This document shows positions 1-64,000 of a DNA stretch of 64,000 nt, one piece after another. Source of the DNA: Candidatus Latescibacterota bacterium (GTDB lineage: Bacteria; Latescibacterota; UBA2968; GCA-2709665); contig CBDCOX010000002.1 in NCBI GenBank assembly GCA_965219995.1, positions 5,344,001 through 5,408,000 on the forward strand. The letters are read 5' to 3'. Within the stretch, counting starts at the first letter, position 1; each line of letters begins with the position of its first letter. The position numbers and the translations under genes are program-made. The notes beneath the pieces are model-generated. The model did no database searches, was not told where the DNA came from, and saw only the letters and a list, made by a program, of their open reading frames with translations.

Positions 1-277
1 CGCCCCGGATCGCGATCCTCGTCGCACCCGCCCCCTGGTCGCGAAACGACAGGCCGGGCACCGACAGCACGTAGTCCTCGAAGCCGTCGGCACCCCGGCG
101 TTCGAGTCCCTCCCCGGTGAACGCCTGGAGCGCCGTCGCCACGTCCTGCTCGTTCTGTGTCCGCCGCTCGGCGGTGACCACGATTTCCTCGAGGAGGGTC
201 TCCTCGGCGGCGAGTTGCGTCGGCACCGCCAGGGTTAGCGAGGCGGCTGCCACGAAGAGATAACGTCGGTCGTTCAT
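1..277 (-). CDS. TonB-dependent receptor, N-terminal part (runs off window start)
   Basis: Manual translation from ATG at 277: MNDRRYLFVAAASLTLAVPTQLAAEETLLEEIVVTAERRTQNEQDVATALQAFTGEGLE...LSVPGLSF...RIAIRG = signal peptide, TonB box (EEIVVTA) and plug start; not in ORF track. Confidence 0.85.
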   Translation of the reverse strand, partial: MNDRRYLFVAAASLTLAVPTQLAAEETLLEEIVVTAERRTQNEQDVATALQAFTGEGLERRGADGFEDYVLSVPGLSFRDQGAGATRIAIRG

Positions 278-359
278 TTTCCGCTCCTGCGCTCGAGACG
301 GGGACACTCCTTGTGCGGCTACAGACGCATCCGGCGGTTCCTACCCCACCCGAGCCCGG

Positions 360-638
360 TTGGCGTGGGGAGGCCAGGCTTTGCAGGCCGACATCGCGAC
401 GCTCCACCAGATGCACAACTCGCTGCACAAGTTCTGGAGCCTCGGCAGGGAGCGGGGCGTGGAGGGTCTGATCAGCACGCACGCATGGTTTGTCGGGAAC
501 TTCGAGCAGCACGCCAGGGGGCGCGTGGACGGCAGGAATCCGCTGTTGATCGGCCAGGACGGGTTCGAGCGCATGATGGGCATCTACGACGCGTGCATCG
601 ACGCCCAGTTCGCCCGTTCTCACGCCAGGCTGGAGTGA
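360..638 (+). pseudogene. Probable C-terminal fragment of an MBL-fold (B3-like) hydrolase
   Basis: GLISTHAW...GRNPLLIG.DGFER...DACIDA resembles the C-terminus of B3-like metallo-hydrolases; no HxHxDH motif, 92 aa only. Confidence 0.4.
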
Positions 639-681
639 AAGCGCCCGTTGGGCGGCCCGTTGGGCGGCCCGGTCGGCGGTT

Positions 682-2574
682 TCAGCCGCCGTCGGACCGC
701 GCGAACGCGAAGCCCGGGTCCTGCCCGGCAAAGGCATCCTGGATGACGCGCCCCTCGGGACGCCTCGCGGCATCCTCCAGCGGAAGCTCGAGCCGGGACC
801 CGGACGGGCCGCCGAGAAACAGGGTGAGTACCGGAGCGGGATCGCGCTCCGGCACGTGGAGGTTGTCCCGGTCGGTGCCGGCGACAGTCAGCCGCAGGCG
901 GCTGCCGGCGCCGATCGATACCGAGACGGGGTAGAGTTCGAGCGCGGCCGTCATGCGTTCGCCAGGGCGGACTTCGAGCAGGTCCTCCGCGGCCTGGGAG
1001 TGCCAGGCAGGTCCGGCATGGGGCCGCGGACTCGCGCTCACCTTCCGGTGCCGCAGGTTCAGCCAGCCCTCCGTGACGTACTCGGCGCGGCCATCCGGCA
1101 GGACCTGCTCGAGGGTCGTGTGGAGAGCGCCGTCGGATGCCGTCGTGGCAAGTTCCAGGAAGAGCGTCGGCGAACCGGTGACCTCCATGGCCGCTTCCAG
1201 CGCCGGCGTCGTGAAGGTCGCGCAGCGTAGCGCCCTCGCCGCAAGCCCGGGGTGGCGGATGTACTCGTCGTGCAGCATGAAGCGCATGCGCCCCAGGCTG
1301 CCGAGCCCCGTCTCGTAGTCCACCCGGTACTCGGCCGTCGTCTCGGGGCCCGCGTTCCGCTCCAGGCCGCCGTCGAGAGCGGAGTCCAGGGTGCCGCTGG
1401 CGGTGTCGTTCAGGAACCAGGAGTCGGTTTCGACCTCCGGTACCGGCCAGCGCTCGGCGCCCTTCCAGACGCTCCGGCCCTCGAGGTCCGCCGTCGCGAA
1501 GATCACCCCGGGCTCGTCGGCGATGCCGTTGTCGATGCCCTTGAGCCAGTAGTCGAACCAGCGCAGCGGCTCCATGGTCGGCAGCACGCCGTGGTTCCAG
1601 GGGCCGACGATGATCCGCTTCGGACCGGTGAGCGCCTCGTAGAGGTCCAGGCACTCGCCCGGGAAGGTCATGTCCCACCAGCCGGTCTGCAGGTAGACGG
1701 CGGCACCGGAGCGGCTGATCCGTTCGAACTCGTCGAAGACGTCGCGCAAGGGGCCGAGTTCGGGGAACGGCGGCGGCGGCGCTCCCTCGGACATCGTGGC
1801 GACGTAGGCATCGCTGGTCATGTGCTCGAGCATGCCCGCATCGTCGGAGTCCACATACGTCGGTGCGCGCCCGGCAAGCGCTTCGGCGAACAGGCGTTCG
1901 CCGTCCGGGCCGTCCACCGGCGCCGCCACGTCCGTCCCGTCCTGGCCCTTGCGCATCTCCGACCAGTCGCGGGCGAACCCGGACATCGCGAGGCCGCCGT
2001 CGACGATGGCGTTGAGCATCGACGGCGGGATCTGCGGGACGATGCAGGCGAGATGCCGGGGCTGGAAGACGGCCGTCGCGAGCTGGATGACCCCTTCCCA
2101 GGAACCGCCGATCATCCCCACCCTGTCCGTCGCCCACTCCTGCTGCGCGATCCAGTCCACGACCTGCGCGACGTCGGCCGCGTTGCGCCAGGTCTGCATG
2201 GCGTTGGCGCCGAAGGACGCGCCCGTGCCGCGGAAGTCCACGCTGACCACGTTGTATCCGTACCGGATGACCTGCTGGCACGCCGGGCGCTGTTCGTAGG
2301 CCGTCACCAGCGCGCCGACCGGGAGATGCGCGGTCAACTGCGCGTACTTCGGGGCGTTGAACTCGTTCTCCTTCTTGTAGTACGCACGCCGGTAGCCGGT
2401 CGCCCGCACCACCGTCGGCAGCGGGCCGTCGAGCAGTTCCCCATCGCGGGTGGGACGCAGGATGTCCACGGCGATCCGGCAACCGTCGTCGACCGGAACG
2501 TGCACCGAAGAACGGGCGTACCCGTTCGCGACTTCGCTGGAATAGCCTTCGTAGACGTTGATCGTGGATTTCAT
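682..2574 (-). CDS. CocE/NonD family hydrolase (S15)
   Basis: DFRGTGASFG, GMIGGSWEG nucleophile elbow, GWWD, GPWNHG, PepX C-terminal domain. Confidence 0.9.
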   Translation of the reverse strand: MKSTINVYEGYSSEVANGYARSSVHVPVDDGCRIAVDILRPTRDGELLDGPLPTVVRATGYRRAYYKKENEFNAPKYAQLTAHLPVGALVTAYEQRPACQQVIRYGYNVVSVDFRGTGASFGANAMQTWRNAADVAQVVDWIAQQEWATDRVGMIGGSWEGVIQLATAVFQPRHLACIVPQIPPSMLNAIVDGGLAMSGFARDWSEMRKGQDGTDVAAPVDGPDGERLFAEALAGRAPTYVDSDDAGMLEHMTSDAYVATMSEGAPPPPFPELGPLRDVFDEFERISRSGAAVYLQTGWWDMTFPGECLDLYEALTGPKRIIVGPWNHGVLPTMEPLRWFDYWLKGIDNGIADEPGVIFATADLEGRSVWKGAERWPVPEVETDSWFLNDTASGTLDSALDGGLERNAGPETTAEYRVDYETGLGSLGRMRFMLHDEYIRHPGLAARALRCATFTTPALEAAMEVTGSPTLFLELATTASDGALHTTLEQVLPDGRAEYVTEGWLNLRHRKVSASPRPHAGPAWHSQAAEDLLEVRPGERMTAALELYPVSVSIGAGSRLRLTVAGTDRDNLHVPERDPAPVLTLFLGGPSGSRLELPLEDAARRPEGRVIQDAFAGQDPGFAFARSDGG

Positions 2575-2625
2575 GCTTCAGGCTCGTGCGGTTCAGTTCG
2601 ACGCGTATGGTATGCGACTGCTGGT

Positions 2626-3969
2626 TCAGCCGGCTGCTTTCTCCCAGAGTCTCCGGATGGGCACGGCGTAGAGCCCGTCCCCAAAGCTCAGGGAAAGCTC
2701 CCCGTCGTAGAGCACTACACCGCCGGCGAAGCGGGTGCCGGCCGTTCTCGCGAGCTTGCGCAAGCCGTTGAAGTCGCTCCCCTTCACCGTGGCGCCCGCC
2801 TTCACCTCCACGCCCGCCACGGCGTTGCCGCGCTCGACCACGATGTCCACTTCCACCTTGTCCTTGTCGCGGTAGTGGTAGAGGGCCACACGCTCGTCCA
2901 GCCAACTTGCCTGCCGGCGGATTTCCTGGAACACGAAGGTCTCGAGCAGGGGTCCCAGCATTGACCCATCGTTCGTCAATCCCTGCGCGTCGACGCTGAG
3001 CAACGAGCAGGCGACGCCCGTATCCCCCATGTGCAGCTTCGGCGTCTTGATCAAGCGACTCGCCCGGTTGCTGTGCCAGGGGGGCAGCCGCTCGAGCAGG
3101 AAAATGCGCTCGAGCAGACTGAGGTAGTCGTTGATGGTCGGTCTGCTCACCTGAAACGGCGATGCGAGGTCCGACACGTTCAACAACCGTGCGGACTGGC
3201 TCGCCGCCAGTCCGAGCAGCCGGGGCAAGGCTTCCAGGGCGGCGATGCGTGCCAGGCTCCGAACGTCCCGCTGTACCAGCGCCTCGATGTAGTCGCGGTA
3301 CCAGTTCGCGCGCCGCCGCGCGGTGGGGCGCGCCAGTGCCGCCGGGTAGCCGCCGGCGACGATGCGCTCGGCGAGTCGGGCGCCCAGCCGATCGGTTCGC
3401 TGCAATCCGAACTCCCCGCCGAACAGCTTGTCGAGAAAGTCATGCCCGGCGCCCGAACCAGCGGGTTCCGCGGCCTGGAGCTCGCTCTGTGACAGGGGAT
3501 GCAATCGCACGATCTGCATGCGGCCGGCCAACGAGTCCGCAAGGCGGGGAAGCAGCAGGACGTTGGTGGAACCGGCCAACAGGAACCGGCCGGGAACCCG
3601 GCGGCGGTCCACCTCCAGTTTCAGGGTACCGAAGAGCTCCGGCACGTGCTGCACTTCGTCGAGGATGACGCGTTCGGGCAGATTCGCGACGAAGCCCATG
3701 GGATCCGCATCCGCCGATGCGCGGATGCCTGTATCGTCAAAGCTGAGGTACTGGTACTCGCGCCCTGGCGGCTCGATGGGCGTGTCTGTCCGGTCTTCCG
3801 TTTCGGATGCCTCGAGACGCGGGGACAGGGTCGCCGGGGCACACACCATTTGCGCGAGCGTCGTCTTGCCGCATTGGCGCGGGCCATGAATCAGGACGAC
3901 CGGCGAGTCTTCGAGCGCCTCGACGAGTTGGCGTTCTGCACGGCGCGGATGGAGTGGGGCCCGATCCAT
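2626..3969 (-). CDS. AAA+ ATPase with DUF4143 domain (COG1373)
   Basis: Walker A GPRQCGKT, ILDEVQ, LAGS, GGYP, KTPKLH.DTG, C-terminal EVDIVVE...GVEVKAG (PD-(D/E)XK-like). Confidence 0.92.
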   Translation of the reverse strand: MDRAPLHPRRAERQLVEALEDSPVVLIHGPRQCGKTTLAQMVCAPATLSPRLEASETEDRTDTPIEPPGREYQYLSFDDTGIRASADADPMGFVANLPERVILDEVQHVPELFGTLKLEVDRRRVPGRFLLAGSTNVLLLPRLADSLAGRMQIVRLHPLSQSELQAAEPAGSGAGHDFLDKLFGGEFGLQRTDRLGARLAERIVAGGYPAALARPTARRRANWYRDYIEALVQRDVRSLARIAALEALPRLLGLAASQSARLLNVSDLASPFQVSRPTINDYLSLLERIFLLERLPPWHSNRASRLIKTPKLHMGDTGVACSLLSVDAQGLTNDGSMLGPLLETFVFQEIRRQASWLDERVALYHYRDKDKVEVDIVVERGNAVAGVEVKAGATVKGSDFNGLRKLARTAGTRFAGGVVLYDGELSLSFGDGLYAVPIRRLWEKAAG

Positions 3970-3991
3970 CGGCTATTTGTAACATTGTAAT

Positions 3992-4049
3992 CGTCCGATT
4001 GAAAGGTTTACCCCCGTCCAATTGAAACATTCCCATCGTCTGATTGAAA
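3992..4049. repeat. Three 13-bp direct repeats CGTC(C/T)(G/A)ATTGAAA upstream of DUF4143 ATPase
   Basis: CGTCCGATTGAAA 3992-4004, CGTCCAATTGAAA 4015-4027, CGTCTGATTGAAA 4037-4049; periods 23 and 22 bp. Confidence 0.8.
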
Positions 4050-4057
4050 TCTCATCT

Positions 4058-4084
4058 GGCGGGGACCCCAATCGGGGTCCCGCC
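4058..4084 (-). terminator. GC-rich hairpin downstream of amidohydrolase
   Basis: ggcggggacccc-aatc-ggggtcccgcc imperfect inverted repeat about 30 bp after the stop at 4113; no clear U-tract. Confidence 0.4.
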
Positions 4085-4112
4085 GACGTACTCCCTCTTC
4101 CCGCCTCGACCG

Positions 4113-5345
4113 TCAGCCCAGTTCATTGCGGATGAAGGCACCCTCCTTCATGACCACGGGCATCTCGGCCCGGTAGCGCTCGAAGATGCTGATGTCGTCC
4201 AGCGGATTCCCGTTCAGGACCAGGAGGTCGGCGAAGTAGCCGGGCGCGACCCGCCCGAGATCGTCGCCGCGCTGGGCGATCTCGGCGTTCACCGAGGTCG
4301 CGGAGCGCAGGATGTCGATGGGCCTGTCCACCTCGGACCGGTAGCGCATCTCGCTCGCCTGCATCTCGTGGAACTCCGTGCCGAAGAGGTCCGTGCCCAT
4401 GCCGATCTTCACGCCGGCGCGCCGGCACGACTCGATGGAGGCCAGGGCGACATCCAGCATGTCGCCTACCTTGTCGATGCTCTCCTGGGGCATGCCCGCC
4501 TCGGCGCCGCTTTCCAGGATTTCATGCACGACAGCGAGGGTCGGCACGGTACAGGAACCGGCCTCCGCGATCAGGCGCGCCGTCTCGTCGGTGACGTGGG
4601 TCGCGTGATCGATGGAGCGGATACCGGTCTCCACGCAGCGCCGCGCCCCGTCGTCGGTGTGGCAGTGGGCGATCACGTACTTGCGCCGGGTGGCCGCTTC
4701 CTCCACGGCGGCGAGCAGTTCGTCGTTGGTGAACTGGGGCATCCAGATGGGATCGGTGGGAGAGGCAACGCCCCCGGAGATGAACACCTTGATGTGATCC
4801 GCGCCCTTGCGCAGTTCATCCCGGGCGACCTTGCGCACTTCGTCCACCCCGTCCACCACCTGGCAGATCACCCCGGAATAGGCGCAGTTGCAGGGTTCCA
4901 CCTGCACGCCAACGCGCATGTCGCCATGGCCGCCGGTCTGGGAGAGCGCCTTGCCGCCGTACAGAACCCTCGGGCCGCGTACCAGGCCGTGCTCGACCGC
5001 CAGGTACAGGCCTACATCGCCGCCGCCCGGGTCGCGCACCGTGGTGAAGCCCCGCTGCGCGGCATCTTCGAGATGCTTGAAGGCGTAGCTGACCAGAAAC
5101 GGCTTGGGCATGCGGTCGAGCGCCTGCATGTCGAAGGTGGGCGAATAGGCGTGGAAGTGCAGGTCGAGCAGACCCGGCATCAGGAAGCGGCCGCCGCAGT
5201 CGATGACGGTCGCGCCGTCCAGCGAGAGCGGCCGGTCGGAGACTTCGCGAATGCGGTCGTCCTCGACGGCGACGTGCATGCCGCCCTCGACCGTCTCGTT
5301 CACGCCGTCGAACAGTTCGCAGTTGGCCAGTACGTACAGACTCAT
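4113..5345 (-). CDS. Amidohydrolase family protein (Xaa-Pro dipeptidase-like subgroup)
   Basis: MPGLLDLHFH, GFTTVRDPGG, LSQTGGHGD, GADHIKV, AHCH, GTD; start taken at MSLYVLAN. Confidence 0.92.
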   Translation of the reverse strand: MSLYVLANCELFDGVNETVEGGMHVAVEDDRIREVSDRPLSLDGATVIDCGGRFLMPGLLDLHFHAYSPTFDMQALDRMPKPFLVSYAFKHLEDAAQRGFTTVRDPGGGDVGLYLAVEHGLVRGPRVLYGGKALSQTGGHGDMRVGVQVEPCNCAYSGVICQVVDGVDEVRKVARDELRKGADHIKVFISGGVASPTDPIWMPQFTNDELLAAVEEAATRRKYVIAHCHTDDGARRCVETGIRSIDHATHVTDETARLIAEAGSCTVPTLAVVHEILESGAEAGMPQESIDKVGDMLDVALASIESCRRAGVKIGMGTDLFGTEFHEMQASEMRYRSEVDRPIDILRSATSVNAEIAQRGDDLGRVAPGYFADLLVLNGNPLDDISIFERYRAEMPVVMKEGAFIRNELG

Positions 5346-5511
5346 GGGGCTTCCTCTCAATCGCCGTGGGCGCCTTCGACAATGGACGCAACATGCCACG
5401 GGGGACCGCAGCCTTGGGGAGGCGCTTTGGGGAGGCGACAGAGGTCGTGCGTCTCATGCGTTGCTCGCGAGCTTCCGTCGGGCCACTCAGGCGCGGGACA
5501 TGCCACACACG

Positions 5512-6927
5512 ATGAAACGCTATGCGACGCTGGCGTCCGTCCTGTTCCTGGGGCTGGCCGGCGCTGCCCGGTCCGAGGCGCCCGCCTCCGCCGAGTCCTC
5601 CGTCACCGCCCTGGTCGGCGCCACCCTGATCGACGGCACCGGCGCGGCGCCGCTCGCGGATGCCGTCGTGCTCATCGAGGGAACAAAGATCACGGCAGCC
5701 GGCGCCCGCGCCGACGTACCGGTCCCGGAAGGCGCCAGCACGGTCGATGTCGCCGGCAAGTGGCTGGTGCCCGGGCTGATCGACGCCCACGTCCACTTCA
5801 TGGAATCCGGGCGCATCTACACCAAGCCGGGGCAGATCAACCTGACCCACCTGGTGCCCTACGACGAGGAAGTGGCCTGGATGCAGCAGCGCGTACCGGT
5901 CACGCTCACGTCATACCTGTGCGCCGGCGTCACCGGCGCCGTGTCGGTCGGCGGCCCGCGGTTCGAGTACGAGGTTCGCGAGCAGGCCCGCGCGCGCCCC
6001 GACGCCCCCGATGTGTACGTCGCCCACGGACCGGTCACGCTGGTGCCCGCGCAGGCCCTCTTCCCGCCGTTCGACGGCGACACGTCGGTGCGCTCGGTCA
6101 CGGACCCCGCCAGCGCCGCGGAGACCATCCGCCAGGGCGCCGAATGGAAGGCCGACCTGGTCAAGACCGGCTACCTGGGCGGACCCTTCGCCGTGTACGA
6201 ACAGGACTACGCCGCCGTGCACGAGGCGATCGTCGCCGAGTCCGCGCTGCACGGCTTGCCGGTCACCAGCCATGTCACGGAACTTGCGCCGGCACGCACC
6301 CTGATCGAACTGGGGGTCGACAGCCTGCAGCATCTGCCCCTCGACGCTCCCCTCGACGAGGCGTTCCTGGCCCTGGCAAAGGCCAGCGGGGTCGTCGTGG
6401 TGCCCACCCTCGCCGTCTGGAAGCGGAACTTCGTGGACATCTACGACCGGAGCTTCGACCTCCTGCCGATCGAGGAGCAATGCGGCGACCCGCAGGTGAT
6501 CGCTTCCTGGCACGAAGTCGACGATCTGCCGACGCCGCCGCCGGAGGTGATGGAGATGTTCGGAGCGAGCATCACCGTCGCGTCAGCGAACACCGGGCTC
6601 CTCCTCGATGCCGGCGTGCCGCTCGCGGCGGGGTCCGACACCGGCAACCTCGGGCTGCTGCACGGCGCTTCCCTGCACTATGAGCTGAAGCTCATGGGCG
6701 ACGCCGGGGTACCGCCCGCGGAGCTGATCGTCGCCGCGACCCTGAACGCCGCGACGGTTGCCGGACAGGCGCACCGGGTCGGCTCCATCGAGCCCGGCAA
6801 GCAGGCGGACGTGCTCGTCCTCGACGCCGACCCGCTGGCGGACATCGGCAACCTGCAGGCGATCGACCGGGTCATGAAGAGCGGCGCCCTGTTCGACCAC
6901 GCGACATTGCTGCCGCCCGCGGGGTAA
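5512..6927 (+). CDS. Secreted amidohydrolase family protein
   Basis: Signal peptide MKRYATLASVLFLGLAGAARS; PGLIDAHVH; GSDTG; GSIEPGKQADVLVLDADP. Confidence 0.9.
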   Translation: MKRYATLASVLFLGLAGAARSEAPASAESSVTALVGATLIDGTGAAPLADAVVLIEGTKITAAGARADVPVPEGASTVDVAGKWLVPGLIDAHVHFMESGRIYTKPGQINLTHLVPYDEEVAWMQQRVPVTLTSYLCAGVTGAVSVGGPRFEYEVREQARARPDAPDVYVAHGPVTLVPAQALFPPFDGDTSVRSVTDPASAAETIRQGAEWKADLVKTGYLGGPFAVYEQDYAAVHEAIVAESALHGLPVTSHVTELAPARTLIELGVDSLQHLPLDAPLDEAFLALAKASGVVVVPTLAVWKRNFVDIYDRSFDLLPIEEQCGDPQVIASWHEVDDLPTPPPEVMEMFGASITVASANTGLLLDAGVPLAAGSDTGNLGLLHGASLHYELKLMGDAGVPPAELIVAATLNAATVAGQAHRVGSIEPGKQADVLVLDADPLADIGNLQAIDRVMKSGALFDHATLLPPAG

Positions 6928-6933
6928 CCGTCC

Positions 6934-8358
6934 ATGAAAGCACTCCATCATCCGCTTCTGCTTCTGGTTTTGCTAATCGCCCAGACCGGCGCCGCGGAAC
7001 ATCGCATCGAGAACGCCAACGTCATTCCCATGACCGGGGAAGGCGTGCTGGAGGGCCACTCGGTACTGGTACGCGACGGCCTCATCGCCGCGATCTGCGC
7101 ACCGGGCGCCCCGTGCGGCGGCGACGACGCCGAGGTTATCGACGGCGCGGGCAAGTTCCTCATTCCCGGCCTGATCGACATGCACGCCCACACCAACCCG
7201 GGCGACCCCTCGGCCGTGGATGGGGAGACGTGGGAGATGCTCCAACGCATCCAGTCCCAGCAGTTGCGCCAGTACGTGATGTTCGGCGTCACCACCCTGC
7301 GCGACACCGCCGGCGGCCCGGTCAACCTCGAGGTGCGCGAACGGATCGAGCGCGGAGAGGCCTTCGGACCGCGCCTCTTCACCGCATTCGGCGCGATGGA
7401 CGGCAACCCGCCCCTGCACGCCGCCACCACGCCCTTCGGGAGCGGTGAAGCGGCGGCCGCCTACGTGTTCAACACGGCGGCCGCCGGCTACGACTTCGTC
7501 AAGATCTACTCCACCCTGCGCAGACCCGTCTTCGACGCGATCGTCGACGCCGCCGAGGAAGTCGGCCTGCCGGTCGTCGGCCACGTGCCGATGCCGATCG
7601 ACGTCGAGTACGCGCTCCAGCGCGGCATGCGCTCGATCGAGCACCTCTCCGGTTACGACATCGCCTGCGCGGGACCCGAGGCGGGACTCCAGCCGATCAT
7701 GGCCGATGTCTACCAGGGCATGAACTACTGCACCCCGGAGAAGATCCGGAAGCTCGCCGAGATGACGGCGCGGTACGACGCCTGGAACTGCCCCACCCTC
7801 ATCGTCCAGGACAACGTGAAGTCCGAGTGGGACCGCCATACCGGCTTCGACGAGGAAGAGGCCCGCTACACGCCGCCGATGCTGCGCTACTTCCAGGCGT
7901 ACCTGTACGAGATCTTCCTGCCCCGGGCGCGCGCCGGGCTGAAGGCCGCCCGGACGCCGCGAATGGCGCTGGTCAAGGCGCTGAGCGACGCCGGCGCGCC
8001 CCTCCTGCTCGGGACCGACACCACCGCTTCCGGCTACAACGTGCACCAGGAACTGGCGCTGCTGGTCGAATCCGGCCTCACGCCCTACCAGGCACTGACC
8101 GCGGCCACTTCGGAACCGGCGCGCTATTTCGAACGCGTCGGCGAGTTCGGGACCATCGTCCCTGGCGGCAGCGCGGACCTCGTGCTGCTCGACGGGAACC
8201 CGCTCACGGACATCGAGAACTCCCGCGGCATCGCCGGGGTCATGCTGCGCGGCGACTGGTGGCCCAGGCCGCGCATCGAGCGGGAGCTCGCATCGCTTCA
8301 GGCGGAGTACGCGCGCGACGCGGCAGTCCTGGAGGAGCAGGGCCGGGGCGCGCCTTGA
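6934..8358 (+). CDS. Secreted amidohydrolase family protein
   Basis: Signal peptide; PGLIDMHAH, GVTTLRD, GYDFVKIY, VVGHVP, SIEHL, GTD. Confidence 0.9.
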   Translation: MKALHHPLLLLVLLIAQTGAAEHRIENANVIPMTGEGVLEGHSVLVRDGLIAAICAPGAPCGGDDAEVIDGAGKFLIPGLIDMHAHTNPGDPSAVDGETWEMLQRIQSQQLRQYVMFGVTTLRDTAGGPVNLEVRERIERGEAFGPRLFTAFGAMDGNPPLHAATTPFGSGEAAAAYVFNTAAAGYDFVKIYSTLRRPVFDAIVDAAEEVGLPVVGHVPMPIDVEYALQRGMRSIEHLSGYDIACAGPEAGLQPIMADVYQGMNYCTPEKIRKLAEMTARYDAWNCPTLIVQDNVKSEWDRHTGFDEEEARYTPPMLRYFQAYLYEIFLPRARAGLKAARTPRMALVKALSDAGAPLLLGTDTTASGYNVHQELALLVESGLTPYQALTAATSEPARYFERVGEFGTIVPGGSADLVLLDGNPLTDIENSRGIAGVMLRGDWWPRPRIERELASLQAEYARDAAVLEEQGRGAP

Positions 8359-8503
8359 CGCCCCAAGATCAAAGCTCGGATCGGCTCCGATGTTCCGAGT
8401 CGTGCTGACAACCGGTTAACAACCGGTTCGACCGCTGTTGACCAATGCGTCGCCGTACATTAATTTGATGTCGTTGACTTTCACCAGATGTCAGGACGAC
8501 CAC

Positions 8504-8725
8504 GTGAGCCAAATCACCGCCCGCCTGCCCGACGAGGTCGTCGAAGCCCTCGACGCCACCGCCCACCGGTTGAACCGTAGCCGCGCAGAGATCATCCGCC
8601 AAGCCATCGAGCGCTACCTGGAGGACTTCGACGACCTGTCCGTAGCCCTCGAACGACTTCAGGACCCGAGTGACCCCGTACTGGACTGGGACGAAGTCCG
8701 TGCCGCGTTACTCGATCACGATTAA
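8504..8725 (+). CDS. RHH/CopG-family antitoxin (RelB-like)
   Basis: GTG start; ITARLPDEVVEALD...RSRAEIIRQAIERYLED ribbon-helix-helix with acidic tail; overlaps toxin gene. Confidence 0.85.
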   Translation: MSQITARLPDEVVEALDATAHRLNRSRAEIIRQAIERYLEDFDDLSVALERLQDPSDPVLDWDEVRAALLDHD

Positions 8726-8969
8726 GCGGAGCGCGGCCCGGGAGCTTCAGCGCGTCCCTCTGCCCGACCGTACGCGCGTCACACGGGCCATCGACCGGTT
8801 AGCCGATAGCCCGATGGCCGGGAGTTCGCTCAAGGGAGGGCTCAAGGGCATCCGTCGCTTGCGAGCGGGCGATTACCGGGTCCTCTACGAGGTCCAGGAG
8901 ACCGCATTGGTCGTACTGGTCGTCCGTGTGGCCCACCGACGCGATGCCTACCGGCGCCCCGTCGCCTGA
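8700..8969 (+). CDS. RelE/ParE family toxin
   Basis: YSITIKRSAARELQRV...LKG...RRLRAGDYRVLYEV...VLVVRVAHRRDAYR. Confidence 0.9.
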   Translation: MPRYSITIKRSAARELQRVPLPDRTRVTRAIDRLADSPMAGSSLKGGLKGIRRLRAGDYRVLYEVQETALVVLVVRVAHRRDAYRRPVA

Positions 8970-9037
8970 CCGCAGCTCCAGGCAGCCGACTATTTCCGCG
9001 GCGGGGGCAACTGGCGGTACGAACGAATGAGCAAAAG

Positions 9038-9265
9038 ATCAAAGACACCGAGCTACTCGACCGCATCACCGTCCGCGGCGACGTTTTCGGCGGGAAGCCC
9101 ATCATCCGCGGCACGCGCATCGCGGTGGAGCATGTGCTGGCCATGCTGGCGGCTGGAGGTATCGCCGAGACCATCCTCCGGGAGTACCCTGACATCCATG
9201 CCGAGGACATCCGCGCCTGCCTGTTGTTCGCCCATCGCTCACTCGCGGGAGAACATTGTGTATGA
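9038..9265 (+). pseudogene. DUF433 domain protein lacking a canonical start codon
   Basis: Frame missed by ORF track: (ATC)KDTELLDRITVRGDVFGGKPIIRGTRIAVEHVLAMLAAG...ILREYPDIHAEDIRACLLFAH; ATC where ATG expected; no downstream PIN/DUF5615 partner. Confidence 0.75.
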
Positions 9266-10264
9266 CGGCGGCGCTGGACGTTACGGCGCGATACCGAAGT
9301 TCTCTGCCAGAAAGTCCAGCGTTGCCGGCTGAGTTAGTTTGCAGACGACGTTCTGATTTGCGAAAACTCCTGGGAACGTCACAGCCTCCTCCAAAGGGAC
9401 CGTCTTGTGCCAGTTGATGCCTACTAGGTATTCGGCCAAGTCCATGTCCCCGGCATCGTGGAGGATGCCTGGATCGGCTAGCTGTTCGGCATTCAAGGCG
9501 TCGCCATCGGCACGAAAATCCTTGGCCATAACAGGGGGCGCGGTGACGATGCCAAAACCGACGTACCCACGACGCTTCTGGTAGGCGTAGACCGGATCGC
9601 CGGGGCTTAACCTATCTAGTTGAATGGAGTATCGGCGGCCGTATCCGGCAGCGATGAATCCGAACCTGCGCATGTCGTCCCAGCTGCGCACGCCATCATC
9701 GTGGCCCACATTGACATAGAAGTAGCCCGTCCACGGCGCTACCCTCCGTCGCTCTGCGCGCTCGACGACCTGTTCCTGGTCCATCAGCCAGTCGGCGGTG
9801 AGGTACCGTCGACTGTCTTCCTCAAAGACGTTGAAGAAGGCTGTGTTGATGGCTACGCCATGCTCGTTGGCCAGATACTTGACGATGCGCTCGGATGAAG
9901 CGTCTAACTCGCTCGCGACGATGACCATGTTGTGGCTGGTGTTGAGGACCTCGGGCAGTGGTCCATCGAAGCGGTCCTTGAACGCGTTGCCAAGGGTCAT
10001 GCCGTCCCGTTCGGCGATCTGGTGGATGTCGGCTGTTTCAAGGCCCGCAACCCAGCTGGCGTAGTCCAACACTTGGGCGATGATGTCGCGCGGTGTACGG
10101 TCGCGCTTCAGCTCGATGATGGAGAGGTCCCCCTCCTGGTTGATCGCCAGGATGTCAATACGACCGCCGCTTTTGGTCAGCACCTCGCGTCCGATGACGA
10201 GCACATCCAGACCAACCTTGCCCGGATCCTCGGCGACCCAGCGTTGCAGCGTCGCCTCGTTAGC

Positions 10265-12229
10265 CTGAACTTCCAGAGTCCATGTGATCTAACCCATTGA
10301 TTTCGGGGTTGTGTTTTTGAGAACGAGCGTGCGCTACTGGGTACGTTCGAGGCGGATGCCGAGGAGCTTGAAGGCTTCGCGTTGCAGGGCGGTGGGTCGC
10401 GTGATGAGGTCGAAGGGTTCGGCGCCGGGGAGCTGCGGCAACACGCGGTTTTTGGCGATGGTGGCGAGGTCGGCGAGCAGGGTCTGGAAGCTGTGCACGG
10501 GCAGACCGTCGGCGGTGCGCTTGCTGCGCGCCTTGTCGCGCGCGGCGTTGGAGACTGCGGCGGGCGCGACCACGGAGGTTCGCGCGGCGTGTGCGGCGTC
10601 TGGATCGTGGTCGTCGAACAGCAGCGGCTTGAGGCGTTGCCGCATGTGCCACTCGACGTGGTAGGCGAGCATGCACAGGAACACGTGCGCGCGCACCCGG
10701 TTGGCGGCATGGTGGTGGATGGGCCGCACCTTGAGGTCGACCGTCTTGAGGCTGCGGAAGGCGCGCTCGACGACGGCCAGGCCCTTGTAGGCGGCGACGG
10801 TGCCGGCGGCGTCGAGTTGGTCGTCCGGCAGGCTGGTGCGGACGACATGGATGCCGTCGAGAGCGGCCTCGGCGGCGATGGCGTCGGCCTTGCGCGCATG
10901 GGCGAAGGAGCGTTCGCCGACGTCGAGGTCGAAGTGCTTGGCCATCTTGTACTTGCCGACCACCTTGCCGACGCGCAGCGCGATCTGGTTGGCGCCACGC
11001 AGCGGGCGCCGGTCGCGTTGGGTGGCGGCGGCCACGGCGTCGAGGAGTTCCTCGGTGGCGCGCAGCAGTTCCTCGCGCTTGCGCGCGCGCAGTTCGGCGA
11101 GCAGCGGGTTGCGGCACACCATGAGCCGCTCGCCGGGGAAGTCGTCGCTGCGGATCTCGATCAGGTCGGTCTCGTCGAACAGCGACGGCTGCACGGCGCC
11201 GGCGTCGGCGAGGCGGCGGATGGCGGGCGCGCGCAGGGCGCTGATCCAGTCGAGGCCGGCGGGTCGCAGTTGGTCGCGGATGCGCGCGTCGGTGAGCATG
11301 CCGCGGTCGCCGACCAGCACCACGCGGTCGAGGCCGAAGCGGCGCCGCAGCTTGTCGATCTGCGCGCCCAGCGTGGCGGGATCGGCGGTGTTGCCGTCGA
11401 ACACCTCGACCGCCACGGGACAGCCGTCGCGGTTGCACAGCAGGCCGAAGACGATCTGCGGCTTGCCGCGCTTGCCGTCGCGCGAGTAGCCGCGCTTGGC
11501 GAGTGGGCAGCAGTGGCCTTCCAGGTGGCTGGAGGTCAGGTCATAGAGCACCAGGGCGCCGTCGGCGAGATGGCGCCTGGCGAGGCGCGCCTCGATGGCG
11601 TGCTGGCGTTCGAGCAGCCAGTCCATGGCGGCGTACAGGTCGTTCTCGTCGGCGTCCTCGACGCCGAGTTCCGCGGCGAGGGAGTCGCGGGCGGTGTCGG
11701 CGGCGAGGCCGCGGGCGGTGGCGAGCTTGGAGCCCGGATGGAGGATGCGGGCGGCGATCAGCGCGACGGCCAGGTCGCGCCGCCGCGAGCGGGTCCCGGC
11801 GAGCAGGCGGTCGAGGCGCAGCTTGCGCAGGGTGCCGAGCACGGCGGCGACGTGGCCGTGCGGCAGCGAGCGGAGGATGTCGATGGCGGCGGCGGGATCG
11901 GCGACGGCGGCGCCGCCCTTGAGCAGGACGCGCAGGCCGGCGACGAGCTCGGGCGGCCACTTGGAGAGGTTGGCGAGGGTGCGCTTGCGGACCTTGCCGT
12001 CGTGGCGGAAGGACTCGCGCAGCAGGACGGCGGGCGGGGAGTTCCGGTTGGGCACGGACTCGATGTACATGGGCACGTATGATACGTCCAATGCCCACGC
12101 ATGACAACCGAAAGTCACGAATAAACGATCATTTACATGGCTACAGATTCCAGCCTGTGAAACACCAACAATCTACGTCGAATCAAACGGTTAGGTGCGA
12201 AAAACGGGCGGCAAACTCTGGAAGTTCAG
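10265..12229 (-). mobile_element. IS1634-family insertion sequence, complete
   Basis: Perfect 15-bp terminal IRs CTGAACTTCCAGAGT (10265-10279 / 12215-12229); 6-bp target duplication GTTAGC (10259-10264, 12230-12235); an equivalent reading is 16-bp IR with TTAG duplication. Confidence 0.93.
10334..12070 (-). CDS. IS1634-family DDE transposase
   Basis: MYIESVPNRNSPPAVLLRES..., LYDLTSS, GYSRDGK, VGDRGM, VERAFRSLK, RVRAHVFLCMLAY. Confidence 0.95.
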   Translation of the reverse strand: MYIESVPNRNSPPAVLLRESFRHDGKVRKRTLANLSKWPPELVAGLRVLLKGGAAVADPAAAIDILRSLPHGHVAAVLGTLRKLRLDRLLAGTRSRRRDLAVALIAARILHPGSKLATARGLAADTARDSLAAELGVEDADENDLYAAMDWLLERQHAIEARLARRHLADGALVLYDLTSSHLEGHCCPLAKRGYSRDGKRGKPQIVFGLLCNRDGCPVAVEVFDGNTADPATLGAQIDKLRRRFGLDRVVLVGDRGMLTDARIRDQLRPAGLDWISALRAPAIRRLADAGAVQPSLFDETDLIEIRSDDFPGERLMVCRNPLLAELRARKREELLRATEELLDAVAAATQRDRRPLRGANQIALRVGKVVGKYKMAKHFDLDVGERSFAHARKADAIAAEAALDGIHVVRTSLPDDQLDAAGTVAAYKGLAVVERAFRSLKTVDLKVRPIHHHAANRVRAHVFLCMLAYHVEWHMRQRLKPLLFDDHDPDAAHAARTSVVAPAAVSNAARDKARSKRTADGLPVHSFQTLLADLATIAKNRVLPQLPGAEPFDLITRPTALQREAFKLLGIRLERTQ

Positions 12230-12440
12230 GTTAGCCAATCTTGAACGGGCTATCGGCGTCAACTCGTCACCGTCAATTCGGTAAAGGGTAGTCAATGGTC
12301 CTGGACTCCTGGGAGCGACGGCTGCAATGCGACTACGAATCAGCCTCAGTGTCAACGGGACAACTTCATCGGTCGCACCGCAACACCGCCCGCGAGTGCT
12401 GGGAGGACGAGAACGAGACAGCGCCGACTCGGCCCGCCAA

Positions 12441-14234
12441 TCAAAGCCCCACGATCGGCAACTCGACACGGCTCGGGTGCTCCGAGTCGTGGTGAATGCT
12501 GATTTCGCTGGTCTGCATCCGGGTCGCGGTCGCGATCGGCTCGCCGGTGTTCGGGTTGGGGTCGAGTATCGGGAACTCGGTGCCCGAAACCGTCACGCGC
12601 AGCACGTTGCCGGCGGCCAGGGTGTGCCCGACGTACGCCAGGGGGATCTCCACAGTGTAGACCCTGCCCGGTTCGAGCCGGACCTCCCGGTCGAAGCCCT
12701 CGTGGTAGCGCAGCCTCAAGGCGCCGCCGGTGCCGAGGCGGATGGCCCGCCCGTCGGGGTAGACCTCGTGCAGGTTCACGATCAGGTCGGTGTCCGGCGT
12801 CGATATGGAGACATGCACGACGGCCCGGCTCTCGCCGATGACGGTCACCGGTTCCGCGAGCGGGGCGGAGTCGTAGACCAGGACCGCTTCGTTCCGGTGG
12901 GAGTCGGAGTACTCGCCGATCCCGGTCATCATGTCGGTGATGGCCACCACCGGGTTGGCCGGGTCCGCGACCGTCACGTCGGCCGGGGCGGCCGAACCGG
13001 GCGCGAACCCCAACGAACCGTCGCCCCCCACGCCGTTGGCCGCCCCGTCGCTCGCCAGGTACACCGCCGTCCTCTCGAGCCCGGGCACCGGCAGGCTGTC
13101 GAACTCCCGCCAGACGTTGCTGCCGGTGACGAACACGCGCACGCGCTGCGGCAGCGACACGGACGCGGGCAATCCCTTGAGGTAGCGGTCGAAAAACGCG
13201 ATGCGCAGCGCCGACATGTCGACGACGCCGGCGCCGTCGAAGCGGTACGGCCCCTCCGCCGGCGGTATGCCGACATAGGAACCGCCGTGGTTCCAGGGCC
13301 CGATCAGGAGCTTGCGGTGCTGCGGATTGGGCGCGTTCTCCTCGAGCTCCCGCCAGGCGTGCAGCGTGCCGATGGACGGGTCGAAGTTGCCGGTCACCAG
13401 CAGCACGGGAATGGCGACCCGCGCGTAGTGCTCGTCCATCATCATCGTCTCGCGCCAGTAATCGCTGCCCAGGACCGGTTCCTCGAGGAACCGGCGGTAC
13501 TGGACGAGTTCGTCGCCGTCGAGGTAGCCGTTCGCGGAGTCGAGGAGCGGGCGGGACGCGAGCAGGCGCTGCCATTCCGGGTCGTCGATCACGCGGCGGG
13601 AGTCCATGAAGCCGACGCCGGTTTCCTCGAAGGACCGCAGGCGCAGCAGCTTGTGCCAGTTCAGCATGTGATAGCGCATGAAGATGCCGCCCGAGTACGG
13701 CGTCTCCCGGAAGAAATGGGACGACGGCACGAACGGGATGATCGCCTTGAGCGCCGGCGGTGCGGTGCTCGCGGCCTGCAGTTGCGTCATGGCGTTGTAC
13801 GAACCGTGGTCCATGCCCACGTTGCCGTCGCTCCAGGGCTGGTCGGCGATCCACGCGATGCAGTCGTACCCGTCGTTGCGGTCGTCGGCGATGAACCGGT
13901 AGCGGCCGTCGTTGTCGCCGATGCCGCGCGCGAGCTGCCAGACGACGGCGTACCCCGCCTCGAGGTAGGCATCCATGATCGCGTTGTGGCGCGGCCCGAT
14001 GGAGAGCAGGTAGGGCGTGCGCACGAGCACCGTCGGAAAGGGCCCCTCGCCCGCCGGCAGGTTGACGTAGGTCAGGAGCTTCGCGCCGTCGCGCATGGCC
14101 ACCCGGACCTCCATTTCCCCGGGCCGCGCGGGCGGGTCCGCCGGTTCCTGCGCCCACGCAACGCCGCCTGGCGTAGCGGCGAGCATCCCGGCCAGCAGCA
14201 GCGCGTGGCACAGGTCGACGACTCGTTTTCTCAT
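12441..14234 (-). CDS. Secreted CocE/NonD family hydrolase
   Basis: Signal peptide; VAMRDGAKL, LVRTPY, DGYDCIAWIADQPWSDGNVG, HGSY, IGPWNHG. Confidence 0.92.
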   Translation of the reverse strand: MRKRVVDLCHALLLAGMLAATPGGVAWAQEPADPPARPGEMEVRVAMRDGAKLLTYVNLPAGEGPFPTVLVRTPYLLSIGPRHNAIMDAYLEAGYAVVWQLARGIGDNDGRYRFIADDRNDGYDCIAWIADQPWSDGNVGMDHGSYNAMTQLQAASTAPPALKAIIPFVPSSHFFRETPYSGGIFMRYHMLNWHKLLRLRSFEETGVGFMDSRRVIDDPEWQRLLASRPLLDSANGYLDGDELVQYRRFLEEPVLGSDYWRETMMMDEHYARVAIPVLLVTGNFDPSIGTLHAWRELEENAPNPQHRKLLIGPWNHGGSYVGIPPAEGPYRFDGAGVVDMSALRIAFFDRYLKGLPASVSLPQRVRVFVTGSNVWREFDSLPVPGLERTAVYLASDGAANGVGGDGSLGFAPGSAAPADVTVADPANPVVAITDMMTGIGEYSDSHRNEAVLVYDSAPLAEPVTVIGESRAVVHVSISTPDTDLIVNLHEVYPDGRAIRLGTGGALRLRYHEGFDREVRLEPGRVYTVEIPLAYVGHTLAAGNVLRVTVSGTEFPILDPNPNTGEPIATATRMQTSEISIHHDSEHPSRVELPIVGL

Positions 14235-14298
14235 GGGTTTCCTCCCGCGAATCCGTTGAACGGGACGGACGGCGGCGCGCCGCCGCGGCCGGCTGGCG

Positions 14299-14751
14299 TC
14301 ACATGCTGTAGCCGATCCTCAACCCGTAGGTCCGCGGCGGCGCGAGCAGCCCGCGCATGCCGAGCAGGCCGCTCGGGTAGATCTGCAGCACGTAGACCTC
14401 GTCGCCCAGGTTCTTGCCCCAGGCGGCCACCGTCCAGCGGCCGTCGGAGCTCGTGTAGGTGGAACCCCCGGCGGAGACGTTGTTCGCCGTCAGGCTCGGC
14501 GCGAAGCGGCCGAGGTCCGCCACGTCGTCGAGGATGGCCTGCTTGAGCTTCTCGTCGTCGAAGGCGCTCACCGCGACAGGCACCTCGTAGAGGTTCTCCT
14601 CGCGTTTCTGCGCGGTGACGACGATTTCCTCCAGCGCCGGCTGGGCGTGGGCGACATTGCCGGCCGCGAGCAGGGGCGGCAGGAGAAGCACGGGCAAACA
14701 GGGGACGCACCGCGCGCTTCGCCGCGAACGGATGGGATCGCTAGTGTTCAT
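14299..14751 (-). pseudogene. Internally deleted TonB-dependent receptor (mini-gene: signal, TonB box, plug start, last beta-strands)
   Basis: LEEIVVTAQKREENLYEVPVAVSAF...FAPSL joined in frame near 14460 to DGRWTVAAWGKNLGDEVY...PPRTYGLRIGYSM*; 150 aa versus about 800 aa for intact TBDRs in this window. Confidence 0.85.
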
Positions 14752-14902
14752 GTCGGTCTCCTCCACGCAAATGCACGGCACGGCCTTGGCGGACCCCGCC
14801 GCCCGTTCCCAACGCCGACCTGCCTCCCGAAACGACGCGATACTCCCGGCACTCCCTCAGTGCTGAGGGTGCAAGGCACGGGCCGCGTCATGGAATGAGC
14901 CC

Positions 14903-14998
14903 GGAGGAGCCTTCAGCCGGGGAAGTTCCCTCGGCCGCTGACGCGTAAGGAAGTGTCGGTGTTCCTCCCTTCGGCGGATGCGTACTTCCATGCAAGTA
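14903..14998. repeat. 96-bp element, copy 1
   Basis: GGAGGAGCCTTCAGCC...CATGCAAGTA; 95/96 identical to 30375-30470. Confidence 0.9.
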
Positions 14999-15012
14999 CC
15001 GCTGGAGACGAA

Positions 15013-15567
15013 ATGAACACGATCCGCACCCGCGCCCTCTTCGCCGGACCGACACTCGCGGCGTCGATGTGCGCCGGGTTGCTCGTTGGCTGCGCCCCGG
15101 GCGAGGCTCCGCGCGAAGACGGTCAAGCCGGCCCGGCGCCGGTCGCCGCGGAGGAACCCTCGAGCCCGCCGGAGGAAAGCGGTACGACGGACAAGGGCAT
15201 CGTCGTCGGCACCACCGGCGCCGCCGCGGTGCAGGCGGGGTTGGCCATCCTCAAGGCGGGCGGCTCGGCCATGGACGCCGCGTTGGCCACCGCGATGGCG
15301 CAGGTGACCCTCGCCGCGGGAAGCTGGGTCAGCTTCGCGGGCATCATGACGCTGGTCTACTACGACGCCGAGACCGACGCCGTCTACAACATGAACGCGT
15401 CCTACAACACGGTGGCCGGCGAGGACGACCCCATGACCATCCCGGGCCTGGACATTGGCGACATCATGTCCACGGAGCTCCGGCCGTCCGGCGCGCCACC
15501 TTGGTGCCGGGATTCATGAAGGGCGTGGAAGCGGGCCATGAGCGCTTCGGCAAGGTCCCCTTCGCGG
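15013..15567 (+). pseudogene. Truncated, frameshifted copy of gamma-glutamyltransferase
   Basis: Same N-terminus as 17017 gene; GGG to GG deletion near 15490; homology ends at 15567. Confidence 0.9.
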
Positions 15568-15579
15568 TGGCCGGGATTG

Positions 15580-16161
15580 TCAGCGCGGTAGCTGTCGCGT
15601 CAACGACGATGCGGTGAAGAGTTTCGTCAAGACGTCCAGACCAGCGCGACGCAATGCGTCGAGGTGCTGCTCGGGTGAGACCGGAGGATTGCGCAGTCGG
15701 GTGCGGACGCGTTCCGAGGCATCGACGAAACGGCTGGGCGATTCTTGGTAGAGGCGAACCAGGAATCCGTCGGGGTGTTCGGCCTTGAGCCCGTGGGCGG
15801 CGAGCACGGACGCCGGAAAGTCCTTGAGATTGGCGGTGACGATTACATCCGCTTCGCCGCGTGCCGCCGCTGCGACGATATGGCGATCGTCGGGATCGGG
15901 CAGCTGGATTGCGGGCATCAGTTCCTCGTAGCCTGAGACCAGAGCGTCCCGGACGTGGAAGTCCATGAGGCGGCGCGTGCGATTGAGGCGGGTAGCCGGG
16001 ATGTCGGGCCGGCTACGCCGCAGCGCGCGAATCCACTCGTCGTGGACGGCCGTGGACCACTTGGCGCGGTAGAAGTCCGATACTGCGAGTTCGAGCAAAA
16101 GGTCGCGCAGCGGCGCGGGGTACAGGACGGAGGCGTCGAGAAAGGCGACGATGACCGGCAA
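15580..16161 (-). CDS. PIN-domain protein (VapC-like toxin)
   Basis: FLDASVLYPAPLRDLLL, HDEW, LPDPDDRHIVAAA, IVTANLKDFP. Confidence 0.92.
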   Translation of the reverse strand: MPVIVAFLDASVLYPAPLRDLLLELAVSDFYRAKWSTAVHDEWIRALRRSRPDIPATRLNRTRRLMDFHVRDALVSGYEELMPAIQLPDPDDRHIVAAAARGEADVIVTANLKDFPASVLAAHGLKAEHPDGFLVRLYQESPSRFVDASERVRTRLRNPPVSPEQHLDALRRAGLDVLTKLFTASSLTRQLPR

Positions 16162-16164
16162 CGG

Positions 16165-16617
16165 TCAATAGCCCATGTCGAGTTCCTGGGCGTCGGCGGC
16201 AAGTTCATCGAGTGCCCGGCGCCGAGCGGTATCCGTCTCGTTCTTGTAGCGGAGTACGTCGTGGACGCGCACGCGGCGATGCGTGCCCACCTTCCGGAAC
16301 GGCACGGCACCCTCTTCGATGAGTCCGACGAGAAAGGGCCGCGACACGTTGAGGAAGTCGGCCGCCTGCTGGGTCGTCAGCTCGGCGTCCTTGCGGAGCA
16401 CGGCGACGGCGCTGCCGGCGGCGATGTCCTGGAGGATTTCCATGAGGAGCGGACCGACCGAGGCCGGCAGTTCGACGACCTCCCGGCCGTGTACGCCGGT
16501 GACGCTGAGCGTCAAGGCATGATCGGTGTGGAGAAAGGCGGCGAGGCGCTCGCTGGAGGTGCGGGCAACCTCGGCGTCTGCCGGCGTAGGATCGGGGAAA
16601 CGGCTCTGTACTGTCAT
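16165..16617 (-). CDS. Excisionase-family HTH DNA-binding protein (PIN-associated antitoxin)
   Basis: ELTTQQAADFLNVSRPFLVGLIEEGAVPFRKVGTHRRV...QELDMGY, directly upstream of PIN gene. Confidence 0.9.
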   Translation of the reverse strand: MTVQSRFPDPTPADAEVARTSSERLAAFLHTDHALTLSVTGVHGREVVELPASVGPLLMEILQDIAAGSAVAVLRKDAELTTQQAADFLNVSRPFLVGLIEEGAVPFRKVGTHRRVRVHDVLRYKNETDTARRRALDELAADAQELDMGY

Positions 16618-16824
16618 GGCGTTGCCGCGCGATGGATTGTTGCAGACAACATAGCGCCTGGGCCCCACTAAACGCAATAATCGCAACGCTTGCAGCAGCG
16701 TCGGACCGGTGGCCAGCCCACGCCCAGGACGGGGCGTTGTCAGAGTAACTGACGGCAGGGTTTCTCGAGCCTGTCGCGCTGGTTGGCCTCGCAGCAGGTT
16801 GCGGCATGGAGGGAGAAGCCGGGT

Positions 16825-17572
16825 TGCCTCCCGAAACGACGCGATACGCCCGGCACTCCCTCATTGCTGAGGGTGCAAGGCACGGGCCGCGTCATGGAAT
16901 GAGCCCGGAGGAGCCTTCAGCCGGGGAAGCTTCCCCAGCCGCTGACGCGTAAGGAAGCGCTCGCGTTCCCCGCGTCGGCGGAGGCGTTCTTCCATGCAAG
17001 TACCGCTGGAGACGAAATGAACACGATCCGCACCCGCGCCCTCATCGCCGGACCGACACTCGCGGCGTCGATGTGCGCCGGGTTGCTCGTTGGCTGCGCC
17101 CCGGGCGCGGCTCCGCGCGACGACGGTCAAGCCGGCCCGGCGCCGGTCGCCGCGGAGGAACCATCGAGCCCGGCCGAAGAAGGCGGTACGACGGACAAGG
17201 GCATCGTCGTGGGCACCACCGGCGCCGCCGCGGTGCAGGCGGGGCTGGACATCCTCAAGGCGGGCGGCTCCGCCATGGACGCCGCGTTGGCCACCGCGAT
17301 GGCGCAGGTGACCCTCGCCGCGGGAAGCTGGGTCAGCTTCGCGGGCATCATGACGCTGGTCTACTACGACGCCGAGACCGACGCCGTCTACAACATGAAC
17401 GCGTCCTACAACACGGTGGCCGGCGAGGACGACCCCATGACCATCCCGGGCCTGGACATCGGCGACTTCATGTCCACGGAGCTCCGGCCGTCCGGGCGCG
17501 CCACCCTGGTGCCGGGATTCATGAAGGGTGCGGAAGCGGGCCATGAGCGCTTCGGCAAGGTCCCCTTCGCGG
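16825..17572 (+). repeat. Direct duplication (copy B), intact GGT locus
   Basis: Matches 14821-15567. Confidence 0.95.
16907..17002. repeat. 96-bp element, copy 2 (divergent)
   Basis: About 14 mismatches versus copy 1 by manual alignment, same length and ends. Confidence 0.85.
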
Positions 17573-18807
17573 ACCTGTTCGAGGCCTCCATCCGCATCGC
17601 CGAGGAAGGCATGCCGTTCAACGCCGGCCTGGTGCAGAACGTCGAGTTCCGCTCGAACGTCCTCTCCCGCCGCCCGGAGACCCGGGCGGTCTTCGCGCGG
17701 GAGGACGGCTCCTTCCACGAACTCGGCGACACCTTCCGGCAGCCGGCGCTGGCGGCGACGCTGCGCCGGGTCGCCGCCGACGGCAACGTGGACTACCTCT
17801 ATGCGGGCGCATGGGCCGAGAAGCTGGTCGCGGCGGTCCGGGAGGAAGGGGGCCGGATGACCATGGAAGACCTCGCCGCCTACGAAGTCCTCTGGAGCGA
17901 CCCGGTGGTGGCCGACTATGCCGGGCACCAGGTCTTCTCCCACGGCCTTCCGGCCACCGGCGGCGTCAACACCACCGAGGCGCTGAACATCCTGGAGGCC
18001 GCGGACATCAAGTCCATGGGGCACTACACCGAATCGCCGGAAGCCCTCTTCTGGCTCACCCAGCTCACGCGGCTGTCCATGGCCGGCTACCTGTTCCCCC
18101 ATCTCGCCGACGAGATGCCGGGGGTGGACATGTCGCCGCGGGGCCGGCTCGGCAAGCCGCACGGCCGCGCGCTCTGGGCCGCGCTGCAGGCCGGCGACAT
18201 CCCCTTCGCCCGCCCCCCGCGGACCGTGCCCGTGCACTCCGACACCATCGCCACCGCCGACCAGTGGGGCAACATGCTGGGCATGGTGCACTCCATCAAC
18301 ACCGTGAGCTGGGGCATGACGGGCATCTTCGTCGACGGCATCTCGATCCCGGACTCCGCCGCGCACCAGCAGGCGCAGATCGCGGCCGCCGGACCGGGCG
18401 CGCGGCTGCCCGACGCGACCAATCCGGGCATCGTGATGCGCGACGGAGCGCCGCTGCTCGCCTACGGCTCCATCGGCATGGGTCTGCACCAGAAGACCAT
18501 CCAGGCCCTGCACTCGATCCTGGACTTCGGCTACAGCCCCGACGAGGCGGCGAGCGCACCGGCCTTCGGTTCTCCGGAGTTCACCTCGACCGGCCTCACC
18601 GAGCGGACCAGCATCGTGGAGGGCAGGTTCGATCCCGAGGTGGTCGCCGCCGCGAACGCCATGGGCGCCAATCTCTACGAGGACGACCTCCTGCAGGGCG
18701 GCTGGTCCGGCGCCATGATCGACCCCGACACGGGCGCGCGCAGCGGCGGCGTCTCCATGGTCTGGGCGCTGACGCCGGACAACGACAGCCGGCCGGTCGG
18801 CTATTGA
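17017..18807 (+). CDS. Gamma-glutamyltransferase family lipoprotein
   Basis: Lipobox LLVGC; AGLDILKAGGSAMDAA, VPG, RFGKVPFADL, QPALAATL, HSDTIATADQWGN. Confidence 0.9.
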   Translation: MNTIRTRALIAGPTLAASMCAGLLVGCAPGAAPRDDGQAGPAPVAAEEPSSPAEEGGTTDKGIVVGTTGAAAVQAGLDILKAGGSAMDAALATAMAQVTLAAGSWVSFAGIMTLVYYDAETDAVYNMNASYNTVAGEDDPMTIPGLDIGDFMSTELRPSGRATLVPGFMKGAEAGHERFGKVPFADLFEASIRIAEEGMPFNAGLVQNVEFRSNVLSRRPETRAVFAREDGSFHELGDTFRQPALAATLRRVAADGNVDYLYAGAWAEKLVAAVREEGGRMTMEDLAAYEVLWSDPVVADYAGHQVFSHGLPATGGVNTTEALNILEAADIKSMGHYTESPEALFWLTQLTRLSMAGYLFPHLADEMPGVDMSPRGRLGKPHGRALWAALQAGDIPFARPPRTVPVHSDTIATADQWGNMLGMVHSINTVSWGMTGIFVDGISIPDSAAHQQAQIAAAGPGARLPDATNPGIVMRDGAPLLAYGSIGMGLHQKTIQALHSILDFGYSPDEAASAPAFGSPEFTSTGLTERTSIVEGRFDPEVVAAANAMGANLYEDDLLQGGWSGAMIDPDTGARSGGVSMVWALTPDNDSRPVGY

Positions 18808-18903
18808 CGCAGCGGCTACGGCAACCGGCCGGTCCGGCGTGAAGGGTCAGCTTCCGCAGCTAGCCCGGACCGGACGGTGCGAGTCGATCCTTGTCGACAC
18901 GAC

Positions 18904-19119
18904 CTACGACAGGTGTGCCTTGAAGAACCCCTGCCAGTCTCGCACGGCAATGCCGCGCACCAAGGTGGATTGCATCTCGCCGATGTAGTTGTCCATCAGA
19001 CCATATCGGGCGAGCCGTCCGAAGTTGCCGCCGCCGTCCTTGGAGGGTTGGTCCGAGATGTTGGATTTGGACGCGGGGTACGGAGACACGCCGGGCGGAG
19101 GCCGAGGCTTTCCTGGCAT
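18904..19119 (-). pseudogene. Probable internally deleted restriction-endonuclease partner of the MTase
   Basis: 71-aa ORF MPGKPRPPP/GVSPYPASKSNISDQPSKDGGGNFGRLARYGLMDNYI...; ATG lies at the natural end of the MTase domain; resemblance to genes downstream of this MTase subfamily is from recall. Confidence 0.5.
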
Positions 19120-20201
19120 GAGTCGAGCCTTTCGACGGCTGCGTGGTAGAACTCCGAGACGATCTCGGCGCTGTGGGATGCGCGGCCGAGCCGGAACGCG
19201 CAGATGGCGGCGGGGCACAGTCCGCCGAAGGGTTCCCAGACCGTGTCGCCCGCGTCGGTCGTGGCCCGTATGGTGGTCTCAATCAGTTCCAGCGGCTTTT
19301 GGCTTCCGTGGAGGCTCTTGTACCTCCATCGCATTTGCTGCCGGTCGCCGTTGATGCGCTGCTTGCCGGACACCTGCGGTTGCCGCCAGACGTTCGTCAC
19401 TCCCGCCGGACACTGGAACTTGGCTCGCATGCGGGCCCACTGTTCCGCGGTGATCGAACGCTGCCCGTCCTGGCTGAAGTAGGGCCTGCCGGAGGGATCG
19501 CCATGCTCGTTGGCATAGTCGGCGAGCCGCACGAAGGCGTCGGGCGGCGGGTAGTACCAGAGGTGATCCGCCGTGAGGTACTTGCGGGTGGCGGCGTTGG
19601 CAACGCCACAGGCGTCGTTGGCCAGGCGCAGGGGTAGTCCCGAACGGCGCCACTCGCAGCGCAGCCAGTCCTGCATGGACAATGTCCCCCCCGTCGCCGA
19701 GCGGAACCTCGGGGCCTTGACGTACTGCGCACAGACCTCCGTGATGACCGGGAACTTGCGGAGCGTGCGCGTGTTGGCGTTGCCAGCGATGTGGCCGAGG
19801 CCCTTGTCCCAGATGTGGCAGCTTCGATACTCCCACCCGTGTTCGGCGAGAAGTGGGTGGACGGTGGCCCAGCCCAGTTCGGAATTCCAGAGCCAAAGCG
19901 TGGTTTCGGGGGTGGACCGCGCTGACCACGCCTCGACGTGGGGGCGGTACCAATCGACGAGGCCGGTCGCCGTGTGCAGATCGCCAGGGAATCCGTTTAG
20001 GCCGTAAGGCCCGTCGGCGATGATGCAAACCGGCACAGGCCACAGGTCGTAGAGGGTTTCCGCAGGTTGGAAATGGATCGTCGACTTGGCGCGTTGGAAG
20101 GACTCTGGCTGCGGCGACGGTGACGCAGCGCCGTTGCGGGCGGCTCGGGTTTGCGGTTCGACAGGCATGCGTCGTAGTGCGGCGGCGGTGTTGCGCGTCA
20201 T
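18996..20201 (-). CDS. Site-specific DNA methyltransferase (N4/N6, beta-class order)
   Basis: Motif IV-like IIADGPYG N-terminal, HGSQKPLELI...GDTVWEPFGG motif X/I C-terminal; about 40-aa non-MTase read-through tail; start MTRN (alternative TTG at 20321). Confidence 0.85.
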   Translation of the reverse strand: MTRNTAAALRRMPVEPQTRAARNGAASPSPQPESFQRAKSTIHFQPAETLYDLWPVPVCIIADGPYGLNGFPGDLHTATGLVDWYRPHVEAWSARSTPETTLWLWNSELGWATVHPLLAEHGWEYRSCHIWDKGLGHIAGNANTRTLRKFPVITEVCAQYVKAPRFRSATGGTLSMQDWLRCEWRRSGLPLRLANDACGVANAATRKYLTADHLWYYPPPDAFVRLADYANEHGDPSGRPYFSQDGQRSITAEQWARMRAKFQCPAGVTNVWRQPQVSGKQRINGDRQQMRWRYKSLHGSQKPLELIETTIRATTDAGDTVWEPFGGLCPAAICAFRLGRASHSAEIVSEFYHAAVERLDSCQESLGLRPACLRTPRPNPTSRTNPPRTAAATSDGSPDMV

Positions 20202-20324
20202 GTCTTTCCGTCTCGTCGTATTGTACGCAGGTCCGCGCGGGAGCGTGACCGCGATGCGGTTTCTCGCTGGCTCTCGCTGGGACGCAGGTTGGGTCGTGGT
20301 CACCTCGGACCGGGATTCCAATAA

Positions 20325-20340
20325 CTGTATATGAATACAG
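20325..20340. promoter_or_regulatory. LexA (SOS) box, Gamma/Betaproteobacterial type
   Basis: CTGTATATGAATACAG = CTGT-N8-ACAG with AT-rich spacer, intergenic. Confidence 0.8.
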
Positions 20341-20471
20341 CTAAAAGAGCCAGCCTTCCCTCAAGCCAGTCAAGCAAGGCTGACGTTCGTCGGCTCCCAG
20401 CGGGGCTCTGCTCCTGAGGGTGTCACGCCCGGCCGCGTCGTAGCATTTGATCCGGTTGGAACGGTTGAGGG

Positions 20472-21254
20472 GTGACAGCTTTCCTCAAGCCCGTGCTGGC
20501 GGCTGTGCTGCTGCACGCGACGATCGCGCAGGACGTGCGCGCCGGCGACGACCAGCACGTGCGTCGCTTCGGCGGCGTGCTGCACTTCGCGATCCTGCGC
20601 GGGGTGCCCGGCGTCGACGTGCAGGCGGAGATCCTCGGCGCGCTCCTGGCCGCCGTGCCCGAGGAACTCGAAGGGATCGAACCGGAGCACCAGGCGGTGC
20701 AGGGGTTCTGGCCCCTGAATCCGTCTTGCGAGCGCGAGGAACTGATCTGGGCCGAGCGCTACCGCGACCTCAGGGACTGGACGAACGCCGAGTTCACCGC
20801 CCAGCGGGACCCCGGCTGGATCACCAACCAGGTGGCGCTCATGCAGTCGGGGAGGCTCACGTTCTACTCCGAGGCGCAGGTGGAGGACACCCTGGACGAT
20901 GCGCCGCGCCTGATGCGCCGGCCGGAAGACCCGCCGATCGCCGTCCACTGGCTGCAGCTCCGTTCCGAGTCGATCCTGCCCAATCTCGTGGCCCTGCCGG
21001 AGCACGTACGGAAGCTGGATCGCCTGCTGCGGGAGGCGGGCCACACCGACATCGCCGTGCAGTACTACGGCGCCCTGACCTCGGCCGGGAGCGACCGGGA
21101 GAACGCGAGCATCTGGGTGGAGTACCGGGATCTCGCGGCGATGTCGGCAGCCCTGGCGTTCCTGACCACCGATCCCGCCGCCCGCGGCTGGCGCCGGGGA
21201 CTTGCCCACCTGACCGACGTACAACGCGAGTGGTACCTGCTGGAGGCCAAATGA
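20472..21254 (+). CDS. Exported hypothetical protein
   Basis: GTG start, signal-peptide-like N-terminus, host-like codon bias; ATGA overlap with next gene. Confidence 0.75.
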   Translation: MTAFLKPVLAAVLLHATIAQDVRAGDDQHVRRFGGVLHFAILRGVPGVDVQAEILGALLAAVPEELEGIEPEHQAVQGFWPLNPSCEREELIWAERYRDLRDWTNAEFTAQRDPGWITNQVALMQSGRLTFYSEAQVEDTLDDAPRLMRRPEDPPIAVHWLQLRSESILPNLVALPEHVRKLDRLLREAGHTDIAVQYYGALTSAGSDRENASIWVEYRDLAAMSAALAFLTTDPAARGWRRGLAHLTDVQREWYLLEAK

Positions 21255-24200
21255 ACACGATCAACTGCGCCCGTTCCCCGTTCGCGGTCCTCGTCCTGTT
21301 CGGCGCGGGCGTCTGCCTCGCCCAGGACGAGCCCGCGGCGCCGCACCCGTTGTTGCCGGCCTACGAGCGCGCGGCGGCGGTCCAGGGGCACGCCGAGGAC
21401 CGATGGGTGCTCAACCAGACCATCCATCCGCGGTGGATCGATGCGTCCACGTTCTGGTACGAGCGCGAAACGCCCGGGGGCAAGGTGTACACGCTGGTGG
21501 ACGCGGAACGCCGCGAAAAGCGGCCCGCCTTCGACCACGAAGCCCTCGCGGCCTCGCTCACCGAAGAGACGGGCCAGGAGATCGACGCCGACGCGTTGCC
21601 CATAGTGGGCGTCGAGATCGAACCCTCCGCGGTGACCTTCACGGCCGTTGGCCGCTTCTTTCGATTCGAGGACGGCGAACTCGAGGAACTCGACGCCAAT
21701 CCCAACGACGCTTCCTGGCTGGTCTCCCCCGACGGGTCCAGGGCGGCCTTCTCCAGGGACCACAACCTCTGGGTGAAGCGCCTCGCTTCCGGCGAGGAGA
21801 AACAGCTCACGAGCGACGGCGAACCCTTCTACGCCTACGGGGCGACGCCCAACGCCACCGGCCGGCCCGCGGTCAGGCCGGAAGCCGTGTGGTCACCCGA
21901 CTCGCGCTACCTCTTCACCGCGCAGACGGACGACCGCCAGGTGCAGTCCCTGCCGGTGATCGACTTCGCGCCCGCCGACGGGAGCATCCGGCCCAGGGTG
22001 ATCGACTACCGCCAGGCGCTGCCCGGCGACGAGCACATAACCCGCTTCCGCACGACCGTCATCGACACGGACACCGGCAAGCAGACGCCGGTCCACTACC
22101 CGGACCTCGCGGCGGCGCGCATGAACGACACGCCCTTCGGGGGCAACCGCGCCTGGTGGTCCGCGGACTCCACGGCGGTCTACTTCGTGGACATCCTGCG
22201 CGGCGAGCGGGAGGCCCGCGTGGTCACCGCGGCCCGCGACTCGGGGCTCGCCCGCGTGGTGTTCCGGGAGACCACGGACACCTACCTGGAACTCGGCTCG
22301 AACGTGTACATGCCGACCTTCATCGTGCCCCTGCCCGGGAGCGAGGAGTTCGTCTGGTATTCGGAGAAGTCGGGCTGGGGGCACCTGTACCTGCACGACG
22401 CGTCAACGGGCGAGGAGAAGCGTGCGCTTACCGCCGGCGACTGGCTCGTGAGAGACGTGCTCGGGGTGGACCGGGAAGGGCGCGAACTCTTCCTGACCGT
22501 CGGCGGGCGCCGGCCGGACGCCAATCCCTACTTTCGCGAAGTGGTCCGGGTGAACCTGGACACCGCCGAACTCACCGTGCTGAGCGCCAGTGACGCGGAC
22601 CACATCGTGCTCTCGCAGGGCGACTTCTCGCTGCTGCTGCTCACCGTCTTCGGCCAGGACCCGGGCGCGGTTTCCGGGCTGTCTCCCGGCGCCGCCTACT
22701 ACGTGGAGACCCGCCAGCGCCCGGACCGGCCCAACGCCACCGCGCTCATGTCGGCGGACGGCGAGGAACTCCTGCTCGTCGAGGAGGCAACGCCGCATGC
22801 CGTGCCGGACGGGCAACGCTGGCCCGAACCCTTCACCGTCACCGCCGCCGACGGCGAAACGGAGATTCGCGGCGTGATGCTGAAGCCGCGGGACTTCGAT
22901 CCCGGCCGGTCCTACCCGGTGATCGACTACATCTACGGCGGGCCCCAGGTCGCGAACGTGCCCAAGACGGGTTTCAGTTCCCTGTCCTCCCTGAGCCTCG
23001 ACTCGGCCGCGTCCCTGGCGGAACTGGGGTTCGTCGCGGTCATCCTGGACGGACGCGGCACCACGGAACGCTCGCGCGCCTTCCACGAGTCGTCCTACGG
23101 CCGGCTGCAGACCGCGAGCAACCTCGAAGACCACGTCGCCGCCATCCGGCAGCTCGCCGAGCGGTTCCCGTACCTGGACGCGGAGCGCGTCGGCATCACC
23201 GGGGTCTCCGGCGGCGGCTACATGGCCGCGCGCGGCATGCTCAAGTTCCCGGAGTTCTTCAAGGTCGGCGTGTCCATCGCCGGCAACCACGACCAGCGGC
23301 TGTTCTGGCACAGTTGGGGCGAGCGCTACCAGGGCCTGCCGGCGGGGGACAACTACCTCGAGCAGGCGAACCTGACGCACGCCGCGAGCCTCGAGGGCAA
23401 GCTCCTCTTCATTCACGGCATGCTGGACTTCGGCGTCCACCCCGGCGGCCTCTTCCAGCTCACGCAGGCCCTCATGGACGCCAACAAGGTGTTCGACCTG
23501 GTGCTGTTGCCGCAGACCGGTCACGCGCTGCCCGGTTACGGCATGGTGCGCATGTGGGACTATTTCGTCCGGCATCTCGGCGGGATGGAACCGCCGCCGG
23601 GCTTCAGCGCGAAGTCGTCCTCGGACCGCATGATGGAGCAGGTGAAGACCATTCAGATGGCCGCCATGGCACAACCCGAGGCGCCGCCGGCCGACGACCC
23701 GGCCGCGGACGAGTGGGGTCCGGCGGTGCGGGTCACGCTGGAGACGGACGCCGGCGACATCGCGCTGGCGGTGTACCCGGAGGCCGCGCCCGCGTCCGCC
23801 GGCAGTTTCCTGGAACACGTCGACCAGGGGCTCTTCGACGGCGGTGCCTTCTACCGCGTCGTGCGCCGGAACAACGACAACGGCTCGCCGGTCATCGAAG
23901 TGGTTCAGGGCGGCCTGACGGACCCCTCGAAAGCCCTGCCGTCAGTCCCGCACGAGACTACCGAGCAGACCGGCATCCGCCACCTCGACGGCACGCTGTC
24001 ACTCGGCCGGACGGACCCCGGCAGCGCCAGCGGCGGCGCGTTCTTCGTCACCGTCGGCGACCAGCCGAGCCTCGACTTCGGCGGTGCCCGCAACGCCGAC
24101 GGCCTCGGCTTCGCCGCGTTCGGACGCGTCACCTCCGGCATGGACGTGGTGCACGGGATTCACCAGGAGGAAGCCACGGCACCCACGGACAACGCCTACC

Positions 24201-24259
24201 TGCGGGGCCAGTTGCTGAACGAGCCGGTGATCATTCGCAAGGCGTATCGGCAACCTTGA
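21251..24259 (+). CDS. S9B/DPP IV-like peptidase fused to C-terminal cyclophilin-type PPIase
   Basis: DPP IV N propeller, YGGPQ, DGRGT, GVSGGGY, HGMLD, GH; then VTLETDAGDI...FYRVVR...VVQGG...HETT...HLDGTLS...GFAAFGRVTSGMDVV. Confidence 0.9.
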   Translation: MNTINCARSPFAVLVLFGAGVCLAQDEPAAPHPLLPAYERAAAVQGHAEDRWVLNQTIHPRWIDASTFWYERETPGGKVYTLVDAERREKRPAFDHEALAASLTEETGQEIDADALPIVGVEIEPSAVTFTAVGRFFRFEDGELEELDANPNDASWLVSPDGSRAAFSRDHNLWVKRLASGEEKQLTSDGEPFYAYGATPNATGRPAVRPEAVWSPDSRYLFTAQTDDRQVQSLPVIDFAPADGSIRPRVIDYRQALPGDEHITRFRTTVIDTDTGKQTPVHYPDLAAARMNDTPFGGNRAWWSADSTAVYFVDILRGEREARVVTAARDSGLARVVFRETTDTYLELGSNVYMPTFIVPLPGSEEFVWYSEKSGWGHLYLHDASTGEEKRALTAGDWLVRDVLGVDREGRELFLTVGGRRPDANPYFREVVRVNLDTAELTVLSASDADHIVLSQGDFSLLLLTVFGQDPGAVSGLSPGAAYYVETRQRPDRPNATALMSADGEELLLVEEATPHAVPDGQRWPEPFTVTAADGETEIRGVMLKPRDFDPGRSYPVIDYIYGGPQVANVPKTGFSSLSSLSLDSAASLAELGFVAVILDGRGTTERSRAFHESSYGRLQTASNLEDHVAAIRQLAERFPYLDAERVGITGVSGGGYMAARGMLKFPEFFKVGVSIAGNHDQRLFWHSWGERYQGLPAGDNYLEQANLTHAASLEGKLLFIHGMLDFGVHPGGLFQLTQALMDANKVFDLVLLPQTGHALPGYGMVRMWDYFVRHLGGMEPPPGFSAKSSSDRMMEQVKTIQMAAMAQPEAPPADDPAADEWGPAVRVTLETDAGDIALAVYPEAAPASAGSFLEHVDQGLFDGGAFYRVVRRNNDNGSPVIEVVQGGLTDPSKALPSVPHETTEQTGIRHLDGTLSLGRTDPGSASGGAFFVTVGDQPSLDFGGARNADGLGFAAFGRVTSGMDVVHGIHQEEATAPTDNAYLRGQLLNEPVIIRKAYRQP

Positions 24260-24265
24260 GGAGCT

Positions 24266-25786
24266 TCAGGACTTCAGCAGGGCCCTGAAGCGCGTATGCG
24301 CGTAGCGACGGCGCCCGACCTCGTGAAACGACAGCAGCGCCATGCGTCCCCAGACGCCCGAGAAGAAGTCCTTCGGCAGCCCCGCCGGGGCGAACAGGTT
24401 GTCGTGAACGGCCGAGCAGGTGACCGTCGGCGCCGCGTCGCTCGAGCCCATGTAGAGTTCCAGGACCTCCTTCTGTTCCTCGCTGGCCGGCAGGTAGTGC
24501 GAGGTCACGTCGATTTCGTCGGCGCCTTTCCCTGCACGCACTTCCGCGCGTGACTCGAAAGACTCGTAGTCGCCGGCGTAGTGACTCATCGGCAGGGTGG
24601 TCGCCGCCTCGGAGAAGGGCGGCTCGACGGTCAGTCCGACGTGCTCCCGCAGTACGGTGCTGACCAACCGGTCGTGCAGGGGGCTCGATCCCGGCCCGGT
24701 GCCGAAACTCGCGATCACAAGGTCGTACTCCGGGAACACCGTCAGCCCGGAAGTGCCTCCCGGCGACCCGCCGCCATGCCACCAGCCCGTGGTGCCGCCG
24801 ATGGACGGCAGGAACCAGCCAAGCCCAATCGGCGGCGCGTTGGGCGTCTTCAGATCGAACGTCGGGGTGCGCATCGCCCGGCAGAGTTCGGCGGAGAGCA
24901 CGCGCGTTCCGTTGGGCGCGACGCCGTCCGCCAGGTGCGTGCGCGCGAACGCGATGAGGTCCGGCACGTTGACGATCGGCGTCGCCCCGGCCGGGGCCGC
25001 CGACACCGGCAGCATGAACAGGCGCGCCGCCGCCATCTCGCCGTCCGGGCCGGGATAGGCCCCGACCGCGGTGCGGTGGAGGATCGCCTGGGTCGCGGAG
25101 GTGACGGACCGGTCCATGCCGATGGGCGCGTAGATTTCCTCTTCCAGCGTCCGGTCGAAACGCTTGCCCGACAGGGTCTCGATGATGCGCCCGGCGATCG
25201 TGAAACCCGGGTTCGTGTAGTGCAGCAGTTCGTCCGGGGCGAACAGGGTGCCGATCCCGGAAAGCGCGTCGATGTACGACTGCACCGCGTTGGGGCCGAA
25301 CTCCCGTGCGGGCATCAGGGTGTCCGCATCGATGCCGTTGGTGTGGTTGACGAGCTGGCGCACCCGGATGCGCTCCGCGGCCCCCTCCTCGGCCAGGCGA
25401 AAGTCCGGGAGATAGCGGGTGATGGGCGCATCGAGATCGATCTTCCCCGCTTCCACGTACTTCAGCAGCAGGGTGGTGGTCAGCACCTTGGTGATGGAGC
25501 CGAGCAGCCAGGCCGTATCCGTCGTCATCGGATCGCCGGTGTTGAGGTTGCGCACCCCGTGCGCGAACAGCCACTCCGATCCGTCCTGGTAGATCCCGGC
25601 CACGTAGCCGGGCGAGCCGAGTTCTTCCGCAAGTTTCGGTATCAGCTCGGAAAGGAGCCCGCCGATGCCTGCGAGGGACGAACCCCCCACTTGCCCGCCG
25701 CCCGACGACGCGGGCGCGCCCGTGAGTGCAATGGCGGGTGCAGCGGCCAGCGTGGCCGCCCCGGAAACGAACTGTCGACGTCGCAT
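24266..25786 (-). CDS. Serine hydrolase (beta-lactamase/class C-like), Tat-exported
   Basis: MRRRQF Tat motif; GSITK (SxxK), LVNHTNGI, YTN, WHGGG. Confidence 0.9.
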   Translation of the reverse strand: MRRRQFVSGAATLAAAPAIALTGAPASSGGGQVGGSSLAGIGGLLSELIPKLAEELGSPGYVAGIYQDGSEWLFAHGVRNLNTGDPMTTDTAWLLGSITKVLTTTLLLKYVEAGKIDLDAPITRYLPDFRLAEEGAAERIRVRQLVNHTNGIDADTLMPAREFGPNAVQSYIDALSGIGTLFAPDELLHYTNPGFTIAGRIIETLSGKRFDRTLEEEIYAPIGMDRSVTSATQAILHRTAVGAYPGPDGEMAAARLFMLPVSAAPAGATPIVNVPDLIAFARTHLADGVAPNGTRVLSAELCRAMRTPTFDLKTPNAPPIGLGWFLPSIGGTTGWWHGGGSPGGTSGLTVFPEYDLVIASFGTGPGSSPLHDRLVSTVLREHVGLTVEPPFSEAATTLPMSHYAGDYESFESRAEVRAGKGADEIDVTSHYLPASEEQKEVLELYMGSSDAAPTVTCSAVHDNLFAPAGLPKDFFSGVWGRMALLSFHEVGRRRYAHTRFRALLKS

Positions 25787-25832
25787 GCGTATACCTCAAT
25801 GGCCAACACGATCTCTCATGGAGACGCAGGAA

Positions 25833-28154
25833 CTACCGCCCGGACTCCATCACGTTTCTTGCAAAGAAGCCGGCGAGCTTGCGAATGAAGTAAGCCTCCC
25901 CCGCGCCGGTGTAGCCGTGCCCCTCCTCGGGAAGCACGACCTGGTCGTGGTCGACGCCGGCATCGATCAGCGCCCGGCTCATGCGCATGAACTCCGGAAA
26001 CGTCGCGAAATCCGCCAGGCCGCCCACCAGCATCAGCCGGCCCTTGACCTGCGGCGCCAGGCGGTAGGGGGATGCGAACTCGTAGGCGCTCTTGGCCCGC
26101 TCCGGCAGGTCGAGGTAGGGCTCGTACAGGAGCGACGCGTAAGGGTTGAAGCCCGGTGCGCTCGAGACCGCGGCCCGGTACAGGTCCGGCGCCTGGGCCA
26201 GCGCCGCGAAGGCGTAGTAGCCGCCCCAGGAGTGGCCCCAGATGCCGACGCGGTCGAGGTCCATGAAGGGATGCCGCTCGCCGAGCTGACGGATGGCGGC
26301 GGCATGGTCCGCGATCTCGTTCTGGCCCCAGCTCCGGTAGATGACGTCCTGGAACGCCTTCGAGCGCTCCGGCGTGCCCCGCCCGTCGAGGGTGACGACC
26401 ACGTAGCCGAGCTGCGCCATGGCCCGCGGCAGGTTCTGCGTCTTCGACAGGCCGAGCGAGAACGTCCTGTCGGTCGCGACGATCTGGGGTCCGGCGTAGA
26501 GGTATTCGAGCACCGGGTACGTCTTGTCGGGGTCGAAGTCGTACGGCCGGTGCATCACGCCCCAGAGATCGGTCTCGCCGTCGGCGGCCTTGACGCTGAA
26601 CTCCACCGTCGGCGTCCAGCCCAGCGATTCCAGCGCGCCGATGTCGGCTGCAGCCAGGGTGCGGGCCAAGGCGCCGTCGGCGGAGCGCAGATCGACGCGC
26701 GGCGCCCGGCCGGGACTCGAGTGGGTATCGAGGAACCAGGCGAGGGACGGGGAGAACCGCACGGCGTGCTGGCCTTCCCCCTCGGTCAGCCGCTGCACGG
26801 CGCCACCGCCGAGCGGCACCCGGTACAGGTGGGTGTCGTAGACCCGGGGACGCTCGCCATGGGCCGTGAAGTACACCCAGCCGTTCTCCTGGTCGACTTC
26901 CCGCACCTCGAGCACCGGGTAGTCGCCCCGCGTCAACTGGCGTTCGAGACGCCCGTCGTTGCGATACAGGTAGAGGTGATTCCAGCCGTCCCGCGTCGAT
27001 TCCCACAGGAAGCCGCTCCCGTCCGGCAGGGCCGTGAAGCCGGTATTGCCGAAGGAGACGACATCGTGCTGGATCTTGACGAAGGTATCGGCCGTCTCGG
27101 TGAACAGCGTGCGCACCGATCCGTCCCGGGCGTTTGCGGCCATGACGTCCACCGACTTGAAGTCCCGGGAGAAACGCGCGAACAGCGCTTCCGACGAGTC
27201 CGGCAGCCATCCGAGCAGGTTGAAGTAGCGGTCCTCCGTATCCACGTCGACGGCGACCCGCTCGCCCGAGAGGATGTGCAGGATGTGGGGCCGCACATGG
27301 TCGAGGTGACCCCCGGCGACGGCGAAGGGCCGCAGGACGATGCGCTCGAGGGTGTCCATGTAGCGCAGTTCCCCCTTGCGCGGCAGCTTCGACCGGTCGG
27401 TCAGGGTCGCCCAGAGCTTCAGGCTGTCCGGAGACCAGGGGGTGAACGGCACGTAGACGATGGAGATGCCCGCGCCGAGGGTGAGGCGCGTGCTCTCCAC
27501 GTCCCAGGCGTCGTCGAACGTGCCGTCGGCCGTGAGCGCATGGACGCCGCCGTCCGCCGCCGAGCGCAGGGCCACGTTCTCGTCGATCAGCGTCGCGTAC
27601 CACTTGCCGTCCGGGGAGCGCACCTCGGGCGACGGCGTGGGCAGGCCGAAGTAGTTGCGGCGCGGGAAGGTGCCCGGCCGCACGTTGGCGGCCGGCGTCG
27701 CGGCCGGCGCGGGTTGGGGCTCGACCACGTAAGCCGCCATGTCCAGGCTGAACCGCGCGCCTTCCAAGGCGAAGCTCGCCGTGGCGCCGTCGGGAGACAA
27801 CTGGAAGGTCTCGAACGGGACCCCGGCGTAGGGCGGCTCGTGGCCGATCGCCGCGGCGATGGCGGCACGCAGGCGCGGGACGTCGAACAGCGGCTCCACG
27901 GTGTCGGCGGCCGGATCCACGCGCCAGATCACCCGGTTGGCCGGCCCGCCCTCGGCGAACCAGAAGCTCGAGCCGTCGGCGAGCCAGTTGGGCTCGATGG
28001 AGGCGCCTTTCACGAGCGTCGCGAACTCGAGATAGCGCTCGAACACCGCCTGCCGGCGGTCGTCGGCCGCCGCCAGCGGCGCAACCGTCATTGATGCCAA
28101 CGCGGCTGTCAACGCGAAGACGATCGCCGCCCGCACTCTCCCGCTTCGGTTCAT
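25833..28154 (-). CDS. S9B/DPP IV-like peptidase, secreted
   Basis: Signal peptide; DGWNHLYLY, YAGPQ, DGRGTPERSKAF, GHSWGG, GHG. Confidence 0.92.
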   Translation of the reverse strand: MNRSGRVRAAIVFALTAALASMTVAPLAAADDRRQAVFERYLEFATLVKGASIEPNWLADGSSFWFAEGGPANRVIWRVDPAADTVEPLFDVPRLRAAIAAAIGHEPPYAGVPFETFQLSPDGATASFALEGARFSLDMAAYVVEPQPAPAATPAANVRPGTFPRRNYFGLPTPSPEVRSPDGKWYATLIDENVALRSAADGGVHALTADGTFDDAWDVESTRLTLGAGISIVYVPFTPWSPDSLKLWATLTDRSKLPRKGELRYMDTLERIVLRPFAVAGGHLDHVRPHILHILSGERVAVDVDTEDRYFNLLGWLPDSSEALFARFSRDFKSVDVMAANARDGSVRTLFTETADTFVKIQHDVVSFGNTGFTALPDGSGFLWESTRDGWNHLYLYRNDGRLERQLTRGDYPVLEVREVDQENGWVYFTAHGERPRVYDTHLYRVPLGGGAVQRLTEGEGQHAVRFSPSLAWFLDTHSSPGRAPRVDLRSADGALARTLAAADIGALESLGWTPTVEFSVKAADGETDLWGVMHRPYDFDPDKTYPVLEYLYAGPQIVATDRTFSLGLSKTQNLPRAMAQLGYVVVTLDGRGTPERSKAFQDVIYRSWGQNEIADHAAAIRQLGERHPFMDLDRVGIWGHSWGGYYAFAALAQAPDLYRAAVSSAPGFNPYASLLYEPYLDLPERAKSAYEFASPYRLAPQVKGRLMLVGGLADFATFPEFMRMSRALIDAGVDHDQVVLPEEGHGYTGAGEAYFIRKLAGFFARNVMESGR

Positions 28155-28310
28155 GGTCTCAGCTCCGGGTCGTTCCATCGGCCCGCGCCGATGGTCAGGC
28201 GAATGGACGCATACCCGTCGTCCTTACCTCAAGCCGGCCGCGCGCTTGGCGTGTCGGCCGGGGCGTCGTACGTGTTCGGGCATTGGGAGCCCTGACGCGC
28301 GGGCTCTTCC

Positions 28311-30266
28311 CTATGTGGGAATGATGGGCAGCTCTACATGGGATGGATACTCACCGCCGTGATGGACGGTGATCGTGGCCCGGCGTCCCTCCGACTCGCG
28401 CACCGTGTCGCCCCCGGTGTTCATGTTGCGGTCGTAGGTCGGCAGGTTCGAACTCGTGATGTCCACGCGGATGCGGTGGCCGGGGCGGAAGTAGTTGGCG
28501 TAGACGAGCATGTCTATCTCGATCGGGTAGACCACGCCGGGTTCCATCAGGACCACCCTGTCGTAGCCCTCGCGATAGCGTAGCCGAAGGTAGCCTTCCT
28601 GCAGCGCGAACGCGCGGCCGTCGGGGTAGACGTCGTAGAGCTTCACGGACAGGTCCGTGTCCGGCACGTCCGTGGACACGTGGATCGTCGCGCGCATCTT
28701 GCCGGTGATCTCGATGCCTTCCGCAAGCGGTTCGCTCGTGTACACGAGGACGTCCGGCCGCTCCTGCACGTCCGAGAGATCGAAGCTGCCGCTGTGCACC
28801 GCGCGTACCGGCTCCAGGATCGGGTCGGCCGGATCGTAGACATAGGTGTCCGATCCGGCTTCGTCCGGCTCGGAAAAGACGACTCTCCCGGATTCCATGC
28901 TGCTGCCCGCCGCGCCACTGCTGGTGAGGAATAAGCGGGTCGGGGTGGTGCCTTCGATGGGCCAGACGTCCGAGGACTTCCACTCGTTCCGTCCGGGAAG
29001 GTAGTACTGGATTCTCGGTTTCCGGTCGAAGCCGTTGTCCACGCCCTTCAGGGTGTAGTCCCACCACCGGAGGTAGGTCCCCCAGATGTCCTTGCGCGCA
29101 TCGCCCATGTCCCTCTGGCCCGACACCGTCCGCGACGAAACGGACTCGATGTTGCAGTGCGCGAGCGGCGAGATGATCACGAACTGGTTGTCGCGCGCGT
29201 ACTGGCTCTCGGCCTTTTCGCTGAAGTGCCGGAACTGCAGGAACGTCTCGTTCACGCCGTAGTCGTGCCACGAGTTGACGTGCAGGGCCGCCGCGTCGAC
29301 CCGGGTGTCGTCCTCCAGGTAATCGCCGCCGTCCCACCAGGGATCCATGGGCTCGCGGGTGAGGTCCTCCCAGTCCGACGGGGGCGAATCGAGATGTTCG
29401 GCGATGTCGATCGAAGGCAGCACCAGCATGGCGTCGACGAAGTACTTGTTGAACAGCTCCGGGCTTTCCGCCATCGACAGCAGGTCGACGTTGAGGTTCG
29501 GGGCCGGGTCGTAGAAGTCGGCCACCCGCAGGAACTCCTCCCGCGAGAGCCGGCGCGACGGGCGGTAGAACAGGTTGGTGCCCGAAAAGTGCGCCCAGAG
29601 CGCCATCGTCAGGTTCGTGGCTCCGCCCCGCTTCCAGAGCTTGGCCATGGTGCCGCCCGCGGTGCCGTGACCGGTGGCGGCGGACTGCGGGACGATGGAG
29701 GTCAGCGCGGGATGCAGCGTCTGGGCCGCCTTGATCTGGTTGGCGCCCGGGATCGAGCAGCCGATCATGCTGCTCCGGCCGCTGAACCAGGGCTGTTCGC
29801 CGAACCAGTCGAGCGTGTCGGCGGCATCCTCGACGTCTCCGTTCAGCACCACGTAGTGGCCTTCCGATTCGAACTTCCCGCGCCGGTCCTGGACGGCGAA
29901 CACGTAACCGTGGCTCGCGTAGTAGTAGGCCTGGTTCGCGGCCGAGATGGGCGCGTCCGGGTCGGCGTTGCGCCGGCTGGCCTTGTCGTACGGGGTCCGT
30001 TCGAGAATGACGGGCAGCCTGCCCTTTGCTTCCACCGGGAATTCGACCGGGAAGTAGAGGTCCGTCGAGAGCCGCACGCCGTCGCGCATCGGAACGAAGT
30101 GGCTGCGCTCGAACCTGACTTCGTAGGGGCCCTTCCCGAACGGGACGGTCTCCGGCTCGGGCGGCGGACTCTCCGCGGCCGGCGTCTCCCCCTCCTGTTC
30201 CGCCGCGCAGCCAAAGATCGCCAACAGAGTCGTGCACAGCAACAGGTGCCGGATCAATGTTCTCAT
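28311..30266 (-). CDS. CocE/NonD family hydrolase, lipoprotein
   Basis: Start MRTLIRH with lipobox AIFGC; VPMRDGVRLSTD, ERTPY, QDRRGKFESEG, GCSIPG. Confidence 0.9.
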   Translation of the reverse strand: MRTLIRHLLLCTTLLAIFGCAAEQEGETPAAESPPPEPETVPFGKGPYEVRFERSHFVPMRDGVRLSTDLYFPVEFPVEAKGRLPVILERTPYDKASRRNADPDAPISAANQAYYYASHGYVFAVQDRRGKFESEGHYVVLNGDVEDAADTLDWFGEQPWFSGRSSMIGCSIPGANQIKAAQTLHPALTSIVPQSAATGHGTAGGTMAKLWKRGGATNLTMALWAHFSGTNLFYRPSRRLSREEFLRVADFYDPAPNLNVDLLSMAESPELFNKYFVDAMLVLPSIDIAEHLDSPPSDWEDLTREPMDPWWDGGDYLEDDTRVDAAALHVNSWHDYGVNETFLQFRHFSEKAESQYARDNQFVIISPLAHCNIESVSSRTVSGQRDMGDARKDIWGTYLRWWDYTLKGVDNGFDRKPRIQYYLPGRNEWKSSDVWPIEGTTPTRLFLTSSGAAGSSMESGRVVFSEPDEAGSDTYVYDPADPILEPVRAVHSGSFDLSDVQERPDVLVYTSEPLAEGIEITGKMRATIHVSTDVPDTDLSVKLYDVYPDGRAFALQEGYLRLRYREGYDRVVLMEPGVVYPIEIDMLVYANYFRPGHRIRVDITSSNLPTYDRNMNTGGDTVRESEGRRATITVHHGGEYPSHVELPIIPT

Positions 30267-30296
30267 TCGGGGTAGCGTGTCCAAGCGTGTCATCCA

Positions 30297-30535
30297 GAAA
30301 TCGTAGCCGGCTTCTACACCAAGCTGCCGCGGATAGTCCTGGGTAAAGGTGACGAGACCCATCGCCGGTGTCTGGGAGGAGCCTTCAGCCGGGGAAGCTC
30401 CCTCGGCCGCTGACGCGTAAGGAAGTGTCGGTGTTCCTCCCTTCGGCGGATGCGTACTTCCATGCAAGTAGACGGCGTCAGACTCTCCAAGCAGGTTCTT
30501 GCCGAACGCGTAGACGCCGATGTTGCCGATGCTGG
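30297..30535 (-). pseudogene. C-terminal remnant of a TonB-dependent receptor, interrupted in frame by the 96-bp element
   Basis: IGNIGVYAFGKNLLGESDAV [96 bp] QTPAMGLVTFTQDYPRQLGVEAGYDF; KNL...PRxxG...YxF is the TBDR C-terminal signature. Confidence 0.7.
30375..30470. repeat. 96-bp element, copy 3
   Basis: One mismatch versus 14903-14998; flanks unrelated. Confidence 0.9.
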
Positions 30536-30604
30536 CGCGCCCGGCCGGGGGCGCGCGGTTCGTCGAGCGCGACGACGGCGAGCTCGAACTGAGAACCGAT
30601 CTGC

Positions 30605-31558
30605 TCAGTTGCCTGGACGAAACACTTCGTCGAGCGTGTCGGCGTCGAGGACGTTGTCAGCCCAGATCTCGAGATCGGCGGCAGACGCCCGGCGCAGCCT
30701 TTCGGCGGCTTGGGGAGACAGGCGCCCGAACCGGCGCCGGAGTTGCCGTTCGAGGACCGCCCGCTCGCCCTCTACGCGGCCTTGACGGACGCCGCGTTCC
30801 ATGCCTTCCTGCCGACCCTCCTGCCTGCCTTCCTGCCTGGCCTCGTCACGGGCTCTCTCGATGACTCCTGCCATGACCCTGCTCTCCTCCGCGTAGCCGC
30901 TCTCGTAGCGCCGGTACTCGTCCTCGTCGAGTTCGGCGTAGACGTCGATGAACGTCATGTATTTTGCCCTCCTGTCCGGGTCCGGTTCCACCGCCTCCAG
31001 CCCCCGCACCGCGGCCGCGTAGGCGTCGACCCGGCGCCCGGCCGGGACGCGCATGTTCGGAAGGTTCACCAGCGCCGCCACGTTGCGGCTCTCGCGCCAG
31101 CGCTCGTAAGGCGTCGCGGCAAGCCGGAAGGCGAGGTGGTCGAACGTCAGGTAGGGGCGCCGCTCGGTGCCGAGCACCAACGCCGCCGCGCTCCCGGCCG
31201 GCGCCGTGCCGCGCAGGAAGATCGTCACCGGCACCACGCGGTCCGTCTCGTACAACTGCGCGATGTCCAGGCAGTAGTGCGCGAGGCGGTGCTGCGAGAA
31301 CCGCCGCGCCTCGGTCTCCTGCTCGACGACGAACAGCATCGCCTTGCGGCGGTCGTCGGCCCAGCGGACCAGCAGCGGTGCGTCGAGCTCGCGGAAGCGG
31401 TCGCCGAGGCGCTCCTTGAGCTGCTCCTGGCGCAGCGGCGTGATATCCACCTCGTCGTCCGGCGCCGGCGCCTCCTCGGGGGCAAAGAAGGCCAGCGCGT
31501 CGCGCGGGTAGTCAAGGATGAGGTTCTTGAAGTTCTGGTCGTGGCTGACGCTCGCCAT
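30605..31558 (-). CDS. Rpn/YhgA-like PD-(D/E)XK nuclease with DUF4351-type C-terminus
   Basis: SHDQNFKNLILDYP, RQEQLKERLGDRFRELD, VVEQET, (R/Q)EG repeats, VLERQLRRRFG...LE.WADNVLDA.TLDEVF. Confidence 0.85.
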   Translation of the reverse strand: MASVSHDQNFKNLILDYPRDALAFFAPEEAPAPDDEVDITPLRQEQLKERLGDRFRELDAPLLVRWADDRRKAMLFVVEQETEARRFSQHRLAHYCLDIAQLYETDRVVPVTIFLRGTAPAGSAAALVLGTERRPYLTFDHLAFRLAATPYERWRESRNVAALVNLPNMRVPAGRRVDAYAAAVRGLEAVEPDPDRRAKYMTFIDVYAELDEDEYRRYESGYAEESRVMAGVIERARDEARQEGRQEGRQEGMERGVRQGRVEGERAVLERQLRRRFGRLSPQAAERLRRASAADLEIWADNVLDADTLDEVFRPGN

Positions 31559-31816
31559 GGCTGCGCCCGGTGCTTTTTTCTGGCCAAAGGATGGGCCGGA
31601 GCGGGGCGGCCGCGCTACGGCAGATCGTCTACATGGCGACGGGCCGATCTCCCACGACCGCGGGGGGCGCTGGACTACACGGGCTCGCGGTTGGCGGCCT
31701 GGGGACGGCGTCCGTCTATGGCACCGGAGCCATCTTGGCAACGCGCCGGGCGATCGTCGCTCCTGCCGGCCGCCAGCCGGCAGCGCCCGCCGCGGGCGGA
31801 AACGGCGCGGAGCCGG

Positions 31817-33895
31817 TCAGTCCCCCGCTTCCGGCGCGTGCTTCCCGAACCACCCGAGCAGCGTCGTCATCTTCGACATCGCGTGGCTCGGCCGCGCCAC
31901 GATGCCGTGCGCCTCGCCCGGAACGCGCACCAGGACGGTCTCCACGCCCTGCAGCTTGAGCGCCTTGTAGTACTGCTCGGACTCGGACATCGGCGTGCGC
32001 CAGTCTTCCTCGCCGGTCATGATGAGCGTCGGCGTCTTCACGTTCTCCGACACCCGGAGCAGGGAGCGCGCCTCATAGTTGTCCCGGTGGCGCCAGGGCA
32101 GTCCCGGCACCCAGTAGTCGAGGAACATGCCGGACAGGTCCGCCGTGAAGACGAAGCTCTCCCAGTTGATCACCGGGTAGAACGCAACCGCCGCGCGGAA
32201 GCGGTCGGTGTTGCCGATCATCCAGGCCGTCAGCACCCCGCCGCCGCTGCCGCCGGTCACGTACAGCCGGTCCTCGTCGACGAAACCCATGCCGATGACG
32301 TGGTCCACCGCCGAGTCCAGGTCGTGGAAGTCGTCTCCCGGGTAGGCGTGGTGGATGAGGTTCCCGAACTCCTCGCCGTAGCTGATGCTGCCGCGGGGGT
32401 TGGTGTACAGCACGACGTAGCCGGCGGCGGCCATGAGCTGCTTCTCCGTGTCGAAGACGTCGCCGTAGTCCGCGAACGGGCCGCCGTGAATCTCCAGGAT
32501 CAGCGGGTACTTTCGCGAGGCGTCGAACCCGGGAGGCTTGATGATCCAGCCCTGCACCGGGCGGCCGTCCTTCGACGAGTTCCACCGCAACTCCTCCACC
32601 GCGCCGAGTTCGCGCTCGCCGAACAGGTCCGCGTTCAGGTCGGTGAGCACGCGTCCGGACTCGCCCGGGTCGGCGACGGCGACATCGCCCGGCATGACGG
32701 GACCAGGCACCGTGTACGCCAGCCGGCCCTGGTCGCTGATCGACCAGAGGGTGTTGTGGCTGATGTAGCCCGTCTCGCCGCTGCCGATGTCGGGCGCGGC
32801 GACGCGGTGGCCGCCGTCCAGGGAGAACAGCACGAGCCGGGCGTTGCCCTCGTCGTGCACGACGGCGTAGACGCCGCTGCCGTCCGGCGACCATTGCGGC
32901 CCGCCCCCGCCGCGGCGCGCGGAGTCCTGAACATGGCGGTCATAGTCTCCGGTCAGGGTCCTGACGTTGGAGCCGTCGCGGTCCGCCACGTACAGGTCGT
33001 TCTGCTGATGCCCCTGGCGGGCGTCGTCGAAACCCACGTAGGCGATGTGCCTGCCGTCCGGCGATACCGTCGCGGCCACGTCGGGCCCCTCGCGGTCGAT
33101 GAGCCGGCGGGGCGAACCGTCGGCCAGCGCGACCTCGTGGACATCCGGATTCCCGACCGCGTAGATCTCGGCGCCTTCGGTCAGGTCCGCCGCGACGATC
33201 AGCGACTCGCCTTCCGGCGCCCAGGCGAAGCTGCCGGCGCCGAACTGCCGTTCCCCGTGCGTCACCTGGCGCGGGGTACCGCCATCGGCCGCCACGACGA
33301 AAAGGTGCATGTAGCCGGGCGGGACTTCGCCGACCTGGTCGAAGCGGAACGCCAGCCGGTCCGTGTACTTCGGCGGCGGCGCCCAATCGGTGCCCTCGGG
33401 GGCCGGCGGCATCTCGCCGATGACCAGCGGCGGTTCCGGGACGAGGCGCGCGAACGCGATGCGGCCGCCGTCCGGCGACCAGGCGAAACCGCCGGGCGGC
33501 ACGGCATGGCTCGTGATGGCCACGGTATCGCCCGTGTCCATCCAGCGCACGTGAATCTGCGCGCTGCCGCTCTCGTCCGACCGGTACGCCAGCCGGCGCC
33601 CGTCCGGCGACCAGCGGGGCGAGTTGGCCGTGTGCTTCCCTGCGTTCAGCGGCCGGTGGTTCGTTCCGTCCGCATCGATCATCCAGAGGTTCTGGTAGCG
33701 GCGGTCGGTCATCACGTCGTTGAAGTGGCGGACGTAGACCACCTGCTCGCCGTTCGGGGAGATCTGCGCGTCGGTGGCGTACTCCAGTTCGAAGACGTCC
33801 ATCACGTCCAGCGGCTGCGCGGCATGCGCCGCCACGGCGAAGATGGGGAGCGCGAGGGTCGTTCGGAGCATGCCGTTCCTCTCCCGACGGCTCAA
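31817..33895 (-). CDS. S9C acylaminoacyl-peptidase-like prolyl oligopeptidase
   Basis: PD40-like WSPDG repeats, IHGGP, NPRGS, GGSGGG, EEDWRTP, EAHGI. Confidence 0.92.
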   Translation of the reverse strand: MSRRERNGMLRTTLALPIFAVAAHAAQPLDVMDVFELEYATDAQISPNGEQVVYVRHFNDVMTDRRYQNLWMIDADGTNHRPLNAGKHTANSPRWSPDGRRLAYRSDESGSAQIHVRWMDTGDTVAITSHAVPPGGFAWSPDGGRIAFARLVPEPPLVIGEMPPAPEGTDWAPPPKYTDRLAFRFDQVGEVPPGYMHLFVVAADGGTPRQVTHGERQFGAGSFAWAPEGESLIVAADLTEGAEIYAVGNPDVHEVALADGSPRRLIDREGPDVAATVSPDGRHIAYVGFDDARQGHQQNDLYVADRDGSNVRTLTGDYDRHVQDSARRGGGGPQWSPDGSGVYAVVHDEGNARLVLFSLDGGHRVAAPDIGSGETGYISHNTLWSISDQGRLAYTVPGPVMPGDVAVADPGESGRVLTDLNADLFGERELGAVEELRWNSSKDGRPVQGWIIKPPGFDASRKYPLILEIHGGPFADYGDVFDTEKQLMAAAGYVVLYTNPRGSISYGEEFGNLIHHAYPGDDFHDLDSAVDHVIGMGFVDEDRLYVTGGSGGGVLTAWMIGNTDRFRAAVAFYPVINWESFVFTADLSGMFLDYWVPGLPWRHRDNYEARSLLRVSENVKTPTLIMTGEEDWRTPMSESEQYYKALKLQGVETVLVRVPGEAHGIVARPSHAMSKMTTLLGWFGKHAPEAGD

Positions 33896-35721
33896 TCCCG
33901 GCTCATGTACCGGTCGACATGCGCCTCCAGCACCGGCAGGGGCATGGCGCCGCTGCCGAGGACCGCGGCGTGGAAGGTGCGGACGTCGAACGCGTCGCCC
34001 AGCTTCGCCTCCTGCGCGGCGCGGATCTCCCGGATCTTCTCGAGGCCGAGCTTGTAGGCCAGCGCCTGGGCCGGCATGTCGGTGGAGTAGCGCAGGGTCT
34101 CCGTGGCGATCTCCTCCTCGCTGGAGAAGGTGTTCGCCCGCATGTACGCCATCGCCCTTTCCCGCGACCAGCCGAGGTGATTCATGCCGGTGTCCACCAC
34201 CAGCCGGTTGGCGATGAAGGCATCGAAGAGCAGCCAGCCGTAGCGCTCGTAGGGCTCGTCCAGGATGCCCATCCCCAGGGTGAGGCTAGCGGCATAGTTG
34301 GCCCAACCCTCGGTGTAGGCCGCATAGAAGAGGCTCGAGAGCTGCCGGAGCCTGGTGCTCGCCTCGGTCTCCAGTTGCAGGGCGATGTGGAAATGGTGGC
34401 CCGGGACCAGTTCATGGAAGATGAGCGGCCCGGTCCAGACCATCGGCCGGCTCTCGAGCTTCGAGCCGTTGAAGCGGTACTCGCCGCGCGGATTCGCCGG
34501 GGTCGGCGTCTGGTAGTAGCCGAAGGTCATGCCCGGCTCCGCCGCCGGGTCCAGCCGCCGGACGCCGTAGGGGGCCTCCGGCAGCACCGAGAAGTAGTCC
34601 GGGATGTGCGGTTCCACCTCGCGGATGTAGGCCATGTAACGTTCCGCGACCTCCTCGGGGGTCTCCGCGAAGAAGCGGGGGTCGGCGCGCATCTGCTCGT
34701 GAAACTCCTCCGCCGTGCCCTCGAACCCCAACTCGTCCCGGATGGCCTGCATCTGCTGCTGGATGTCCGCCATGTAGGCGAGGCCGCGCTCGTGGATGTC
34801 CGCGGGATCGAGGTCCAGGGTGGTCTGCTGCAGGATGGCGAACCGGTAGGCCGCCTCGCCGCCCGGGTACTGGGCGAGGCCCACCGCCTCGGGCGCCCGC
34901 GCCATGTAGTCGTCGCCCAGGTACGCGAGCAGGGCGTCGATGGCCGGGAGGATCCGTTCGGAGACGGCCGTTTCGATGCCCGCGTTCAAGGCGGCGCGCT
35001 CCTCCTCCGAGAGGGCCGAGGCACGCTCGGGAGCCACCGCCGCCAGGGGGCCAATGCCGGCGCGCAGCGCTTCGAACACCGTCCTGGCCCCGGGGATGGC
35101 GGGCTTCGGCAGCAGGATGCCCCGCTCCTCCTGGCCCTGCAGCCGCGTCAGGTCGTCCGTGACGTAACGCCCGAGATCGGCCAGCAGGCCGAGGTAGGCC
35201 GCGGCGTCCTCTTCCGTCTCGAAGGTGTAGCCGGCCAGCGCCCGGGGCAGCATCGAACTGAAGACGAAGCCCCCCGCGTAGGGCGTGACATTGAACTTGT
35301 GCCAGAAGTGCGCCGGGGCCTCGGTGGCGGCCTGCAGCACGCTTAGGAGAATCGCGTGGGTAATCCGGTCGTCGTCGCTCAACAGCGACACGTCGATCGC
35401 GCGCAGTTCCTCGAGGGCGGCCGCGGCCTTCGCCGCCTCCCGCTCGACGTGGGCGAAGCTGTTGTCGTCCATCGCCGCGACGCGCCGCCCCTCGAGCATC
35501 TGCAGCGAGGCCGATGCGTCGATCAGGTCCGACATGGTCCGGTCCGCGAGCGCCAGCACCGTGGCCGACGCGTCCGCCTCAGCCGAAGCACTTGCCTCGG
35601 AAGCCGGCGTCTCCGTCACCGCCTCCGGCGCATCGCCCTGCTCCGCACAGCCCCACAGGAGCAGCGCGCCCAGTATCGCCAGGGCCGGGGCCACATGGCG
35701 TCGCAGTGTTTCCTTCATCAT
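33892..35721 (-). CDS. DUF885 family lipoprotein (putative metallopeptidase)
   Basis: Lipobox LLWGC; HELVPGHHFH, EGWANYA, RLVVDTGMN, PAQALAYKLG, FHAAVLGSG. Confidence 0.92.
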   Translation of the reverse strand: MMKETLRRHVAPALAILGALLLWGCAEQGDAPEAVTETPASEASASAEADASATVLALADRTMSDLIDASASLQMLEGRRVAAMDDNSFAHVEREAAKAAAALEELRAIDVSLLSDDDRITHAILLSVLQAATEAPAHFWHKFNVTPYAGGFVFSSMLPRALAGYTFETEEDAAAYLGLLADLGRYVTDDLTRLQGQEERGILLPKPAIPGARTVFEALRAGIGPLAAVAPERASALSEEERAALNAGIETAVSERILPAIDALLAYLGDDYMARAPEAVGLAQYPGGEAAYRFAILQQTTLDLDPADIHERGLAYMADIQQQMQAIRDELGFEGTAEEFHEQMRADPRFFAETPEEVAERYMAYIREVEPHIPDYFSVLPEAPYGVRRLDPAAEPGMTFGYYQTPTPANPRGEYRFNGSKLESRPMVWTGPLIFHELVPGHHFHIALQLETEASTRLRQLSSLFYAAYTEGWANYAASLTLGMGILDEPYERYGWLLFDAFIANRLVVDTGMNHLGWSRERAMAYMRANTFSSEEEIATETLRYSTDMPAQALAYKLGLEKIREIRAAQEAKLGDAFDVRTFHAAVLGSGAMPLPVLEAHVDRYMSRD

Positions 35722-35848
35722 TTCTCCAGCCGGCGTCGGGTCCGGGCACGCATCATAGGCGCGCATCAGAACGGGTGGACGCACCGCCGGCGGACGAACC
35801 CCAATCCGCGGATTGAGGACAGGCCCCCGCCCATGCGTCGAGGGGTCC

Positions 35849-37141
35849 ATGGCCGAAGCAACCACCTCTCCCCCCGCCGTCCAGCCGAAGATGGCGGTAT
35901 CCGACGGATACCTGAACTACGTCCTGTTCATGCTGGCCGTGGTGGCCTTCTTCAACTACCTCGACCGCATGGTGCTGTCGATGCTGGTGGAGCCCATCAA
36001 GGCCGACCTCGGCTTCAGCGACACCCAACTCGGACTCCTGACCGGCTTCGCCTTCGCGCTCTTCTACGCCACGTTCGGCATTCCCATCGCCCGGCTCGCC
36101 GACACCCGCTCGCGGGTCACGATCCTCTCGGTCTGCATGGCCCTGTGGAGCGCGATGACCGCCGCCTGCGGACTGGCGCAGAACTTCGTGCACATGCTGC
36201 TGGCGCGCGTCGGCGTGGGCGTCGGCGAAGCCGGCTGCGTTCCGTCGAGCCACAGCCTGCTCACGGACTACGTGCCGGTGGAGAAGCGGGCGCTCGCGCT
36301 CGGCATCTTCCAGACGGGCGGCGCCGTCGGCATCATGGTGGGACTGATCCTGGCGGGCTGGCTCGCGGACGCGTACGGATGGCGTGCCACTTTCTTTATT
36401 GTCGGCATCCCCGGCGTCGTGCTCGCGGTCGTCGCGAAGCTCACGGTCAAGGACCCGCCCCGGGGCAACTTCTCCGACGCGCCGGAACCCGAGGCGCAGT
36501 CGTTCGGCGTAGCCGTTGCCAGCCTGGTGCGCCGCAGGACCTTCCGCCAGATCGTCATCGCCTATTCCCTGGGACTGTTCGGCGTCTACGGCATCGCCCA
36601 GTGGACGCCGGCCTTCTTCATCCGGGTGCACGAGATGACGCTTACCGAAGTGGGCTGGGGCGTCGGCATCGCCAGTGGACTGGGCGGCGTGATCGGCACC
36701 TTCATCGGTGCGGTGCTCGCGCCCCGTTACATCGCCCGGGACCGGCGCTGGGAGGTGTGGTGGCCCGCCTGGGCGTTCCTCGCCTGCATTCCCACCTACG
36801 CCATCGCCTTCCTGGCCGGCGACGTGCTCACCTCCTTTGTGCTGGTGTTCGTGGCTTCCGTGATCGCCGGAACGAGCATCGCCCCCGGGATGGCGAGCGT
36901 GCAGTCGGTCGCCGAACCGCACCAGCGCGCCACCGCCGTGGCCATCGTGATGTTCTGTTCCGCCATCCTCGGCCAGGGGCTCGGGCCCACGGCCATCGGC
37001 ATCACCTCGGACATCCTGACGCCCTCGCTCGGCAGCGACGGGCTCCGCTGGGCGCTGGTGTTCTCGCTGGTGCTGTTCGGGTGGTCCTGGGTGCACTTCA
37101 TGATCGCGGCGCGGACGGCGCATGGCGACCGGATTTCGTGA
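35849..37141 (+). CDS. MFS transporter, spinster family
   Basis: NYLDRMVLSMLVEPIKADLGFSDTQLGLL.G.AFALFYA..GIPIARLAD, RVGVGVGEAG. Confidence 0.92.
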   Translation: MAEATTSPPAVQPKMAVSDGYLNYVLFMLAVVAFFNYLDRMVLSMLVEPIKADLGFSDTQLGLLTGFAFALFYATFGIPIARLADTRSRVTILSVCMALWSAMTAACGLAQNFVHMLLARVGVGVGEAGCVPSSHSLLTDYVPVEKRALALGIFQTGGAVGIMVGLILAGWLADAYGWRATFFIVGIPGVVLAVVAKLTVKDPPRGNFSDAPEPEAQSFGVAVASLVRRRTFRQIVIAYSLGLFGVYGIAQWTPAFFIRVHEMTLTEVGWGVGIASGLGGVIGTFIGAVLAPRYIARDRRWEVWWPAWAFLACIPTYAIAFLAGDVLTSFVLVFVASVIAGTSIAPGMASVQSVAEPHQRATAVAIVMFCSAILGQGLGPTAIGITSDILTPSLGSDGLRWALVFSLVLFGWSWVHFMIAARTAHGDRIS

Positions 37142-37366
37142 CCTTGGCGGTGGGGGGAATGTGTCTTGTCCGGGCGCTGGGCGTGCACGCCACTTATGGT
37201 GGTACTACAGCTCGATAGGTTTCTGCGGGCGGTGGTGGCTGCCGGCATCAGCGAGTGCACGTTGCGTGCTCCATCTCTAACCGCACACTCTCAAGCGACT
37301 GGCTGACCGCGCTACGGTTTCCCGCCCGAGGCTTGCGGCGTGTAGCGTGCCGCGTTACGGTGGGTC

Positions 37367-37639
37367 ATGCGAATCAGGCACAGGGGACTACGGGAGCTGC
37401 ACGAGCGAGGCAATCCCGCACGACTGCCGGCCGAGCTGGTGCCCCGGCTTCGGCGCATCCTGTTCCGTCTGCAGGAGGCGACGCATCCGGGAAGCGCCAA
37501 CGCGCCGGGTTTCCGGCTGCATCCCCTGAAGGGCGACCGCTCGGGCCAATGGAGCGTTCGCGTCTCGGGGAACTGGCGTGTGGTCTTCCGTTTCAAGGAT
37601 CGCGAAGCGGTGGATGTGGACCTGATCGACTATCACTGA
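37367..37639 (+). CDS. higB: HigB-like (plasmid maintenance killer) toxin
   Basis: RHRGLRELH...PGFRLHPLKGDRSGQWSVRVSGNWRVVFRF...VDLIDYH. Confidence 0.9.
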   Translation: MRIRHRGLRELHERGNPARLPAELVPRLRRILFRLQEATHPGSANAPGFRLHPLKGDRSGQWSVRVSGNWRVVFRFKDREAVDVDLIDYH

Positions 37640-37656
37640 CCAAGAGAATGCTGACG

Positions 37657-37971
37657 ATGAACGACATTGCAGGCGACCGCGTCGGCCCGATGCTGAATCC
37701 GCCGCACCTGGGCGAACTGATCCGCGAGAGCATGGACGAGGAGGGTTGGAACGTGACCGACACGGCGGCCCGGCTCGGGTGCGAGCGTGGCACGCTGTCG
37801 AGGGTGCTGAACGGCAAGGCAGGCGTGTCGGCGAACATGGCGCTGGCGCTGGAGGATCTCGGCTGGGGCACAGCCGATCACTGGATGCGGATGCAGGCGA
37901 GCTACGAGCTGGCGCTGGCGCGCCGGTCCAGGGGATCGGCCGAGGGGCGCGGCGCGGCCTTGCAGGCATGA
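37657..37971 (+). CDS. higA: HigA-family antitoxin
   Basis: MLNPPHLGELIRE...AARLG..R.TLSRVLNGKAGVSANMALAL...GTADHWMRMQASYEL. Confidence 0.9.
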   Translation: MNDIAGDRVGPMLNPPHLGELIRESMDEEGWNVTDTAARLGCERGTLSRVLNGKAGVSANMALALEDLGWGTADHWMRMQASYELALARRSRGSAEGRGAALQA

Positions 37972-38110
37972 TCCTGCCGCCCGCCAATGCGCGGGGGCCG
38001 GACACCGTGCCGAACGCGGGCGGCGCGAACTGATGGGGCTGTTCGGCTGTAGTGTCGCAGGACGCAACGTTGGGCAGAGAGTGGGACTCTCGACCGTCTG
38101 GAGGCGTGCC

Positions 38111-38485
38111 ATGGAAGGTAGCGCCCTGAACTTCCTGGGCCTCGGTTTGGGCCTGATGCTGGGGTGGGCCGCCTTCCTGTCACCTGCCGGGGTGATGTCA
38201 CTGTCCCCGGCCTACCACGAAGATCGACGCCAGCAACGCTTGGCGGAGTGCATGCAAGGTGCGCGTGAACTGAAACTCGCAGACGCGTGCCGGTGGGTGT
38301 TTGATACCAAGTACATCGAGGCCAGGCGAGCCGAGGCGGCTGAAGAGGCCAGAGAGCGGGCTGAACGAAAAGCCCGTGCGGCGACGGCTGTCTGGTCACC
38401 ACTTTCGCCAGAAGAATGCGCCCGGATAGCGCGAGGTGAGGTGTTCGACCCTTTTCTCGGACTTAGGTGCGAGGACAGCCCATGA
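38111..38485 (+). CDS. Hypothetical membrane-anchored protein
   Basis: ATG with GGAGG upstream; one hydrophobic segment then charged Cys-containing tail. Confidence 0.55.
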   Translation: MEGSALNFLGLGLGLMLGWAAFLSPAGVMSLSPAYHEDRRQQRLAECMQGARELKLADACRWVFDTKYIEARRAEAAEEARERAERKARAATAVWSPLSPEECARIARGEVFDPFLGLRCEDSP

Positions 38486-47955: not shown

Positions 47956-50346
47956 ATGCGACTGAGAACCCTGTTTGTTCTGCTGTCCGGCACGTTCCTG
48001 ATCGTGCCGCCGATTCACGCCGAAGAGGCCGGAGAAGGCGCCCAGGTCATCGAGGAACTGGTCGTCACCGCCCGGCGGCGGGAGGAGACCGTCCAGGAGG
48101 TGCCCATCCCGGTAACCGCGCTGGGCGGCGAGGCGCTCAGGGACCGGGCTGCGGACGACCTGACGGACCTGACCCGGCTCACGCCGAACATGAACTTCAA
48201 CGTCTCGGGCGTTTCCCGGAACACCGCAAGCGTCTTCCTGCGCGGCATCGGACAGGTCAACTGGGCGCCTTCCCAAGACCCGAAGATCGGGACGTACGTG
48301 GACGGCGTGTACCTCGGCCGGCCACAGGGAGGCGTCTTCGACTTCATGGACATCGACCGGGTGGAGGTGCTGCGGGGTCCGCAGGGGACGCTGTTCGGGC
48401 GCAACACCACGGCGGGACTGGTGCACATCATCAGCAACCGGCCCACGGACGAGTTCGACTACTCGGTGGGCGCCGGCATCGGCAACGACAACGCGCGCAG
48501 GGTCGAGGGGATGCTCAACCTGCCGCTCAACGACGTGCTCGCCGCCCGCTTCGCGTTCCAGAGCCGCGAGGCCGACGGTTACGTCAGGAACGTCGGCACC
48601 GGCGAGGACTGGGGCGACGAGAACTCGACGAGCGCCAGGCTGTCCTTCCGCTGGACGCCGAACGACCGCGTCCACGCCGACCTGATCATCGAGGCGTACA
48701 AGGCCGACGAGACCGCCCTGCTCGGTTCCTGCGAGTGGAGCGGGCCGCCGAACGGCGCCAATACGGCGCCCTTCACGGTCATGTGGGCGGCCTGGGTCTT
48801 CAACGTCTACGACGAGATACGCAACGCGTGCATCGGCACGTCCCCCTACCGGTCCGACGACAACGACCCGGACAACAGCAGCGACGCCGAGACCTACAGT
48901 TACACGCTGGACCTGTCCGTCGACCTCGGCTTCGCCGACCTCACCTCCATCACCTCGTTCCGGGACCTCACCAGCTACAACGGTTCCTGGGGCTGGGGGA
49001 GCGACGCCGTTGGAACGGCTTCGCTGATCGAGGTGCTCGGCACGACGGATGACGACGGCGAGCAGTGGTCGCAGGAGTTCCGCCTGTCCGGCATCGCGAT
49101 GAACGACCGGCTCGACTGGGTGGTCGGCGTGTACGCGTTCGAGGAGAACAACGTCATCAACCTGGACGTGCCCCTCCTGCGCGGGGCGGTAGCGCCGGAC
49201 TGTGCGGTCTGGCCCGTCTGGTGCTTCCCCAGCGGCGTTCCCGGAGTTCCTCTGGGAGCTCTCGTCCAGGGAGCTTTCCAGATAAACGGCAGCCGCAACC
49301 AGGAGATGGACGGCACCAACGCCTCGCAGGCGGTCTTCGGCGAGATCACCTGGAGGTTCGCGGACGCGTGGTCCCTGACCGCCGGCGCGCGCTACTCCCG
49401 TGACAAGCGGGAGTTCGCTCGCTCCGATTGGTTCTTTGGGGGCGGGCTGCGTCCAGGCCACACCTGCCGCCCGGGCGCCGGGCCGGTACGCAACGGCACG
49501 ACCTGCATGGACGATGTCTCCTTCAGCGAAGTCACGCCCCGCGCGATCCTGAGCTGGGACATCGCCGAGAACGTGATGCTGTACGCCGGGTGGAGCAAGG
49601 GGTACTCGAGCGGCGGCTTCAACCAGGACGTGAACATCCGGCCGTACGACCCCGAGATCTCCGGAAACTGGGAAGGCGGCATGAAGTCGACCTGGGCCGA
49701 CGGCACCCGGTTGCTCAACCTCACGGCGTTCCACAACACCTACGAGAACCAGCAGATCACCGTGAGCCGCATCGTGAACGGCTTTCCGACGGCGGACCTG
49801 ATCAACGCCCAGGAGGCGACCCTGTTCGGCGTCGAGGGCGAGTTCCGCGTCGAACTGCCGGCCGGGTGGTACACCCAGGGGACGTTCGGCTGGATGAACG
49901 GCGACTACGACGAGTTCACGGTCCTGGACAACCTCGGCCTGCTCGGACAGGCGCCCGTCATCGTCGAGCGCGACCTCTCCCACACGGAGACCATCCGCGG
50001 CGCCCCGTACACGTACAGCCTCGCGCTGGGCAAGACCCAGGTCCTCGCGAATGGCGGCTTGCTGGCCGGGCAGGTCGGATGGGCCTTCCGCGGACGCACC
50101 TACAACACGCTCGAGACCCGGCAAAGCTCCCGCCAGGGCAAGTACGGGCTGCTCGACGCCCGCTTCGTGTGGGCGCTCCCGAACGGCCAGACCAGCATCT
50201 CCGTCACCGGCAACAATCTGCTGGGGCGGGTGTACTACCTGGGTGCGGTCGACCTGACGGGGCCCGGCGACCTCGGCACGAATTCGAAGTACTGGGCCGA
50301 ACCGCGACGCTTCCGGCTGGAGGTGACGCACCGCCTCGGGCGGTAG
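47956..50346 (+). CDS. TonB-dependent receptor
   Basis: IEELVVTARRREE, YVDGVY, DIDRVEVLRGPQGTLFGRN, GNNLL...EPRRF. Confidence 0.95.
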   Translation: MRLRTLFVLLSGTFLIVPPIHAEEAGEGAQVIEELVVTARRREETVQEVPIPVTALGGEALRDRAADDLTDLTRLTPNMNFNVSGVSRNTASVFLRGIGQVNWAPSQDPKIGTYVDGVYLGRPQGGVFDFMDIDRVEVLRGPQGTLFGRNTTAGLVHIISNRPTDEFDYSVGAGIGNDNARRVEGMLNLPLNDVLAARFAFQSREADGYVRNVGTGEDWGDENSTSARLSFRWTPNDRVHADLIIEAYKADETALLGSCEWSGPPNGANTAPFTVMWAAWVFNVYDEIRNACIGTSPYRSDDNDPDNSSDAETYSYTLDLSVDLGFADLTSITSFRDLTSYNGSWGWGSDAVGTASLIEVLGTTDDDGEQWSQEFRLSGIAMNDRLDWVVGVYAFEENNVINLDVPLLRGAVAPDCAVWPVWCFPSGVPGVPLGALVQGAFQINGSRNQEMDGTNASQAVFGEITWRFADAWSLTAGARYSRDKREFARSDWFFGGGLRPGHTCRPGAGPVRNGTTCMDDVSFSEVTPRAILSWDIAENVMLYAGWSKGYSSGGFNQDVNIRPYDPEISGNWEGGMKSTWADGTRLLNLTAFHNTYENQQITVSRIVNGFPTADLINAQEATLFGVEGEFRVELPAGWYTQGTFGWMNGDYDEFTVLDNLGLLGQAPVIVERDLSHTETIRGAPYTYSLALGKTQVLANGGLLAGQVGWAFRGRTYNTLETRQSSRQGKYGLLDARFVWALPNGQTSISVTGNNLLGRVYYLGAVDLTGPGDLGTNSKYWAEPRRFRLEVTHRLGR

Positions 50347-50493
50347 CGCGGCTTCAGGGCACGACGCCCGTCTCCGGGGCATCGGGGGCGGGCGGCCGGC
50401 GCATGGGTGTCCTCGCCGAACACGAGGACGTGTCCACCCCGGCGGCTGCTGATAGCATCCCCAGCCGCGCCCTAAGTCACGACGCCAGAACCC

Positions 50494-52006
50494 ATGCCCC
50501 TGCTCGACGACGACCAGATGTCCCGTTTCCTCGGCGACGGCTTCCTGGTGCTGCGGCCCCCGGAGCTCGACGCCGGGTATCACCGCACGATGTTCCACGC
50601 CGCCAGCGACCTCTACGACGAGGGGAAGCAGGTGGGCGGCGACGCCATGCACCTGCAGTACTTCGGCGACAACCTGATCGCGCGCCTGCCGGGCATCGAG
50701 CAACTGCTCCGCTGCTCGACCGTCGACGGAGCGCTGACGAGCATCCTGGGCGAGGGCTACGTCCTGTACCCGCATCACTACGTGCATGCCTCGTCGCACG
50801 ACGACCAAGGCTTTCACCAGGACGGCAACCTGCCCTGGAACGAGCGCGGGCACTACCGCTCGCACCGCCCGAACTGGGCCATGCTGTTCTACTACCCGCA
50901 GGACGTGACCGACGAGAACGGGCCCACCGAGGTCGTGCCCGGCTCGCAGTACTGGACGCGGGACTTCGAACACGGCGACCGCTGGCACCCCGGCGACCCG
51001 GTCGACCCGTCCTTCTTCACCGACCAGGTCGGCGCCCATCCCGACCTCGACCATCGCGCATCGCGGCGTGCGCCAGCACCCGGACTTTGGCGGACGGCGG
51101 TACATGTACAAGTTCTGCTTCTGCCGTACGCGGGAACCCGAAGGGCCTTCCTGGCGCAACGACGCCAGGCTGCCGACCCGCCACGGGCCGTTCGCCGCCT
51201 ACCGACCGATCATCGAGCGGAACTGGGCATGGCTGCGCGGCGAGACGCCGGAGCCGAGCGCCGACACCGCCCGCCACGCCGGCGCGGCCCGCCTCGCGGC
51301 AGCGAAAACGGAAGACGCGCGCATGGAAGCGGCGTACGTCCTCGGCAGCCGCGCGCAGTGCGACGACGAGGCCCTGGACGAACTCGCCGCGGCCCTGGTG
51401 CACGAACGGGAGTCCGTCCGCCGGGCGAGCGGCTACGGTCTCGGCATCGCCGGCGACCGCGCACTCGACGTCCTGTGCGTGGCCGCGAACCATGCCGATG
51501 CTCCCGTCCGCCGCGTTGCCGTGTTCGCCCTGGGCGAGACCCGCTCCCGCCAGGACCGCGCGATCGACGCGCTCGCGACGCGCCTAGCCGACCCGGACGA
51601 CCTCGTGCGCTCCAACGCCGCCTGCGCGCTCGGCAACCTCGGTCGCCGCAAGGAACTTCCCGCGGGCGCCACCGGGGCACTCATCGACCGTCTCGACCCC
51701 GAGGCCGAAGCGGACAACTCCGCCATCTTCGGGATGAGCCGTTCGACCGTGCGCGAGAGCGTCGCCTGGGCGCTGCTGCAGCTCGCCACGAACGGACATC
51801 TGTCCGCGTCGCAGCGGGAGCGTTTCGCGGAACTCGCGTTCCGGGACCACGACCGCTACGTCCGCGGACTCGCGGTCAAGGCGCTCATCCACCCGGCGGC
51901 CGGCGAGGTTCCCCGCTGGATGCGGCCGCTGCTGGCGGCCCTGGACCGCGGCCACTACCTGCCCAGCCCGGCAGCGCACGAACACGCCCATGAGGGCGGG
52001 GCATAG
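50494..52006 (+). pseudogene. PhyH-like 2OG-Fe(II) dioxygenase with C-terminal HEAT repeats, frameshifted
   Basis: FHQDG, YYPQDV..ENGPTEVVPGSQYW; HRG...RYMYKF plus HEAT repeats in second frame; CATCGCG tandem at 51052-51065. Confidence 0.8.
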
Positions 52007-52015
52007 TCTGGCCCC

Positions 52016-52429
52016 TCATCCCTGCGACGGACTTGGCGCCTCGTCGGTGTCCTGGCCGAACACGAGCACGTGCCCGGCCGGGTCCGTTGTCTCGAACTCC
52101 TTCATGCCGTAGAAGCGCACGACGATGTCCGTCGCCGGCCAGCCGCTCTCCGTCACGGAACGGTGCAGGGCCGAGACGTCGTCGACATACAGGTAGTAGA
52201 GCGTCTGCGGGTGCCGCCCGTCGATCCGCGGCGCGAGCGGGATGTACGTGGGGCTCGCGAGCATGATGCGCGCCCCGCCGCACTGCACCGACGCCCAGCC
52301 GCTACGGCCCACGTCGTCCATGCGGTCGCGGACCTCGAAACCGAGGATGTCGGTGTAGAAGGCAAGGACTTCCTGCACGTCCTCGCAGATCAGCATGGGC
52401 ACGAGGCCGGAGATTCGGGCGGCGAGCAT
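52016..52429 (-). CDS. VOC/glyoxalase-bleomycin resistance family protein
   Basis: LAFYTDILGF, YLYVDDV, FYGMKEF...DPAGHVLVFGQ. Confidence 0.9.
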   Translation of the reverse strand: MLAARISGLVPMLICEDVQEVLAFYTDILGFEVRDRMDDVGRSGWASVQCGGARIMLASPTYIPLAPRIDGRHPQTLYYLYVDDVSALHRSVTESGWPATDIVVRFYGMKEFETTDPAGHVLVFGQDTDEAPSPSQG

Positions 52430-52455
52430 GAGCTGGTCCTTCGTTCGTTTTTTCT

Positions 52456-52486
52456 TGAAAATTGGACGTATATCGTCCAATTTTCA
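52456..52486. promoter_or_regulatory. Perfect 13-bp inverted repeat (operator-like)
   Basis: TGAAAATTGGACG-tatat-CGTCCAATTTTCA in the divergent intergenic region, 15 bp before ATPase ATG. Confidence 0.75.
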
Positions 52487-52501
52487 TGGTATGGTACAAC
52501 G

Positions 52502-53653
52502 ATGTTGCCTCGCACCGGACATCAGCAGGCCCTTGAAGCGCTATTGGACGACAGCCCCGTCGTCGCACTCATTGGTGCCCGCCAGGTCGGCAAAACCACC
52601 CTCGCCCGACAACTCGCGCGAGTGTATCCCCAACCTTCACACCCGTTCGACCTGGAATCCAGCGCGGACCTTGCCCGCCTGGCCGACCCGTTGCTGGCAC
52701 TGGCTCCGCTCGAGGGGCTCGTGGTCCTCGATGAGGTCCAGCGTCGTCCGGAGCTCTTTCCCACCCTGCGCGTACTGGCCGACCGCCGACCTCTGCCCGC
52801 CCGCTTCCTCGTGCTCGGCAGTGCATCGCCGGACCTCCTGCGCCAGAGTTCGGAGTCCCTCGCGGGACGCGTGGCCTACTACGAGCTGCCGTGCCTCTCG
52901 CTCTGTGAGTCGGGGACCGCGGAACTCGACCAGCTCTGGCTGCGCGGCGGCTTTCCGGCATCGTTCACGGCGCGCAACGATGCGGCCAGCTATCGATGGC
53001 GCCGGGACTTCGTGCGCACCTTCCTGGAGCGCGACATCTCCCAGCTGGGGATCGCCATCCCCGGAGCTACCCTCGAGCGCTTCTGGACGATGCTCGCCCA
53101 CTATCACGCGCAGATTTGGAACGGTTCGGAACTCGGGAGGGCCTTCGGCGTATCCCACCACGCCGTGCGACGGTATCTCGACGCCCTGCAGAGCACGTTC
53201 ATGATACGCAGCCTGAAGCCCTGGAGCGCCAATCTGGGCAAGCGGCAGGTCAAGTCGCCCAAGGTCTACGTTCGGGACTCCGGACTCATGCACCGCCTGC
53301 TCGGCATCGGCACGCGAGAGCAACTCGAACGCCACCCCAAGGTGGGCGCATCGTGGGAAGGCTTCGTCATCGAGAACGTGATTCGCACGCTCGAAGCCGA
53401 CGAGCGAGACTGCTTTTTCTGGGCGGCGCACGCCGGTGCGGAGATCGACCTGATCGTGCAGAGCGGAGGTAGACTGCGGGGCTTCGAGGTGAAGCGCACG
53501 AGTGCGCCCGCGATCACCCGATCCATGCGCGCCGCCGCCGCTAGCCTGGAACTCGACTCCCTCGACGTCCTGCACGCGGGCGCCGAGAGTTTTCCGCTCG
53601 GCGACGGGTTTCGGGCAGTTGCCGCCGCACGCATGCTGGACGATCTTCCCTGA
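52502..53653 (+). CDS. AAA+ ATPase with DUF4143 domain (COG1373)
   Basis: GARQVGKTT, VLDEVQ, LGSAS, ESLAGR, RGGFP, KSPKVYVRDSG, GASWEG, AEIDLIV...GFEVKR. Confidence 0.93.
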   Translation: MLPRTGHQQALEALLDDSPVVALIGARQVGKTTLARQLARVYPQPSHPFDLESSADLARLADPLLALAPLEGLVVLDEVQRRPELFPTLRVLADRRPLPARFLVLGSASPDLLRQSSESLAGRVAYYELPCLSLCESGTAELDQLWLRGGFPASFTARNDAASYRWRRDFVRTFLERDISQLGIAIPGATLERFWTMLAHYHAQIWNGSELGRAFGVSHHAVRRYLDALQSTFMIRSLKPWSANLGKRQVKSPKVYVRDSGLMHRLLGIGTREQLERHPKVGASWEGFVIENVIRTLEADERDCFFWAAHAGAEIDLIVQSGGRLRGFEVKRTSAPAITRSMRAAAASLELDSLDVLHAGAESFPLGDGFRAVAAARMLDDLP

Positions 53654-53682
53654 CACGTCGACACCACAAGGAGAACCCGAGC

Positions 53683-54669
53683 ATGGCCGAAACACCGTTG
53701 GGCGTCACCGTCGGGAGCCTCGCCGTGCTCGGCCCGCGCGCGACCCCGGAGATCGCGCGATTGGCCGAGTCGATGGGCTACGGGTCGCTCTGGACGGCCG
53801 AGGCCACCGGCACGGACGCGTTCACCCCGCTGGCGACGGTGTCCGCAGTGGCTCCCGGCATGGGCCTCGGGACGGGCATCGTCCCCATCCAGCTCCGCAC
53901 GCCCGCGCTCGCCGCGATGTCCGCCGCGACGCTGCAGGCGCTGAGTCCGGATGCGGACGTCTGGCTGGGATTGGGTGTGTCGGCGCCCGCCATCCTGCGC
54001 CAGCACGGGCAGCCTCCCGCGGACCGGCCGCTCGCCATGATGCGGGAGTACGTCGCCCTCATGCGCGAGTGCCTGTCGGGGGAGTCCGTGACCTTCGAGG
54101 GCGACTTCTGGCAAGTGCGCCGGTTCCGCCTCGGCGTGCGGCAGGGAGAACGTCGGCCGAAGATCGTGATGGCGGCGCTGAACCCGCGCATGCTCCGCCT
54201 CGCCGGCGAGATCGCCGACGGCGTGCTGTTGAACTACATTCCGGCATCCCACATCGGGCCGTCCATCGAGCACGTCCGCGCCGGCGGCGACGCGACGGTG
54301 TTCGCCTACGTGCACGCCGCCGTCGGCGATTTCGAGCGGCGCGCCGGGTCGGCCCGCCGGGACCTCTTCAACTACGCGATGGCGGACGGTTACGCGCGCA
54401 TGTTCCGGGCCAGCGGCTTCGCCGACGAGGTCGACGAGGTGCGCGCGCGGCAGGCGGCGCGGGACCGGAACGGGGCGCTCGCGGCGGTGTCGGACCGGAT
54501 GATCCAGGCCATCGACTTCATCGGCGACGAGGACGCGGTCACGGACTTCGTACGCACCTACGTCGACGCGGGGGTCGAATACCCCGTGCTGATGCCGTTG
54601 CCCTGGGGCGACGACCGGTTCGCCGTGACCCGGGCGACCATGGCGGCCGCCGCGCGAGCGGTCGGATAA
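53683..54669 (+). CDS. LLM class flavin-dependent oxidoreductase
   Basis: AESMGYGSLWTAE, LGTGIVPIQLRTPA, LGLGVS, AALNPRMLRLAGEIADG. Confidence 0.92.
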   Translation: MAETPLGVTVGSLAVLGPRATPEIARLAESMGYGSLWTAEATGTDAFTPLATVSAVAPGMGLGTGIVPIQLRTPALAAMSAATLQALSPDADVWLGLGVSAPAILRQHGQPPADRPLAMMREYVALMRECLSGESVTFEGDFWQVRRFRLGVRQGERRPKIVMAALNPRMLRLAGEIADGVLLNYIPASHIGPSIEHVRAGGDATVFAYVHAAVGDFERRAGSARRDLFNYAMADGYARMFRASGFADEVDEVRARQAARDRNGALAAVSDRMIQAIDFIGDEDAVTDFVRTYVDAGVEYPVLMPLPWGDDRFAVTRATMAAAARAVG

Positions 54670-54749
54670 CGCCTGGCGCCTTGACCGCGCCGGCCTTCCC
54701 GTGAACACTTGGCGTCCCTTGCGGGGCGGCGCGGCAAAGCGCCGTCGGC

Positions 54750-54826
54750 GGGTGCGTAGCTCAGTTGGTTAGAGCGCTGTCTTCACATGGCAGAAGTCGC
54801 TGGTTCGAATCCAGCCGCGCCCACCA
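54750..54826 (+). tRNA. tRNA-Val(CAC)
   Basis: GGGTGCG/CGCGCCC acceptor stem, TAGCTCAGTTGGTTAGAGC D-arm, CTGTC-TTCACAT-GGCAG anticodon arm, GGTTCGAATCC T-arm, encoded CCA. Confidence 0.97.
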
Positions 54827-54958
54827 CCTTCGCCCCGCGTTTCGCGAGCCAGCTTGTCGATTGGCTCGCTGCGATGCCGGCACCCGCCCGGACACGCCGG
54901 TGCGCCTGGAACCGCACAACCCGTAGGAGACGCCCTTGCGCGGCGTCCCGTCGGGACG

Positions 54959-55402
54959 TCATGCGCGGACCGTCCTGGCGGCTGCGCCGAGGGCGACCAG
55001 CAGCCCCACCTTGACGAACTCCAGCACCGGATAGAGCCAGTGCAGCGAGGACGCCGGCACTTCCACCCCCCGGATGATCGTCTCCGCACGCGCGTCGAGA
55101 ATCGGCAGAAGCCCGAAGTACTGACCCGCGATCAGGGCCACGACCAACCCGAAGATCGCCGCCGGCACACGGCCCGGGCGCAGCAGGGCGAAGAGGGCCG
55201 CCATCGCGGCCACGGCCGCGAACTCTATCCACTGCAGGGCGGTGAAGGTGACGCGGCCAACCTCGAGGGCGTGCGCCTGCGAGAGCGAGGGCGCGAGAAA
55301 CTTGACCGGAGTCGCGACGAAGCTGACCCCGAGCAGGAGCCCCGCCCAGAGCCACGCGAACAGGGCGAGCGCGTTACCCCGATGCCACGGCGCGCCATCC
55401 AT
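54959..55402 (-). CDS. DUF4149-like membrane protein
   Basis: LWAGLLLGVSFVATPVKFLAPSL...LEVGRVTF...LH.LY..LE..K; four hydrophobic segments. Confidence 0.75.
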   Translation of the reverse strand: MDGAPWHRGNALALFAWLWAGLLLGVSFVATPVKFLAPSLSQAHALEVGRVTFTALQWIEFAAVAAMAALFALLRPGRVPAAIFGLVVALIAGQYFGLLPILDARAETIIRGVEVPASSLHWLYPVLEFVKVGLLVALGAAARTVRA

Positions 55403-55415
55403 CCCGCCTCCTGCT

Positions 55416-56978
55416 TCAGGGCCGGTAAGGCACCCGCGGCTCGCCGAGCTGCGTGCGCAACACCCGCTGCGCCTCCTCCGCGAACTCGCAGAGCACCGTG
55501 CGCGTCTCCCGCGGATCGATGATGTCCTGGCCCGTCGCCTCGGCCGTGCGGAACGGCGAAGCGACCGCGTGCAGCCGCGCCTCGATCTCGAGTCGCTTGG
55601 CTTCCGGGTCCGCCGCGCTGTCGATCTCACGCCGGTAGGCCGCCGAAGTCCCGCCCGCGATGGGCATGGAGCCCCAGGTCGCGGACGGCCAGGCGTAGCG
55701 CCGGAACATGCCGCTCGCCCGGTGATGCGTCGAGCCGGCCACGCCGAACACGCGGCCGATCGCGAGGGTGATGAGGGGCATCCGCGTCTGCGACGTCACC
55801 ACGAGCAACTGGGCTCCGGCGCGCTCGATGCCCTGCTTCTCCGCCTCGAGCCCGACCATGAACCCCGGTTCGTCACAGAGGCTGACGACCGGCAGGTGGA
55901 AGACGTCGCAGAGCTGCAGCAGCCGCATGACCTTGCTGCCCCCGGCCACGTCCGTCGCGCCGCCGTGGTGACGCGGGTTGTTGGCCATCACGCCCACCGG
56001 ATAGCCGTTCAGCCGGCCGAGGCCCGTGATCCGCGCGCGTCCGTAGCGGGGCGCGATCTCGAAGAACGATCCCGTGTCCAGCACGGAGTGGATGAGCCTG
56101 TAGATATCGTAGATCTTGCGGCGGTCCCGCGGCATCAGGTCGAGCAGGGCCTCGTCGCGCCGCTCCGGGTCGTCGTCGGTCGGGCCGCGGGGCGCCATCT
56201 CCCAGACGTTCGACGGCAGGTAGCCGAGGAAGGCCCGGATCATCTCGAAGGCCTCCTCCTCGGTGTTCGCCAGGTTGTCGACGCTGCCGCTGACGCGCGT
56301 GTGGATGTGCGCGCCGCCGAGGTCGTCCTTCGAGATGTCGTAGCCGAGGGCGGCCTTCACCACCGGCGGTCCCCCCGGGAAGAGCTGGCTCGTGTCCTTC
56401 ACCATCACGTTGAAGTGCGCGAGGCAGGCATGGATGGCCGGCCCGCCCGCGACGGAGCCCATCACCGCCGCCACGACGGGTACCTTCGACAGCATGTCGA
56501 CATCGATCAGCCACCACGAACTGCCGTCCGGCAGGTACGTGCGGCCGATCTCCTCGAAGTGCCTTACGCTCCCGCCGGCGGCGTCGAGGAGGCGGACGAA
56601 CGGCACTTTCCACTCCCGCGCGCGCTCGTTCGGCGCAAGCTCCGAGCCCATGCCGCCCCCGCCGCCGCCGGAACCGCCCCGGATGGTGAAGTCGCCGGCC
56701 GTCAGCACGATCTTCCGTCCGTCCACGCGGGCCGTGCCCTCGACGACGGCGCGCGGGACGAAGGACTTGAGTTCGTTGTCCTCGTAGGTCCCCTCGCCCG
56801 CCAGCGAGTAGAACTCGCGGAACGATCCGTCGTCCACGAAGCCGGCGATGCGCTCGCGCGCCGTCAGCTTGCCGTGCCGGTGCTGACGCTCGACGCCTTC
56901 GGGACCGCCCATCCGCTCGCGCAGACGCCGGCGCCGTTCGATCTCGGCCACTTCCGCACGCCAGCCCCGTTCTTCCAT
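55416..56978 (-). CDS. Acyl-CoA carboxylase carboxyltransferase subunit
   Basis: GKLTARERI, DFTIRGGS, GPPVVKAALG, LGGAHIH, DEPGFMVG, IIDPRETR. Confidence 0.93.
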   Translation of the reverse strand: MEERGWRAEVAEIERRRRLRERMGGPEGVERQHRHGKLTARERIAGFVDDGSFREFYSLAGEGTYEDNELKSFVPRAVVEGTARVDGRKIVLTAGDFTIRGGSGGGGGGMGSELAPNERAREWKVPFVRLLDAAGGSVRHFEEIGRTYLPDGSSWWLIDVDMLSKVPVVAAVMGSVAGGPAIHACLAHFNVMVKDTSQLFPGGPPVVKAALGYDISKDDLGGAHIHTRVSGSVDNLANTEEEAFEMIRAFLGYLPSNVWEMAPRGPTDDDPERRDEALLDLMPRDRRKIYDIYRLIHSVLDTGSFFEIAPRYGRARITGLGRLNGYPVGVMANNPRHHGGATDVAGGSKVMRLLQLCDVFHLPVVSLCDEPGFMVGLEAEKQGIERAGAQLLVVTSQTRMPLITLAIGRVFGVAGSTHHRASGMFRRYAWPSATWGSMPIAGGTSAAYRREIDSAADPEAKRLEIEARLHAVASPFRTAEATGQDIIDPRETRTVLCEFAEEAQRVLRTQLGEPRVPYRP

Positions 56979-57134
56979 CTCGTCGCGCCCCTTCGTCCCC
57001 AACTCCAGCCGGCAATGGTCACTTAGGCGCACCCGCCGCTGCAAGGAGACGCCGGCAAGAGCGGCTACAATGCGCGCCGCGAAAACCCCGCTCTCCGGCC
57101 CAACCCGAACCAAGCAGTACCAGGGAGGTCAACC

Positions 57135-59552
57135 ATGCAGAACCACACTTCCACCCTTGCGGTAGCCTTGCTGCTCGCCTTGCCCGGCGCCGAGGCGCTG
57201 GGACAGGAGGAGGCCGACAGCGCGGCGCCCATCGAGGAGGTCGTGGTCATCGGCTCCCGGTTCGCGACGGCGCGGTCCACCTCGGACGCCGTCGCCCCCG
57301 TGGACGTGCTCTCCTCCGAAGACATCGGCCGCGTCGGCAACCACGCGGACCTGACGGACAGCCTGCGCGCCCTGGCGCCGTCCTACAACGCCCCGACGGC
57401 GTCGGGAGACGGCGACACGTTCGTACGCTCGACGTCGTTGCGGGGGCTCGCCCCCGACCAGACCCTGGTGATGATCAACGGCAAGCGGCGCCACCGCGCG
57501 GCCCGGATCGCCGAGTTCGTTCCCGCCGCCGGCAAGGGGGCCCACGGGCCCAACATCGGCCTGATCCCGGCGATCGCCGTGGAGCGGGTGGAGATCCTGC
57601 GGGACGGCGCGGTCGCCCAGTACGGCGCCGACGCCATCGCGGGCGTCATCAACCTGCGCATGAAGGACGCCGCCGAGGGCGGCGAGGTGCGCGTCGACTA
57701 CGGCCAGTTCTTCGAGGGCGAGGACAGCGTGCGGGTGGCCGCGAACGCCGGATTGCCCCTCGGTTACGACGGGTTCGCGAACCTGAGCCTCGAGTACGTC
57801 GACAACGAAGGACTGTCCCGGGGACGGCAGCGGCCCAACGCCCAGGCGCTCATCGACGCCGGCGTGCGGGGGGTCGGGGCGGACGCGCCGTTCGACGACG
57901 CGCCGTTCGTCCAGACGTGGGGGCGCCCGGCGACCGAGGACTACCGTTTCTTCCTGAACGCGGGCGCGCCCCTGTCCGACACGGCGGACGCGTACTTCCA
58001 CGCCAACTACGCCTCCACCGAGGGCCGGTATCGCTTCTTCTACCGGTCCGGCGACAACCCGGCGACGGAAGCCAACGAGGCGCACGGCACCATCCGGGCC
58101 CTGGGCATCGAGGACCGGCTGCCGCAGGGGTTCACCCCGTTCTTCGACGGCGACCACCGGGACTACAGCATCGTCACCGGAATCCGCGGCGACGCGGGCG
58201 GGCTCGGCTACGACTTCAGCGTCGGCCACGGCGAGGACACCCTCGACTTCTTCCTGAACAACACCGTCAACCCGGATGTCGGCCTGGGCCCCGACGGCCT
58301 GCCCGCGCAGATGGACTTCGACGTCGGCGCCCTGCGGCAGGAGGAACTGAACCTCAACGCGGACTTCACGCGACGCCTCACCGACGCCCTGCAGTTCGCC
58401 TTCGGGGCGGAGTGGCGCAGGGAGACGTTCTCCGTGATCGCCGGGGAGTCCAACTCGCACCTCGGCGCCGGCTCCAGCGGCTTCAAGGGCCTCGAACCGA
58501 TCAACGCCGGCACGTTCTCGCGCCACAACAGCGCGCTGTACGGCGAGTTCGAGCAGGAAGTCGGAACGCGCGCCCTCCTGCAGTACGCGCTTCGCTACGA
58601 GGATTTCTCGGACTTCGGCGACACCTGGAACGGCAAGCTCGCGGGCCGCGTGGACCTCTCCGACTGGTTCACGGTGCGCGCGTCGGTCAACACGGGCTTC
58701 CACGCCCCGACCCCGGGACAGTCCAACCTGCAGAAGATCACCACCACGTTCGACAACGACACCGGCCTGCAGGTCGAGTCCGGCACGGTGCCGCCGGACC
58801 ATCCCTCCGCCCTCGCCGCCGGCGGAGCGCCTCTCGAGGAGGAGCAGTCGGTCGACTACAGCATCGGCTTCTGGGTCGCCGCCGGACCGCTGGAAATCAC
58901 CGCGGACCTGTACGCCATCGACATCGACGGGCGCATCTACAAGACCCAGAACCTCCCCTTCCTCGACGCCGCGGGCGTCGCCCGGAACGTCCAGTTCTTC
59001 ACCAACGCGCTGAATCTCGACGTGACGGGCGTCGACGTCGTGGCGACGATGCACTTCGACTGGGGGGACTCGGGAGTGCGCACGGACCTGAGCTTCGCCT
59101 ACAACCACAACGAGGTGGAGGTGGCCAGCCAGTCACGCGTGAACGGCATCCTCCCGGTCAGCGCCGCCGACGTGGAGGACATCGAGCGGAGCTATCCGGA
59201 AGACCGGTTCAGCGTTACCGCGAGCACGCTGCTGACCCCGCGCCTCGACCTCATGGTGCGCGCCAACTACTACGGCGAGCACTACGACGAGCGGGGGCGG
59301 ATCCGGGGAGTCGACGGCAACGCGCCGACCAAGCTGCTCGGCTCGACCGTCTTCGTCGACCTCGAACTCCGCTACGACGTCAACGACCACACGCGACTGG
59401 CGCTCGGCGGCACGAACGCGTTCGACGAGTATCCCGACGTGATCGGGGCGCCGTACGCGAACCGGCTGAACGTCGGCCTGCCCTACGCGCGGCGTACCGC
59501 GGCCAACTTCGAGGGCGGCTCCTGGTACCTGCGGGCGTCCTACCACTGGTGA
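57135..59552 (+). CDS. TonB-dependent receptor
   Basis: IEEVVVIGSR, LRGLAPDQTLVMINGKRRH, VEILRDGAVAQYGADAIAGVIN, C-terminal YLRASYHW. Confidence 0.95.
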   Translation: MQNHTSTLAVALLLALPGAEALGQEEADSAAPIEEVVVIGSRFATARSTSDAVAPVDVLSSEDIGRVGNHADLTDSLRALAPSYNAPTASGDGDTFVRSTSLRGLAPDQTLVMINGKRRHRAARIAEFVPAAGKGAHGPNIGLIPAIAVERVEILRDGAVAQYGADAIAGVINLRMKDAAEGGEVRVDYGQFFEGEDSVRVAANAGLPLGYDGFANLSLEYVDNEGLSRGRQRPNAQALIDAGVRGVGADAPFDDAPFVQTWGRPATEDYRFFLNAGAPLSDTADAYFHANYASTEGRYRFFYRSGDNPATEANEAHGTIRALGIEDRLPQGFTPFFDGDHRDYSIVTGIRGDAGGLGYDFSVGHGEDTLDFFLNNTVNPDVGLGPDGLPAQMDFDVGALRQEELNLNADFTRRLTDALQFAFGAEWRRETFSVIAGESNSHLGAGSSGFKGLEPINAGTFSRHNSALYGEFEQEVGTRALLQYALRYEDFSDFGDTWNGKLAGRVDLSDWFTVRASVNTGFHAPTPGQSNLQKITTTFDNDTGLQVESGTVPPDHPSALAAGGAPLEEEQSVDYSIGFWVAAGPLEITADLYAIDIDGRIYKTQNLPFLDAAGVARNVQFFTNALNLDVTGVDVVATMHFDWGDSGVRTDLSFAYNHNEVEVASQSRVNGILPVSAADVEDIERSYPEDRFSVTASTLLTPRLDLMVRANYYGEHYDERGRIRGVDGNAPTKLLGSTVFVDLELRYDVNDHTRLALGGTNAFDEYPDVIGAPYANRLNVGLPYARRTAANFEGGSWYLRASYHW

Positions 59553-59713
59553 CGGCCGGGCCGGCCGACAAGCGCCACCGCCCGCGGGCGGCGGGGAAGT
59601 CGGTCGGAAAGGAGTCGGGACGCGGCGCGTGGCGCCGCGACGGTTCCCTTACCTGGAATGCCTGAAAGGCCTGGAAGACTCCAAGGCGGTGTGCCCGGAG
59701 CCTGGCAGGCGGC

Positions 59714-59974
59714 CTAGCGCCGCATGCGGTCGCCGCGTGGCCGCGCCTGGTTGACCGTGATCATGCGTCCCTGGAGCTGCGTCGAGTTCAACTCCTTGAT
59801 CGCGCGGTCCGCTTCCCCGTTGTTCGGCATCTCGACGAAACCGAACCCCTTTGAACGCCCGGTCTCCCGGTCCATGATGACCGTGGCGTCCTGCACATGG
59901 CCGTATTCGCCAAACAGCTCCGACAGATCCTCGGAGGTGACGCCGTATGGCATGTTGCCGATGTAGATTCTCAA
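59714..59974 (-). CDS. RRM-domain RNA-binding protein
   Basis: RNP2 IYIGNM, RNP1 KGFGFVEM, VNQARPR; TTG start. Confidence 0.95.
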   Translation of the reverse strand: MRIYIGNMPYGVTSEDLSELFGEYGHVQDATVIMDRETGRSKGFGFVEMPNNGEADRAIKELNSTQLQGRMITVNQARPRGDRMRR

Positions 59975-60267
59975 GTGCTTCGTCTCCCGTCCCAGTCCAA
60001 CTCCGTCACCTCACCGAGGCCTCCGGGCATTGATCCATCGTACGCACGCACCCCAAGGCCTGCGAGGACGCAGGCATTCGTTCCAGGGCAAGGATGCATC
60101 TATGGATCAGGAGCCCGAGGAGGCCAACGGCGGCTGGAGTCAATCCGTTGCATACTAGCAGCGATGGTGTCGGGCGGCCAGCAATAGTTCATGACCATTT
60201 CCTGGCGGTCCGGCGCGCCCGGCGCCTGCACACGCGCCAGTGACCCGCCATCCGCCGCCACCCCTTC

Positions 60268-61578
60268 ATGAACGAGCCCGCTCCGGACGCCACTCCGCGG
60301 CGCGAATTCTCTCCGCGTTACCGCGCCTACGTCCTCTTCGTGCTGATGGGCGTGAACCTCTTCAACTTCGGGGACCGGGCGATCCTCGGCGTCCTCATCC
60401 AGCCCATCAAGGAGGAACTCGGGGCCAGCGACACCGAGATGGGCATCCTCACCGGCCTTGCGTTCGCCATCTTCTACGCGATCTGCGGATTCCCGATCGC
60501 GCGCCTGGCGGACCGGGGCCTGCGGGTGCGCGTCATCGCCTGGGCGATGGCGATCTGGAGCCTCATGACCGCGGTGTCGGGCCTGGCGGGGGCCTACTGG
60601 CACCTGCTCCTCGCCCGCATCGGCGTCGGCATCGGGGAAGCGGGGGGCAGCCCCCCGTCCCAGGCGCTGCTGGCCGACTACTTCCCCATCGAACAGCGTG
60701 CGCGGGCCATCGCCGTGTTCGTCGCCGGCGCGCACATCGGCATCTTCCTCGGCACGCTGCTCGCGGGCTACATCGGCCACGAGTACGGGTGGCGCACCGC
60801 CTTCATCGTGCTCGGGCTGCCGGGGGTGGCCTTCGCCCTGCTGGTGCGGTACACCGTCGTGGAAGCCCCGCCGCGCGGGCGCGTGGAGAGCGCGGCGTCC
60901 CCCCTGCGCAGCGGGTCCCTGTGGCAGGCCACCCGGCACTTGTTCGAAGGATGCGCGTTCCGCCACCTCATGATCGCGGTGGGCATCCTGTGGTTCAGCA
61001 ACGTGGGGGCGGGCCAGTGGCACGCTCCGTTCCTGCAGCGGTCCCACGACCTCTCCCTGAAGGAGGTCGGCTTGCTGCTGAGCCTCCTCAGCATCCCGAA
61101 CCTGATCGCCGTCATGGTCGGCGGCGTCATCGCCGACCGGCTGTCGAGGCGCAACGCCGCGTGGCAGGTGTACGTGCCCCTGCTCGGCACGCTGATCTCC
61201 ATTCCCTTCCTGTTGGGCTTCTACCTGGCGCCGACCTGGCAACTCGCCTTCGCCTCGGCGGTGCTCGCGATGCTCGCCGCGGGCGTCTTCGCGGGCGTGC
61301 TGTTGGCGGCGGTCCAGGGCCTCGTCGGACCCCACGCGCGGGCACTCGCCGGCGCGATCCTGATGTTCTCCTCCAACCTGATCGGCGTGGGGCTCGGGCC
61401 GTTCGCCGTCGGCGCGCTGTCGGACCTCTTGGCCCCAGCGTTCGGGGACGAGTCCCTCCGCTGGGCGCTGGTGCTAATGAAAGCGCTGCCGCTGCTGGCC
61501 GTCTGGCACATGTGGCTGGCGGCGCGCGTGTTTACCGAGGAGCTGCGGGAGGCGCCCCCCACCGCGGCGCAACCGTGA
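60268..61578 (+). CDS. MFS transporter, spinster family
   Basis: FNFGDRAILGVLIQPIKEELGASDTEMG, PIARLADRG, RIGVGIGEAG. Confidence 0.92.
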   Translation: MNEPAPDATPRREFSPRYRAYVLFVLMGVNLFNFGDRAILGVLIQPIKEELGASDTEMGILTGLAFAIFYAICGFPIARLADRGLRVRVIAWAMAIWSLMTAVSGLAGAYWHLLLARIGVGIGEAGGSPPSQALLADYFPIEQRARAIAVFVAGAHIGIFLGTLLAGYIGHEYGWRTAFIVLGLPGVAFALLVRYTVVEAPPRGRVESAASPLRSGSLWQATRHLFEGCAFRHLMIAVGILWFSNVGAGQWHAPFLQRSHDLSLKEVGLLLSLLSIPNLIAVMVGGVIADRLSRRNAAWQVYVPLLGTLISIPFLLGFYLAPTWQLAFASAVLAMLAAGVFAGVLLAAVQGLVGPHARALAGAILMFSSNLIGVGLGPFAVGALSDLLAPAFGDESLRWALVLMKALPLLAVWHMWLAARVFTEELREAPPTAAQP

Positions 61579-62366
61579 TCCCGCGCGCGGGCATCCTGGC
61601 CGTGTCGCTGTCGCTAGTGGCGGCGCCGGCGGCCGCCGCGGAAGCCCTGATCGCCGTGGCCGCCAACTTCGCCGGCGCGATGGCCGAGCTCCAAGCCGCT
61701 TTCGAGCGCGCCGGTCCGCACCGCGTGCGGGTGTCCACCGGAGCGACCGGCACGCTCTACGCCCAGGCGACCCACGGCGCCCCCTACGACATCCTGATGG
61801 CGGCCGACCGCGCCCGCCCGGAACGACTCGAGGCGGTCGGCATCGCCGTCCCCGGTTCGCGACGCACGTACGCCGTCGGGCGTCTCGTGCTCTGGAGCGC
61901 CGAGCCGGACCGCATCGCAGGGGACGGAGTCGATACCCTTCGCGCGGGAGACTTCCTCAGACTCGCCATCGCCAACCCCGAACTCGCCCCGTACGGCGCC
62001 GCGGCGCGGGAAGCGCTGCGCGCGCTGGGACTCTTCGATGCGCTCCGGGACCACATCGTCATGGGCGAGAACATCGGCCAGGCGCATGCCCTCGTCGCCA
62101 CCGGGAACGCCGAACTCGGCTTCGTGGCGCTCTCCCAGCTCACCAGGGCCGAAGCCGCGATGACCGGCAGCCAGTGGCCGGTCCCCGAGACGCTGCATGC
62201 GCCCATACGACAGGACCTGGTGCTGCTGCGGCGCGGCGCCGGCAACGCCGCCGCGCGCGCGTTCCTCGAGTTCCTGGACACGCCGGCCGCACGCCGCATC
62301 CTGGTTGCCGCCGGCTACCGGGCGCCTCCGGCTCCGGCGCCGCCGCACGGCGTGGAGGCGGGCTGA
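61575..62366 (+). CDS. modA: Molybdate ABC transporter substrate-binding protein
   Basis: AVAANF, GATGTLYAQ..GAPYD, YAVGRLVLWS, AIANPELAPYG.AA, GENIGQA, GFVALSQ. Confidence 0.95.
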   Translation: MIPRAGILAVSLSLVAAPAAAAEALIAVAANFAGAMAELQAAFERAGPHRVRVSTGATGTLYAQATHGAPYDILMAADRARPERLEAVGIAVPGSRRTYAVGRLVLWSAEPDRIAGDGVDTLRAGDFLRLAIANPELAPYGAAAREALRALGLFDALRDHIVMGENIGQAHALVATGNAELGFVALSQLTRAEAAMTGSQWPVPETLHAPIRQDLVLLRRGAGNAAARAFLEFLDTPAARRILVAAGYRAPPAPAPPHGVEAG

Positions 62367-63034
62367 TGGACGCGGGCGCCGTGGGGCTGACCCTGCACCT
62401 GGCAGCCGTCACCACCCTGGTCCTGCTGTTCCTCGGAACCCCGCTGGCGTGGTGGCTCGCGACGACGCGCAGCGTGCTTCGGCCGGCCGTGGAAGCCCTG
62501 ACCGCCCTGCCGCTGGTCCTGCCGCCCACGGTGCTCGGGTTCTACCTCCTGATCCTGCTCAATCCCACGGCGCCGATCGGCGCCTTCTGGGTCGAAGCGA
62601 CCGGTACCACGCTGACGTTCTCGTTCGCGGGGCTCGTGGTGGGTTCGGTGATCTACTCGCTGCCGTTCATGGTGCAGCCGCTCCACGGGGCGTTCGCCGC
62701 GGTCGGGCGTGGCCCCCTCGAGGCCGCCGCGAGTCTCCGCGCGCGCCCCCTGGACGCCTTCTTCACCGTGGCCGTCCCGCTCTCCGTGCGCGGCTTCGTC
62801 ACCGCCTGCGTGCTGACGTTCGCGCACACGGTGGGCGAGTTCGGCGTCGTGCTGATGATCGGCGGCAACATCCCCGGAGAGACCCGCGTGGTCTCGATCG
62901 CCATCTACGAACACGTGGAGACCCTGCGCTACGCCGACGCCCACGTACTCTCCGCGGCGCTGCTCGGCTTCTCCTTCCTCGTCCTGCTCGCCGTCTACGG
63001 CATGAACCGGCGGTTCCCCGTCCGTGCCTTCTGA
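62366..63034 (+). CDS. modB: Molybdate ABC transporter permease
   Basis: LPLVLPPTVLGFYLL, YSLPF.VQP, FAHTVGEFGVVLMIGGNIPGET. Confidence 0.96.
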   Translation: MDAGAVGLTLHLAAVTTLVLLFLGTPLAWWLATTRSVLRPAVEALTALPLVLPPTVLGFYLLILLNPTAPIGAFWVEATGTTLTFSFAGLVVGSVIYSLPFMVQPLHGAFAAVGRGPLEAAASLRARPLDAFFTVAVPLSVRGFVTACVLTFAHTVGEFGVVLMIGGNIPGETRVVSIAIYEHVETLRYADAHVLSAALLGFSFLVLLAVYGMNRRFPVRAF

Positions 63035-64000
63035 CCTCGACATCGACCTGTCAGTCGCCCTCGGCGACTTCCGGCTCGACGTGGCCGAGCGTCTCCCGTT
63101 CGCCGGCATCACCGGCGTGTTCGGGCCGAGCGCGAGCGGCAAGAGCACGCTGCTGCGCGCGCTCGCGGGGTTCGAGCCCGCCCGCGGCCGCATCGTCGTG
63201 GCCGGGGAGACCTGGCTCGACACCGCGCGCGGGATCGCGGTCCCGCCCCATCGCCGCCGGGTCGGCTTCCTGTTCCAGGACGCGCGCCTGTTCGCCCACC
63301 TCGACGTGGCCGGCAACCTCGCCTACGCGGCGCGGCGCGGCGGCGACGCCGACCCGGCCATCTCCGTAGACGACGTGGTCGGGGCCTTCGACCTCGAACC
63401 CCTGCTCCCGCGGCGCGTCGAAGCCCTCTCGGGTGGGGAACGCCAGCGCGTCGCCCTGGCGCGCACGCTGCTGACGCGGCCGGCGCTGCTGCTCCTCGAC
63501 GAACCCCTGGCGGCGCTCGATCTCTTCCGCAAGTCCGAGATCCTGCCGTACCTCGAGTCCCTGTCATCGCGGTTCCACGTCCCGACGCTCTATGTCAGCC
63601 ACGCCATCGACGAGGTCGCGCGGCTCGCCGACCGCACGCTCGTGCTCACGGAGGGCCGCGTGCGGGCATTCGGACCGACTCCGGCGGTGCTGGAGCGGCT
63701 CGACGTCCAGTCCATCGCCGGACCGCTGGAGGCGAGCGTGGTAATCGAGGCGCGCGTCACGGGGCACGACACGGCCTATCGGCTGACCCTACTCGACGTC
63801 GGGGGGGAGACCCTGTCGCTGCCGGAGGCTTCGCACCTCGATACGGGCGCCACCGCCCGCCTGCGGGTCCGCGCACGGGACGTGGCGGTCGCCACGGCAC
63901 GGCCGGGCGCCCTCAGCATCCGCAACGTTCTCGAAGGCACCGTCGTGGAACTCGTCGCCCATCCCGATTCGCCGTTCGCCGAGGTGCTCGTCGACGTGGC
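63024..64000 (+). CDS. modC: Molybdate ABC transporter ATP-binding protein (runs off window end)
   Basis: Manual translation from GTG 63024: GPSASGKST, FQDARLFAHL, LSGGERQR, LLLDEP, YVSH, SIRN; follows modB. Confidence 0.93.
   Translation, partial: MPSDLDIDLSVALGDFRLDVAERLPFAGITGVFGPSASGKSTLLRALAGFEPARGRIVVAGETWLDTARGIAVPPHRRRVGFLFQDARLFAHLDVAGNLAYAARRGGDADPAISVDDVVGAFDLEPLLPRRVEALSGGERQRVALARTLLTRPALLLLDEPLAALDLFRKSEILPYLESLSSRFHVPTLYVSHAIDEVARLADRTLVLTEGRVRAFGPTPAVLERLDVQSIAGPLEASVVIEARVTGHDTAYRLTLLDVGGETLSLPEASHLDTGATARLRVRARDVAVATARPGALSIRNVLEGTVVELVAHPDSPFAEVLVDV

Follow-up and report, generated by a model that had tools for sequence, protein, structure and literature searches.

At positions 30375-30470 of the 64,000-nt stretch of DNA analysed here (the window), a 96-bp sequence lies within what appears to be the C-terminus of a TonB-dependent receptor, and it recurs at 14903-14998. 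What is this sequence, does it move, and by what means? The original prediction, made from the letters and their reading frames, took it for a non-autonomous element or structured RNA, moved by a non-DDE mechanism, and named the adjacent Rpn nuclease gene as a candidate mobiliser.

The repeat unit and its limits

Realignment of the two stretches gave a gap-free match in which 95 of the 96 positions are identical, with a T at 14926 and a C at 30394 as the sole mismatch, and their flanks are unrelated, just as had been described. The length of 96 bp, however, proved to be wrong. Contigs from other samples that lack the insert already contain both the GGAG on its left and the TA on its right; the limits of the element are therefore fixed, by these empty-site contigs and by the family consensus, at the 90 bp of 30379-30468, which we call copy B. 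The features around it are as follows (coordinates of the window):

30379..30468, plus strand: copy B, the 90-nt repeat unit (GAGCC...GCAAG) inside the receptor remnant, matching the family consensus
30375..30378, plus strand: GGAG, native left flank (target side), kept in the empty-site contigs and outside the element
30469..30470, plus strand: TA, native right flank, kept in the empty-site contigs
30294..30378, minus strand: distal part of the receptor remnant, a putative TonB-dependent-receptor C-terminus (…SQTPAMGLVTFTQDYPRQLGVEAGYDFW); coordinates approximate
30469..30527, minus strand: proximal part of the receptor remnant (GNIGVYAFGKNLLGESDAVY); coordinates approximate
28311..30266, minus strand: CocE/NonD (S15) peptidase gene (PF02129, PF08530; TIGR00976 at 1.6e-104)
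30605..31741, minus strand: Rpn-like gene with a DUF4351 C-terminal domain and a tetrapeptide repeat (RQEG x3); likely start at the ATG at 31552

The empty site reads ...TCTGGGAG followed directly by TAGACGG..., and its GGAG and TA are codons of the receptor remnant (Tyr-Ser); the insert is 30 codons long, not 32. The dinucleotide AG is present at both junctions of copy B, which leaves a 2-nt ambiguity between element and flank. No terminal inverted repeats join the ends of 30379-30468, where only internal pairs were found, in agreement with the prediction. Its further statement that there is no target duplication holds in that direct repeats of at least 7 nt were looked for beside copy B and not found, and is limited by the same 2-nt ambiguity.

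Filled and empty sites

Logan contigs of four runs from four studies (X1, X2, X4 and X6) were aligned to positions 29000-32000. In X1, one contig extends from 29000 to 30404, inside the unit, and another from 30441 to 30650; neither differs from the window, and both junctions of the filled allele are thus supported. This run may represent the source sample. In X2, X4 and X6, one contig each joins 30376 to 30467, skipping 90 bases with 2 nt of ambiguity, and since the joint can slide by these 2 nt the missing part is exactly 30379-30468. The empty-site contigs have 184-199 nt on their shorter side, with a flank divergence of about 3-5% (~95-97% identity). Loose ends of other copies, seen in X2 and X6, begin at 30377-30379 and at 30468, matching the limits of copy B. 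The empty receptor alleles that the original prediction had proposed to look for were thus found in three of the runs. Elsewhere, the syntenic MAG loci L063 and L064, which are about 80% identical, contain two reciprocal filled/empty pairs, in both of which the unit stands immediately next to a stop codon, with no sign of a duplication.

Together with at least 118 further loci that have unrelated flanks (see below), the empty alleles at copy B and the L063/L064 pairs bear out the prediction of a non-autonomous element, and we are highly confident of the identity and mobility of the 90-nt unit. Copy B inserted recently and precisely between GGAG and TA, into a receptor pseudogene that was already truncated. 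The direction of the event is read from the receptor spacing, which is normal in the empty form and points to an insertion. Precise excision in the other strains would also be compatible with these data. As the site is polymorphic between strains that are 3-5% apart, the unit was either recently active in the lineage of the host genome (G000) or was imported into it by homologous exchange.

The receptor remnant and its neighbours

The minus-strand reading frame continues through the unit, with ...GNIGVYAFGKNLLGESDAV and QTPAMGLVTFTQDYPRQLGVEAGYDFW on its two sides. When these sides are joined they align, across the junction, with the C-termini of two long receptor-like ORFs of G000, and the spacing from NL to PR is then 25 residues, as compared with 23-25 in the relatives. 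A profile built from six receptor C-termini of the same genome matched the remnant as one domain (14.7 bits) only with the insert removed; with the insert kept, the match fell into two pieces of 7.1 and -1.0 bits. The insert thus interrupts a TonB-dependent-receptor-like C-terminus, in line with the original description. Pfam gave no match to either part of the remnant at E<=10, a tblastn search of the remnant against its own genome returned element copies only, and among 14 genomes of the genus no orthologue of the S15 peptidase, sought as a guide to a syntenic intact receptor, was found at E<=1e-100. As a homology call from these comparisons, the assignment to TonB-dependent receptors is reasonable but modest.

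The insertion was also described as being in frame, and the minus-strand frame is indeed unbroken, but this carries no functional meaning. The receptor was already a stump before the insertion, as the empty-site contigs run on (to 30650-30665) into the 3' end of the Rpn-like gene, which is all that lies upstream of the proximal remnant. The host remnant comprises about 50 codons, as it also does in the empty alleles. The in-frame fit is a matter of chance: the length of 90 nt is divisible by three, and the gene that received it is a pseudogene.

Copy B lies about 110-200 nt upstream of the start of the S15 peptidase gene, on the opposite strand. The Rpn-like gene on its other side matches Pfam PF14261 (DUF4351) at about 6.6e-09 to 8.7e-09, and does not match PF04754 (Rpn/Transposase_31) even at E<=10. 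The look-alike Atlas clusters are named 'DUF4351 domain-containing', one of them having 12% PF04754 members, and the 'HDQNFKNL' motif at the N-terminus of the protein may resemble Rpn. Searches of the protein against plasmids (tblastn) gave no match, and those against solved structures nothing below E=0.89.

Copies in the host genome

We searched the 5.4-Mb genome G000 with BLAST and with a family profile (nhmmer), and both methods gave exactly four copies (nhmmer E<=3e-18; next match E=7.4), all within about 200 kb. The two copies in the original description are therefore both real, and two more have to be added, copies C and D in the following list:

14907..14996, plus strand: copy A, 16 nt upstream of the ATG (15013) of a truncated gamma-glutamyltransferase duplicate; differs from copy B at 1 of 90 positions
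16911..17000, plus strand: copy C, 16 nt upstream of an intact gamma-glutamyltransferase gene (17017-18807); differs from copy A at 14 of 90 positions
G000:C2:5171866-5171934: copy D, a 3'-truncated copy that abuts a 5'-truncated amidohydrolase
14821..15567, plus strand: first copy of a 748-bp duplication, the second copy being 16825-17572 (95.5% identical); these carry copies A and C
15580-16686: PIN/HTH toxin-antitoxin pair, bracketed by the 748-bp duplicates

Copies A and C have the same flanks as copy B, GGAG on the left and TA on the right. Between the two, 14 of the 90 positions inside the unit differ, but just 20 of the other 658 positions of the duplication (p=9e-6), and this excess of divergence implies that two different subfamilies occupy the same site in the two duplicates. 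For copy D, a contig that is 97% identical to its surroundings over ~6 kb (L084) holds a complete unit 4 nt before the ATG of the amidohydrolase gene, which is internally deleted there. The copies in G000 may perhaps be immobile imports. A riboswitch or leader with a sigma-70 start at 14903 was considered and rejected: the -10 element read by hand is unsupported, and a scan gave 0 promoter-like and 0 terminator-like sites.

A family in other genomes

The original prediction called for a search for copies in the genome and in related MAGs. Hundreds of copies exist elsewhere, but none of 60 relatives of G000 contains a full-length copy, and just one of them gave a match, of 29 nt (E=0.0015). A scan of one genome per species, with a 22-base gapped pattern taken from the conserved core, led to at least 118 loci with unrelated flanks; all those listed fall in nine MAG records of Pseudomonadales/Gammaproteobacteria. 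When one mismatch at most is allowed, the 5' motif matches 467 times in G061 (3 with a reversed-pattern control), and 128, 133, 112 and 81 times in G062, G063, G064 and G103, respectively (controls 0-1); in G000 there are 7 matches, of which 4 are real. By this measure the family has been amplified to roughly 80-470 copies per genome in several sponge- or marine-associated MAGs. Among the relatives of G061 its distribution is patchy, the element being found in 7 of 81 (E<=1e-6, with at most 11 candidates scored per genome).

The family occurs both as solo copies and as head-to-tail arrays with a period of 86-90 bp, among them one with 10 units of 89 bp (99% identity) and one with 7 of 87 bp, and the doublets read CAAG immediately followed by GAGCC. 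Matches to the 5' motif also recur at a spacing of 45 bp, perhaps as arrays built from the 5' half only. A crude gene call places 60 of 74 copies between genes; where the two neighbouring genes run in the same direction, 14 copies point along with them and 3 opposite to them.

Rfam at its gathering threshold found only tRNA in the whole window, and at E<=10 only two chance-level matches (13.7 and 12.7 bits) in 14800-15050. A text search, by words and not by sequence, of the accessible parts of the literature on Azotimanducaceae, sponge-symbiont, MITE and REP repeats returned no description of such a unit. It is thus apparently a family of interspersed repeats lacking terminal inverted repeats, undescribed as judged by this text search and by Rfam, and recently mobile.

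Ends and target preference

Across 119 copies, conservation sets in 8 nt before CTTCAGCC (C in 85, Y in 87, A in 85, G in 105 and G in 114 copies, then AGC) and ceases after ...CATGCAAG (CAAG), the flanks beyond being random. The modal distance from CTTCAGCC to the CAAG end is 86 nt (72 of 110 copies), and the addition of GAGC gives the unit of 90 nt. Of 110 copies, 81 close with CAAG and 13 with GAAG. On the left, AG immediately precedes the unit in 76 of the 110, mostly as CCAG (26), CTAG (14) or CAAG (12), and other bases do so in the remaining 34; the AG is a loose preference and there is no fixed site.

The site of copies A and C and the site of copy B are unrelated, and yet they share the same six flanking bases, GGAG^TA (the caret marking the point of insertion), a coincidence not expected from the flank frequencies of the family. 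This suggests either a finer choice of target or mere chance. One could also explain it by supposing that a 96-bp patch of copy A, flanks included, was copied to the site of copy B through gene conversion or capture of filler DNA at a break, since identical flanks on both sides would be rare for independent insertions. The empty alleles already read GGAG^TA, so that the six bases predate the insertion and are not a copied flank, and where other copies in X2 and X6 have loose ends, these begin at the limits of the 90-nt unit; we regard a copied patch as the least probable of all the explanations considered here.

Predicted folding of the unit

Four helices are proposed for the given strand: GC..UCAGC/GCUGA.GC, CGGGG/CCCCG, GGAAGUR/YACUUCC and CNGGC/GCNGG. 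In 109 copies the proposed partners can pair in 96.8% of cells, as compared with 36-49% when the partners are slid, and the two stems that had been read in the original prediction (TCAGC/GCTGA around GGGG/CCYC, and GGAAGT/ACTTCC) are the best-kept pairings in this set. In place of the third helix, a terminal CUUC/GAAG hairpin could form, and the predicted 5' hairpin starts 2 nt from the left end. Only four pairs (6 cells) changed on both sides, a number also reached by 17 of 500 shuffles. The one-sided changes are mostly between G-C and G-U or between A-U and G-U on the given strand, and would make A·C mismatches on the other strand. This hints that the given strand folds as a single strand, although the changes amount to a few events that many copies inherited. 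Of 146 distinct full-length copies, 38 escape the scan pattern; in these the changes in the first helix, read by eye, are one-sided or disruptive, and no compensatory ones were seen. When compared with shuffled sequences, copies A and B fold no better (z=-1.6) and copy C folds well (z=-3.8). A folded structure, as modelled here, is compatible with these data.

How the unit may move

Our preferred explanation, to which we give a probability of about 0.55, is that the unit is a non-coding, non-autonomous interspersed repeat of 90 nt which inserts precisely, is moved in trans and was acquired horizontally. According to this explanation, the unit and its surroundings probably reached the G000 lineage by horizontal transfer. 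An enzyme acting in trans would move it by a single-strand, HUH-type cut-and-paste or copy-and-paste reaction, inserting it 3' of an NNAG tetranucleotide (mostly CYAG), which the CAAG end of the element resembles, and head-to-tail arrays would then grow by slippage or unequal exchange. What points to a HUH-type route is the combination of the NNAG target, the CAAG end, the lack of inverted repeats and duplication, the predicted hairpins at the ends, the doublets and the G-U changes confined to one strand. In IS608, the cleavage sites are at a distance from the hairpins, unlike the left hairpin here, which is 2 nt from the end. Because of this difference in geometry, and because the enzyme is missing from most carriers, we hold a HUH-like reaction of the IS200/IS605 or REP-RAYT kind, proposed by analogy, to be a tentative and rather doubtful part of the explanation.

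The search for such an enzyme was indeed largely negative. Y1_Tnp (PF01797) has one gene in G061 (37.4 bits) and a match below the cut-off in G064 (22.3 bits), with none in G062, G063 or G000; Y2_Tnp and TnpB were found, among the carriers examined, in G061 only; and RVT_1 genes number two in G061 and one in G063, with none in G000, G062 or G064. No unit lies within 1.5 kb of the Y1-like (RAYT-like) gene of G061 (L139), and no unit-like sequence was found beside any of the Y1, Y2, TnpB or reverse transcriptase genes (best E=3.3). These four classes were rejected as mobilisers, being absent from most carrier genomes and having no unit-like flanks. Accordingly, the earlier suggestion of a non-DDE mechanism is plausible in view of the footprints, which show neither inverted repeats nor a clear duplication, but no link could be made between the element and any sort of transposase.

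The neighbouring gene presents a more complicated case. Should the Rpn-like (DUF4351, PD-(D/E)XK-type) nuclease family mobilise the unit, its members would cleave NNAG sites and favour the unit's insertion or excision, and the distribution of the family among genomes is striking in this respect. Homologues at E<=1e-20 are present in all 15 element-bearing genomes tested (G000, G061-G064, G067, G077, G080, G087, G089, G103 and G145-G148), mostly at 57-76% identity (49% in G103, and 47% at best in G146). They are absent from the 60 relatives of G000 and present in 13 of the 74 relatives of G061 that lack the element (Fisher p=2e-5, uncorrected for kinship). The family is multi-copy in the carrier genomes, with pseudogenes, and the single gene of G000 is 134 nt from copy B. 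At the level of loci, however, the association breaks down: of 20 loci (170 kb, 8 genomes) that surround over 30 Rpn-like genes, just 1 contains the element, and none of the 118 element loci has an Rpn-like match. The Rpn-rich genomes G094, G093 and G086 (7, 4 and 4 Rpn-like matches) have no element match and G080 (17 Rpn-like matches) has one partial match, with at most 11 candidates scored per genome, and the strains with the empty site also carry the Rpn-like 3' end beside it. Shared habitat, kinship and co-transfer could account for the co-occurrence. In addition, the RQEG repeat, and the stand-alone C-terminal fragments found beside relatives of the gene, would fit a role as a toxin or in phage defence. 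The accessible sections of two papers describe Rpn proteins as toxic endonucleases active in phage defence (PMC10400941, PMC5350276), the former adding intragenic antitoxins and variable four-residue repeats. The proposal that the adjacent gene is the mobiliser is thus not supported as it was stated, and a mobilising role of the family is improbable, slightly more so than the functional-RNA explanation considered next. If the unit, taken as currently mobile in sponge-symbiont populations, were moved by an enzyme class that is not known to transpose anything, this family would be the leading candidate, and the unit would be the first cognate mobile substrate for 'Transposase_31-like' proteins.

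A rather different explanation is that the unit serves chiefly as a functional RNA or cis-regulatory module (5'-leader, terminator or stabiliser) which selection maintains beside genes; recombination and slippage of arrays would then have spread it incidentally, in place of dedicated transposition. The positions of several copies are in line with this, as copies A and C are 16 nt before the gamma-glutamyltransferase start and the intact form of copy D is 4 nt before the amidohydrolase ATG (L084), and so are the intergenic bias, the 14 to 3 co-orientation by the crude gene call, the one-sided changes that keep G-U pairs on one strand and the folding of copy C. Against this stand the hundreds of near-identical copies, the 10-unit arrays, and the precise insertions, with empty alleles, in a pseudogene remnant and at stop codons. 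Moreover, Rfam gave no match at the gathering threshold or at E<=10, covariation is weak, copies A and B fold no better than shuffles, and no promoter or terminator consensus was found nearby. We therefore consider a primarily regulatory unit unlikely. Even less likely is an RNA route, in which a reverse transcriptase copies transcripts of the unit, perhaps by a rolling circle that would yield arrays, and the cDNA is inserted. Head-to-tail arrays and G-U-tolerant changes would be compatible with it, and the RVT_1 genes of G061 and G063 would provide the enzyme, but such genes are absent from three carriers, have no element-like sequence beside them, and the junctions bear no A-tail or template-switch marks; we judge this route very improbable.

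Comparison with known repeat families

PATEs are miniature derivatives of IS200/IS605 elements. The unit resembles these elements and their derivatives in having neither inverted repeats nor target duplication, in inserting 3' of a short sequence, in a 3' end that is similar to the target and in predicted hairpins near both ends, traits taken from the available portions of PMC3201880, PMC5027513 and PMC5934647. It differs from them in that the Y1 TnpA is missing in three of five carriers (and below the cut-off in one more), in its loose NNAG preference (76 of 110), in the left hairpin 2 nt from the end, and in the long head-to-tail arrays and the motif matches spaced by 45 bp.

With REP sequences, BIMEs and REPINs, the repeats served by RAYTs, it shares a high copy number, GC richness, the formation of hairpins, a mostly intergenic location (between genes or downstream of them) and frequent clustering, and some of these families also lack a known transposase (PMC3733652, PMC2817692, PMC3116915 and PMC3337134, as far as their accessible text goes). 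REPs, however, are single palindromes of 20-40 nt that bear a GTAG or CGTC tag and are mostly paired in inverted orientation, whereas the unit is 90 nt long, has two different halves and is arranged head to tail. No copy of the unit flanks the RAYT-like gene of G061, and three carrier genomes are without Y1. The unit does contain a CGTC on its other strand, but this is partly inside a stem, and the stems are unlike those of the CGTC families described in PMC3733652 (8-9 bp with a loop of 4-5 nt); the CGTC-tagged REP families were rejected for this mismatch in stem geometry.

MITEs, which the unit resembles in being small, non-autonomous and multi-copy and in its insertion polymorphism, are defined in the consulted parts of PMC3184786 and PMC10969869 by terminal inverted repeats and target duplications. 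Both were looked for at 30379-30468, and neither was found. The unit is set apart from MITEs by having neither of these, from REPs and REPINs by its size, its head-to-tail arrangement and the lack of a flanked RAYT gene, and from IS200/IS605 derivatives by the lack of a cognate transposase; it works most like the last two. Rickettsia palindromic elements (RPEs) are short repeats that are able to sit in frame inside an ORF. Two of them, RPE-4 and RPE-6, are counted among the CGTC repeats in the accessible text of PMC3733652. Unlike these elements, copy B is in a host that was already a remnant of roughly 50 codons, and gives no evidence of tolerance in a working protein. MIRUs form direct tandem arrays of 45-100 bp, which are intergenic, oriented with the neighbouring genes and abut stop or start codons. 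Our unit is like them in each of these features, but MIRUs are not known to occur as precise solo insertions with empty alleles.

Use of the unit

Bacteria commonly contain small interspersed repeats, and for the question of how such families move the unit offers unusually clean material: a precise length of 90 nt, natural filled and empty alleles, and hundreds of copies in complete MAG chromosomes. As some carriers lack every single-strand or retro-type transposase tested, the mobilisation of miniature elements without terminal inverted repeats becomes testable. When these genomes are annotated, odd open frames, pseudo-insertions and contig breaks can be put down to the unit, and it marks DNA that was exchanged between unrelated sponge-associated bacteria. 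In G061, the strand of the copies varies with position, with 12 on the plus and 27 on the minus strand below 1.62 Mb and 37 on the plus and 12 on the minus strand above 2.5 Mb, among the first 100 of 242 matches; in the same set, the switch of strand is not at dnaA, which is located at 3.80 Mb.

Possible modularity of the unit and putative mosaic repeat clusters

Matches to the 5' motif of the unit recur at a spacing of 45 bp at two loci in G064 (C1:1339081-1339276 and C1:2407500-2407695) and one in G103 (C2:169578-169773), and such loci may consist of repeated 5' halves that lack the 3' half, in which case the 90-nt unit would be modular. A second repeated sequence (CCTGCGCCGTAGAACGG...GGCTCCTAGCCGAAGG...) often lies 3' of the end of the unit, in the right flanks of many G061 copies (for example L035, L055, L062, L077, L086, L094 and L105), suggesting that the repeat clusters are mosaic.

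In the source genome (G000), copy D has lost the last ~21 nt of the unit, and the amidohydrolase gene 3' of it lacks an estimated first third. The breaks differ between G000 (C2:5171147-5171934, L004) and locus L084 (2670-3046), the latter retaining the unit and 14 amidohydrolase codons while most of the remaining gene is absent. L084 and the G145 contigs C170, C36, C52 and C173 belong to a MAG rich in units; these short contigs are 88-100% identical to G000, covering the region of the amidohydrolase gene as well as pieces of the Rpn-like gene, and the remaining loci of this MAG have no match to G000. The pattern suggests that the bin is mixed or, alternatively, that exchange took place very recently.

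Duplicated and broken genes in the window

The stretch around copies A and C holds the following features:

10334-12118, minus strand, DDE_Tnp_1 transposase gene (PF01609, 1.8e-17)
12441-14234, second S15 peptidase gene
14299-14781, minus strand, second receptor remnant, 160 codons, upstream of that peptidase gene
14821-15567 and 16825-17572, direct duplication of 748 bp, 95.5% identity between copies
15580-16686, PIN-domain/HTH_17 toxin-antitoxin pair, bracketed by both duplicates

The duplicated segment comprises the upstream region and 5' end of the gamma-glutamyltransferase gene, a truncated copy of which was left behind. This layout looks like that of a circle integrated through a homologous fragment by single crossover.

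In the second receptor remnant, the N-terminal signal and plug start (EEIVVTAQKREENLYEVPV...) are joined to the C-terminal end (...GKNLGDEVYV...RIGYSM), a fusion that is an internal deletion. Together with its S15 peptidase gene, this remnant parallels the arrangement at copy B. There, no stop codon in frame follows ...GYDFW in the receptor remnant (30280-30300, minus strand), and the frame of the remnant continues into the peptidase ORF, giving a spurious ORF of 718 codons (28311-30467). One G fewer in TTCTGGATGA would yield two stops.

Rpn-like genes in other genomes

In G061-G064 and G080, one or two stand-alone copies of the C-terminal third (query residues ~250-377) often lie directly 3' of full-length Rpn-like genes (L156, L157, L162, L165 and L168-L170), a layout reminiscent of E. 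coli Rpn, for which an intragenic antitoxin has been described. Several Rpn-like genes in these genomes carry in-frame stops, and those of G080 form clusters of 3-5.

Peptidase genes of the window

Peptidase genes are abundant in the window (two S15, three S9, gamma-glutamyltransferase, DUF885 and a beta-lactamase-fold gene), the DDE_Tnp_1 gene lying ~300 bp from the first S15 gene along it. Mobile and broken genes are scattered among them.
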